A stretch of DNA of 64,000 bases from Octopus vulgaris (GCA_951406725.2 OX597825.1:69006001-69070000), one strand, 5' to 3'. Positions 1 through 64,000 are shown, counted from the first letter of the stretch. Notes: generated from the sequence alone by a model not told the origin. Made by a program: numbers and translations.

Positions 1-1055
1 AGAATGATTCTCTTCTTCGCTTTGTAGTCGTGAAATAAATGAATATATCTCAAATTTGTTGAGAACACTTAATTCTATTGTGTCCATGGTTGTACATGAA
101 TTGTTGAAGTACGCTAGATCTATAATGAAACGTTCTACGCTCATGGCGCCATTTTGTAGTTATTCATAAGTCTTTCGTTTCGGTATTCATTTGATGGCGT
201 TTAAAAGTGAATATTAGCAACAGAGATGTATTGATAATATCATAAAACAAAGCCAGACATACCTCACCCAACAAAAAGGAAAATAAGAAAAAAAAATCCT
301 GGAGAATAAATGCTAATAAGTTGATGCAGATTTTTCTCTTTTTTCATTTAGAAATTACTAGAAAACGACGTGATCAACATCAGTTTGAATTCTATACAGC
401 CTTTGATTGCTATGTTAATAAGTACTAAGTAATTCCATTTTCTCCTTAAAAGACAGTAACAAACAGCTTTCATCCAGACCGATCGCCAGCTTCAAATAAA
501 AAATCATAGCTACATGCATTTATGAATTTCATCACGTTTTTGAGTGATTATAATGATGACAGTTTATTAAACGTTTCATTTTTATCTCTCCCCGCTTTGT
601 TGTTCACTCTTCGAAACCTCTTTTTGATGTCCGCAAATGAAATGCAATGTCTTGTATTTACTAACTTTGTTTTGCAGATAAAAGGGTGCAACGTGAGATA
701 TGCACAAAAAACTACTTGACTACACGAACGCTGAATATTGATGGTCGGAAGAAAGGAAAGTGCATCAAACCGATTGTAATAATTTTACTATGTAGTCTAT
801 CTGCAGAACATAATTAATACTGTAGCTTATTTGGCACGTACAGGATCAATATATCGATCAATTACGTTATGAGAGGGAATCATTCCAAGAGAAAGGTAAA
901 TATTCTAACGGTATACGCATTAGTATATGTATGTGTATCTCTGTGTACATGCGTATGTACATAGATATGCGTTTATATACAGAAATATATGCATATACGT
1001 ATGTATATATGAATATATATACATATACACACATATACACACACGCTCACACATT

Positions 1056-1105
<50 letters not shown>

Positions 1106-1288
1106 ACGGAGATGTACTCGCATAGCAAGTAATTTGATCTGAGATGCAGCACGGATTTTTGTCAGTGAACAGGTCGCGGATTTTAGCGACGAAAATAGTT
1201 TGACAAATTAAACTTAAATGTTGAAGTGAATCGAACGGTTTTTGTGTGTCTCTTAAATGGCTTACAAACACCTTCCACGCTGCAATTA

Positions 1289-1321
<33 letters not shown>

Positions 1322-1969
1322 GCATATATATATGCATGTGTGTTTTACGCAGTACTCTTCATTTTCGTCGGAGAGTTGCTAGAGGCTGTTGGTATGATAG
1401 ACCAACGTCTTCAGCTCACCCCTCCCAGTAAACACTTCGCGAAATTACTGCTGAGAACCGACATACAACTTCTTGGAATCGGGTATTACGTGTCCACCCA
1501 CTGCGCTCCGAACAGCAATAAAGGCGAAGCATACAACTACACATTTATTGGAGGTGGCGCAGTGAGAAAAAATCAACTTTTTCGAGGACATGACTTTCTC
1601 CCAGTGGAAATAAGACATTCGAAATGTCGCATCATTAAGAAAATGATTGATGCGAGAAATTGTCTGAAATGGATAAAGACTTTTAACAATAAGTGTCAAC
1701 TGGATCGTACAAGCTCATTAATCAACATTACACAATGCAAGAAATGTAATAAATTTAGATAAGAAAATTTGAAAAGATGAAGCAATAGCACGTATAATGA
1801 ATATAGATAACAACGGAAAACAAATGACCAGAATATACAGTATTGCGGTTACTGATTGTCAACAGAGTAAATGAAATGCATTGTAAGAATATAAGAATGG
1901 TAAATTGCAAACGAATCGAAAGTTTGAATTATGTAAGACTACTTACTGATTCCAGGCGATTAACAAGGA

Positions 1970-2232
1970 AAAATAATTGCAAATTAATGTGAAGTGGCTA
2001 CATGAGAGCAAGGAAACTCCTTTGAACAAAATTACGAAACTATTCTTGTTTATAGCGCAGAGAAAAAGATTGCAAATTAGCGTGGAGTGGCTACATGAGT
2101 TAGAAAACTTCCTTGAACAATATCATGAAACTGTTGTTTATAACAGAAAGAAGAATGAGAAATTAACATACGGTAGTTACATGAATTAGAAAACTCCTTT
2201 GAAGAAAATTATGAAACTTTTCATGTTTGTGG
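1970..2232. repeat. Degenerate minisatellite, ~90-bp unit x3
   Basis: The motif 'aaatta...tacatga...aaact..ttgaa.aa..ta.gaaact' recurs starting near 1977, 2070 and 2157. Confidence 0.7.
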
Positions 2233-2254
2233 TAAATAGAAGTAAATACTAATT

Positions 2255-2616
2255 TCTCTCTATATAAAGCTGAAGTTGTCTGTGTATGGCAGGTTTGGTA
2301 TCCTTCAACTAACACTATCTCCTCCGAGATCCTGTGGCGCAAGTTGACCAAAATTGAGAGTATGATGGAAGAAGGTTTGGTCTTCTATAGAAGAAAAAAT
2401 TCAAATCGGACCATGTTAACACCAAAAATTATTTACATCAAAAAGGTGCTTTTTTTCTATGAAAATCCCTATTTTTTACGATGTTTTGACTACTGTGTCG
2501 CCATTTTTCGGTGTATTTCAACCAGAAAAATGTTCACTTAAAGAGAATAACAAGCTACATAATGCAAATTCTAAAGGGTTGAAACAAACCTGAGCAACGC
2601 CGGGCGATACTGCTAT
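2255..2616 (+). mobile_element. Non-autonomous Helitron
   Basis: Starts TCTCTCTATATAAA and ends 'gagcaacgccgggcgatactgctat', a GC hairpin plus degenerate CTAG. The same terminus occurs at 35811-35836 and 25820-25847. Confidence 0.65.
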
Positions 2617-3529
2617 TTTAGTAGGAAGTTTAGCGTTATTCTTAATGAAAATAAACTAAATCTAGCACTTCTTTATTTTAAATAAAAATAAACTAAACCC
2701 AGCTCTTGGTTGTCCTAAATAGAAGTAAAAACTGTAACCTACCACTAAATGAATGTTATCAAATAGTTAAGTGCTTTCAGTTGAGATATTTAAATGCTTG
2801 TACTACTTTTAGCTAGCTTCTGGTTTGCAATATATAAACAATGTATCCGAGCAGATGCGAATAAAAATAAGAAAAATATGGAAGACTTTATCAGAAGGAG
2901 AATAAAACATTTGAGCTGAACGATGTGTTAATGGTATTCTAGATGTTAATCTCGGTTTTAGAACTATTTAATCTTGTAATGCCGGAATGGGTTTTTAATC
3001 CGAATAACACAGTAAATTGAATTGCAGTGGGCCGTGCTGCGCTTTTTCTCGAGTAGGAAATCTTCATCAAGACAACGATCGATAGGTCAAAGGCATTGTT
3101 GAAGTATAACATGGAAAATCCTCGTGAGAACGGCGGCGAGGTAAGTGATGAAATATATTCATTGAAGGATATAATGTTTTCCACTATCCGACCAAGGTAT
3201 TTGCTAGAAAAGACAGGACTCTTGTCACCTTAAGACATAAACTTTGATGCTTACTGATGCAGATTTCTAATTAGTCTCCACGAGCTGAGTGCTAGTTGCT
3301 GAATAGTGACATAGAAGCGTAGTAGATATATGTAGAGCAATTTATAGTCTCAGCAGTATAATTTGTATTTGATAAATGAATCACATATAAAGTGAAATAT
3401 CACCAAAGTTGTAACTTTATATCAATCTCTATATTTCATTAGATTGGTCTCGAGGAAGGCAATTCGTCTATGGCTCTTCAAGGCTGGTTAAACAGATTCC
3501 TTTAGCACTCCCTTTAAGCAGCTAAAGTC

Positions 3530-3700
3530 CAAATAGGGATTGGTGACGAGAAATGTGTTCCCTATAAAAATATCAGGCGCCGAAGACAGTGGATAAGGAA
3601 AGGAGAAACACCGGCACCCTAGGCTAAAGCAGGTCTTCACCCACGCAAGGTGTTGTTATCTGCTTGGTGGGATAAGAAATGTTTAATCCACTATGAATGA
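3530..3700 (+). mobile_element. Mariner transposase remnant (first catalytic D region)
   Basis: Translates IGIGDEKCVPYKNIRRRRQWIRKGETPAP*AKAGLHPRKVLLSAWWDKKCLIHYE, matching the mariner TGDEKW...GLHPKKVMLSVWWD...IHYE block. It contains a stop codon. Confidence 0.85.
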
Positions 3701-4925
3701 AAATATAATTTAGTTGGTAACCAAAAGCTTACTGAATCTTTTGATACCTCATACGTCAGAATAGGCAACTCGGTTTTGGAATGCATAAGGAAATACGTAA
3801 ACATACACACACACACAAACTCTCTTTTATAGATATAGATAGATATATGCATCTCTATGTGATGTGTGTATATGTATAAATATTTTTGACCGTTTACTGA
3901 GCCATTTCTGCCTATCATATTTATGTTACAACACAAGGCACGAGGCTATGCTGGAAATTAATTGTGCAATTTGTTTCACTCTTGGATCGAACACAGAACC
4001 ACATGGCTGAAAAGAGCGAATTTCTGAGGCACATAGGCATGGTTTTAGAAAATCTGGGTAAAATAATTTCTGGCAGTGGGGTAGATAGATGTTCGGGGTA
4101 TCTCTATTAGATCGAAGTCAAAGTTTGTCGTGAATTTACTGAGGGGAAAATTTATACAATTCACAGAATATTGACTATTCAAACAGAAATTTCAATAAAA
4201 TGGCAGATATGGAGTGAGTGGGCATGTTACAATAGTTGCAAGACAATGGAATCCAATATGAATTAAAATGAAAATATCTTACTAATGGAACCAAATATCA
4301 ATAAGAATTGTTGGAAGTTTAGGTGAACGGCAACGAAGACGTGAAATTATTGATTGAAAATGTTGTATTTGCGATTTCTATGAATTTATCAATTCTCTCA
4401 ATTTAAGATATCCACGATCACAAGTCGATATACATTATACATTCAAATAATTGTCATAACAAACAGTAAAACCGCATGCGTTTGAATTCGTTGAGTGAAT
4501 TAATAATATCGTTCTGTTAAATGTTGTGAGTTATATCTGCAAACTCCCTTATCGCTCATTAATTATGTGAGAATGTGTGTGCAAGAATGGATATTTCTGT
4601 TAATAAAATATTCATTTAAGATAACTAATTCGCCTTTAGATCGAGAGATATAAAGCGAAGAATGCATGGATTTACGTAGAAGAAACGCAAAACAATGGAA
4701 TGAATATCAGTGCAAACAAAAATTTAATCACTTTGATAATGAATGTAAGAACGGGTTGACAGATGTTTATAGTGGGAGGGAAAATTCGTGAACGAAAAGA
4801 GCGAACAGGTTTATTTCGAAAGACATTAAGGAAAGAGAACTACAATAAACAAATCAGTGAATTGGATAAAAAAATAAAACGTGTTTGTAGAATATACAGT
4901 AAATTACACGGTAATTCAATGTGAG

Positions 4926-5310
4926 TGGAGGCGCAATGGCCCAGTGGTTAGGGAAGCGGACTCGCGGTCATAGGATCACGGTTTCGATTCCCAGACCGGG
5001 CGTTGTGAGTGTTTATTGAGCGAAAACACCTAAAGCTCCACGAGGCTCCAGCAGGGGATGGTGGTGATCCCTGCTGTACTCTTTCACCACAACTTTCTCT
5101 CACTCTTACTTCCTGTTTCTGTTGTACCTGTATTTCAAGGGGCCGGCCTTGTCACTTTCTGTGTCATGCTGAATATCCCCGAGAATTACGTTAAGGGTAC
5201 ACGTGTCTGTGGAGTGCTCAGCCACTTACACGTTAATTTCACGAGCAGGCTGTTCCGTTGATTCGATTCAACCGGAATCCTCATCGTCGTAACCGACGGA
5301 GTGCTTCCAT
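4926..5310 (+). mobile_element. tRNA-derived SINE, family A (OR-like head)
   Basis: Box A (TGGCCCAGTGG) and box B-like (GGTTTCGATTCC) head. A near-identical inverted copy lies at 8785-9158. Confidence 0.85.
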
Positions 5311-5550
5311 CCAATTCAATGTGAATATAGTTCGGTTGTTCGAATCGATGAATAGTCATCGTAGACACTGATGGAGACCCATTCATTACTTAGCCTAGGT
5401 TCCTATGCTATTTATATCTACTTAGTTATTTTCTATTCATCACATTTCTCTTCAATAAATAATTAGTTCTTTTTATATATATTTCGATACTGTGAATGGT
5501 TTATTTTATCTTTTTCACAATCAGACCAATCTACTTATTCACCCACACAC

Positions 5551-5662
5551 CATCATCATCGTCGTCGTCGTCGTCCTCCTCCTCCACATCATCATCATCA
5601 TCACCACCACCACCACCACCACCACCATCACCATCACCACCACCATCACCATCACCATCATC
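5551..5662. repeat. (CAT)n/(CAC)n trinucleotide tract
   Basis: Visible directly. It explains the poly-S/poly-P ORF 5496..5684. Confidence 0.9.
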
Positions 5663-5664
5663 TT

Positions 5665-5880
5665 CAGATGAGCTGGCACAATAGTTAGCATACTGCATAA
5701 AGTACTTCGTGACATTTCATCCGTCTTTATGTTCTGAGTTCAAATTCCGCCGCGGTCGACATTGTCTTTCATCCTGTCGAGGTCGATAAAATCAGTACCA
5801 GTGGAACATCGGGGTTGATGTAATCAACTAGTCTCCTCCCGCCATATTTCAGGCCTTGCACCTTTAGTAGAAAGCACTAT
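5665..5880 (+). mobile_element. SINE family C (Nin/Deu-like central domain)
   Basis: Contains 'gttctgagttcaaattccgcc..ggtcgac...tttcatcct.tcgaggtcgataaaatcagtaccag'. Many copies occur in the window. Confidence 0.7.
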
Positions 5881-5994
5881 TATTATTATTAGGGCGGCAT
5901 GCTGGCAGAATCATTAGCGCACCGGGCAAAATCCTTAACCGTATCTCGCAATCGTGAGTGCAACACTTTAACCACTAGGCTACGACTCCTCACA

Positions 5995-6040
<46 letters not shown>

Positions 6041-6059
6041 TTATAATAATAATAATGAT

Positions 6060-6605
6060 GCAGTACCAGGCAGTGGCTCTCGTGGCTTCTGATCTTAACT
6101 GATTGGAAGTGTTATCATGTACGTTGTTTTGTCTTGGTATAAAAGATGGGCTACAGCAAATATTCTGCTCAATACCACAGATTTGCTTGTCAGTTGCTTG
6201 ACCATAACCAGTTGAGCATATCCCTTAGTGGCTGACGATATGTGCATCTCTGATCACGAGCAGAAGTAGTGGGGGAGCATCATAGCCATGTGTTGAGGGG
6301 GATTCTTTGGGGTTTGGATAACTCACCTCTGGAAACATGGGTGTTTTGTTCAACATCCTTAAACAAACCTTATTCAGGGACATTTTGAGCGAGATGGGTT
6401 ACTCGACCAGAAGAAAATTCTAACTGGGCCCCACCTGCAAAGTCATGTGCTGTTTATCTTGATACGAGATCACCATGTCGCGCACACACGGTTGTGATGC
6501 ATGTTCTTAGTGTACCCTTATCAGACGGGCAGTCATGATGGGTATACTGGGCTTCGTATATTTTATCCCGGTGTCATTTTGATGGCATGCACTGCTCTCT
6601 CACTC

Positions 6606-6606
<1 letters not shown>
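6060..6606 (+). mobile_element. Dispersed ~550-bp repeat with (TAA)n tail, probably a retroposon 3' end
   Basis: A diverged second copy lies at 21853-22380. Both copies abut (TAA)n or (TGA)n tracts. Confidence 0.7.
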
Positions 6607-6656
<50 letters not shown>

Positions 6657-6667
6657 GATGATGATGA

Positions 6668-6810
6668 TGATAAATAGAGCACTTGCAGAAAACAGTACTG
6701 CTTGGAACCGCTCGAATACTCCTAAATGGTGCTCGAAAAATAAGGGGTGTTACCTTACTTCACTGGTAGGGGGAGGCGCTTCGAAAGGTTACTCGTGGAA
6801 AAACCCATAA

Positions 6811-6812
<2 letters not shown>
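6668..6812 (+). mobile_element. R4/Dong-type LINE 3' fragment between (TAA)n tracts
   Basis: Translates IEHLQKTVLLGTARIL, the C-terminal LQKxxLLGTARILR motif of RLE-type LINEs, and is followed by (TAA)n. Confidence 0.65.
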
Positions 6813-6849
<37 letters not shown>

Positions 6850-6858
<9 letters not shown>

Positions 6859-7455
6859 TTATGAAGATCCATGTCACTCTTCACGAAGGTAAATACACAA
6901 TAAAAAGAGTGTAATACGATTTGCACAGTATTTTGACAGCATGGGTTGAAAATGAAAAACAAAAAAACAAAAAAAGAAAATGAAAAGTACGCAGAAATAC
7001 AGAAATTGAAAATTGAAACTTGTATATCCTACCCCCTCCTTCTTAGACAAAACGTTGTCTTCAGTTTTCGCTTTTTCGTATATTGATAACAAAAAAAAAA
7101 AAGTAAAAAAGCGAAGGAAAAGATAGCATGACCTGACTTGTTCGAAAAGTTTTGATGGAACTCTCCTGTCATTTTGTTTGTTTTCCTCCTGAGCGTGACG
7201 TTAATAATTCTCAAATATATTTATTCTCGTCTGTTTTCAGGGCTAAAAGGGCATTAATCGATTTTCTCCTCCCCCAAATTACAGGCCTTAATAATAATAA
7301 TAATAATAACAATAACAATAATAATAATAATAATACCACCACCACAACAACAACAAAAAAATAATAACAATAATTTATGAAGATCCACGTACCACTTATC
7401 GAAGGTAAATACACAATAGAGTGCGATACGATTTGTACAGTATTTTGACAGCATA
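6850..7455. repeat. Local direct duplication (6850-6942 and 7370-7454)
   Basis: 'ataatttatgaagatcca...gaaggtaaatacacaata...gtattttgacagcat' is present twice, each copy after an (AAT)n tract. Confidence 0.75.
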
Positions 7456-8030
7456 TCTGTCTTCGTTATATTCAGTTTTCTTTAATGTTTTCGTATAACG
7501 TGAAGAACATTAAAAAAAAAAAAAGCTTTAAATAGTCGGGACTTTATATTTCATGATAAAACATTTAATATCTACTGATATTCTTGACATACATTCGGTT
7601 GTTATAAGACTGTATATCATTTGGAACTTGATAAAAATGTCTTGGTGCAAATATTTATATTACATCACTTTGTAATAACATTCTGAGTTTTACTAAGAAA
7701 TATTTTTCACGTGACATCACCATCTGATTTACCATGGAATATTGTGAGTATGTAGATTTTACTATTGTCATATGAAGTATGACAATAGTAATGACAGCCT
7801 AGAATTTGGTGGGTTGTACTCATTATCGTGGTTTCGATTCCCGAACCAGTCAGTGCGTCTCGCTTTCGAGCAAAACATTTCATTTCGTGTTGCCCGCCGA
7901 TCACTTCGACATCTGACGAATGCCACATCGTGTTACTGTACAAACAATATTGATTTGGTGGAGCAAAGGAGCACAGGCAGACGTGAAGTTGTTCATCAAG
8001 AAATTGCTGAATCAGATTTCTAAGACAACA

Positions 8031-8380
8031 GTGGAGGCGCAATGGCCCAATGTTTAGGTCAGCGGACTCGCGGTCGGAGGATCGCGGTTTCGATTCCCAG
8101 ATCGGGCGTTGTGTGTATTTATTGAGCGAAAACACCTAAAACTCCACGAGGCTCCGGTAGGGGGTGATGGCGACCACTGTTGTACTCTTTCACTCCAACT
8201 TTCTTTCCCTCTTTCTTCCTGTTTCTTGTCCCCGACTTCCTACGCAACCGCTGAGCCTGGATGCGCATTCATCCATCCGTCGATGCTCTCGGTGTCAGGG
8301 GACCACGTTTCGGACTTCTCCCACTAATGGGACGAAGACCGCTTCGCTCAACAAACAAACAAACAAACAAACAAACCACC
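8031..8380 (+). mobile_element. SINE family A head with alternative tail ending (CAAA)n
   Basis: Same head as 4926 up to the 'actttct..ctctt.cttcctgtttct' segment, then an unrelated 3' part. Confidence 0.75.
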
Positions 8381-8784
8381 AACGACAAGCTATGATAGTG
8401 GTTGCGACTAAAGTTGGCTAAACTAGGACGGGATATCTTAATGTTGTTTAAGACGACGAGCAAGTAGAATCGTTGGTACGCCGGACATAATATTTAGCGG
8501 TATTTCAAATTCAACTGAGGTAAATGGTAAAGACCCACTTCGATCATGAATGACCATGGGATTGCACCTAGAAAGTTACCCTCCGAGGCACAAACCAGGT
8601 CAAGGTTGTTTATGGAAGACCAACTGTACTTCCGTACAGATTCCATCCACGAAAATTACTCACAAGGTATTGGTTGGCCAGGGGCTATAGCAGATACTTA
8701 CTCAAGAAAACTGAACTCAAAACCACATGGTTGCAAAAAGAAAAAAAAAACAAAACAAAAAACCACAGCTATGCTTACACCTAT

Positions 8785-9158
8785 GTGGAAGCACTCCGTC
8801 GGTTACGACGACGAGGGTTCCGATTGGTCCGATCAACGGAACAGCCTGCTCGTGAAATTAACGTGTAAGTGGCTGAGCACTCCACAGACACGTGTACCCT
8901 TAACGTAGTTCTCGGGGATATTCAGCGTGATATAGAGAGTGACAAGGCCGGCCCTTTGAAATACAGGTACAACAGAAACAGGAAGTAAGAGTGAGAGAAA
9001 GTTGTGGTGAAAGAGTACAGCAGGGATCACCACCATCCCCTGCCGGAGCCTCGTGGAGCTTTAGGTGTTTTCGCTCAATAAACACTCACAACGCCCGGTC
9101 TGGGAATCGAAACCGCGATCCTACGACCGCGAGTCCGCTGCCCTAACCACTGGGCCAC
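8785..9158 (-). mobile_element. tRNA-derived SINE, family A
   Basis: Reverse complement of 4926-5310. The spurious ORFs are nearly identical in both copies. Confidence 0.85.
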
Positions 9159-9899
9159 CTATCATTCACTACAAAAACAAAATCAAAACAGAAATATGTA
9201 TATATATATATATTTCATTTTACACAACAACGTAAACCAGATATTTCCTGCTCTTGCTGGTTTCATTTGAAGTTCTACATGAAGATTGGTTATTATTTTA
9301 TAGATGAATAAATTTTTTTTCTTTTACGTGTAAGAATATAGAAACATTCTGAAAACTTTCTACTTTAAAAAGAAATCACTTGAGATGTATGACGACAGTT
9401 TTCAAGAAAGTAGTACGAGTCTATATTGCTTTTTTTACCACATGAGATCCGGATTGCTGATTGCATCTTCACAATGCGATATACTAAATACATATGATAT
9501 ATGTATATGGGAAAAAGAGAACCATCTGCAAATGATACTTGCGAAATAGTTTTTGTAATCACTTGATAAATGCGATATTTACTACATGACATAAGTAGTT
9601 TAATATATACATATACACATAAATAAACAGATGAATACTCTCTCTCTCTCTCACACATATATGTATATATATATACGAGTACACTGTTATATAAGAAACA
9701 TTATTTATATAAATAATTAGTACACTATGTACTAATAATGTATATATAATTCATGTATATACACATACATACACACGTAAATACATGCATGCGTATATAA
9801 ATACATGCATGCGTATATATGTTTGTATGTGTTTATTAAGTTGTTTCGTATTAAAAACAAGAACAATGATAGATGGAAGAATAATACAAAGCTATTTAG

Positions 9900-10200
9900 C
9901 AGATTGTTGTTTGTTCCTTCTCAAGCCACGCCTGGCTCATAGGGCCGGTTTCTCGGTTTCCTTGGCATATAGGTTCCCCACCTGGACGGGTCACCGGTCC
10001 GTCGCAGCTGAGCTGCAAGATGCAGGAGGAAAGAGTGAGAGAAAGTTGAGGCGAAAGAGTCAGCAGAAGTTCGCCATTACCTTCTGCCGGAAGCGCATGG
10101 AGCTTAGGTGTTCCGCTCATAAACACACACATCGCCCGGTCTGAGATTCGAACCTGCGACCCCTCGACCGCGATCCCGCTGCTCTAACCATGTGCCTCCA
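9900..10200 (-). mobile_element. SINE with family A-related head and a distinct tail
   Basis: Minus strand reads 'tggaggcacatggttagagcagcggga..gcggtcgagggg..gcaggttcgaatctcagaccggg' and ends 'gagaaggaacaaacaacaa'. Confidence 0.7.
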
Positions 10201-10504
10201 TATTTAGTAGATTACTGTATTTAATTTTTACAAAGAAAATTTTGAAAGTCATCAGAATGTAACTTAGTTTGGTTTTTCTAAGTTTTAAATATATTTTAGG
10301 ATTGGTTCATCTTGTGAATGGAACAATGGATCTTCAAAGTAGTGAGGGGTATAAAAGAATCTGTAGGGAGAAGGATGAATGTGATCTGACTTGTTATATC
10401 TCTAACCTCAACTCTTATAACAGTCTGTCAGCGCCCGACTTATTTATTTACATGATCGAAAGATCAATAACATAACCAAGCAATAATTTCTCAGTCTAAA
10501 TATA

Positions 10505-10815
10505 CAAGTGGTACCCAAAAGAAACCGGAATTTTGCAGTGCTATTTTATTCACTTAGTTTTACATGTTTACACTTTTATTGCCTTCAAAGTATTTTCCAT
10601 TTGAAGCAATGCATCGGTCCAGACGCGTCTTCCACTGTTCGAAGCAGTCCTGGAACTCTTGTGAAGTGATACTGTTTAATGCCCCCGTCGTTTGTTTCTT
10701 CGCCTCTTCCACATATGCAAAACGTTTTACTTTATGGACGTTTTCATTCGGGATGGGGGGAAGTGTCGCAGGTAACAAGATCGGGATAATACGGAGGGTG
10801 GGTAAGCGGGGACAT
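10505..10815 (-). mobile_element. Mariner 3' remnant with terminal inverted repeat end
   Basis: KRFAYVEEAKKQTTGALNSITSQEFQDCFEQWKTRLDRCIASNGKYFEG is a mariner C-terminus. A frameshifted PYYPDLVTCD corresponds to the YSPDLAPCD motif. The end reads TA|CAAGTGGTACCCAAAA. Confidence 0.85.
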
Positions 10816-11886
10816 ACCATTTTTAAGTTACAGGAACGCAAACAAACCAGCATCAGCTGTCAAGCAGTGGTGAGGAACAAACACAAACACAAACACACAC
10901 ACACGTATCTATTTATTCGACAAGCTTCATTTAGTTTCCATCAACCAAACTTCACCCAAAGGGCTTTGGTAGACGGCGAATTTAGTAGAAGACGCTTTCT
11001 CAAGGTATCACGCAATGGGACTGAACCCGAAACCATGTGGTTGGGAAGCAAGCTTCTCTATTTCATTAAATTTGCCACAAGGGCAGCACAACGAGAGAAG
11101 CTTGAGGGCTAGACAGAGACATTAATGGGACGAATGATAATGATATAATGATATAAGGATGATAAGGATGGGAGAAGACGAAAAGCGCTCGCCGACTTTC
11201 GCTTCTCTAAAACATTCCTGCACTCGTTGTTAAATAATTTAGAAGATTCACTTTAAATTCCATTATATGCCATTTGTAATCACTTACAATAACGATTCCG
11301 TTTGAAACGCAGAGCGAATTTGAATAACTTGCGAAAGCAGCAAAGCAATGCCTATTGGCTTAAAACGTTTTATTTTTCTCGCTGCTTAATTATTCATAGT
11401 TAAATTTTTGTTAGTACAGCCATTAAATATATTAACATTTAGTTACATCTAAGTAGTTGTCTATCTGCCTCATCTTATAATGATTTCCAATGAGGCTTTT
11501 AATGCATCATGCATTAAATATGTTAACACTAAGTTAACTATTGTTTATCATGCAGATGGCTTCCGAATTAATGTGTAAGCAATTCGCTTTCCATACAACA
11601 ACAACAAAATTATCATTTTTGGCATTTAGAGAGTGATTCTATGTTTCATTAATGTTTCTGTAAAAAGGTATACTTGCAGCATGAAATATTCAGAATGAAA
11701 CTAAAACGAACGATGAGCACCTGCAGTTGTCTGACGCTGAATATATGCATGCATGCATATATATATATATGTACATATGTATATATATATATGTGTATGA
11801 ATATATATATATAATTCAAAAATTATAAGTAGGTAGACATACTCACTATGTCCTTTGATTAATTTATATATATACATATATATTTA

Positions 11887-12200
11887 CAGTGTCCGCCCGA
11901 AAATGTCCATGCACTGCAGGGAATGAAAAATATGTAGAAATATTTCAATACTCGAACATATTCAGGAACCACGGGGTTAATACATGTAACCTGTAACCTG
12001 TTTTGTCCCTTTTTTGCCCCTTCCAAGAGTTTTACATGCAGTTAACGATGATGATCCTACTCGAAGAATCAAGATTTGTGACTAGTTTTAACACTTCGTA
12101 GGCGAGGATGAAGAGTTTGTGACAATGATATTGTCCGATGAAGCACAATTTAAGGTAAATGGAACAATGAACCGACATAAATGTATATACTTGGTTCCAG
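11887..12200 (+). mobile_element. Tc1/mariner-superfamily transposase remnant (SDEAxFxxNG type)
   Basis: Starts TA|CAGTG. From about 12035 it translates HAVNDDDPTRRIKICD*F*HFVGEDEEFVTMILSDEAQFKVNGTMNRHKCIY. Confidence 0.75.
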
Positions 12201-12204
12201 AAAA

Positions 12205-12965
12205 GAATATTGCTTGCTTATGAAAAAGCAGACTCGATGTTTCTGTCTCTCATCATTTGCATGAGGCTAGCCTCGCCCAATGGATTTCCATCTGTGATCC
12301 GTTGCAGAAACGTGAAAAAGAACGGTCCTTTTTTCAAAAAGAATGGTGGTAGGGTACGAAAAAATGGATATTCTCTAAGAATGTGAGGAGAAAACAATCC
12401 TAGGGGAAGCGCTGCGGACCTTCACATGCAACTTACAAAACAGGACTTCACTCGAAGAAGGCTATACTTTCAATATGGTGGGAATGAAAGAGAGTTGTCT
12501 TCTGCGAGCTTGTTCTCATGGATAGGGCCATCAACCTAGATTGTACTGTGACCAGCTGGACAAATTAAACGCAGCGATCGACGTGAAGTGTTCAGCACTT
12601 GCTAATCATCTTTCATTACAACAATTCCAGGCATCATATTTCTTTGTAGACGCGACGGAAGTTACTGAGGTTTAGTTGGAAAGTTTTGCCGCACCATCAA
12701 TATTCACCTGTTTTGGTCTATTCAAAATACATTGACCGGACAAACCTTTAACTCCGAAGAAGAAGTAAACATACGCACCGGAGAGTTTTTCGCCAGTAAA
12801 GACAGGAAATTTTTTGAGTAGAGATTAACGAATCTGCCTGCCATATAGCAGAAAATAAAAGAACGAAAAGGCAATGATATCATTGATTGAATAAATCATT
12901 TTGTGTTTAAAACTTGTATCGTATTTTCGCTTAAACAAAAAAAGCATGGAACGGCCAACCCAGTA
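12205..12965 (+). mobile_element. Decayed mariner element
   Basis: SRLDVSVSHHLHEASLAQWISICDPLQKREKERSFF matches mariner LDVWVPHEL..RISICDSLLKR..PFL. Downstream W/PHxxYSP and EFFASKDRKFF remnants have frameshifts. A TIR-like 'gccaacccagta' lies at the end. Confidence 0.8.
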
Positions 12966-14367
12966 TTTACAAGCGCAGGCATGGCTGTGTGGTTACGAAG
13001 CTTGCTTTACAGCCATGTGGTTTCAGGTTCAGTCTTACTGCGCCGAACATTGGGCTTGTATCTTCTACTATAACCGCCGGAACGATCAATGCTTTGTGAG
13101 TGAATATGGTGGACGATAATTGTGTGGAAGCCCGTGGCGCACGCGCGTGTGTATGTGTGTGAGTGTTTGTCTAGCATACCACGTGACAACCGGATTGTTT
13201 ACGTCCCTGTCAACAACCCTAGCAAAGCAAATACTCAACAGACACACGACAGCGAAAGACGATTTGGTCGTGTCGTTAAGCGGTGATTAGCTTGTCTCGA
13301 GGTGGTAGTTCCGGCTCTCAGCGATATGAGTTCAAATACCAACGAGATTGAATTTCCATTTCTTTCTTTCTTTTTCTTTCTTTCTTTCCTTCCTTTCTGC
13401 CTGTTTGAAATCAGTTGGCTTCAGCTAAACCTGGAAACAAATCCATTTTGGTGTCGATGATTCGACGCTGACTTATTTGACATCAGACGTTGTAATGTTT
13501 CATTCTATCCCACCATTAACCACCTCTCTCTCCCTGCTTAGCATATTTCTATTTATGTACATGAAGAAAGGAAAAGAATTTATGTCAACCGTCAATAACC
13601 TCACATTTCTGCACATAAGTGTGTGTGTTTGGTTCCAGTGCCAAATAGTACTATCGTTAAAAACGGTTTAATTTCCAGTGAATTCGTGCCAAATCGCTTG
13701 GAAAGTGTTGTTGCCCCTTGAGTCTAAAAATGCCCCAAACGTTCTGTGAATCATGAGAGCGGCCCCACATCTCTATCTGTATTTGAGAGCCGAAAGTAAG
13801 GCAAGGTAATAATGAAATATACCAATAAGCCCAAGCATTCACATATACACATATATGCACCGTTTCTTTCTCTCAAGTTGTACTCACAACAAAATATTCA
13901 ATTCCAGGCTTTTCCCAAAGCCTGACATTTTCCCAAAGTTACGTGCTATGACATTTGATCTCGGAATCAAATTATTGCGAAGAGAATTTCTTAACCACTT
14001 AACCCTCCCTACCCAGATAGCTTTCATCAGAATTTTACTATCGTTTCTCTGCGTGCATTACTCTGAAGTCCGGAGATTTTATTAAAACAATTAAATTATA
14101 TAATCTATTAACTGAAGTCTTACAACTGAAAGATATTGACTTCTTTGAAATAATTATTTCAGATTTCAAATTATAATCTTTGTACTAATTAATGAAATCT
14201 TTTGAATATGAGGCGTAGGCGGGGCTGTATTGTTACGAAGCTTGCTTAGTAACAACGTGGTCTCAGTTTCGATTTATGTTTCACTACCTCTATAACCCCG
14301 GGCCAACCAATGCCCTGTTAGCAAATTTGGAAACTGCGTGCAAGCACATCGTATTATATATATACAC

Positions 14368-14622
14368 AATTTTTTTAAACATAATTATAAAATATGATTA
14401 TAATTAAGGGCTGCTGGATATAACCAGAACCTACACTAGAAGTAGATGTCAAATACTTACGATCCACTCTAAAATTTGTTTCCTATATTCAACCTTGAAT
14501 ATAGAGAACACATTTTAGAGTGTTTTGTAGGTATTTGACATTTACTTCTAGCGCAGGCGCTAGTTATATCCAGTAACCCATAACTATAATTATATTTTTA
14601 TAATTATAGTTTTTAAAAAATT
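14368..14622. repeat. ~255-bp imperfect fold-back (inverted repeat) next to a TA tract
   Basis: Centre is ctatattcaa-cc-ttgaatatag (14483-14504). The arms pair outward, e.g. tagaagtagatgtcaaatac/gtatttgacatttacttcta and ctggatataac/gttatatccag. Confidence 0.85.
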
Positions 14623-14710
14623 TAATTTTACCTATACGGTCACTTTTATGCGCTAGGCCACTGAGAAACTACACATTCTTTATTTTCTCTCCTTGTTTCG
14701 TTCTGTGTTC

Positions 14711-14746
14711 CTTTCTGTGGAAGAGCGTAGGCTCGAAACGTTAAAG
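14711..14746 (+). ncRNA. Minimal type I hammerhead-like motif (core CUGUGGA) in a solo PLE pLTR
   Basis: cttt-CTGTGGA-a-gagc(gtag)gctc-GAAAC-GTT-aaag. The flanks (14660-14830) resemble the 3' end of the pLTR at 45440-45636. Confidence 0.65.
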
Positions 14747-14848
14747 ACATTTTCACTTCCCGAGCGTTATACTAATACATCTGTTTGTTGTGTACACCAT
14801 CTGTCTTCGTCTTTTGTTCTTTTAGTGAATATATATATATGTATATGG

Positions 14849-14892
<44 letters not shown>

Positions 14893-15078
14893 GGATATAT
14901 ATATATATATATATATATGTATATGGATATATACATATATACACACACACACGCACACACACACATATATATATATGAAATTAAATATTGAGGATAGAAA
15001 TTATTTGTAAATAATACTAATTTAAACCAGTAGCCAGCATACTTAAAAAAACTTCCGGGGGCTACAAATTATATTTAA

Positions 15079-15400
15079 ATATATAAATAAGAGGAAATAC
15101 CACGAGGTCGATTCCTAATATGCTGAAAATAGACGCCAAACCGTCCTACTACGAAAAATATATTCTCAAAATTAGCATGAGGATTTCACTCAGGAGCCAC
15201 AAATGATTCTTAAATTATTTATGGCGAAATCTTAAGGTATGAAAATAACTGCTATTTTTGTTTCCTTTCATTTGTCTTGCTCGCAAACATTTAGCGTCAT
15301 GGCAATTTGGGAACATACTTTTCGTGGTAGGACGATTTGGCGTCTATTTTCAGCATATTAGAAATCCACCTGGTTTTCTTTCCTCTTATTTTATATATAT
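15079..15400. repeat. Inverted repeat, arms ~15079-15173 and ~15304-15400
   Basis: taatatgctgaaaatagacgccaaa.cgtcctac.acgaaaa is matched by ttttcgtggtaggacgatttggcgtctattttcagcatatta. TA-rich ends. Confidence 0.85.
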
Positions 15401-15402
15401 AT

Positions 15403-15600
15403 TTTGGGTTGACAATTTAATTCCCGCCGTTTTAAAACTTTAAATGTTTTAAAAGGTTTAATAAAAGAAATAAAAACTAATTAATCAATAGTGTATTCAC
15501 CCTTGTTGTTTACAACTTCTTCCCAACGTTCAACATGATTTTCAATACTTCATTTGGTAGAAATCACCCGATTTTGACTCGAAAAATTGATCTAACCAAC
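15403..15600 (-). mobile_element. Mariner 3' remnant
   Basis: Minus strand gives WLDQFFESKSGDFY / IENHVERWEEVVNNKGEYTID, a mariner C-terminus. TIR-like 'ttgggttgacaatttaattccc' at the left end. Confidence 0.75.
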
Positions 15601-15865
15601 TGTCGGTTTCTTTGACCGAACTGCTAGGTTACGTGGACATAAACACACCAACATCGGTTGTCAAGCGATGGTTGGGGGACAAACACAGACACACACAAAT
15701 ATATACATACACGCACAAACACACATACACATATATACGACGAGCTTCTTTCAGTTTCCGTCTACCAGATCCACTTTAGTAGAAGACGCCCGCTAAAGGT
15801 GCCACGCAGTGGGACTGAACCCGGAACCATGTGATTGGGAAGTAAGCTTCTTACCACACAGCCTC
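15601..15865 (-). mobile_element. SINE family B copy
   Basis: Contains 'gccacgcagtgggactgaacccggaaccatgtg' and 'catcggttgtcaagcgatg', shared with 23687-24158. Confidence 0.8.
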
Positions 15866-16335
15866 AACTGGGTTATCTGGTATCGCTCTAATTGTTTCAG
15901 CAAGAATCTTCATTGTGCTGTAAACATGGTATAGTCACGTATTCGTAACATGAACTGAGACTTGCGTAACATATTACGTAACGTAATGACCGTTGTGCGT
16001 ATAGCATACCTAACAGTGCCATCATTACGTAACGATAAAGTCTCTCAATGAAACTATTGTCGCAGTACTAGATTATCTATTCTACAATTTCTATCTGCTT
16101 TTACGGCACGGATAAGGTTTCATTTACCATTGATACTTTTGGATACTATTGAAATTATGGATTACCAGACCACAGTGAACTACTCTTCATAATTTCATTC
16201 CGTGCTGTGATAATGGATTACTTAACTGTCTTTGTGTTTTTTGTCATTCTGTCTTGCCAACAATTGTAGCGTGCCTCTCTTTGATAGGCCTCAATTCTTT
16301 ACGTATCCTTGTTATTAAATCTGTCTGTTTGTCTG

Positions 16336-16427
<92 letters not shown>

Positions 16428-16428
16428 A

Positions 16429-16463
<35 letters not shown>

Positions 16464-17164
16464 CACACACGTTCGCACCCCCCCCCGTACATATACATAT
16501 ATGTAAGACAGTGTGTGAGTGTCTTTGCGTCTGTGTTTGCCACACACTCCACGCTTGGCAGCAGATGTTGGTTTGTTTACATCCCCGTAACACAGCTTTT
16601 ACGCAAAAGAGGATGGAGTAAGAACCAGATTTAAGAGAAAAAAAAACAAGATAAAAACCAAGACAATAAACAAAAACGCTTAAATACTGCAGCAGTACCA
16701 CAGCATGACCGCAGTCCAATCATTGGAACAAGTAAAGAAAGCATTGATTGAAAATATAATTGTTATTGTAAACATTATTCTCATTCCATTGTATCTATTC
16801 GTAAATGCATTTTAGTATTCCGTGTTTAGAAAAACTATTCACCTGTAACACTGCATTCCAGCTAAGAATCGAATTGACAACAACCCAATGGAATAATCAT
16901 GCATACAGGAAATTAAGACGGAAATAGCGTGAAGTCCTTGATCAAGATTCGTAACTATCAACTGAGGAATTTTAAATACGCCATTAAAATGCAATGTGTG
17001 AATTGTATGACTCAAAACAGCAATGCTCCTCGAGGAAACCGAAACGTATGGCTGTCGCTGAGCCACGATTCAAACTTAAAGGAATGGACATTAAAAATAC
17101 TACCGTATTTATTCTCTTTCCTATTACTTGTATCCGTCGTTGGATTGCGGCCATACTAAGGTTT

Positions 17165-17562
17165 TCTTTTCTACTCTAGGCACAAGGCCCGAAATTTTTT
17201 GGGAGGGGGCCAGTCGATTATATCGACTGCAGTACGCAACTGGTACTTTATTTATCGACCCCGAAAGGATGAAAGGCAAAGTCGACCTCGGCGGAATTTG
17301 AACTCAGAACGTAACGGTAGACGAAATACCTATTTCTTTACTACCCACAAGGGGCTAAACACAGAGGGGACAAACAAGAACAGACAAACAGATTAAGTCG
17401 ATTATATCGACCCCAGTGTGTGACTGGTACTTATTTAATCGACCCCGAAAGGATGAATGGCAAAGTCAACCTCGGTGGAATTTGAACTCAGAACGTAGCG
17501 GCAGACGAAATACGGCTACGCATTTCGCCCGGCATGCTAACGTTTCTGCCAGCTCGCCGCCG
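17165..17562 (-). mobile_element. SINE family C with duplicated Nin/Deu-like core
   Basis: Two tandem 'ctggtact..atcgaccccgaaaggatgaa.ggcaaagtc.acctcgg.ggaatttgaactcagaacgta' blocks. Similar copies lie at 18520-18760(-), 54460-54660(-), 61440-61680(+) and 63748-63915(+). Confidence 0.8.
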
Positions 17563-19915
17563 GTATCATTTTGAGGTATCATACTGAGGTATCATACTGA
17601 GGTATCATTTTGAAAGTTTTAGTTGAACAGGTTTACTCCAGGACATTTTTTAAAATAAATTTCCTTCTAATTCCACCAGTCACCTTTGTCGGAAAGCTAA
17701 GTTATGAGGATGTAAACAAATCAACACCAGTTGTCAAGCATTCACGAGGAAACAAGCAGAAACCCATACACATATACTTATACATGCATACATACACACA
17801 CGCGCGCATAAACACACAAATACACACATACACACAGAGAAACGACGGACTTCCATACAGTTGTCGTCTACCAAATTCATTCTCAGGTTATTGTTCAGCC
17901 TGGGTCTATAATACAAGACACTTGTCCAATGTGCTGCGCTGTGAGCCTGAACCTGAACAACGTTGCTGCAAAGCGATCCCTCTAACCACAGAGACTCAAA
18001 ACATAATCACATCGTCTTTCCTTGTAGGAATAGTGCACCTTGAACTACATTATTCAATCCATTTTTCTTTAAAGACTATATTTTGGTTGCAGTGAAATTC
18101 AGTCGCTATTTATTAGTTTGTAGTGCTGCGTTTAACGCGCAGACAAGATTGTGTTTTTTACAAGATGAACGAAATATGAAAAACTGATTTTCCTAGATAT
18201 GAAATATTTCCGGATGCTAATCTGCATCTTCTCTCATCCCTGAGTTATTTTACACATCATCACCATTGCATTATCACTATAGAATAGTATTTAATCATAT
18301 CACTGTTATTGTTGTTAGGCCACATGTAGGCCATAAGGAGTAGACCAATGATGAAAGGGATTCCAGCCGAGACCCTCCCGTAGTTTACTCAAGTATAGTG
18401 CACCCTGACAACATTATCCAGTATAGTATTTCTGTATATTTTATTTAACTTGTATTTACTGTGTAAAGCCATACAACTGCCGCATTCGTCTCGAGAAAGC
18501 ATGTCGTATAAACGTATAATGCAGACGAAATACCTATTTCTTTACTACCCACAAGGGGCTAGACACAGCGAGGACAAACAAGGACAAACAAACGGATTGA
18601 GTCGATTATATCGACCCCAGTGCGAAACTGGTATTTATTTAATCGACCCCAAAAGGATGAAAGGCTAAGTCGACCTCGGCGGAATTTGAACTCAGAACGT
18701 AGCGGCAGACGAAATACCGCTAAGTATTTCGCCCGGCGTGCTAACGGTTGTGCCAGCTCACTGATATTATTCTTTACTTTCTGTATCATACATCTACATC
18801 AGATGATTTCTCGAGACTAATACCAGAATTGTGCGGCTTTCTACAATATATTCAAATTAAATGAAATATACACAATACTATTCGGAACTCTTACTGCTTC
18901 CGTCGCTAATAATATACTATCTAACATATCTCAATTTCCTTCAAAAAGGGTTGGCGTGTGGTTTGTAAGATATTTAGATGTTATCACGTGTAGTTCCTAA
19001 GACCATTTTGAAATATCACCATTGGTTTCTTTATAAAGCAGTCTTGAAACAGTGGATGATAGATAGAAACCTTCAAGAATTTAGCTATGTAAACTTTAAC
19101 CTTGCTGTGTTTCAGTCCAGCCGAGGTCGAATTTTATCATTCATATATCCTGTTACTACAATAAGATCAAGTTAAGAACAGTCAGTTTAATCGACAAGCG
19201 CCCCCCAGCCGACAAAATATATGGCCTTGCGCCAATGTTAAACATATTTGTTATTTTACTGCACTTTATGGAATATCTAAGAGATATTTAGATAAATCAG
19301 ACATAAATTTTCCCAGTTACTAACCAAATGATCTGTATTGATTTTCACATCTCTGGCAACGTATATTTTATTTAGCAAAGACATTTAGATTTCTCAGCCT
19401 TTGCACAGATTGCTGTACAACGATTTCCATTATTGAGCACAATAAATTATGTACGCGATGGGACTTCTGTAATTGAGTTACCGTTATGCCTTATTACGCT
19501 ATATAATTTCAAATCTCAAGGTGTAATTTTTATATTTATTGTCGAAATATACGTAAATAAAAATATTTCTTCAAAAATAAAATATCTATTTGTGAATGAA
19601 TGAAAAATAGAATTAATGTAAGAAAAATGAAAGCTACAAACAGAATGTAAAATTCGTCAATCAAACTCTTCAAAAATATATTTATTTTCTCTAAAAATAT
19701 ATAACCCTAAAGCTTCATTTAAATATACGTACGTGATTTTTCTTTTTTGGCAGGTATTGCTTATTCGTTCTTTTTACCGTTTCAGGTGATTGAACTTCAG
19801 CTATACTGCTATTCCAACCTCTATGCCTTCCTCTTGATCTTTTCATACTTTCTTACATATCCTATATATAGAACTTTTAATCTGTCTATTGATTTCCACA
19901 GAAACCATAAATACA

Positions 19916-19950
<35 letters not shown>

Positions 19951-19957
<7 letters not shown>

Positions 19958-20163
19958 TATAAATAAGGGCAAAAGAAAAAAATTCTATGCCAATATGCTG
20001 AGAAATAGACTTTAAATCGTCAATCACCACATACAATATACATCACTATAAAATACAAATCGTGATGAATCGAGGAAAGCAAACTAACAGAATTTTTTTT
20101 AATGCGTTATCAGCATATTAGCATAGAAACTTTTTTATTGTGCCCTTATTCATAATTGTCTAT
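19951..20163. repeat. Inverted repeat between (TA)n tracts
   Basis: acaattataaataagggca...ttctatgccaatatgctga is matched by tcagcatattagcatagaa...tgcccttattcataattgt. Confidence 0.8.
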
Positions 20164-20242
20164 AATTTTCATCTCAAAAGGTATTTTAATATGCTGGCCT
20201 CTTGATAAAACTTTTTCAAAAAATGTTATCGTATATTAGAAG

Positions 20243-20300
<58 letters not shown>

Positions 20301-21394
20301 TATACATATATACATATGTATATATATGCACACATACATATAGACGCACACATACATATAGACACACACACACACACATATATATATACGCTTACACATT
20401 CTTTTATTAAAGCAACAGAAATCTTCAAAGACTGTTCGAGTACTATTTTTTTCATTTTGTTTTGCATACATGTGCTTACTCGTGTGTGTGTGTGTTTGTG
20501 TGTTTATATATATATTTGTTTGTTTGTATATATATATATATATATATACCGTCAAACCCCACTCGCCCAGTTGGCCTAGCCGGGATTGACCGAATTCCAG
20601 CCTGCATCCCAGTAGAAGGAAACCATTAGTCTGTCCTGTTTGATCCAAAGTCACCTGGTGGTATTCTCCGCCCCCTCACCGTTAACTCCATGCCCAGTCA
20701 GAGCTTTGAAGAATAAATGTCCACTTGTATTGCCGCGCACGACGGGCGTCTTTCAGTTTCTGTCTACCAGATCTACTTACAAGGCCCGAAGCTACGGTAG
20801 AAGATGCTTACCCAAGGTGCCACGCAGCGGGACTGAGCACAGAACTATGTGGTTGAGAAGCAAGCTTCTTACCACACAACTAAATATATACACCAATTTT
20901 CGATTAGACTAAAATAATTCTTGAATCTTTTAATCTTTGAATTTTTAACATTAATTTTGAGATTTTAAAATACAAATTATTTTATTATTTCTTATAATCT
21001 AATTCTAAATTTATTCATAATTTTCAATGTTTAATTTCTAAATTCAAAAATTAAAAAAAATGTTTACCTCAATAGTTTAATATCTTTCTTTTTATTAATT
21101 TTTTTCAATTTTTTCAATTTTTAATTTTTACTTTTAATTTTAGTTTTATTTAACTTTTACTGCTTACGTTTGGAATTTTTGAATACCGCATACTTTTAGT
21201 TCTAATGTTTTAATTTGCACTTCTTAATTTCAATGTTAACTTTTAAGATTTTTTAATTTCTTAATCCTTTAAAATTTAGGTTAAAGGATTAAGTTTATAT
21301 TTTTAATATTTAATTTTAAGGTTCCAAGTTTTATGATACTATTTTAACATTAACATTCCATCTTTTCAATTCTCATTTTTTATTCCTAAGAATA

Positions 21395-21580
21395 TTATTA
21401 ACATAATATGGTTTAATCCACCCTGGTATTGTGACGAAACTTTCAAAACAGCTATTTAATAATTTAGGAGTTTCTCCCCATCTAACGAGTAACACCATAT
21501 ATCCAATAAACGAAAGATAAGAGTCGCATTTTCTACTCTACCTAATCTTGAAACAATTGCAGCAGGTATCAATAACCGTA
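21395..21580 (+). mobile_element. Penelope-like (Naiad-type) RT-thumb/linker fragment
   Basis: Translates NIIWFNPPWYCDETFKT...FSPSNE*HHISNKRKIRVAFSTLPNLETIAAGINNR, matching the IIWFNPP...KVSYSCxPNxxxIIxGHN motif. The IIWFTPP motif is also at about 39675. Confidence 0.65.
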
Positions 21581-21852
21581 ATATTGTATTAGGCCGTAGC
21601 AACGAAAATAGCGTAATTAAAAGAAGTATTAATCGTAAAGGCAGTATGATAATAGTAAGAATCTATAGCTATGAAAATGATAATAACCTCATTAACATAA
21701 AACATAATGGCCACAGCATTAATATAAGGAATAAATATTAAATAATGTTACAGTAAAAACTACAGTACATGCAGAATAAGGAGTGATGGTTGTAATAACC
21801 ACGGTATATGTGACAACAACAATAACAACAATAATAATAGTATATGTCTTGA

Positions 21853-22380
21853 TTCAGTACAAGGCATTGGCACTCATTGAAAGTGTTATCATGTAAATGC
21901 TTTGTCTTGGAGTAAAAGATGGGCTATAGCAAATATTCCGCTCAATACCACAGATTTGCTTCTTAGTTGTTTGACCAGTTGAGCATATCCCTTGGTAGCT
22001 GATGAAATGGACATCTCTCATCAGGAGCAGAGGTAGTGGGGAAGCTTCATAGCCACGTGTTGAGAGGAATTTGTGGCGTAGGGGGGTTGAATAATTCACA
22101 TCTGGAAACTTGGGTATTTCGTTCAACATCCTTAAACAATCCGTATTTAGGGATCTTTTGAGCGGGATAGGCTACTCGACCAGACGTAAATTGTGACTGG
22201 GACCAACCTGCAGGGTCATGCGCTGTTTATCTTGATGTGAGATCACTATGTCGTGCTCATATGATTGTGATGCATGTGCCTGGTGTACCCTTATTAGATG
22301 GGTAGTCATAATGTGTATACTGGGATTCGTATATTTTACCCCAGTGTCACTTTGATGGCATGCACTGCTCTCTTACTCAG
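21853..22380 (+). mobile_element. Second copy of the 6060-6606 dispersed repeat
   Basis: Colinear similarity from 'cagtacaaggca.tggc' to 'gcatgcactgctctct.actca'. Confidence 0.75.
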
Positions 22381-22394
22381 TGGTGATGATGATG

Positions 22395-22510
22395 AGCCCG
22401 CGCTCTTAACGACTACGCCATATGCCCACGGGCATATGGCGTATTGGTTAAGAGCTACTAACCCCAAGATTCCGAGTTCGATTCAAAGCAGTGACATGAA
22501 CAACAACAGC

Positions 22511-22552
<42 letters not shown>

Positions 22553-22730
22553 AATAATAATAATAATAATAACAATAACATCGAAAAGTACCTTAGGAAT
22601 GAGAAGCCAGGTTCGAAATTTCCCCAAGACACCCGAAGAAGGCTGGAGAGTATATCAGCCGAAAAGTTGTGTAAACAACAAACAAGATGAGGACAAATAT
22701 CCGTCGAATGTAAATAATGTAAATAATGAT
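22395..22730 (+). mobile_element. tRNA-headed short element with microsatellite linker and hammerhead-like 3' part, with an inverted 5' duplication
   Basis: Hairpin arms 22402-22427 and 22430-22455. Box A TGGCGTA.TGG and box B GAGTTCGATTC. (AAC)n(AAT)n linker, then acac-CCGAAGA-a-ggctg...cagcc-GAAAA-GTT-gtgt at 22629-22672. Confidence 0.6.
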
Positions 22731-23403
22731 TTCTTCTATTGGCCACAGGGGCCCACAACATGGAGGATAATATTAAATGACGAGAAACAAAACACAAAAA
22801 TAGAAACAAAAACCAAGCAGGTAGAGTTTACATTTAGTTAAGGGAGGCACTACCACATTAAAGGATATAACAAAGAAAATATAAATAGTAAAATGGGGAA
22901 ATAAGTAATGAATATTGGCTGTAACAGTAGTATCCCCAGTTACAATACTAATTTACATTGTGAAAATAATAATTATTCTCCAAGCACGCATTCAGTGGGA
23001 GCGAATGACAACTGCCAGGCAGCTGAAGCTGTATTATCTGCTATAATCTTAGACCTCCGTCTTCTAGTATTGTCGAAGGTAATTCTAACCTGGCACGTGA
23101 CAACGGTAATATAAGTAGGATTGAAGGAGTGATATACCTTGACACAGCTGACTGCAAAGTCATCAACTCGTAATTTCGTTAATTCTGAGATAAATGAGGA
23201 TTGTGTATATTCACAATCAGTTAGACTGTTCTAACTCCGGCGCCTTTAATAATCACATGGTTAATAATTGTATTAGCTACAATATATCTTGGGAAACAAT
23301 ATGTCACTTACATATTTTTGTTAATTATGGACATAATAAGCTCTCTTTACCGTGTTTAATAACTAGTATCGACTCTAATACACCTAGATGACCCTTAAAT
23401 TAC

Positions 23404-23852
23404 GTAGCTTCAGAAATAAATCTCTCTGTTCTCTTAGCAACGCCTTTTTAACTAAGAGTATTGCATGTAAGTTGGTGTAACAACTGAAAAAAAAATACGC
23501 TTAATTATACAGGTTCAACATCTTGTGACATCAAAAACCGAGTTTATAATCAAACGTCTTCCTTTATAAATAGGAATAAGGCTTGTGTTACATCACTGAT
23601 GGAGAAAGTGCGGGAATGAAAGGAGAGAAAAAATTCATTTCGATATCTTGAGCATTATAAACAAAACGTTATCGTATTGAAATGACAGGCGCAGGAGTGG
23701 CTATGTGGTAAGTAGCTTGCTTACCAACCACATGGTTCCGGGTTCAGTCCCACTGCGTGGCACCTTGGGCAAGTATCTTCTACTATAGCCTCGGGCCGAC
23801 CAAAGCCTTGTGAGTGGATTTGGTAGGCGGAAACTGAAAGAAGCCCGTCGTA

Positions 23853-23923
<71 letters not shown>

Positions 23924-24398
23924 ATGTGTGTGTGTGTGTGCGTGTATGTTTGTGTGTTTGTGTTTGTCCCCCTAGCATTGCTTGACAACCGATGCTGGTG
24001 TGTTTATGTCCCCGTCACTTAGCGGTTCGGCAAAAGAGACCGATAGAATAAGTACTGGGCTTACAAAGAATAAGTCGTGGGGCCGAGTTGCTCGATGAAA
24101 GGCGGTGCTCCAGCATGGCCGCAGTCAGCTGAAACAAGTAAAAGAGTAAAAGAGAGTATATGAGTGTACACTTTGTTGTGCTGCATTATATGAGATCTTT
24201 AGGAATCCAGGTAACTTTCTCCATCAGTTATTCCTATTTCTAAAGGAAGAAGTTTGATTATAAACTCGGTTTTTGGTGTCACAAGCTGTTGAACCTGTAT
24301 AGGTAAACGTATTTGTTTCAGTTACACCAACTTGTATACAATACTATTAGTTAAAAAGGCGTTGCTAAGAAGACAGAGAGATTTATTTCTGAAGCTAC
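23404..24398. repeat. ~200-bp inverted repeat pair (23404-23609 / 24214-24398) with a SINE in the spacer
   Basis: gtagcttcagaaataaatctctctgt...ctgatggagaaagt is matched by actttctccatcag...acagagagatttatttctgaagctac. Confidence 0.85.
23687..24158 (+). mobile_element. SINE family B, full-length (tRNA-like head, CORE-like segment, internal (TA)n(TG)n linker, (GTAAAAGA)n tail)
   Basis: Highly similar full copies at 25242-25658(-), 31911-32368(-), 53857-54260(+) and 59713-60142(-), plus many partial or older copies. Confidence 0.9.
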
Positions 24399-24532
24399 AG
24401 AACTAAGATTACGCTGTTTGTATAAAGTTAGGCGTACTTTCACATACTTTCACATTCCACAAGCCTGTTATATAATACGGGAACACTCTCTATATAACCC
24501 ATATTTATACTAGTTTCCGTGTATTTCTGTAT

Positions 24533-25847
24533 ATGTATATAACAATGGCTAAAAGGAAAGTGTCAAATTTGTCTACAACGTCAAGGTCAGCCAAAAGAAT
24601 GTCTCTGTCTAGGGAAAGAGAGGCAACTGCAGAAAGGGAAGATTACCAAGAAACGAACAGCCTGTGCCCTACAGAAGCCAGAGCATCTCAAAGTAATGAA
24701 CAGAGCTATGCACGGCTGACAAGGAATAGCATCTCCATTGCAGAACGAAGAGCAGTTGCAGCAGCTCAGAGAAGCAATTTCTATGAAGCAGCTTTCAATT
24801 ATGATCCAGCAGTTCATTATGCGGATGACATTGGTGCGATGACAATTGAGTGCATACATTGTAAAGCAAGAAAGTGGCCAGGAAGGACACCTGCACTGTG
24901 CTGCAGTGGTGGAAAGGTTAACCCTCCTGCAATCCCCAATCTCCACTAAAGAAACTGTTGTCATCAACTGACCAAGATTACAAGCACTTCCAAAACAAAA
25001 TTTGACAATACAACGCTGCAATACAGATGACATCATTTGGAGCCACAAGAGATTTAACTAAGCCAGGATTCATGCAAACTTTCAAGATCCAAGGTCAGAT
25101 TTATCATCGGATTGGCTCTCTACTAAGTCTGTCAAATGAATCACCAAATTCGGCCTTTCTTTGTTTATAATCTGTACCTGTTTTTTGGTTACGAAATAAG
25201 CTAGAAAAAAACGCGTTTGTGAATTATTTGTATATTTTATATACTCTTTTACTCTTTTACTTGTTTCAGTCATTTGACTGCGGCCATGCTGGAGCACCGC
25301 CTTTAGTCGAGGAAATCGACCCCGGGACTTATTCTTTGTAAGCCCTGTACTTATTCTATCGGTCTCTTTTGCCGAACCGCTAAGTGACGGGGACGTAAAC
25401 ACACCAGCATCGGTTGTCAAGCAATGCTAGGGGAACAAACACACACACACAAACACACACACATACACATATATACATATATATACATATATACGGCAGG
25501 CTTCTTTCAATTTCCGTCTAACAAATCCACTCACAAGGCATTGGTCGGCCCGGGGCTATAGCAGAAGACACTTGCCCAAGATACCACGCAGTGGGACTGA
25601 ACCCGGAACCATGTGGTTGGTTAGCAAGCTACTTACCACACAGCCACTCCTGCGCCTATATATAAGTTGAAAACTTTCTTTTACCATTTCACTTAACGTC
25701 TATGTTCCATGCTGGCATGGGTTGGAAAGTTATAAATGTAGAAAGCTGGTATATCATCTAGTAGCAGTTGAGACCTGCGTAATCTAGACGGCGTCTTTAA
25801 ATTTCATTATTCTCTTTAACCCGGGCAACGCCGGGTAATTCTGCTAG
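24533..25847 (+). mobile_element. Helitron remnant: RepHel N-terminal region, internally deleted, with 3' hairpin-CTAG end
   Basis: ORF 24533..24949 has MTIECIHCKARKWPGRTPALCCSGGKV. It continues out of frame as KHFQNKI*QYNAAIQMTSFGA...PGFMQTFKIQGQIYHRIGSL (Helitron Rep motifs). Terminus cccgggcaacgccggg..ctgCTAG|T at 25820-25847. Confidence 0.85.
25242..25658 (-). mobile_element. SINE family B, full-length
   Basis: Reverse complement of the 23687-24158 consensus. Confidence 0.9.
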
Positions 25848-26052
25848 TGTGACAGGAATTTATGTTTCTTTTTCTCATCCTTATTACCTTTTCATTCCAA
25901 TTTTATGTTACCTATTAATTATCATGTATTATTTATTATATCTCGTTCATCTCATTATCGCCGATTACTATGTTCCTTGATAAGTGCGTGCAAGTTTAAA
26001 TATTTGCCTATGTGTAGATATATATACATATATGTAGGCATATATGATGAAT

Positions 26053-26087
<35 letters not shown>

Positions 26088-26157
26088 CATATTTGTGTGG
26101 GTGTATATCATTTATATTATATTATATATATATATCATATATGTATATGATAAATAT

Positions 26158-26205
<48 letters not shown>

Positions 26206-26639
26206 CGAGAGAGAGAGAGAGAGTGTGTGTGTGTGTGTGTATGCGTGTGTATGTATGTATGTATGTATATACATATGTTTATATAAGTGGCACCTACAGC
26301 GATGAATATGTTGTCAGCATATAAGTGTATATGCGTGTATCTGTGTACATATATGCGAATAGATATAAGAAAATTTATGTATGTGTGCATATATGTGTGT
26401 GTATATCTACGTATATGTATGTAAGCGTGCGTGTATAGATATAAATATATATATATATTTATATATATATATAATAGTTATCGCCATACTAATATGGCAT
26501 TCTTATAAAAATGAGAATAAAGCTGTCCGCTTATTAGCTCCATGAGGCCATCGCCTTAAGTTAGCTATTTGATACACAAACTGTATCCATATAACCTTCG
26601 AACAAGGGAGGTCAGTCGCTCCACACTACTTGACCGGCA

Positions 26640-26681
26640 GCTACAGACGCGTTTCGGGGTATTGCCTCTTTTCAATGCAGC
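26640..26681 (-). ncRNA. Hammerhead-like motif, U3-A8 variant (inverted copy)
   Basis: Minus strand: gctgca-TTGAAAA-gagg(caata)cccc-GAAA-CGCG-TC-tgtagc. Confidence 0.65.
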
Positions 26682-26945
26682 GTAGCCAGACCAGTAGGTG
26701 TCGCTTCTGACAATCTCTGTTCGAAGGTTTTATTTACCTAGCTTCGGTGGAATACATCCACTTGTTTTCAATAATAGAAATATTAAAATTACTAAGTCTC
26801 TCTAAAAGAGAACAACGGCAGCGTTCCCGGAAAATAATAGTTATCACCATACTAATATGGCATTCTTATAAAAATAAGAATAAAGCTAGGTAAATAAAAC
26901 CTTCGAACAGAGATTGTCAGAAGCGACACCTACTGGTCTGGCTAC

Positions 26946-26987
26946 GCTGCATTGAAAAGGGGCAATACCCCGAAACGCGTCTGTAGC
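26946..26987 (+). ncRNA. Type I hammerhead-like motif, U3-A8 variant with palindromic stem III
   Basis: gctgca-TTGAAAA-gggg(caata)cccc-GAAA-CGCG-TC-tgtagc. Stem I is 6 bp (one G-U), stem II is 4 bp, with an ACGCGU palindrome and a GUC cleavage triplet. Confidence 0.75.
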
Positions 26988-27213
26988 TACCGGTCAAGTA
27001 GTGTGGAGCGACTGACCTCCCTTGTTCGAAGGTTATATGGATACAGTTTGTGTATCAAATAGCTAACTTAAGGCGATGGCCTCATGGAGCTAATAAGCGG
27101 ACAGCTTTATTCTTATTTTTATAAGAATGCCATATTAGTATGGCGATAACTATTATTTTCCGGGAACGCTGCCGTTGTTCTCTTTTAGAGAGACTTAGTA
27201 ATTTTAATATTTC

Positions 27214-27262
<49 letters not shown>

Positions 27263-27483
27263 AAATTATAATTAAAGGTATCTAAAAGATGGTGCTATGC
27301 CAGTGTCACAGGCAGTGAAAGACATGGGGATCAGTTTGTGCAATGATGCATCATTTCTTATGCGCATTACAAGATTGGTGATGTGAAACACCACAGACTG
27401 AGGAAATCATTGAAATCAACAAACCGGGCCCATGAGCCTGGCTAGGCTTTAAAAGGGAGCATTTATTTATTATTATATATATG

Positions 27484-27806
27484 TGGAGGCGCAATGGCCC
27501 AGTGGTTAGGGCAGCGGACTCGCGGTTGTAGGATCGCGGTTGTAGGATCGCGGTTTCAAGACCGGGCGTTGTGAGTGTTTATTGAGCGAAAACACCCAAA
27601 AGCTCCACGAGGCTCCGGCAGGGGAAGGTGGTGGCGATCCCTGCTGTACTCTTTCGCCACAACTTTCTCTCGCTCTTTTTTCTGTTGGCCTGCTCGTTTA
27701 GCCAGCGGGGTGGCGTCATTTAAAGGCTAAAACAATGCGAAAAGCATTGTGACCAGCGATGTGCAGCAACATCTGATAGCCTGGTCGGTCACGGTAATCA
27801 CGGTGA
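27484..27806 (+). mobile_element. SINE family A head with another alternative tail
   Basis: Head as at 4926. After 'actttctctc.ctctt' it diverges into 'gcctgctcgtttagccagcggggtggcg...cacggtga'. Confidence 0.75.
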
Positions 27807-28260
27807 TATATGTATGTAAGTATGTATGTATGTATGTATGTATGTATGTATGTATGTATGTATGTATGTATGTATGTATGTATGTATGACGGGCTTTTTT
27901 TAGTTCCTGTTCAAAAAATCAACTAAAATGATTTTGGAAGGCCTAGGGCTATAACAGAAGTCACTTTTGGCCAATGTGCGATGGAGTGGGACCGAACCTG
28001 AAACCGCGTGGTTGGGCAGCAAACTCCATACCACACAGCCGTAATCGCTTGTTTTATAGTGTTAAATACTGAAGTGCACTCGTCGTCTTGCACTGAATAG
28101 AATATACAATAAAGGCAACGGAGTAAAAATAACAATTATTATAAATAATGCTTGTTTACTTCGAAGTCTTCTTGATAATTCATCTCAAGAGACGGAAGTA
28201 ACGATGAAACACCGACGTAAACAGTCGCCATTTATAAAAGACGCTATGTAAACATGATCA

Positions 28261-28341
<81 letters not shown>

Positions 28342-28397
28342 GTCTCTATCTCCCCCTCTCCCCCACTCTCTCTCTATATATCTATTTATCTATCATG

Positions 28398-28475
<78 letters not shown>

Positions 28476-28507
28476 CTTATCTCCTTATACATATTTACAC
28501 ATAATTG

Positions 28508-28564
<57 letters not shown>

Positions 28565-28841
28565 CCCTAGATACTCAGACGTACGAATTCATACATGATA
28601 TTTTCTCATTTCAATTAGGAGTAGCATTTTTTTCATTATCTGAAGAGCATTTATTGCCATAATCGCGAAACACCGTTAAATGTACTGCATTCTTTTTTTT
28701 TCAGAACTGTTAAAAATAGAAGAGACAAACGTAAACACACTCATACTCACCCACACAGGCGCGTATACAATGACAAGAATATATTATATACATGCATCTA
28801 AATATATATATGTCTATGTATGTATGTAGGTACGTACGTAC

Positions 28842-28884
<43 letters not shown>

Positions 28885-29066
28885 AATACGTACACACACA
28901 TGTATATATAAATATTTATAATCAAATATGTATATCCATATAGCTATCTATAGATGTAGATACAAATCTACCTATATGTCTGTCTGTCTGTCAATCCCTC
29001 TCTTTATATATATGTTAATATTTATATGTATAAATGCCTATAACATATATATGTATATGTGTATAT

Positions 29067-29117
<51 letters not shown>

Positions 29118-29501
29118 TATATATATACATATATATATATATGTATATATATACATATGTATATGTATATATATACATGTGTGTGTGTGTATATATAGAT
29201 ATGTATATGCATTAATTAATGTTTACTCGACATACTTTCTCGATGTTTCTTTGATGTTTTTTTTGTGGTTTTGGTAGATTTGAAATTAGTAGACACTTAT
29301 TAATGTTCCAGTTTATATGTGTGTGTGTATGAGTGTGTGCATGTGTGTGTATGTATGTGCCTGTATGTGTATGTGTATGTGTGTGCGTATACGTGGGTGT
29401 GTGGTGAAATAAGTAATGATAGTGTTGTACCTTGTTTAGCTTCCAGTCACTACTGATGAAGCAGACGTGTGATCAAAGGTAGTCTAGCAGTAAAAATATG
29501 T

Positions 29502-29551
<50 letters not shown>

Positions 29552-29741
29552 GTTTTATTATCAAAGCGGAGAGCTGGCAGAAACGTTAGCGGCATTTACG
29601 TTCAAGTTCCGCAAAGGTCGACTTTACCTTTTGAAAATCGGGAGCCGATAAAATAAATACCAGTTGTGTACTGAGGTAGATGTAATCGACTTACTCTTTC
29701 CCCGAAATTACTGGTATTTTGCCAAAGTTTTGAAACCTCGC

Positions 29742-29898
29742 TTCTTCTTCTTCTTCTTCTTCTTCTTCTTCTTCTTCTTCTTCTTCTTCTTCTTCTTCTT
29801 CTTCTTCTTCTTCTTCTTCTTCTTCTTCTTCTTCTTCTTCTTCTTCTTCTTCTTCTTCTTCTTCTTCTTCTTCTTCTTCTTCTTCTTCTTCTTCTTCT
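29742..29898. repeat. (TTC)n pure tract
   Basis: Visible directly. It explains the poly-F ORF. Confidence 0.95.
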
Positions 29899-30017
29899 TT
29901 ATTGTTTAATTGTATTGTTACCTGTTATTGTTATTTATTTTATACATGACATAGTGCCAAACTCCACTTGTTTCTTGTGTTATATTGTCCTTATATGTTT
30001 TGCGCTGGGCCCTTGTC

Positions 30018-30101
<84 letters not shown>

Positions 30102-30103
<2 letters not shown>

Positions 30104-31910
30104 TTCATATATACACAACAGATTAAGACTGTTGGAAAAGAAAAAATTCCTAACATCGGGCTACAAAATGTAATCTCAGATGACAAGAACCCTCCTAAGT
30201 ATCCTACCTGTCCCTAATAACACTATTTTCTGCAGCTGTACTAAACTGGGTTCTGTGCCTATTTCTTCTATCCATCTGTTTAAGTCTTTAATAAATCTTT
30301 AGGGATATTTCCCTATGCACCTATAACTACTGGAATACATATTACCCACACTTTCCATATTTTTGTAATTCAATTACTAGGTCCTGGTATTTTGCTATTA
30401 TTTCTATATCTCGCATATTGACTTTTCATCATTTGGGAGTGTAAAGTCAATTAGCTGGTGTTTTCTTTTCTCTTTGTCTACTACTATTATATCAGGCCTT
30501 CTAGCTTCTATTACTCTGTCAGTCTAAATGTTAAATCCCACAACATCTTGTATTCTTTTATTTTCTAGTACTTTACTAGGTTCATGTTCATACTATTTAT
30601 CAGTATGATCAAATTTCTAGCTATCTACATAACTCCCAGTGGATTACTTTCCCTACATTGTCATGTCTTTTCTTGTATTCTTTCTGTGCCAGCATGCTGC
30701 ATTAACTTACTATATGAGTAACGCTTCCCTCTTTTGATTTACATAACCAACATTAGGAATCTATGTTGTTTTTGTCTATCTTTTTTCTCCAAATAGTCCT
30801 TAATGTTTGATCTCGTGCAGCTACTAACATACTCTATGTCTCCCATTTCAACTTTCCCTTCTGCAACCATAACCTTGTCTCATTACTACTATTTGCTGCA
30901 ACTATCTTTAGGAATCTAGCATGCAATGCGTTCTCTTGCCAGTCAGTTCTCTTTTCTGTTTTTAACTTCGTTTGCGTTTTTGGTTTCCCTGTCTTGCTGT
31001 GACTCTGGTAGTTTTTAATAAATTTTCCTCACTATTACGTAGGAGTCTTTATCTACTCTAGCTAACTCCACACAGTTCTCTACTAATATTAACCCTCTTC
31101 CGCATTCTTTTCTAGGTAGTTATTCCTGCCCTTGGATGGAGTCTTCCATTCATATTGAATTCCTTCTTTAGTTTTTTCTGTCTAGCTTTGCTAATTCAGT
31201 TTTTGTCCAATCTACAAAAGCTGCGGAGGATCTAAGTAATGATACTGCATGCGTATCTACAGCTTTCACTAGATTCGGGCCATTGAGCTTTGACTTCATT
31301 AGCTTCCCCGCCCTTCTGATGTACTCCTTCTCAATTTTCGTTTTCATTTCTATAGTTAGTATTTGTCAGCTTCTAATACTCCTACATATTCATAACTCTC
31401 TCCTCCTTTCAATAATTTTAATGTCTGTCCATCTGATAATTGGATGCCTTCGCTGTTTACTACCTGTCTCCTTCTCATGACTAATATCGCCCACTTATCT
31501 ATGCCAAATTCTATGCCTTTATCTTTGCTAAAGAGTCTTACAGTCTGCATTAAGGAATCTTTCTCTTTTTCATTCTTACTAAAAAGCTTCAGATCATCCA
31601 TGTAGAGCAAATGGTTAATTTTCCCCTTATTTCTGAACTGATACTCTGCCTTTGCCTTCCTTAATACTAAACTGAAGGGGATCAAAAATAGGACAAATAT
31701 TAAAGCGAGCAACGAGTACCCCTGGAAAATTCCTCTTTTGATATTAACCTTCCCTAAAAGAGTGTGTCACCTGAGCAGATATCTACTTTCCATTTCTTCA
31801 TGCTAAAGCTAATTAATCCTCTTATGTTGCCTGCTATACTGAATATACTCAAACATTCACTTATCCATGAGTGTGGCATCATGTCATAGGCTTTCCTATA
31901 ATCTATCCAT
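30102..31910 (-). mobile_element. 5'-truncated, decayed R4/Dong-clade LINE (RT + Zn knuckle + restriction-like endonuclease) ending in (TAA)n
   Basis: Minus strand gives WIDYRKAYDMMPHSWI, KRGIFQG, INHLLYMDDLKLF, CWLCKSKEGSVTHIVS*C...EYKKRHDNVGKVIHW and EARRPDIIVVDKEK..LIDFTLP. The 3' end runs into (TAA)n at 30019-30101, the known Dong-type target. Confidence 0.88.
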
Positions 31911-32136
31911 TACTCTTTTACTTGTTTCAGTCATTTGACAGTGGCCATGCTGGAACACCGCCTTTAGTCGACGAAATTGACCCCAGGACTTATTCTTTGT
32001 ACTCCTAGTACTTATTTTATCGGTCTCTTTTTGCCGAACCGCTAAGTTACGGGGACGTAAACAAACCAGCATCGGTTGTCAAGCGATGTTTGGGGGACAA
32101 ACACAGACACACAAACACACACACACACATACATAC

Positions 32137-32204
<68 letters not shown>

Positions 32205-32368
32205 GACAAGCTTCTTTCAGTTTCCATCTACCAAATCCACTCATAAGGCTTTGGTCGGCCCGAGGTTATAGTAGAAGACACTCGCCCAAGGTGCCACGCT
32301 GTGGGACTGAACCCGGAACCATGTGGTTGGTAAGCCAGCTACTTACCACACAGCCACTCCTGCGCCTG
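31911..32368 (-). mobile_element. SINE family B, full-length
   Basis: Matches the family consensus and abuts the truncated LINE. Confidence 0.88.
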
Positions 32369-33149
32369 TTAAATTGTTAAATTTTTCTTTCTAGATTTTA
32401 CTTCATTTAGAAATGCTTTATTCCTTGATTCTTTTGTTTGTTTCAGTCACTTGACTGCGGCCATGCTGGAGCACCGCCTTTAGCCGAACAAATCGACCTC
32501 AGGACTTATTATTTTTTGTAAGCCTAGTACTTATTTTATCAATCTCTCTCATGGTTTTAGAGCGAACATTAGGTAGTGATATGAGGGAGAATTGTTTGCT
32601 ATAGCTAACAGGCTGAGAGCGCTTGTTATTTGTAAGAGGTCGAGAGAGCGCATAGAGGCGTCATAGTCGTCTGGAACGGGCTGTAATATGCAGATTATGT
32701 TACTGTTTGCCAGATAAGAAAATAAGTTGGTACAATGATAACGTAGAACTAATCTGAGTAAATGTATTTAGATGGCGAGACGAAAAAATATTAGGTTGTT
32801 CTCATTGAGATTATAAGAGAATACTTGAAACATTTCTATGACTGATTGATATGGTAAAACAAATGAAAAATATGGAAGCTGAAATATACCGAAAGATGTG
32901 ATATAACAATAACAAAAGTATATTGGAATATATTGGAGTGTAAAATAGTAGAAGAGAATGAAAAGGAAAAGGAAGTAGGAATCGTAGAAAATATGTTTGG
33001 TACCACAGAAAGATACGTAGAAATATATACAGATATAGACACATGCACAGACGACTATACGCATATGCACAAACATGTATGTAAGTAAGTAAATATATAT
33101 ATATGGCCACAGCTCATGAGCTGAAACTAAAATCAATCAATCATATATT

Positions 33150-33188
<39 letters not shown>

Positions 33189-33193
<5 letters not shown>

Positions 33194-33322
33194 AATATTA
33201 AAGAAATAGAGAAATACAATTGACAAACTAAACATTTATTTACAATTATAATATAATAATATAATGTAAATAAATTTCTAGTTTGTCAATTGTATTCGTC
33301 TAGTTCATTTAATGTTTGTATA
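33189..33322. repeat. ~135-bp fold-back between (TA)n tracts
   Basis: atacaaatattaaa..aatacaattgacaaacta..atttatttaca is matched by tgtaaataaat..tagtttgtcaattgtatt..tttaatgtttgtat. Confidence 0.8.
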
Positions 33323-33325
33323 TTG

Positions 33326-33836
<511 letters not shown>

Positions 33837-34220
33837 GGTTCGTCAAGATATTGCCTAACAGTTACACAGATGATTTGTTTATGGTGATCAAATGTTTGCA
33901 TACCCATAGGCTCACTCGCTCCATCAAATCGATATTACCTCTACAGGTGCACTGCATGCCACATGTCAGGTGACGAAATGATCGCAGAGCAAGGTGAAAT
34001 GAATTGCTGTGCTCAAGAACACAACGTCCTACCTGGAAGTCGAACCCAAGTGAGTGCAATCGCGAGAGCAACACCTAACCACTAAACCATGCGCCTTCAC
34101 ACACACGCACGCACGCACATACGTATATATCTTAATATATACATACGCGTTTATATATGAAAGTATATCTATACATGTGTGTATATATGCCCACACACAC
34201 AAACGTACACACATGCACAC

Positions 34221-34272
<52 letters not shown>

Positions 34273-34379
34273 GAAGAGATAGATACATACAAAGAGCGAG
34301 TGTGAATGATGGAGGATGTTGTGATAAAACGGTTGATAGTCTGAACAATTATTCCGTGGCCTTTGCATGCAGCTGATAC

Positions 34380-34420
<41 letters not shown>

Positions 34421-34700
34421 GAGAGAGAGAAAGGGAGGGTAGAGATAGCAGGCGAGAGAGAGAGAGTGAGAGAGAGAGAGAGAAAGAGAGGGTAGAGATA
34501 GCAGGCGAGAGAGAGAGAGAGAGAGAGAGAGATGGTAGAGATAGCAGGCGAGAGAGAGAGAGAGAGAGAAAAAAAAAGACAGAGAGAAAAAAAAGAGAGA
34601 GATAGAAGCTTCCTTAAGAGAAATCCCTTTTAAAGCATTGATTTTTTTTTCACAAGACCTGACTATTGCTACAAGGCCTAATGAATAACATTTATTAGTA

Positions 34701-35209
34701 CAATACCGGACCAATTATCCGGCAAAATTAAGCCCGGAAGTGTCTTGGGTTACTTGATATTCCGATTTTTTTGAGATAGATAGTCTAAATATATTTACTT
34801 AATATATAAAATAACATTTGAAAAGCAAAGTGCTAAATTGTATTTAACAAGTTCAAATTAATACAATTCTAAAGCAGAGTTTGTTTGATATTTATTAATC
34901 CACTTAAAAATTCTTAAAAGACACCATTTTGTACTATGTGTACAGTATAAAGACTATAAGATTAAATTTAAATGAAGAAAGGTAAAGAACATTTTATTTA
35001 AGAGATACAAGTACAAATTAATGCAATTCTAAAGCAGAGAATGTTTAGTTTTTATCACTCCACATAAAAAGTAAAGATCAAGATCGAAAGCAAAATTTCT
35101 TTACTCAATACAGAATACAGTATAGTGTATGGGTTCCCAAAGTATTTCTGGATTTCCAAAAATCTGAAAATTCCGGATTACAGGAAGCCTTATAAATGGA
35201 CCAGTACTG
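34701..35209. mobile_element. Tc1/pogo-type MITE with TA target duplication
   Basis: TA|CAATACCGGACCAATTAT ... ATAAATGGACCAGTACTG|TA form imperfect 18-bp TIRs. There is an internal ~65-bp direct repeat (about 34847 and 35007). Confidence 0.7.
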
Positions 35210-35382
35210 TATTAGGATTAGCTTCGTCAAAGACTGCTTAATTAGTAACCATAAGTATGGAATGTATTTAAGGAAATTCCTGTAATCTCATTGGTAACTA
35301 TCGAAGCACTAATTGCGTTCAGACTCTTTCTTTCTTTCGTCGTGCAGTTACTGTTTATACCTCATTCAGAGATTTATTATTG

Positions 35383-35430
<48 letters not shown>

Positions 35431-35446
35431 CATATAAATATGTATA

Positions 35447-35482
<36 letters not shown>

Positions 35483-35487
<5 letters not shown>

Positions 35488-35836
35488 ATATATATAAACG
35501 GCAGTTTGTCTGTGCGTGTTTCTGTGTGTCTGTTTGGTTGTACCTCACCCTGACCACGGATTTCAACCGATTCTGATGAAACTTGACACACGCATAGCCC
35601 AATGTCATAATTCAAAACTAACGCAGCGAAAATTTTGAAAAGTTAACCCCAGTTCTGAAAAAAATCGATAAATTCGACATCGAGAATAAAAAAACAAACC
35701 ACAGACTGTCTAGGGGACGCAACTCAACCTTTTTTTACTCTCAAAAAAAAATTTACCATAATTTTTTTTCCATATTTTTTGGCTATAATCTAAAAATGCT
35801 TTATATATATGAGCAACGCCGGGCGATAACTGCTAG
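35483..35836 (+). mobile_element. Non-autonomous Helitron in (TA)n
   Basis: A|TCTATATATATAAA start and 'gagcaacgccgggcgataactgCTAG|T' end. Confidence 0.75.
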
Positions 35837-35981
35837 TATATATATATATATATGTAAATAAATATATATATATATATAAAGTTAATCCAAACATGAAAAC
35901 ACAAAGAGAAAACACAACAACGCGAGGACGTGGAACAAATATAGTATTATTGGACGCTCAAGAAGGAAGGGAAGAAGGAGG

Positions 35982-36016
35982 GTTCAACGTTTCGAGCGGA
36001 GCTCTTCGTCAGAAAC
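35982..36016 (-). ncRNA. Canonical-core minimal hammerhead motif in a solo PLE pLTR (~35880-36090)
   Basis: Minus strand: gttt-CTGACGA-a-gagc(tcc)gctc-GAAAC-GTT-gaac. Confidence 0.8.
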
Positions 36017-37021
36017 ATAGGAAAAGGAAAGATCCAGAGAAGGGAAGACGGAGGAAAAAAAATCGCCAACGGTACACACGCGGTCGTATATGTTTGTGTA
36101 ATATTTGTATATATGTATATATACATATGTAAGATATATATGTACTATATATGCATATATGTATACATATGTATATGTGTGTGCCTCTTTATGTTTGTCT
36201 CCGGCCATCACTTCATAATCGGTTTTTGTTTATGTCCTCATAAATTAGCGTTTCGGGCATAACCGGACAGTAAAATAAATACCAGACTTTCTAATAAAAT
36301 AAGTACTTGGATCGATTTAAAAAAACAAACTAAACCCTTCGAGGCGATGCTTCAGCATGGCCACAATCGACGACCAACTTTTTGTTTTTGTTATATACCC
36401 AGGCCTATTCCCCATTTTTTTAAGGAGGGAATAGCTACAACAAGACACACACCATGCATTCTATTCATGTCCTAGCTCAATGAGGCGAGCCCCGTTCTAT
36501 GCTCAGTTCAAGGTATAGAACGCAACCCCCAATATTAGCAGCGGGGTCCGACAGCAAATGCTTGTTTACCCCTGCCGCATCATGCTGGTTCTGTGCAACA
36601 AGAAAAAGACAACTAAAACAAGAAAAAAAATAAAATATAAAAAAAAAGAGTATTTCTTAACATTTCACTGTTTATTTAAAAATGTCTACTCGATATAAAG
36701 ATTTATTATGATATTGGAACTATCAATGGGAAGCCCTTCAGTAAACCAACTTAAAATCAATTTACAATTATTGAATCCGTAAAAGCTGATTATTACATTT
36801 ATCGCTTAATCAATAGTTGTATCAATGATATCGTTTTCTCCACTTTATTTAGTATCGAAGTTTTCCTGTATTTCGATCTATTCGCATTGGTTGATATGTG
36901 TTTGTTTCTAAGTATGTAAATGTTTCTGTCTGCATAACCTCACACACAGACACAGACACACAAATACAGCGATACGAGATTATATATATATATATATATG
37001 TATGAAATGTTCCTGTGTGTT

Positions 37022-37200
<179 letters not shown>

Positions 37201-37323
37201 TTATTTATTTAGATATCTATGTATATGTGCATATGTACATACGTTCATCTACATATATATAAACAGGACAGGTGAGGTAAGAACAAGGTGTATTAGTTTG
37301 ACGCTAAGGAAAAATGGAAAACT

Positions 37324-37359
37324 ATTTGACGTTTCGAGCCTACGCTCTTACACAGAAAT
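37324..37359 (-). ncRNA. Degenerate hammerhead-like motif (core CUGUGUA) in a pLTR fragment within (TA)n
   Basis: Minus strand: attt-CTGTGTA-a-gagc(gtag)gctc-GAAAC-GTC-aaat. Confidence 0.55.
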
Positions 37360-37550
37360 GAATGAGGATATATATATATATATTTATATATATATACATA
37401 TATATATGTATATATATATATATATATTTATTTATTTATATGTATGCATGTATGCATGTATGTATGTATGTATATATATATATATACATATATATATATA
37501 CATACATATATATGCTTATAAATATATATATACATGCACACTCATATATC

Positions 37551-37587
<37 letters not shown>

Positions 37588-38342
37588 CTATCTATCTATC
37601 TATATATATATGTTTGTGTGTGTGCACAACACACACACATATATATACGCATGTATATATGCATACACACATACACACACATATACATATATATATATAT
37701 ATACAATACGTTCACACACATATTCTAAAGCTGGTATTTGTTCTATCAATGCCTTTTGCCAAACGGCTAGGTTACCGGAGCGTAGACAAACCAACACTAG
37801 TTCTCAAACGGTGTGGGGAGAAACATAAACTCGAAGACTCACGTACATCACATATATACACAAAAATAAATAATATATACAGATATGTAAGAATATCAGA
37901 CATCAATACTATTAGATCCGTGGTTATAGTAGAAGAGACTTGCCCAAGGTGTCACGCTGTGAGATTGAATCCGAAACCATGTGATTGCAAATATAGATTT
38001 TACCCACAGAAGGTTAATCACATACCAGTTTTCTTTCTGCTTATGTAAAAAAAATTAAATAAAGGATATTGATTTTCATGTAGTAAAGAAAAAAAAATAG
38101 TGATCAAAGTTAGCTTCTGACAAAATTATTCAGTTAGGAAGAACTCTAACTGTTCGAGAATTTGCAAAGCGTACTTTAAAAAGGATTTTCTCTGAAACCA
38201 TTGAAAAGACTGGTTGATACGCGAGATTGAGCTATTGAAAACTCTTAAACGGAATTGTTAAGGGAAGATTTTCAAAGGATGTTTTATTGGAAGTTCTATG
38301 TTAGCCGTACACTCATCTATAAATATGTTTATATATATAAGC

Positions 38343-38379
<37 letters not shown>

Positions 38380-38428
38380 CGTATATATATATATATATAT
38401 ACACACATATATATATATATATACAATG

Positions 38429-38462
<34 letters not shown>

Positions 38463-38628
38463 TGTATTTACGAGTGACCGGGCAAACAGAAAGAGGGCAC
38501 TCACATTTATTGGGTGTTACATGTATGGATCAAAATAGTTTGATTCAAATTCCATGCGGAATGTATGAATACACACACAAACAAGCACGCATGCACAATA
38601 TATGTATATATGAGTGTGTGTATATATG

Positions 38629-38689
<61 letters not shown>

Positions 38690-38789
38690 TGTGTGTGTGT
38701 ATGTAAAAGAAGAAAATAGAAGAGAATAAATTTCCCATACAGAACAATTACTGAGCGCTTAGTAAATAGAGATAAGAGAATATAGAGTA

Positions 38790-40935
38790 ATGCGGGTTTC
38801 AATGAAAATGCAACTTTCGAGATATTGACGATCAAAAAAGATTATATTCCTGAATATATTTTTCGAAAGACACAATTCATCATATAAAATATATAATATA
38901 TAAATACAAAATATATACAACTGTCAGGAATACAATTTGATATCTTTTAGGGTTAAGAACAGGACTCGAAATGACCTTCAGGATAAATTTGATATTAAAA
39001 CGCGGTCATCGGATTCAGCACAAGTTACAGACTTCGTCGGCTTGTTTCTGCTCTCAAAATTAAAATAGAGGTTCCTTAGCATTAAAAGAGGCTTACACAG
39101 AGATGGTGCATTATTCGCATTAACTGGCCACCCATTGCAAACTGTTGATAGGACTAGTGAAACTTTGATAATATGTTTTGAGGAATTTAAGTTAGATATA
39201 ACATTCGGAAATATCACAAAGGTAGTAAACTTTCTGGATGTTACCTTAAATCTCAATAGTGGTTTGTTCTCCCCTTATAATAAACCGCATAAAACAATAC
39301 AGTATATTAATACTATGTCAAAGCACTCCAGAAATGTTATAAAATGGGATAATTAAAGAGATGTCTATAAGAATATGTAATATTTCAGCCAATGAAAGAA
39401 TTTTCAATAATCACGCATCATCATATAACGCAATACTCTCGTGGTTTCCATGAGAACATTTATTATATAAGAAATACAATATTTAAAAGTAAACTAGGTA
39501 AACTTTTCCCAAGCTTAACTAAATTAAATATTGACATTCTGTTAGGAAGTGAGTCGGTTGAACAACGGATTCTTCATATACATAGGAGATATTATCAACC
39601 TCTTAGTTATAATTTTACAATAAATTCAGTAAGAAATAGGCAGGTTAGGAATGACCCCACTAGAAAATGGGGAATAATTTGGTTCACCCCACCTTTTTCC
39701 CCTCAAGTTAAGAATCTCCACGAATTATTCTTTCAGATCATTTGAAAAAACTTTCATCTGGATCATAAATATCATCCCAGCTTGAACAAAGCTAATTTGG
39801 GCTCCATCGTTGCTGCTAATAATAGATTTAAACTTAAAAAGAATACTCGGGAAAAAGAATCCATGTAACGTACTCAGGAAGGTAGTAATCTGAATTCCAT
39901 AAAAAAAAAACTCGTAATTGCCGATCCCCAGAATTTTTCCTGTTAAAAGGGTTTGAAAAGGTGTGAAGAACGTCAAAAGAATCTAAGAAAATCTACATGG
40001 GGAGCACAATAGACTTTAAAACTAGATATTGGGGGCATAAAAATTCATTTACAAACCCTGGCACGAAAGATTTGACAGTACTAACCAGGAACATAGATAA
40101 TTTTAAAGTGCAAAATAAACGATTTATACTAGATTGGTCAATAATTACTCAAGCTACTCCATATAACACACAGAATAGAATGTGTAGATTATGCACTGAA
40201 GCATCAATTAATATACCTTGTATAAGTAGAAAAATATTAAATAAAATTTCGGATGCTTTTATACTTTGTAAACATAGGTATTTTTCACCTTAAATTTTTT
40301 TTCTCATTAAGATATAACCAAGCCATGTTAATAATTGAAACCAAAATTCCGACCTTTCATTCCCAATAAATATAAGAATAGCCATAGATGCGTTATTTTT
40401 CCATAAGATTTGGAGCATATTTAACCCTCATTTTAGAAGTTTTTTTACTTATCTGAACATATTTTTATCGCAACATAGGATACCTGGTCCCTGTATGAAG
40501 TCTTTTAAAATCTCTTAAATAATTTAAAAAACTTTTCTAATAATCCCCGATGAAGAAAATGTGTATACTCGAGATGGGTACAAATAATTCCCCCATTTTG
40601 AAATAACTTTCGCGAAACGGACGTAGGATATGTATGAATTTAATCTCTGGACTTAAGTATTCGCTTTATTGAGCTACCCATACATCTTTCTAATATTTTC
40701 AATTTTGCAATGCGTTTTAACCTTCAACGTTTTTATGTTTGAGAACGGATTTACAATTTCAGGCGATCTGATACAGATATATATTTTATATTTCTATATT
40801 TCTATAAAAATATTTGCATATATATATATTATATATTTTACAAGAGGAATTGTGTCTTTCAAAAATATACTGAGGAAAATAATCTGTTTTTTGGTTGTCA
40901 ATATCTCGAAGATTGTTTTTTCATTGAAATCTACA
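38790..40935 (+). mobile_element. 5'-truncated decayed Penelope-like element (Naiad-type) with inverted partial pLTR at the 5' end
   Basis: RT remnants FDIKTRSSDSAQVTDFVGLFLL, GLHRDG, VNFLDVTLNL..YNKP and IIWFTPPFS. GIY-YIG tail KIYMGST.DFKTRYWGHK...CRLC...LNK....CKH (ORF 39997..40293). Segment 38790-38915 is the reverse complement of about 40810-40935. Flanked by (TA)n. Confidence 0.85.
40543..40629 (+). ncRNA. Type I hammerhead-like motif with long stem II in the PLE 3' pLTR (U4->C decayed)
   Basis: atcc-CCGATGA-[gaaa...cgagatggg/cccattttg...tttc]-GAAAC-ggac-GTA-ggat. Confidence 0.65.
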
Positions 40936-40961
40936 TACTCTCTCTCTCTCTCTCTCTCTCT

Positions 40962-41011
<50 letters not shown>

Positions 41012-41053
41012 CATACATACACATATACATACTTACAAACACACACACAAATA

Positions 41054-41087
<34 letters not shown>

Positions 41088-41656
41088 CATGTATATACAT
41101 ACACGCCTTCATATGCTCCGTACACCTGTTTGCATACGCATGGCCTCTTAAATGCAAAAACACCGATACATAACAAAAGTCTTTACGCAGAAACATACTT
41201 ATTCCTTCTAGATATATACACGCAGGTACGCACATACACACATTCACACAATACACACACACACACCTCTACCAACCGACGCATATAAATACACACACAT
41301 TTACACAGGGGCAAAACTTTTATTATAACTACTAAGTTTGTAAAATGCTATGAGCTTCGTATTTTAATTGCCAAATGAAGCCATTTCTCGTTCTTCGCGG
41401 TTTTATTGCCTCTTGGATAAGACATGACTTTGTATATTTATAATTTTCTCCATCAATTCTTCTTTAATTTACGCCTGCATATACATATATACTAGCAATT
41501 TGCTACTGGTTATACTTTTTCACATACAGATGTAGACATAAGAGCATACACACACACACATTGATGTACTTATGCAATAACTCACACACACGTTGATTAT
41601 ATAACCTGAGTCACTTTCTTGCAAAACTCTAGTTTTAGAATCGGTAGACCAGTATA

Positions 41657-41743
<87 letters not shown>

Positions 41744-41747
41744 ATAT

Positions 41748-41797
<50 letters not shown>

Positions 41798-41967
41798 AGG
41801 AGAGAGAGATGGTCGTATCCTACAAGCAGTCGTCAACTATTTTTATCGAAACGGTTATTAACCCGATATTTACACGCTATTTTTTTAGCTCTATTTGCTT
41901 CGTGATTCACCTTTCATATAAAGAATTATTTCATGTTCTCTAAGTTTCTAAATTCTTATGATATCAA

Positions 41968-42004
<37 letters not shown>

Positions 42005-42007
<3 letters not shown>

Positions 42008-42086
42008 GTAAATCATATATTTGTGAATATATGTAATATATATATATATATATATTACATATATTCACAAATATATGATATACGTA
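42005..42086. repeat. Near-perfect palindrome centred on a (TA)n tract
   Basis: tacgtaaatcatatatttgtgaatatatgtaa-(TA)n-ttacatatattcacaaatatatgatatacgta. Confidence 0.9.
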
Positions 42087-42170
42087 TTTACTTTTATATG
42101 AATATATATTTAAACACTTGCACATACATATACATATATATACAAGTATACATGCATATACATATATATG

Positions 42171-42224
<54 letters not shown>

Positions 42225-42402
42225 CACATATTCAAGTATATGTATATATGCAGCTGTGTGTGTTGTCGTGTGTATGTATGAAAAGAAACAAAACATTTTC
42301 TGATGGTAGACATATATCGGTGAGTAAAATTTATTGATGATATCGATTTGTCTGGGACTTCAAATGTCGCCTTTAACGGCGTATCTGCTTATCTGTGTGT
42401 GC

Positions 42403-42452
<50 letters not shown>

Positions 42453-42495
42453 TTACACACATATATATATGCGTGTGTATCTATGTATATATATA

Positions 42496-42566
<71 letters not shown>

Positions 42567-43211
42567 TAAGGAATGAATAGGTCGCGTTGAATTAAATAAT
42601 ACATAATAAATTATATATATATGTATATACATACATGCATGTATGGGTACAGGACGTCACCAACGGTGCAAATAACATGAAATATGTAAAGAAACGAGGG
42701 AAAAACGAGTGAAATATGTAGACAACGAGAAAAATGGGAAATAGGACAAGTAAACACAGTGAAGGGACCCTTCATCAGTTGCTGGTTATCTACCTACTCC
42801 TCTTTTCGAGCATTCAACGACAATAGGAGTCGCCAAAGACAGTTGCTCCCATAAACTCTAAAATGAAATTTAGGATTTATGGAGGGTCAAAGTTGGGAAT
42901 AGAAAAATAACAGTGGAAATATGCAAGAAAACCGAACGAAAACAAGCATAGAGTGTCGTAAGACTAGAACGAGAGGAAAATAATAAACGCTGGGAGAAAC
43001 CCTTTTTTTTTGAAAGAGAAAATATAGAAGAAAAAGAGAGAAAACCACGTCCGTTCTTTCAAACGTCCGTACAGGAAAAGAAAGATTGTCATGTGAGGAA
43101 AAGAAAGATGGACGATTGTCCCGTGGGAGTAGCGAGAGAGAAAGAGAGAGAGAGAGAGAGACAGATAGAAAACGGTGAAGAAGAGAGGGGAAAGAACGGA
43201 ATTAGATATAC

Positions 43212-44313
43212 ATAGCATCTTAAAAGCCGCACTCCGCGCGGACTTTTACACTGGTGATCTAATTAGGCCTGCGGCCCAAGACGATAAATCATTTTTTTGC
43301 ATCCTACTATCTCAGATGTATATCACAGAGTATCACATTTGGAGAATTTTGTATCACGGGGACATTTGAAGATAAACAGCAGGATATTCTTGGTTTTACT
43401 ATTTGATGTGAATATGAATAGATTGCTACCATTTCCAACTCTGGAACATCGAACATAGGGCTGACCATAAGAAACAATTTTCAGTGATTGTCCTTGACCC
43501 TTGTTAATTGACATTGTAAAACTAACTCTTACTGGAAATTGAGGTCTCTTGAATTTAAAGTGCCTTTCTGCTAGAATCAGTGGAATTCTTGGAATAAATA
43601 CATTTTCTCCCTTTCCTTGTCCAGTGAGGATTGTTGCTTCCAAAAGATGTGGATGCAATTGCCTGATAATGAGTCTTGTTCCACTGCACATCTTTGGGGA
43701 TCCAGATTTCTGAGAAGCATGATTGGGACTCCTTTCTTCAATGGCAGTTTGTAAGAAGACATTCCAAGAAGATCCAAGGAGTTAAGAAACTCAGGAGTTG
43801 TTATTATAGAAGATACATATATATTGTGGCTTTGTATCTCTGTTTGACCCCTACCACCACTTGATAACTGGTGTTCGCATGTTTACGTTCAAATAACTTA
43901 GCAGTTCGGTGAAAGAGATCAATGAAAAAGTACTAGGCATAAAAAAGAAACTGGTGCCGATTTGTTCGATTAAAACTTTTCAGCAAGGTGCCCCAGCGTG
44001 GTCGCAGGCTGATGACTAAAGATAAAAGAACCACTAGATTATTTAGTAGGTCTTTAAGCTTAGGTATTCACATATCCCAGTAATACTATGGCATTAAAAC
44101 CTCTCACGGTCGCTTTATCTGCTAGAAATAACAACCTGAATGCTTTAAAATCAGATTCTAATGCTGGATGTTCAAGAACCAAATGAAGGGTAAATTTTCA
44201 ATCTCGGGGCCATCCTGATTCCAAAAAGTTATAATATGTCTATGAAGAGCAGATGTAGACTGCGATTATAGGGGTCTCAGACCGACAGACAAAATTTCGC
44301 TGTTATTAACATA
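43212..44313 (-). mobile_element. Deleted Helitron carrying a Pif1-like helicase C-terminal fragment (interrupted by a SINE tail at ~43810-44030)
   Basis: KLPLKKGVPIMLLRNLDP / CSGTRL...VFIPRIP...FKRPQFPVRVSFTMSINKGQGQSL...YGQPYVRCSRV (ORFs 43577..43777 and 43323..43691). A 3' hairpin ccgcgcggagtgcgg lies near 43227-43241. Confidence 0.88.
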
Positions 44314-44881
44314 CTAGCTTAAAAGCCGCATTCCGTGCGGACTTTTAACCTAGTCCCTACAGAGGGCTATTTGGGCCAATTTCTAATTTATATCACAGAA
44401 TATCACATTTAGGGAATATTGTATTTGGAGTATCACATTTGTAGATTACAGTAAAGCGCCAGGATGAACAGCATTCTTGGTTGACAGACAGACTGCCGCA
44501 TTCATTATTGTAGATAACGGAGGTAAATGTCACAAAGTTTTGATATTAAATTCAAAAAGTTTTAGAATTAAATTCTAAAAAAACTTTGATCAGTTTTCTG
44601 ACACAGAATATCACGTTTATTATTATAGCTTAGGCAGGTAACTCTTGTAAACTGTTTGAAACCTCTCCTAGTAGGTTTACTTGCTTTTAATAGTAGCCCA
44701 AATGCTCTTACATCAAATCCCAATGCTGGATGTTCAAGAACCAAATGAAGGTCAGATGTTCAATCCCGTGATCATCCTGATTCCGAAAAGGTGTAATATG
44801 TCTATGTAGAGCAAATGTACACTGAGAAACAGGGGTCCCAGACAGACAGAATTTCACTTCTATTTGTATAGAATACATAGA
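44314..44881 (-). mobile_element. Related non-autonomous Helitron, head-to-tail with the previous one
   Basis: Minus strand A|TC...ccgcacggaatgcgg.ttttaagCTAG|T. Segment 44660-44865 is a diverged direct copy of 44098-44307. Confidence 0.75.
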
Positions 44882-45050
44882 TACAGACGGAGTAGGGGCT
44901 TACGAACCACATGGTTCCGGGTTCAGTCCCACTGCGTGGCACCTTGGGAAAGTGTCTTCTACTATAGTCTTGGGCCGACCAAAGCCTTGTGAGTGGATTT
45001 GGTAGGTGGAAACCCGTTGTATGTATGTATATATATATATATATATATAT

Positions 45051-45636
45051 ATACACCAACCCTATACATACACACGTCCAGACCCTGCATACGCACTTAT
45101 ACTCTCTCATACACACACACACACTTATACATACTAATACGTACTAATACATACTAATACATACTAATACATACACCAACCCCATACATACGCACGTCCA
45201 GACCAATCCTACGCACTAATACTCTCTCATACACACACACACACACACACACACCCTTATACATACTAATACATACACCAACCCTATACATACACACATC
45301 CAGACCCCTCCTACGCACTATTAGCTGGTCCCTCAACCCTATTATCAACCCTATTATCTCCCCTTATTTCGCTCTCGCGTCTCATGTTTGATCTTTGACC
45401 TCTGGCCGAAATCAGATCGCCATGTTGATTCGTTAGCTACTGCACGCATTTTTTTTCTCTCCTTCTTTCTGTGTTTTTTTTTCTCTCTGTGTATCTTTCT
45501 GTTGAAGAGCGTAGGCTCGAAACGTTAAAGACTTGTTTTATTTATATTTCCTGAGCGCCATACTAATACAATTGTTCGTTTGTTTTCCACCTGCCTTCGT
45601 CTTTTGTTTATTTTCATAAAGCTTCCCGTTATATAT
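45051..45636 (+). repeat. 5' pseudo-LTR (three ~110-125-bp CATA/CA-rich subrepeats plus unique tail with ribozyme motif)
   Basis: Matches 49539-50097 except for a few substitutions and repeat-length differences. Confidence 0.92.
45494..45531 (+). ncRNA. Minimal hammerhead-like motif (core CUGUUGA) in the 5' pLTR
   Basis: tcttt-CTGTTGA-a-gagc(gtag)gctc-GAAAC-GTT-aaaga. The palindromic AACGTT replaces stem III. Confidence 0.7.
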
Positions 45637-46251
45637 TATGCGCTCACGTGGTCTCACTTTCATCCTATATTCTACCAATACCACTATCAACACTTACCTC
45701 TACCTTGGATTTTCTTTACCTCTTGGATACTTACCATTGGCTGCACCTCTCTTTCGCGGATCAAAGTGACTTTGCATTGATGTGAAATCCTTAAAAATAT
45801 ACCACGACGTCTACACATTTCTCACCTTGAACTTTCAACCTTGAACTTGTTCGCATAAACTGTCCCGTTTGTTGTATTTTTATTTTCTCTTATATTACCA
45901 CTTTTTTTACATTCATTTCATGCTTTCCACATTTTCCTGCATATTTGTTCTCCTTTCCGTCTTTCTTCCCTCTCTGGATGTCCATACTCCGTTTCCTCTG
46001 CCTGCACACCCCTTTTTTTGCCTCCCCCTCTCTCTGCTTCCCTTCTTTCTTTCCCTTTTCCGTTTGCCCCGTCTTTTCTGCCCCTATCGCTTACTTATCT
46101 AGTTTTTTCATACGATTATTATTTTTTTGTTTTTTTGAACGTTTGTTTTTTCCCTTTTTTCGCTATCCTTTTTTTCTATTTTTTTCATACGATAATTTTT
46201 GTTTTTTGTTTTTTTTTGTTTTTTCGAACGTTTTTTTCCCGCTATCCCATC

Positions 46252-49158
46252 ATGCCGGATCCTAGGTCCTACCTCCTCACCCTCCATCACCGTTTGAAGG
46301 ATCATCTCCGTTCACTTCCTGTATATTGCCTTCAGCCGTCCGTTAATCTCTCTCTACTTCTTTTTTAAAAAAACCCGCTTCTCTAGCCATGTCTCTTTCC
46401 TAAGCCGCTGCCTACATCACCGACTCATCCCTAAAGGTTTCCGCCTCCACTTCCACCCTGCTCTCCACTCGGATTCTTCCATCTTACCCATACTCCGCAC
46501 CACATCTTACCGCCTTATGCGGGCCACCATTCGCTCCAATCTCTCCAAACTACATGCCATCAACCGCCTTCTTCCTCCTGCTTTCTCCACCTTCTTCTCC
46601 TCTCTGCCGCCTCTCTATGCTCCAAACACGCTACGCTTCATTATCCATTTGAATCAACTCTTCCATCAATTTCTTTCTGATACCAAACTTCGTAAACTCC
46701 AATCACTCTTCCATTCCACCCTACCCGACGCCACTACCCCAACTCCTCCACCACCCTTCTCCCCTCCCGATAGGCTCCATCCACCCACACCTAACCCCAC
46801 TGCCCCTCCCTACAACCCCTTCTCCCCTCCCGTTAGGCTCCATCCACCTACACCTAACCCTACTGCCCCGCCCAACCACCCCCCACACACCTCCCCAATC
46901 CCTCCCCCTCAGACCTCCACGAGACCTACCACCCCTCCTACTTCTATTCCACCCACCCCTCCTCCACTTCCGTCTGTTGTTACCATTCCCCCCGATCTTC
47001 CCCTCTCTGCGGCTGAACGCTCCGTCCTTGGTAGGGGTCTGCGTTTCATCCCCCTCACTCCATCCTGTAAGGAATTCCAGACGCGAGTTGATGTCCACAG
47101 CTTTGTGCGCCGTGTCCGGTTGGGTGCGCATTACCACGACGCGCCACCCACACCCAACGAAGAGGACTGCTTCACTGGCCTGGGCCGCCGACCATCCCCG
47201 TGGACGCCTGCCCCTGGCCAGATCCTTGCAGTGGATCTTTTCGCGGGCGCTTGTCAGCGTGCATTGGAGCGGTTCAACTTCTCCAGGCGCCAACGCCGCC
47301 TCAACATCTCCCCGGCTGAGCTCTTGGCTCTTCGTTCCCTCCAACGGCGCGCTGACATTATCATCAAACCGGCTGACAAGGGTGGAGCTGTAGTGGTGTG
47401 GCGCGCGGACCTCTATAGGGCCGAGGCTTTCCGCCAACTCAATGACACCTCCTTCTATTCCCCTCTGCCCTCTAACCCCACACGTAGCTACCAACAGACG
47501 GTATCCTCTACTGTCCAAGACCTCATCTCGTCCTCCCGTCTCCCCCGCACCGCATCCAACCTAATTGTGCGAACCCCACGTACCCCCACCATTTACTTCC
47601 TCCCCAAAATCCACAAACCCAACAACCCTGGCCGCCCCATCGTCTCCGCCTGTAACTGCCCCACGGAGCTCATCTCTAAATACCTCGACCGTGTCCTTGC
47701 CCCCCTAGTGGCATCTCTTCCCTCCCACATCCACGATACCAACCATGCTCTCCGGCTTTTCTACTCTTTCTCCTTTCCTCCCGGCTCCTCCAAAATCCTT
47801 TTTACTATGGACATCCAAAGCCTCTATACTGTTATCCCTCACCACGAAGGACTGAAGGCCCTTCGACACTTTCTTGACCTTCGCTCTAACCCTGTACCTG
47901 ACACCTCCACACTCATTAGTCTGGCCGAACTTGTCCTTACTCTGAACTGCTTCTCGTTCGCGGGCGAGTTCTACCATCAGGTCTCGGGAGTGGCCATGGG
48001 AACGCGAATGGGCCCCAACTATGCGAACCTGTTCGTTGGCTATGTTGAGGCCCAAATATTCTCTAATTTCACTGGTCCCACTCCCGAACTATATGGTCGT
48101 TACATTGACGACATTATCGGTGCCACCTCACTCTCCCGCGAACATCTAGATTCCTTCCTCTCTTTCGTCCAATCTTTCCATCCAGCCCTCCACTTCACTT
48201 CCACTATCTCCAACACCTCTGTCTCCTTCCTCGACATTTCGGTTAGCATTCTTCACTCCACTCTTACCACCTCCATTCACTACAAACACACAGACTCACA
48301 CTCATACCTCAACTTCTCTTCCTCCCACCCAGAACACACCAAGCTTTCCATCCCTTATTCCCAATTCCTCCGTCTACGTAGGCTCTGTAGTGACGACCAT
48401 GACTTTGAGACTCAGTCTCAACGTATGGCTCACCACTTCACCCTACGTGGATACCCCTCACCACTATCCACACCGCCCTTGCCAGAGCACGGTCCGTGGA
48501 CCGTGTATCTGCTCTCTTTCCCCGAACCCGCCCTGTAGTCTCCCGCCTCCCTTTTCCCCTCACTTACCACCCCACGACCCTACCTCTCCAACGCACCATT
48601 CTTCGAGCTTTCCGTCATCTCCAGTCCGACCCGTCCACTTCACACCTCTTCCCTAACCGACCCCTCCCCTCTTTCAAACGAGCCCACAACCTTCGAGACC
48701 TTTTGGTCCATAGCTCCTTCCCTGACCCTACCTCCCAACCCGGCTCGTTCCCCTGCTCCCGCCCACGTTGCCGCACTTGCCCTTACCTCTCCAACACCAC
48801 CCGCCTCACTAGCACCCACCATCGACCCTATCCCATCATCCACTCCTTCACCTGCACCTCCAGCAATATTATCTATTGCATCTCTTGCTCTCTCTGCAAT
48901 TCCTTGTACATCGGACAAACGGGACGCCGCTTGGCTGACCGGTTCGCGGAACACCTTCGTGACATCCACCTTGCGAACGACACACCGGTCTCACGCCATT
49001 TCCGCTCCACCGGTCACTCCTTGCAACACCTATCTGTGTTCGGTTTGTCCTTACACAGAGGCCATCCGGATTCCCGTTTGCGCCGTGAACAGGAATTAAT
49101 CTTCTCTCTTCGCTCTTATACGCCATTTGGTCTCAACTCTCCCCCCCTCCTCATCTAA
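46252..49158 (+). CDS. Penelope-like reverse transcriptase / GIY-YIG endonuclease polyprotein (~968 aa if two 1-bp homopolymer frameshifts are repaired)
   Basis: N-terminal FLSRCLHHRLIPKGF. RT motifs IIIKPADKGGAVVVW, YFLPKIHKPNNPGRPIVS, MDIQSLYT, GVAMGTRMGPNYANLF, RYIDD and FLD. Linker PCSRPRCRTC, then NIIYCISCSLCNSLYIGQTGRRLADRFAEH...GLN. Frameshifts fall at T6/A7 46361-46373 and C4 48454-48457. Confidence 0.93.
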
Positions 49159-49159
49159 C

Positions 49160-49430
49160 CCCCCTCTCCCCCCCGACCCCTACTTCTTCAGTCCTTCATC
49201 CTTTCACCCCTACTCCCCTTCCCTTCTTCCCTCTTTCTCCCTCCCTCTTCCCCTTCCCTCTGCTCCCTCACTCCCTCTCTCCCCTTCTCTCTCCCCCTCT
49301 CCCTCTTTCCTCCTTCATCCCCCCTCCTCCCCTTCCTTCTCCCCCATCCTCTCCTCTTCCCCCCTCTCCACCCCCTCTTCTTCCCCTCCCTTCTCTCCCC
49401 CTCTTCTCCCCCTCCCCCTCTTCTCCTCAC
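49160..49430 (+). repeat. Polypyrimidine (C/T) tract in the PLE 3' UTR
   Basis: About 270 bp almost free of purines. The minus strand is a dense series of G-runs. Confidence 0.85.
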
Positions 49431-49538
49431 TACACCACATGACTTTACACATCATATCACATATGATGTGCCATACTAATACATACACCAACTAATACAT
49501 ACTAATACGTACTAATACATACTAGTACATACTAATAC

Positions 49539-50090
49539 ATACACCAACCCTATACATACACACGTCCAGACCCCGCATACGCACTTATACTCTCTCATAC
49601 ACACACACACACACACTTATACATACTAATACGTACACCAACCCCATACATACGCACGTCCAGACCAATCCTACGCACTAATACTCTCTCATACACACAC
49701 ACACACACACACACACCCTTATACATACTAATACATACACCAACCCTATACATACACACATCCAGACCCCTCCTACGCACTATTAGCTGGTCCCTCAACC
49801 CTATTATCAACCCTATTATCTCCCCTTATTTCGCTCTCGCGTCTCATGTTTGATCTTTGACCTCTGGCCGAAATCAGATCGCCATGTTGATTCGTTAGCT
49901 ACTGCACGCATTTTTTTTCTCTCCTTCTTTCTGTGTTTTTTTTTCTCTCTGTGTATCTTTCTGTTGAAGAGCGTAGGCTCGAAACGTTAAAGACTTGTTT
50001 TATTTATATTTCCTGAGCGCCATACTAATACAATTGTTCGTTCGTTTTCCACCTGCCTTCGTCTTTTGTTTATTTTCATAAAGCTTCCCG

Positions 50091-50097
<7 letters not shown>
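49539..50097 (+). repeat. 3' pseudo-LTR
   Basis: Direct repeat of 45051-45636, ending in (TA)n. Confidence 0.92.
49956..49993 (+). ncRNA. Minimal hammerhead-like motif (core CUGUUGA) in the 3' pLTR
   Basis: Identical to 45494-45531. Confidence 0.7.
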
Positions 50098-50144
<47 letters not shown>

Positions 50145-50493
50145 ATGTGTGTGTGTGTGTGTATGTGTGTGTGTGTGTGTGTGTATGTTTGTGTGCCTGT
50201 GTTTGTCCCCCCAACGTCACTTGACAACCGATGCTGGTGTACTTACGTTCCCCGTAACTTAGCGGTTCGGCAAAAGATGCGGATAGAATAAGTACTAAAA
50301 GTGGTGCTCCAGCATGGCCATAGTCAGCTGACTGAAACAAGTAAAAAGAGTAAGAGTACATATATATATACATACGTACATTCATACATACATACATACA
50401 TACATACATAAATATATAAATATGTATACACACACACGCACACACACACACACACACACAAACATATATATATATATATACATACATACATAC

Positions 50494-50546
<53 letters not shown>

Positions 50547-51507
50547 TATATATGCACATACATATATACATACACACACATACATACATATATTAATATT
50601 TATATATTTGCATACATCAACATATATTAGTACTATGTATAAATAAACGTAGACACTTGTCAGTATAGAACCATAATGAACTTTTCCATCACTATTACTA
50701 ATAAATCTGGTTTTTAGATTGAAGTGACGAGTGTAGCGACAGGCCTCCAGTCAACTAGCTCTCGTGTTGACTAACCTCAATTTCTGATTGATAGAATGTT
50801 TAATAATTTGGAAGTTAAAACCATTTACGTCTATACGAGTATATATAGCTGCAAGGGGAATCTTACTTAATAGTATTCTGAGGAGATCTTATGCTGTGTT
50901 GAAAATATTGATAACTTACGTAGCTTAATCGATTTTCTGTGTAGTAGTGTTAGATAAATGCATATATAAATATATAAATATGACCTCATGGGGTTTTTTT
51001 CAGGGCCCATGAATAATTCTAATATGTTATGGATGGTATGGTTGTTTAGATACGAGTGAGCATAGTAATTAATAATCAGACCTCTTAATTGTGTACTTTC
51101 TCAAGACGAGTGTAAATAATTTTACTTGCTACTTCTTGAAAGTTAAACAGTAGCGTTAAAATAAATGGCTGGTTCGTTAAGGTGAAGAACCCCAAAAAGA
51201 ATAGAGACATATAATTTTCCCATAAGCTACTTAATACTATTGTACAGATAAATAATTTATTTTTGTAGTAGACAAATCAGAGGTAAGTCATCCTTTGCAG
51301 ACCACATCATATTAACAGGTCATATATGCAGAAATTTAGTATACAAGTTGTACAGTTAGATCACCTGATGCGTGTAGAGTGTAATGCCGTGTTCAGATAC
51401 AATACTCATTGCCGCACTTGAAATGCTGAGATCAGATTCATATTTGTATATTTTCTGTCGGTTTTGTTAGCATATATTTATATATGCATGTATATTGTAT
51501 ATATGTT

Positions 51508-51544
<37 letters not shown>

Positions 51545-51546
<2 letters not shown>

Positions 51547-51742
51547 ATATGTCTGTATATCTAAATGTATATATGTATGTATACATATCTATAAATGAAT
51601 TTATATATATATGTATTTATATGTATGTATATATGTATATATATATATATGTATTGTTATAAGGATACTACTACTACTACTACTATTACTACCACCACCA
51701 CCACCACCACCACAACGCCCAGGAATAGAAAAAGTATTTTAC

Positions 51743-51776
<34 letters not shown>

Positions 51777-52553
51777 AGTAACGGTTACATTGTATTCCAA
51801 ACACGATGAGCTTTTAGCGTAGCTGAAGGTTTAGCATCGTTAGTAATCATATTTGCCAAACAAAGCATATTGTAAAGACAAGTGAAGCACAAACACTGTT
51901 CACTACAATTTATATTGTTAGGACTGAGGACTTTATAATTCATCAGATGTAAAGTGTTATTTGAAGTTGTTCTTGCAGCTATTTTTGTAGCCCTAGGTAA
52001 GGTCTAGCAGAGTATGTGATTATCCAGTCACCATTTATTTATTTTTACAAATCTTGTACACGCTTCAGTCAATGGACTGCGGCCGTGCTGGGGCATCACC
52101 TTGAAGGATTTAGTAGAACAAATCTCTGTCAGTACTTATAGTTTCTAAAAGTCTGGTACTTACTCTATCATTCTTTATTGCCTAACCACTAAGTTGCGAG
52201 GACGTAATAGACCAGCAATAGTTGCTAAGCGATTCAGGGAAAAAATACAAACACAGGCAGACTCACACACACACACGCTCACACACACACGCACACTCAC
52301 ACACACACACACTCAGTCACTCTCACACACACACGCACAAACACACACACTCACGCATGCACATACACATAGACACTCATAACCATTTGAGACGGGCATC
52401 TTTCAGTTTCCGTCTCAAATTCAAGGTAATAGTCGAGCCGGGACAAGTGTAGAAGACATTTGCCCAATATACCACGCATTGTGGGACTGAACCCCAAACC
52501 ACATGGTTGAATAGTAAAGGTATTCCATAGCAGAAGCTGTGTGAAAGCTCGCC

Positions 52554-52605
<52 letters not shown>

Positions 52606-52790
52606 GTCTGTATATCTACATGTATAGATGTATGTATACATATCTATAAATGAATGTATATATATATATATATGTATGTATGTATATATGTATATATATA
52701 TATATGTATATATATATTGTTATAAGGATACTACTACTACTATTACTACCACCACCACCACTACCACAACGCTCAGGAATAGAAAAGTCT
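51545..52790. repeat. ~190-bp direct duplication of a low-complexity block (51545-51735 and 52600-52788)
   Basis: 'gtctgtatatcta.atgtat...ttgttataaggatactactactactattactaccaccacc...acaacgc.caggaatagaaaa' occurs twice. Confidence 0.8.
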
Positions 52791-53856
52791 TGTGTGTGTG
52801 TGTGTGTGCGTGTGAGTATGTGTTTGTGTCTGTTTTTGCCGCCTCTCCACTTCTTGACAATGGGAATTGATATGATTACGCATTTGTAGTTTAGCGGTTC
52901 CGCTTAAGGGACGACAGAAGAAGTACCTGACTTTAAAAAATTGATAAAAAAAAGAAAAACAGCAAAACGAATATTTAGGTCGATTTATTCGATTATAATC
53001 TTCAAGGTGGTGCTTCAGCATGGCCACAGTCTAACGGCTGAAACAATTGAAGGATTAAAAGATAAAAGATTAAAAGATATTTATAAATTCCCTCGTGAAG
53101 GACATCAATAATACACACTCTTTTACGTTTATCTGTATAATTGCAGTCTTTATCATCATATGTAAATACGCCAGTATTTCGAAATAATACAAAGAAATGT
53201 TTGATTTATTGTTCACAAAGAGAATTCCGTTTATAAAAGCATTAGCTTTGGGTGCGGAAATTTTTTCATCGTTAACTGCGGAAAGCGGTTTTACTCCAAA
53301 ATGGCTTTGATAAAAAGATCTGTCCTTATAATGCCAGAAGAGAAGATATTTTCTGAGATTTTCTTAATTTCCTTTCTACAGGTGCAGGCGTGGCTGTGTA
53401 GTTAGAAAAACGCTTTCTAGCCACGTCGTTCCAGGTTCATTCCCATTGCGTAGCACCTTGGGTAAATGCTTTCTTCTATAGCCTCGGGCCGACCAGAGCT
53501 TCGTGAGTGGACTTGGTAGACGGAAGCTGAATAAAGCCCGTCGTCACTGAGTCTGTGTTTGTACCCCACCACTGCTTGACAATGGTGTTGGTGTGTTTAC
53601 GTCTCTGTAAAGTAGCGGTCCGGAAAACGAGACCGATAGAATAAGTTCCAGGCTTAAAAGAAAATAAAAGCAAGTATTGGGGTCAATTCGTTCAACTAAA
53701 ATTCTTCAAGGCGGTGCACCAGCATGGCCGCAGTCTAACTACCGAAACAAGCAATGAAAAATATTTCATCAAATTATCTCTTTACAAAGCAAGACCCAAA
53801 TACTTTTAGTGGTAGATATGGATGGAAACCGAACCTACAGAAGATACTGTAAATTT

Positions 53857-54260
53857 TAGGCGCAGGAGTGGCTGTGTGGTAAGTAGCTTACTTACCAACC
53901 ACATGGTTCCAGGTTCAGTCCCGTTGAGTGACACCTTGTGCAAGTGTCTTCTTATGAGTGGATTTGGTAGACGGAAACTGAAAGAAGCCCATCGTATATA
54001 TGTATATATATATATATATGTATGTGTGTGTATATGTTTGTGTGTCTGTGGTTGTCCCCACCAACATCGCTTGACAACCGATGCTGGTGTGTTTACGTCA
54101 CCGTAACTTAGCGGTTCAGAAAAAGAGCCCGATAGACTAAGTACTAAGCTTACAAAGAATAAGTCCTGGGATCGATTTGCTTGACTAAAGGCGGTGCTCC
54201 AGCATGGTCACAGTCAACTGACTGAAACAAGTAAAAGAGTAAAAGAGAGTAAAGAGAGTA
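53857..54260 (+). mobile_element. SINE family B (an older copy lies upstream at 53380-53755)
   Basis: Matches the family consensus head, linker and tail. Confidence 0.85.
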
Positions 54261-55188
54261 TTGCCAAATTAGAAAGTATTAATTCTAGTTTTTGGTGGCT
54301 AATTAACATAATTACGGGAATGACTGAAATTTAATTACAAAAATATCTTTCGTTTGCATAAACCTTTGTATTCTAATTTCTGAAAGAAGAAAGTAATATT
54401 TCTTTGGGTTGGCGTCTGCTAAACTTCATGTCGGGGATAAATAAATATCCTTATTAATTCTACTGTAGGTGCAAGGCTTGGAATTTTGGGGGATGGAGCT
54501 AGTCGATTACATCGATCCCAGTATTTGACTGATGCTTTAGTTTATCGACCCCTAAAAGATTAAAGGCGAAGTTAACCTTGGTGGCATTTGAACTCAGAAC
54601 GTAAATCCAAATGCTAAGCTTTGTATCTGGTTTGCTAATAATTCTATCAGCTCAGCGCTTTAATATGTATCCTTATTAAATGTTGGACTTTGTTTCCACA
54701 AAATAGGACGGTCAAAAACAGAATACTTTTGGCTCTAAAAAGGTCTGCGGGATCAAGGATGTAACTTGGTGCTAATCAGGTTCACAAACAGGGTACTTCT
54801 ACATGATACCTCGATTTAATAGACCAGAATTTCCAACGAAGTCATAATATGGAATCTTAAAAAAAGATCTGTACGGCCGCAGCCAGAATAATTTTGTTTA
54901 TATACTTTATCAGCACATTTGGATCGACGAAACAACAGTACAAAACTTACGGTGATCTGGAATGTATAAAAGTGTAAGCCATCTTGTATGCCATACAGTG
55001 GGTCCTTGATCGCTTTCTACGATGACTATTTAGTTGTTGAACCAAACCCGTGAAATTAAAGTGCCAGCAATTGAATAATACATTGACAAGTTTATTCTTG
55101 ATTTTATTCTTTGGCCGAATCAACATGATACTATATGACAAGATTGCTCTTTTGAATTACATGCGCAATTCACAAAAAGAACTAGGAA

Positions 55189-55221
<33 letters not shown>

Positions 55222-55940
55222 GGAATATTAGAAGAAAGAAAGAGAGAGTTAAAATGATCTACACCACCTCACCCAGTCCAGTACTAGACAAATATCGTAT
55301 TTATTAACTGCGAAAGCATGAAAGTAAAGTTGACTTGTGAGTCGAACTCAGGGAGCGAGAATTCGAACCAACGCTACAAGGAGTTCTGCTTGGTGCTCTA
55401 ATGTTTGAACCGAATACTGTATATGAAACGACGAGCGAGACATTTATCATTTGTAGAGTTGGGTATCGGCTTACATAACAAAGTTAGAAGCAGTGGTTGA
55501 TGTCTTGTAAACGACTGAATGGAAGTCTGAAATGGAGAGAGAAATAAAGGGGAAATCCAGAAAGATAAGGAGAGAGAGGTGATAAGGTGAGGAGAGGGAG
55601 ACAGAAGTGGTAGGGAAAGGGAGAAGAAGAGGGAGAAGGAAAGGGAGAAGAGAGATGAAAAATAAAGGGGAAACGCAGTAATGGAGTTAATTTGTGAATG
55701 TCATATTTTGTTTTGCTTGCTCCAGTAAATCATTTCAGCGATTATTCTGAATGAGTGGTGTGATTTGTACATGAATAACGTTGCCAATATTGGTCTGGGA
55801 GTCGGTGGAATGGAATAATAACTCGCCCCAAAAAGAAAACACAAAAGATACAAACGATGATTTCTATGAGAAATTATGACTAGGGACGCATGATTCCATA
55901 ATTCTAACAGTTTTTTTAATGGGTGCTTAACATGTTCCTC

Positions 55941-56056
<116 letters not shown>

Positions 56057-56959
56057 AAAGAAACACCATATTGTGTTGTTGGAGCTGCTATAATATGCAC
56101 TTTATCAATTGTAGCTCCGGAACTTGTTTTTAGTGTAATCGTTATGGATTATCACTTCGGTCATATTGGAAATGTACGTAAATCGTTTTCACAGTCGGAC
56201 TGATATGAATACTGAATCTCATGTAGAAATGATAATCCTTTGGGCAACGTTTGAACAGAGAAATTGAAATAAATTGGCTTTCTTATATTATCGTTTTCAG
56301 ATGGATGTGGTTATCATAAGTACGCTGTAAGTATAATAAGTTGACTTTTCTTTTACATCGTCGTCAAACGGGAGCAGTTTATGTAGAACGGTCGATAGCA
56401 GAATTAAGTGCTTTGTCGTATGCATTTACTCTCCTTTATAAACTTGCTTTTAAAAATCCACCAACGTTATACATTTGCCTTGCATTTATCCTAGGTCGGT
56501 AAAAATGATCTACTAAGTAAAGTAATGCGGGTAATTCAACCAAATATGTACCATTGTACCAAATATTCAAATTAAGTTTTTGTCCTCAGTGATTGGGTAT
56601 TATTAATTATTAAAATGATTAAAATAATTGTTCTTGATCTGAACCTTAGAATGCAGATCAAAACCTCTGAATTAAAATTATAGTTAATGAAATCAAATAA
56701 TATCATTTGAGCTAAACTTGTACATCTGTTGATCTCAAATCATAGCTTTGGTCTAAAACCATAGCACTAGAAACCAAATCATAGCAACAGAGCTCAAATT
56801 ATACATTTCTTGATCTCAAATCAGATCTCGTATGTCAAAATCATGGTCTTGAATCAAATCATACAAAGGTTAAATTATATATTGCATCATAGATTTTCCG
56901 TCCAGTTCAGAGTTTGATATCTAACTTCAGAGTTTTGAGATTTGAATCACAAGATCGGT

Positions 56960-57552
56960 TAAAAAATTCATAAGCTGACTTAGATACTCACATGGAATGT
57001 GACTAAATGAGGTCTATTTTTCAACATAGTCTCTCTTGCAGTCTACACACTCCTTCTATCGGGGTTGCAGTGGTTGAATTACGTTGGTGAAGAAGCTTTA
57101 ATCCTTTTGATAAAAAATGTCATCGACAAAAGATATCTTTTGCTGATAGATTTGGGTATGAGGTACTTGTCTGCTAAGTTTTTGCCAAATCTGCTTTCAG
57201 TTAACCCCAAAAAAAGCACTCGGGTTTCAGTTGCACGAGATCACCTTGATTGTATCAAGAACGATGAAAACATTTTGAAAACTTTGCGTAGGGTTGGCCT
57301 CTGAACAGGTATCGCTAAACTTTTGGCAAAATTCGATGCAGAATCTCTGTTCAACTTACTCTGTCACGGTCAATGCGACGATCGCACGCTACACACATTC
57401 CTTCCAAGCACTGCTGTAAACAGAGAAAGGTTAAAACTTAGTGTACATGCAAAGCAAAATTGAAAGTCAATCTGTGCCAAGCGGCTTTAATTTGAGTACT
57501 ACAGCTTCGTTACTATAGCAACAGTCTCGATACTTATGGATCAGTCCACGTA
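56960..57552. mobile_element. Rearranged mariner remnants
   Basis: Minus strand KECVDCKRDYVEK (C-terminus, about 57020-57065). Plus strand DLGMRYLSAKFLPNLL..RVSVARDHLDCIKNDENILK (WVPHEL-linker region). Minus strand EQRFCIEFC (N-terminus, about 57325-57355). TIR-like end 'atacttatggatcagtccacg|TA'. Confidence 0.75.
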
Positions 57553-57566
57553 TATATATATATATT

Positions 57567-57796
57567 TAAATGGAGTTTAACGCAGGTATAATTCAAATAC
57601 TTTTACTTCCGACACATATTTCGAAGATTTCACTGATATTATTCCAAAGGAATAAATGGTGTAAAACAATGTAATCTTCACTTCCCTGAAGAGAAGATTA
57701 CATTTCTTTACACCATTTATTCCTTTGGAGTGAAATCTTCGAAACATGTATCGGAAGTAGAAGTATTTGAATTATACCTGCGTTAAACTCCATTTA
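57567..57796. repeat. 230-bp near-perfect fold-back next to (TA)n
   Basis: taaatggagtttaacgcaggtataattcaaatact...gtaatcttc pairs with gaagattac...agtatttgaattatacctgcgttaaactccattta. The unpaired centre is 57680-57692. Confidence 0.92.
57680..57758 (+). ncRNA. Type I hammerhead motif with extended loop 2
   Basis: acttcc-CTGAAGA-gaagatt(...)aatcttc-GAAAC-atgt-ATC-ggaagt. The inverted arm reads GAAAT-atgt-GTC-ggaagt, so the implied consensus is GAAAC-atgt-GUC. Confidence 0.8.
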
Positions 57797-57972
57797 TTGA
57801 TTTAAATATTATACAAAAAATTTCCACGTAAACCCGAAGTTTCTACCTTTAAAAACAAGGAGTTACAACCTTTTTACTTGTGTGATTTTTTGCTACTCTG
57901 GTAACTAGTTATCTATTTTTTCCGTGTTAATTGTTAACAAGAGAAAAGTATTTATCTCTCTCTCTCTCTCCT

Positions 57973-58042
<70 letters not shown>

Positions 58043-58938
58043 CATATATATGTACGCACACACAGAGGTACACACACACACTCACACACACACATATACA
58101 CGTTTGTGCATGTGTGTGCCCGTTCGAGTTGGCACAGAAGAGTTTTAAAACATTCAATGAAGAAGGAAAATGAAAATATTTGTTATAATACCGAAATTAC
58201 TCTTTGGATTATGCCTCCGACTTGGGAACACACCTCTGCAACTATTTGTTGCTTTCAGTTAGCTTTTTGCTACAAACACATTTTTCACACATATTCGTTT
58301 TCTATTCGTGTTCAAATATGCCATACCACGCAACCATATAATTTTCTTTTTATCCAGTGACGATTGAATGCAAATAAACACATTTCTGAATCAATGAAAC
58401 GCATATCTATATTTTCAAAACATTTTACTACTCTCGTTTTATAGTTTAGTTTATTTCTTTACATTTCATGACTGTCTCCATACAAAGCATTAATATTATC
58501 TCAATGTAAGCTCATTGGATATTCGTCAAAATTCGATAATGGAATTTCAAAGATTTCCATTTTGAATGCATCGTATTACTTACTCTATAAAAATGGCAGT
58601 ATCGCAGTGAATATTATTAATAACGAAATAATTTTCGCTTTGTTAAATTCCCTTCTTCTTTTATATATATATATTCATGAAGTCATTTCAGCTGCGTACT
58701 CTGAATGTTCAATGTCACGAGGTCGTCCCATTTGTTTCCTATGCTGTTCTTCAGGATTATACTTGCATATGGACACGTACATTCATACATACATACACAC
58801 ATACATGCGTATGCTTACCTACCTACCTACAAACATACATACATATACAAGCATACATAGATAATTACAATCATATATACATATGTATATATATATATAT
58901 ATGTATATGCATATATATCTATGTATATAGACATATAT

Positions 58939-59018
<80 letters not shown>

Positions 59019-59130
59019 ATACGCACAGATATATATATGTATATATACATATATATATATACATTGTGTGTGTGTGTGTCGATATAAGTATATATATATA
59101 TATATGTATATGGAGACATATATATGTATA

Positions 59131-59269
<139 letters not shown>

Positions 59270-59712
59270 TATATATACATATATGGAGACATGTGTGTCT
59301 ATTTAGGGACAAATGTTGAAGGAAAAGTAACAAAAAAATATTTATGCCATCGTAATATCCATGTCTTAATTACGCTCTCTTTATGATAACCTATGTTCTT
59401 TTTCCTTTTGACTATAAACATATTTCAATAACATGCTAATACGCTGTGGGAGACACAGATCGAAGCATAGAACACACTGCTATTCAATATATTTCCATAT
59501 GTGTTCACAATCTCATCCACGACACTGTGAAGTTTATATAGGTTTGGCTTGGCTTATGTCGTTAAGAAAGCTGCTTTGCAATCACGTGGTATTTGGTTCA
59601 GTTCAGTCTCATTGCACGGCACCGAGGGTCGTGACTTCTACTATAAGTCCGGACGATCAATGACTTGTGCGTGAATTTGGTAGACGATAACTATGCGGAA
59701 ACACGTTCTGTA

Positions 59713-59936
59713 TACTCTTTTACTCTTTACTCTTTTACTTGTTTCAGTCATTTGACTGCGGCCATGCTGGAGCACCGCCTTTAGTCGAGCAAATCGACCC
59801 CGGGACTTATTCTTTGTAAGTCCAGTACTTATTCTATCGGTCTCCTTTGCCGAACCGCTAAGTGACGGGGACGCAAACACACCAGCATCGGTTGTCAAGC
59901 AATGCTAGGGGGACAAACACAGACACACAAACACAT

Positions 59937-59969
<33 letters not shown>

Positions 59970-60142
59970 CATATATACGACAGGCTTCTTTCAGTTTCCG
60001 TCTACCAAATCCACTCACAAGGCATTGGTCGGCCCGGGGCTATAGCAGAAGACACTTGCCCAAGATGCCACGCAGTGGGACTGAACCCGGAACCATGTGG
60101 TTGGTTAGCAAGCTACTTACCACACAGCCACTCCTGCGCCTA
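59713..60142 (-). mobile_element. SINE family B, full-length, young
   Basis: Nearly identical to 25242-25658. Confidence 0.9.
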
Positions 60143-60925
60143 TATGTATATTTATATTTATACTTCTACCTTTACGGTACTTGATTTTACTTGAAAGTAC
60201 TACATTTGTATTGCAATATTTTACTTTTCATTGAAAACTTTTTCACTGTTCTGTTAACGACTAAGCGCTCAGGCGAGTATACTGGCATTAATGTGGCAAC
60301 ATTTGAAATATTGTCTAGGTAAATGCAGCTGATAAAAAGCTGATCAAATTTACGTTGACAAACGTATTTGAAGAGTCAGGAACCGGTCCTGCATTATCCG
60401 ATTCTGGGTTGTCATTTATCTAATTTTCTTCCTAGAGGTAAGACAATTTTTTCATGTTTGTTGCACTCACACGTCTTTGCCACAATATACGCAGTGAAGC
60501 TATACTATAGCGTCGTAATTGTATCGACTGATATTTCCAGTGAATATTGGTGCCTTGTTGTACCACTTATATATATATATATATATATGGGGTGATTTTG
60601 CAACTTATTTACCATAAAAGAAAAGTTTTTCTCCATGGGAACTGCACTGAATTTGCGTTTATATGAATGATGAAATATGTCATAAACATATTCTAACTAC
60701 CCTAAAGTTCATTCGAGACGTTTAGTAAAAGAGTGTCGTAAGCTCTACCCCGGTCATTTTCGAGGTTAGTATATCATTTTCTTTGACTCGACGTCTAGAA
60801 TCCGATAAAGCTGAGACGAAGAACCGGTGAGGCTTGCAATAAGGTCGAAAATCCGGCTGAAAAAAATTGTACCTCGACGCTATTAATACGACGTTCGCTT
60901 ACCCAAAATCGGATCAGAAAGTTTA

Positions 60926-60993
60926 GCAACCTTTTCAATAGTCTTCACTCTCAAGACTATTGAAAAGGTTGCAAGACGCAACGAAAATTTTAG
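60926..60993 (+). ncRNA. Perfect 20-bp hairpin overlapping a possible U3-A8 hammerhead variant
   Basis: Arms 60926-60945 and 60953-60972. The motif reads cta-TTGAAAA-g-gttgc(aagac)gcaac-GAAAA-TTT-tag, but stem I is only 3 bp. Confidence 0.45.
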
Positions 60994-61439
60994 GAAGATA
61001 AAAGTAAGAAATAAATGGAAATTTTACCGGTGAGTGTGTTACATTATAAGGCACAAAAAGAAAATGATTCTCCCCAGACACAACTGTATATATATGTATA
61101 TATATACGTACACACATACAGACATACACACAAACACACAAACACACACCAAGGTAATTACGAAGGTAATTGTATATATTTATTAGTTAGATAGATGAGT
61201 CTTAGAAAGGAAAGTGGCATTCATGATGTCAATGTACATAATTTATGTACCATGCCACCAGCTTTCAGAGGAGAATATATCATCAATCCTACTGGATGTA
61301 TAATTGATCCCAGCAAGGTTTGAGCTTAAAGAATTGGATCAATAACTTCATGACAGCTTCAAGTTTCGGCCAACACACTTCTTTCACAAAAGCAATGATT
61401 TGTTTTACGTACAGAACTAGTAATATTTAGTAAAAGAGG

Positions 61440-61680
61440 CAAGGCGGTGAGCTGGCAGAAATGTTAGCATGCCGGGCGAAATGCTTAGCAGTATTTCGTC
61501 TTCCGCTACGTTCTGAGTTCAAATTCCGCCGAGGTCGACTTTGCCTTTCATCCTTTCGGGGTCGATAAATTAAGTACCAGTTATGCACTGGGGTCGATAT
61601 AATCGACTTAATTCGTTTGTCTGTCCTTGTTTGTTCTCCCTGTGTTTAGCCCCTTCTGGGTAGTAAAGAAATAGGTATTC
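61440..61680 (+). mobile_element. SINE family C, full-length
   Basis: 'aaggcggtgagctggcagaa..gttagc...gttctgagttcaaattccgccgaggtcgactttgcctttcatcctttcggggtcgataaattaagtaccag'. Confidence 0.85.
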
Positions 61681-62335
61681 CCTCAGTCTTTATGTTCCTT
61701 GTTCAAATTCTCCCAGGGTCGACAGTACTTTTCGGGCTCGATAAAACAAGTATGAAGGACTTGTAAACACTGCTTTTTTTATTACACACAAAATCAATTT
61801 TTCTTCTGCTTCTCTTCCTCCTCCTTTTCCCCCATCTTCCCTCTCTGTCTCTCCATTCGTTCTTCTATCTTGACTAATCCCATCTATCATCTTTAAATAC
61901 TTCCTTAATCATTTGTCAACCATGGCTACGTGTCCGATCAACGCCACCGTCCAACAGTATATCTTTCCTTTCATACATTTCCATATTTATCTCTCTTTCT
62001 CTCTCTTTTCTCATTCTCTTAAGTTATCTGATCCTCACGATCGATCCAACACATAATTCCCGAAGCATTAATACCATATGATAATCCTTATCTTCTTATC
62101 TTCTTTTTTCATTATTTTCCCTAGTGCACATGGTTTTTTTCTCTTTGTGTCTTATTGTTCCAAGTGCACACGTACTCAATGTAAGAAATTGCTTATTTAT
62201 TCCTTTGTGACCAATTCTATGATTCCGGCACGAAGCTGGAGTTGTATTAATGGTGTTTTCTCTTTAATTAACTTGTTCATTTTGGTCGCATATTCCCCTC
62301 CAATGGTAAGGCGGGAAACCAAAAGAATCGTTAGC

Positions 62336-62746
62336 TATCTATCTATCCGCTCAGTCGAAGTCGACTCTCGGTCACTCGTTGGATCAGTGTCCTCCAGTCA
62401 GTTCTATCCTGGGCCGCTTCTTTCAGATTGGCTATGTCCATTCCGGTATCACCCTTGATGGTGTCAAGCCAGCGGGTTCTTGGTCGGCCTCTTCCTCTCT
62501 TGCCACTGACCATTCCGAGCATGATGTCCTTCTCCAGGGATTTTCTCCGCACATTATGACCGAAATATGCCAATCTATGCTTGGTGATCCAAGCTTCCCC
62601 TCCAAAGCCCAACCGTTCTCCTCACCGTGGTGCTGGGGGTGGCAACGGCATATGATAAATATTTTGGCTAAACGGCTCTGGCCTGGGGAAAGACCTGGCC
62701 ACCTACCCCAGTATCCTGGCCAATATACTCTATGGATCAAAAGTGT
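62336..62746 (-). mobile_element. Short RTE (BovB-like) derivative with 13-bp target-site duplication, inserted in a family C SINE head
   Basis: RLAYFGHNVRRKSLEKDIMLGMVSGKRGRGRPRTRWLDTIK...AQDRTDWR is an RTE C-terminus, followed by a (GATA)n tail. TSD aagaatcgttagc at 62323-62335 and 62747-62759. Confidence 0.9.
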
Positions 62747-63112
62747 AAGAATCGTTAGCGAAGAGGACTAAATGCTTAGCGGCATTGTTTCTGGCTCTTT
62801 ATGCTCTGAGTTTAACTTCCATCCAGGTCGACATTGCCATTCATCTTTTCATGGTCAATTAAAAAGATACCAGTTGAGCAATGCGGTAGATGCAGTAGAC
62901 TAGCTCTTTCCTACAACATTTCAAGCCCTGCGCCTATAGTAAAAAGATCAAAAAAAATTGTCTCTACTTATGTTAAGGAGGTGAGTTGCTGGAATCGTTA
63001 TCATGCCAGACAAAATGCTTCTAAACATTTCTCCAGTTTTATGTTTTAATTTAAAATTACTCTGAGGTCGACTTTGCCTTTCATTCTTTGGGTTACCGAA
63101 ATAAATAAGTAC

Positions 63113-63143
<31 letters not shown>

Positions 63144-63238
63144 TGTATGTATGTATGTATGTATGTATGTATGTATGTATGTATGTATGTATGTATGTAT
63201 GTGTGCAAGCGTGTATGCATCTCTGTCTCTCTGTGCCA

Positions 63239-63393
<155 letters not shown>

Positions 63394-63928
63394 CGTCTGT
63401 CTGTCTATATATCTACCTACCTGCCTGCCTGTCTGCCTGTCCGTCCGTCCGTCCGCCAGTCTGTCTGTCTTCCTGATGGTCGCCTCATCTTTGCAGATGA
63501 TAGCCGTCTCACATTCAACTTGATTGTTCTGATTTGCTGTCATCCTTGTATGTGCACGGATATGACGTTTTACGCCATAGATAGATCACCATGGGATTCC
63601 ATAGAAATCAAATAGTAGAGAGAGACATCCGTACAGCATCGGATTTAAGTGACAAAGGTTTGTACAACACTTTTACTACTCTCTCGGATGCCTTAGCAGC
63701 TTCTAGTGACAAGCAGTGCAAGATATCTAGTATTATTTTGACTGCAAGTAAGGCGGCGAGCTGGCAGAATCGTTAGCACGCCGGATGAAAAGTTTAGTAG
63801 TATTTCGTCCGTCTTTACGTTCTAAGTTCAATTTCTGCCGAGTCGACTTTACCTTTCATCTTACCGCAGTAAATAAAATAAGTACCAGTGAAACACTGGG
63901 GTCGATGTAATCGACGCCTACCCACCAC

Positions 63929-63953
63929 TTCGAGCAAAGCTCTTCTTCAGAAA
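63929..63953 (-). ncRNA. Truncated hammerhead motif at the window end
   Basis: Minus strand ttt-CTGAAGA-a-gagc(ttt)gctc-GAA, cut off at the junction with a SINE. Confidence 0.5.
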
Positions 63954-64000
63954 TAAGAAACAGAGGAAAGTCCAACAGAAAAGGAAAACGGAGGAAAAAA

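What the first reader, a model, noticed from the sequence alone, without database searches (positions are those of the whole stretch)
45494..49993. Young Penelope element whose pLTR hammerhead has U at the normally invariant A6 (CUGUUGA), recurrent across copies
Seen: both pLTRs carry tcttt-CTGTTGA-a-gagc(gtag)gctc-GAAACGTT-aaaga. Diverged solo relatives at 14711 (CTGTGGA) and 37324(-) (CTGTGTA) keep the same U6 and the gagc-gtag-gctc stem II. Sister motifs at 35982(-) (CTGACGA) and 63929(-) (CTGAAGA) are canonical. Established: PLE pLTRs carry minimal type I hammerheads that cleave as dimers through a palindromic stem III, and the core consensus is CUGANGA...GAAA...UH. Inference: A6U is a family-level trait of a recently mobile element, not decay. 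It is therefore either a new natural core variant or a ribozyme scaffold kept for another role, such as dimerisation or RT recognition. Standard hammerhead descriptors would miss it.
Basis: partly seen in the sequence, partly recalled or inferred. Interest (0 to 1): 0.78.

Follow-up and report, generated by a model that had tools for sequence, protein, structure and literature searches.

The report
Mass-copied hammerhead ribozyme with altered core
A jumping-gene family with about 19,000 copies in this animal genome carries a hammerhead-type RNA motif in which one normally fixed letter is changed while nearly all the rest has stayed unchanged through successive subfamilies, so it is likely a slowed but still working self-cutting RNA, although cutting is untested.

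Summary
Confirmed and extended. The window holds a young Penelope-like element (RT, C-terminal GIY-YIG, Neptune-type Cys linker; two frameshifts in this copy). Both pLTRs carry a minimal type I hammerhead with CUGUUGA. Genome-wide, 18,928 of 19,868 exact-pattern copies have U6 and 356 have A6. In 77 full copies picked by an anchor outside the motif, 75 have U6. U6 is old, not young: it runs through nine hand-assigned subfamilies. Along them 34 motif positions never changed (about 32 changes expected at the flank rate), while only N7 and H17 varied, the two core positions a hammerhead leaves free. So the motif stayed under selection while carrying U6. That U6 itself is selected is not shown (P about 0.39). 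There is no stem covariation inside the U6 clade and no pile-up of insertion ends at the cut site. Most likely this is an attenuated, dimer- or protein-assisted ribozyme; a catalytically dead fold bound by the element's protein is the main rival. Natural A6C is published; I found no natural hammerhead A6U in print, but Lünse 2017 could not be read. The scan's earlier notes hold no A6U case.

The parts
45047..45636 (+). Upstream pLTR (3' end of a 5'-truncated tandem copy), starting in a (TA)n tract
   Evidence: blastn 45047-45636 to the element 3' end; alignment
45494..45533 (+). Hammerhead 1: stem I 5' 45494-98, C3 45499, U6 45502, N7 45503, inserted A 45506, stem II 45507-18 with GUAG loop, G12 45519, palindrome ACGU 45522-25, U17 45526, stem I 3' 45527-31, U1.7 45533
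45637..46251 (+). 5' leader between pLTR and ORF; no intron joint seen in contigs of four runs
46252..49158 (+). ORF: N-terminal region, RT (PF00078), CX4CxxC linker, GIY-YIG endonuclease; broken in this copy by +1 at 46361 and -1 at about 48454
49535..50098 (+). Downstream pLTR; element ends about 110 nt past the predicted cut site, in (TA)n
49956..49995 (+). Hammerhead 2, identical to hammerhead 1 (C3 49961, U6 49964, U17 49988)
14693..14818 (+). Solo 3'-end copy of an older U6 subfamily (CUGUGGA, C3 14715)
37281..37358 (-). Decayed solo copy of one of the oldest U6 subfamilies (CUGUGUA, GUC triplet, C3 37355)
35900..36060 (-). Solo copy of the canonical A6 sister family (CUGACGA, C3 36012)
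63900..64000 (-). Truncated A6 sister fragment (C3 63950); 3' half of the core missing

Best explanation
This is a Penelope-like retrotransposon lineage whose terminal-repeat hammerhead motif has U in place of A6 in about 95% of copies and has otherwise stayed fixed, and it likely still folds and cuts as a slow ribozyme that would need a second copy or the element's own protein. Shown: U6 is the consensus of a ladder of subfamilies, and only N7 and H17 changed along it. Inferred: two motifs pair through the ACGU palindrome to form stem III; U6 weakens the uridine turn and lowers the rate; slow cutting is tolerated, possibly favoured, because reverse transcription starts about 110 nt downstream of the cut site, so only uncut RNA can make a copy that carries the motif. 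Residual cutting would serve a later or occasional step such as trimming tandem transcripts. The fixed GUAG loop and U1.7 may supply a compensating tertiary contact (speculative).
For: U6 18,928 versus A6 356 of 19,868. Anchor outside the motif: U6 in 75 of 77 full copies, other core positions 73-77 of 77, N7 in four states, H17 A60/U15/C1/G1. Nine subfamily consensuses, median copy divergence from 0.23 down to 0.01: 0 changes at 34 motif positions against 32.4 expected, 0 at 11 core positions against 10.5 (P about 3e-5), 5 changes at N7 and 3 at H17, all among C, A and U. Endonuclease pieces of old U6 copies are only 65-68% identical to the window's, so the span is long. Natural A6C hammerheads cleave slowly (PMC3088659; PMC7151607). 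A lizard PLE hammerhead cleaves only with the element protein, and cleavage is not needed for insertion in vitro (PMC11167929).
Against: No cleavage data. Pairwise mutagenesis of a type III hammerhead found all CUGA-turn mutants except the C3-G8 swap to be of low activity, with no rescue (PMC9901934 passages). Only 3 copies of the young subfamily begin at the cut site against 3,091 that run through it, and 1 of 20 truncated copies. No compensatory stem change inside the U6 clade. Fixation of U6 alone is not significant (P 0.39). The invariant loop II is more than catalysis requires and could point to protein binding. Most consensus inputs were found with motif patterns; the unbiased sample covers S0 with 1 copy and S0b with none, and 2 of its 4 S1 copies have A6.
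Confidence: 0.55

Rival explanations
1. Catalytically dead hammerhead fold kept as a binding, dimerisation or RT-positioning signal for the element's protein; N7 and H17 vary because they are not contacted.
For: CUGA-turn mutants are of low activity. The whole 34-nt block, including loop II, is invariant. No insertion ends pile up at the cut site. Cleavage is dispensable for PLE insertion in vitro, and Naiad PLEs thrive without canonical hammerheads (PMC8557442 passages).
Against: The only two variable positions of 36 are those that hammerhead catalysis leaves free (1 in 630 if picked at random, my arithmetic), H17 never became G in a consensus, and G8 and G12 are fixed. The lizard PLE's minimal active template lies in the first 172 nt of its ORF and did not need the motif's 5' core.
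Confidence: 0.27
2. U6 is fully compensated (for example by the GUAG loop contacting U1.7) and the ribozyme is as active as its A6 sisters; U6 was a neutral change in a founder.
For: Loop II GUAG and U1.7 are invariant in the U6 clade, whereas loop II varies among A6 families. A loop II-U1.7 contact boosts minimal hammerheads (PMC11875169 passages). U6 retention alone is not significant.
Against: The published contact uses the fourth loop base (A of GUGA); here the A is third. A6C costs activity in Mg2+ in two other hammerheads, and no double mutant rescued the CUGA turn.
Confidence: 0.1
3. The block is conserved for a reason unrelated to the ribozyme fold, such as a promoter, splice signal or endonuclease target in the pLTR.
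For: The motif follows a long pyrimidine tract and PLE pLTRs hold promoters and sometimes introns.
Against: No splice joint in contigs of four runs over 45290-46560 (contigs only). The pattern of free and fixed positions follows hammerhead rules, and the A6 sister family shows a compensatory stem I pair, GUUU/AAAC against CUUU/AAAG.
Confidence: 0.08

Closest known systems
Minimal type I hammerheads of metazoan Penelope-like elements (Cervera and de la Pena 2014, PMC4209133), nearest the Acropora digitifera Neptune motif CUGACGAA GGGC UAAC GCUC GAAAC GUC
   Same: Position in both pLTRs, short stem I, extra base between 9 and 10.1, G10.1-C11.1, 4-bp stem II with 4-nt loop, palindromic ACGU in place of stem III.
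   Different: All 56 published representatives have A6 (their descriptor required it); the only core change named in the text I read is U3-A8. Here U6 is the consensus of about 19,000 copies.
Natural A6C hammerhead of phage Bcep176 (PMC3088659; PMC7151607)
   Same: A pyrimidine at core position 6 in a natural hammerhead; slow in Mg2+, good in Mn2+.
   Different: Single phage example, C not U, no evidence of long-term retention or mass amplification.
Poseidon element of the green anole, PAc (PMC11167929)
   Same: pLTR hammerhead upstream of the RT start sites (85-92 nt there, about 110 nt to the element end here); no RNA ends found at the cut site there, no excess of insertion ends here.
   Different: Penelope/Poseidon clade; the text I read reports no core departure; motif overlaps the ORF start, whereas here the ORF starts about 725 nt downstream of the cut site.

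Membership tests
EN+ Penelope-like element | Direct-repeat pLTRs flanking an ORF | tested here: met
EN+ Penelope-like element | RT followed by C-terminal GIY-YIG endonuclease | tested here: met
   PF00078 E 1e-7; PF01541 E 4.7e-4, 20.8 bits, under the 22.6 cut-off; homologues at 44-66% carry both
EN+ Penelope-like element | Single open frame | tested here: inconclusive
   This copy has two frameshifts; 6 of 7 and 4 of 4 other copies lack them at the two sites; no full-length intact copy was read
Neptune/Nematis-type PLE | CX2-5CxxC linker between RT and EN | tested here: met
   CSRPRCRTC; feature per PMC8557442
Neptune/Nematis-type PLE | RT groups with named Neptune elements in a tree | not tested
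   No named reference set was available
PLE minimal hammerhead | Type I topology with stems I and II, inserted base after A9, G10.1-C11.1, palindromic 15.2-16.2 | tested here: met
PLE minimal hammerhead | Core CUGANGA with A6 | tested here: not met
   U6 in 75 of 77 unbiased copies; so filed as a variant, not a consensus member
PLE minimal hammerhead | GAAA and UH cleavage triplet | tested here: met
   G12 73, A13 77, A14 77, A15.1 76, U16.1 76, H17 not G in 76 of 77
PLE minimal hammerhead | Compensatory changes in stems | tested here: inconclusive
   None inside the U6 clade; one compensatory stem I pair against the A6 sister family
PLE minimal hammerhead | Self-cleavage as a dimer | not testable with these tools
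   Only assembled contigs were available

The most novel reading that the evidence does not exclude
A6U is an evolved throttle: the lineage detuned its own ribozyme so that the RNA template stays uncut until the element's protein or a partner copy switches cleavage on, kept that core through at least nine waves of amplification, and thereby outgrew canonical sisters about 15-fold. It would be the first non-consensus hammerhead core shown to be stably inherited at genome scale, and would imply that CUGANGA-based surveys undercount animal ribozymes by whole families.
Probability: 0.25. Interest if true: 0.8.

Novelty: new variant of a known kind. Interest (0 to 1): 0.6.

Why it matters
What Penelope hammerheads do in vivo is open: they cut poorly in vitro and cutting is dispensable for insertion in the one reconstituted system. 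Here a natural lineage changed a supposedly invariant core base and still kept everything else under strong constraint, beside A6 sister families in the same genome. That gives a ready-made comparison (U6 against A6, dimer against monomer, with and without protein) that separates catalysis from scaffold function. It also shows that consensus descriptors can miss the dominant hammerhead family of a genome: 18,928 U6 copies of one stem II against 1,269 A6 motifs of the same geometry with any stem.

Tried and rejected
Rfam: no hammerhead among the 150 listed of 297 window matches, none for the U6 motif or the A6 sister alone. RNA evidence: no RNA holder listed on record; contigs cannot show ends; no intron joint, so an overlapping splice-site explanation found no support. 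The variant table does not list the known N7 polymorphism, so its silence at position 6 was not used. Insertion ends at the cut site: not enriched. A 'self-lock' helix (U4-G5-U6 with A15.1-C-G) is predicted for S1, S2, S5, S6, S7 (pair probability 0.81-0.98) but weak or absent in S3, S4, S0, S0b, and the dimer penalty changes sign between subfamilies: rejected as a general cause. A6 sub-lineage inside the old S1 subfamily: A6 (8 of 100) and C6 (14 of 100) exceed background decay (2.7% and 5.8%; P 0.006 and 0.002), but the 7 A6 copies are scattered on the tree and the 14 C6 copies cluster only weakly (6 of 500 shuffles). U6 elsewhere: 19 of 120 metagenome matches have stems I and II; 10 resemble the Acropora Neptune motif, and at least 4 of these sit beside A6 copies, so they look like sporadic decay; no A6 control scan was possible. 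Literature for natural hammerhead A6U: searches found none (listings only for most hits). Lünse et al. 2017, Arkhipova et al. 2017 and Scott et al. 2013 were not held.

Full report
Observation. Both repeats read tcttt CTGTTGA A GAGC GTAG GCTC GAAACGTT aaaga with C3 at 45499 and 49961. The repeats differ at 4 of 488 ungapped positions and both ends lie in (TA)n. Between them lies an ORF from ATG 46252 to 49158 with an RT (PF00078), a CX4CxxC linker and a GIY-YIG domain (PF01541, just under its cut-off). This copy has a +1 change at 46361 and a -1 change at about 48454; 6 of 7 and 4 of 4 other copies lack them. The best homologues are 44-66% identical and include proteins named from sharks, corals, echinoderms and snails. 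The linker fits the Neptune or Nematis type (PMC8557442 passages); no clade tree was built. Of the four relatives cited, 14715(+) and 37355(-) have U6, the latter also G8U; 36012(-) is canonical; 63950(-) lacks the 3' half of the core.

U6 is the family state. The window lies in a 2.8-Gb genome. The pattern with positions 6 and 7 open matches 19,868 places against 0 for the reversed control; 18,928 have U6, 356 have A6, and 584 have C or G by subtraction. Canonical A6 motifs of the same geometry with any stem II number 1,269 (control 63). Exact patterns undercount old families, so this ratio is not corrected for age. With the core left open, 15,700 copies match; in the first 100 listed, tallied by eye, position 6 departs from U three times and other core positions 0-4 times. 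To avoid circularity I took the first 100 of 21,541 matches to an anchor about 60 nt downstream of the motif. Of these 77 hold the full motif, 3 hold it with indels or local damage and 20 are 5'-truncated; the 23 were left out of the tally. U6 is in 75 of 77, other core positions in 73-77 of 77, N7 is U31/A23/C16/G7 and H17 is A60/U15/C1/G1.

U6 is old and the motif stayed under selection. Copies sort into a ladder of nine hand-assigned subfamilies whose median divergence from consensus falls from 0.23 to 0.01, plus a homologous A6 sister family. The oldest have the GUC triplet and U6 (86 of the first 100 listed of 290, by eye). On that ladder 106 flank columns show 101 changes, the 34 motif positions other than N7 and H17 show none (32.4 expected), the 11 core positions none (10.5 expected, P about 3e-5), N7 five and H17 three, always among C, A and U. 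Caveats: pyrimidine-rich flank columns may be misaligned and inflate the flank rate; most consensus inputs came from motif patterns; the S4 consensus has N at position 6 because I had added A6-selected copies, while its 4 unbiased copies are all U6; the unbiased sample has 1 S0 copy, no S0b copy, and 2 A6 among 4 S1 copies. Position 6 taken alone could have stayed unchanged by chance (P 0.39). A is ancestral, since the sister family and all 56 published representatives have it. In the old S1 subfamily, position 6 is U77/C14/A8/G1 per 100, above background decay, but A6 copies do not form a clade and C6 copies cluster only weakly. Stem II shows no compensatory subfamily among 36 double-change copies; the sister family has one compensatory stem I pair.

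Activity. Nothing here shows cleavage. Only contigs were available, under four organism labels, with no run on record as RNA. Insertions do not start preferentially at the cut site: 3 copies against 3,091 that run through it in the youngest subfamily and 1 of 20 truncated copies. This is expected whether or not the RNA cuts, because copies end about 110 nt downstream of the site, so each motif-bearing copy must have come from an RNA uncut there (inference). Folding predicts that U6 pairs with A15.1 and closes the monomer in five subfamilies but not in the oldest, so this is not a general explanation.

Mechanism. The best reading (0.55) is a slowed ribozyme that works as a dimer through the ACGU palindrome or with help from the element's protein. 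The only two variable positions are those hammerhead chemistry leaves free, and G8 and G12 are fixed. Natural A6C hammerheads cleave slowly in Mg2+ and well in Mn2+ (PMC3088659 section 8; PMC7151607 parts 1-2 of 4). The anole Poseidon hammerhead cleaves only with protein, RT starts downstream of its cut site, and cleavage is not needed for insertion (PMC11167929 parts 1-2 of 4). Against this, all CUGA-turn mutants other than the C3-G8 swap had low activity in a type III hammerhead (PMC9901934 passages; I saw no number for A6U). The main rival (0.27) is a dead fold kept for protein binding, which the invariant GUAG loop would also fit. Full compensation through a loop II-U1.7 contact (PMC11875169 passages) gets 0.10, and a non-ribozyme signal 0.08.

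Comparison and novelty. It works like the minimal hammerheads of Penelope-like elements (PMC4209133, main text parts 1-2 of 4 and supplement parts 1-2 of 3), nearest the Acropora Neptune motif, but fails their A6 consensus and is filed as a variant. Searches found no natural hammerhead A6U; the two listed papers with both words concern other RNAs by their titles and were not opened. Lünse et al. 2017, a large survey of Penelope hammerhead variants as I recall it, was not held and could contain U6 families. Other papers were seen as passages (PMC6765202, PMC7229834, PMC6962438) or in part (bioRxiv 10.64898/2026.07.22.740005, part 1 of 5). The scan's earlier notes hold other Penelope core variants but none with A6U, and none in this genome. 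U6 motifs in metagenome contigs exist (19 of 120 with both stems) but those checked look sporadic. Hammerhead numbering beyond what the cited papers state is from my own knowledge.

Verdict. A real, well-supported new variant of a known RNA class, carried at very high copy number and under long-term constraint, with activity untested. Interest 0.6.

Noticed in passing
window 45548-45610 and all subfamilies: Short blocks downstream of the cut site (GAGCG, CTAATAC, CACCTGYCTTCGTCTTTTG) are conserved along the lineage, the first two also in the A6 sister family; candidates for the RT-binding or initiation signal. The GAGC block could also compete for the 3' strand of stem II.
   Followed up: partly
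L204-L217 (old S1 subfamily): C6 copies are in excess (14 of 100) and weakly clustered, hinting at a short-lived C6 source element like the phage A6C variant.
   Followed up: partly
L362, L371, L394, L397, L409, L435, L437, L444, L458, L463: Metagenome contigs with the Acropora-type Neptune hammerhead carrying U6; several are fold-back or tandem structures whose neighbouring copy has A6.
   Followed up: partly
L390, L415, L419, L376/L457, L470: Unrelated minimal hammerhead-like motifs with U6 and intact stems I and II in metagenome contigs; family status unknown.
   Followed up: no
window 45047-45330 and 49450-49790: The 3' UTR and pLTR start are built from imperfect tandem units of about 100 nt with (CA)n and ACTAATACAT repeats that vary in number between copies.
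   Followed up: no
L125, L131, L148: An unrelated repeat matches the relaxed U6 pattern but is a plain hairpin (AACCACG-AAA-CGTGGTT) with G at position 17; not a hammerhead.
   Followed up: yes
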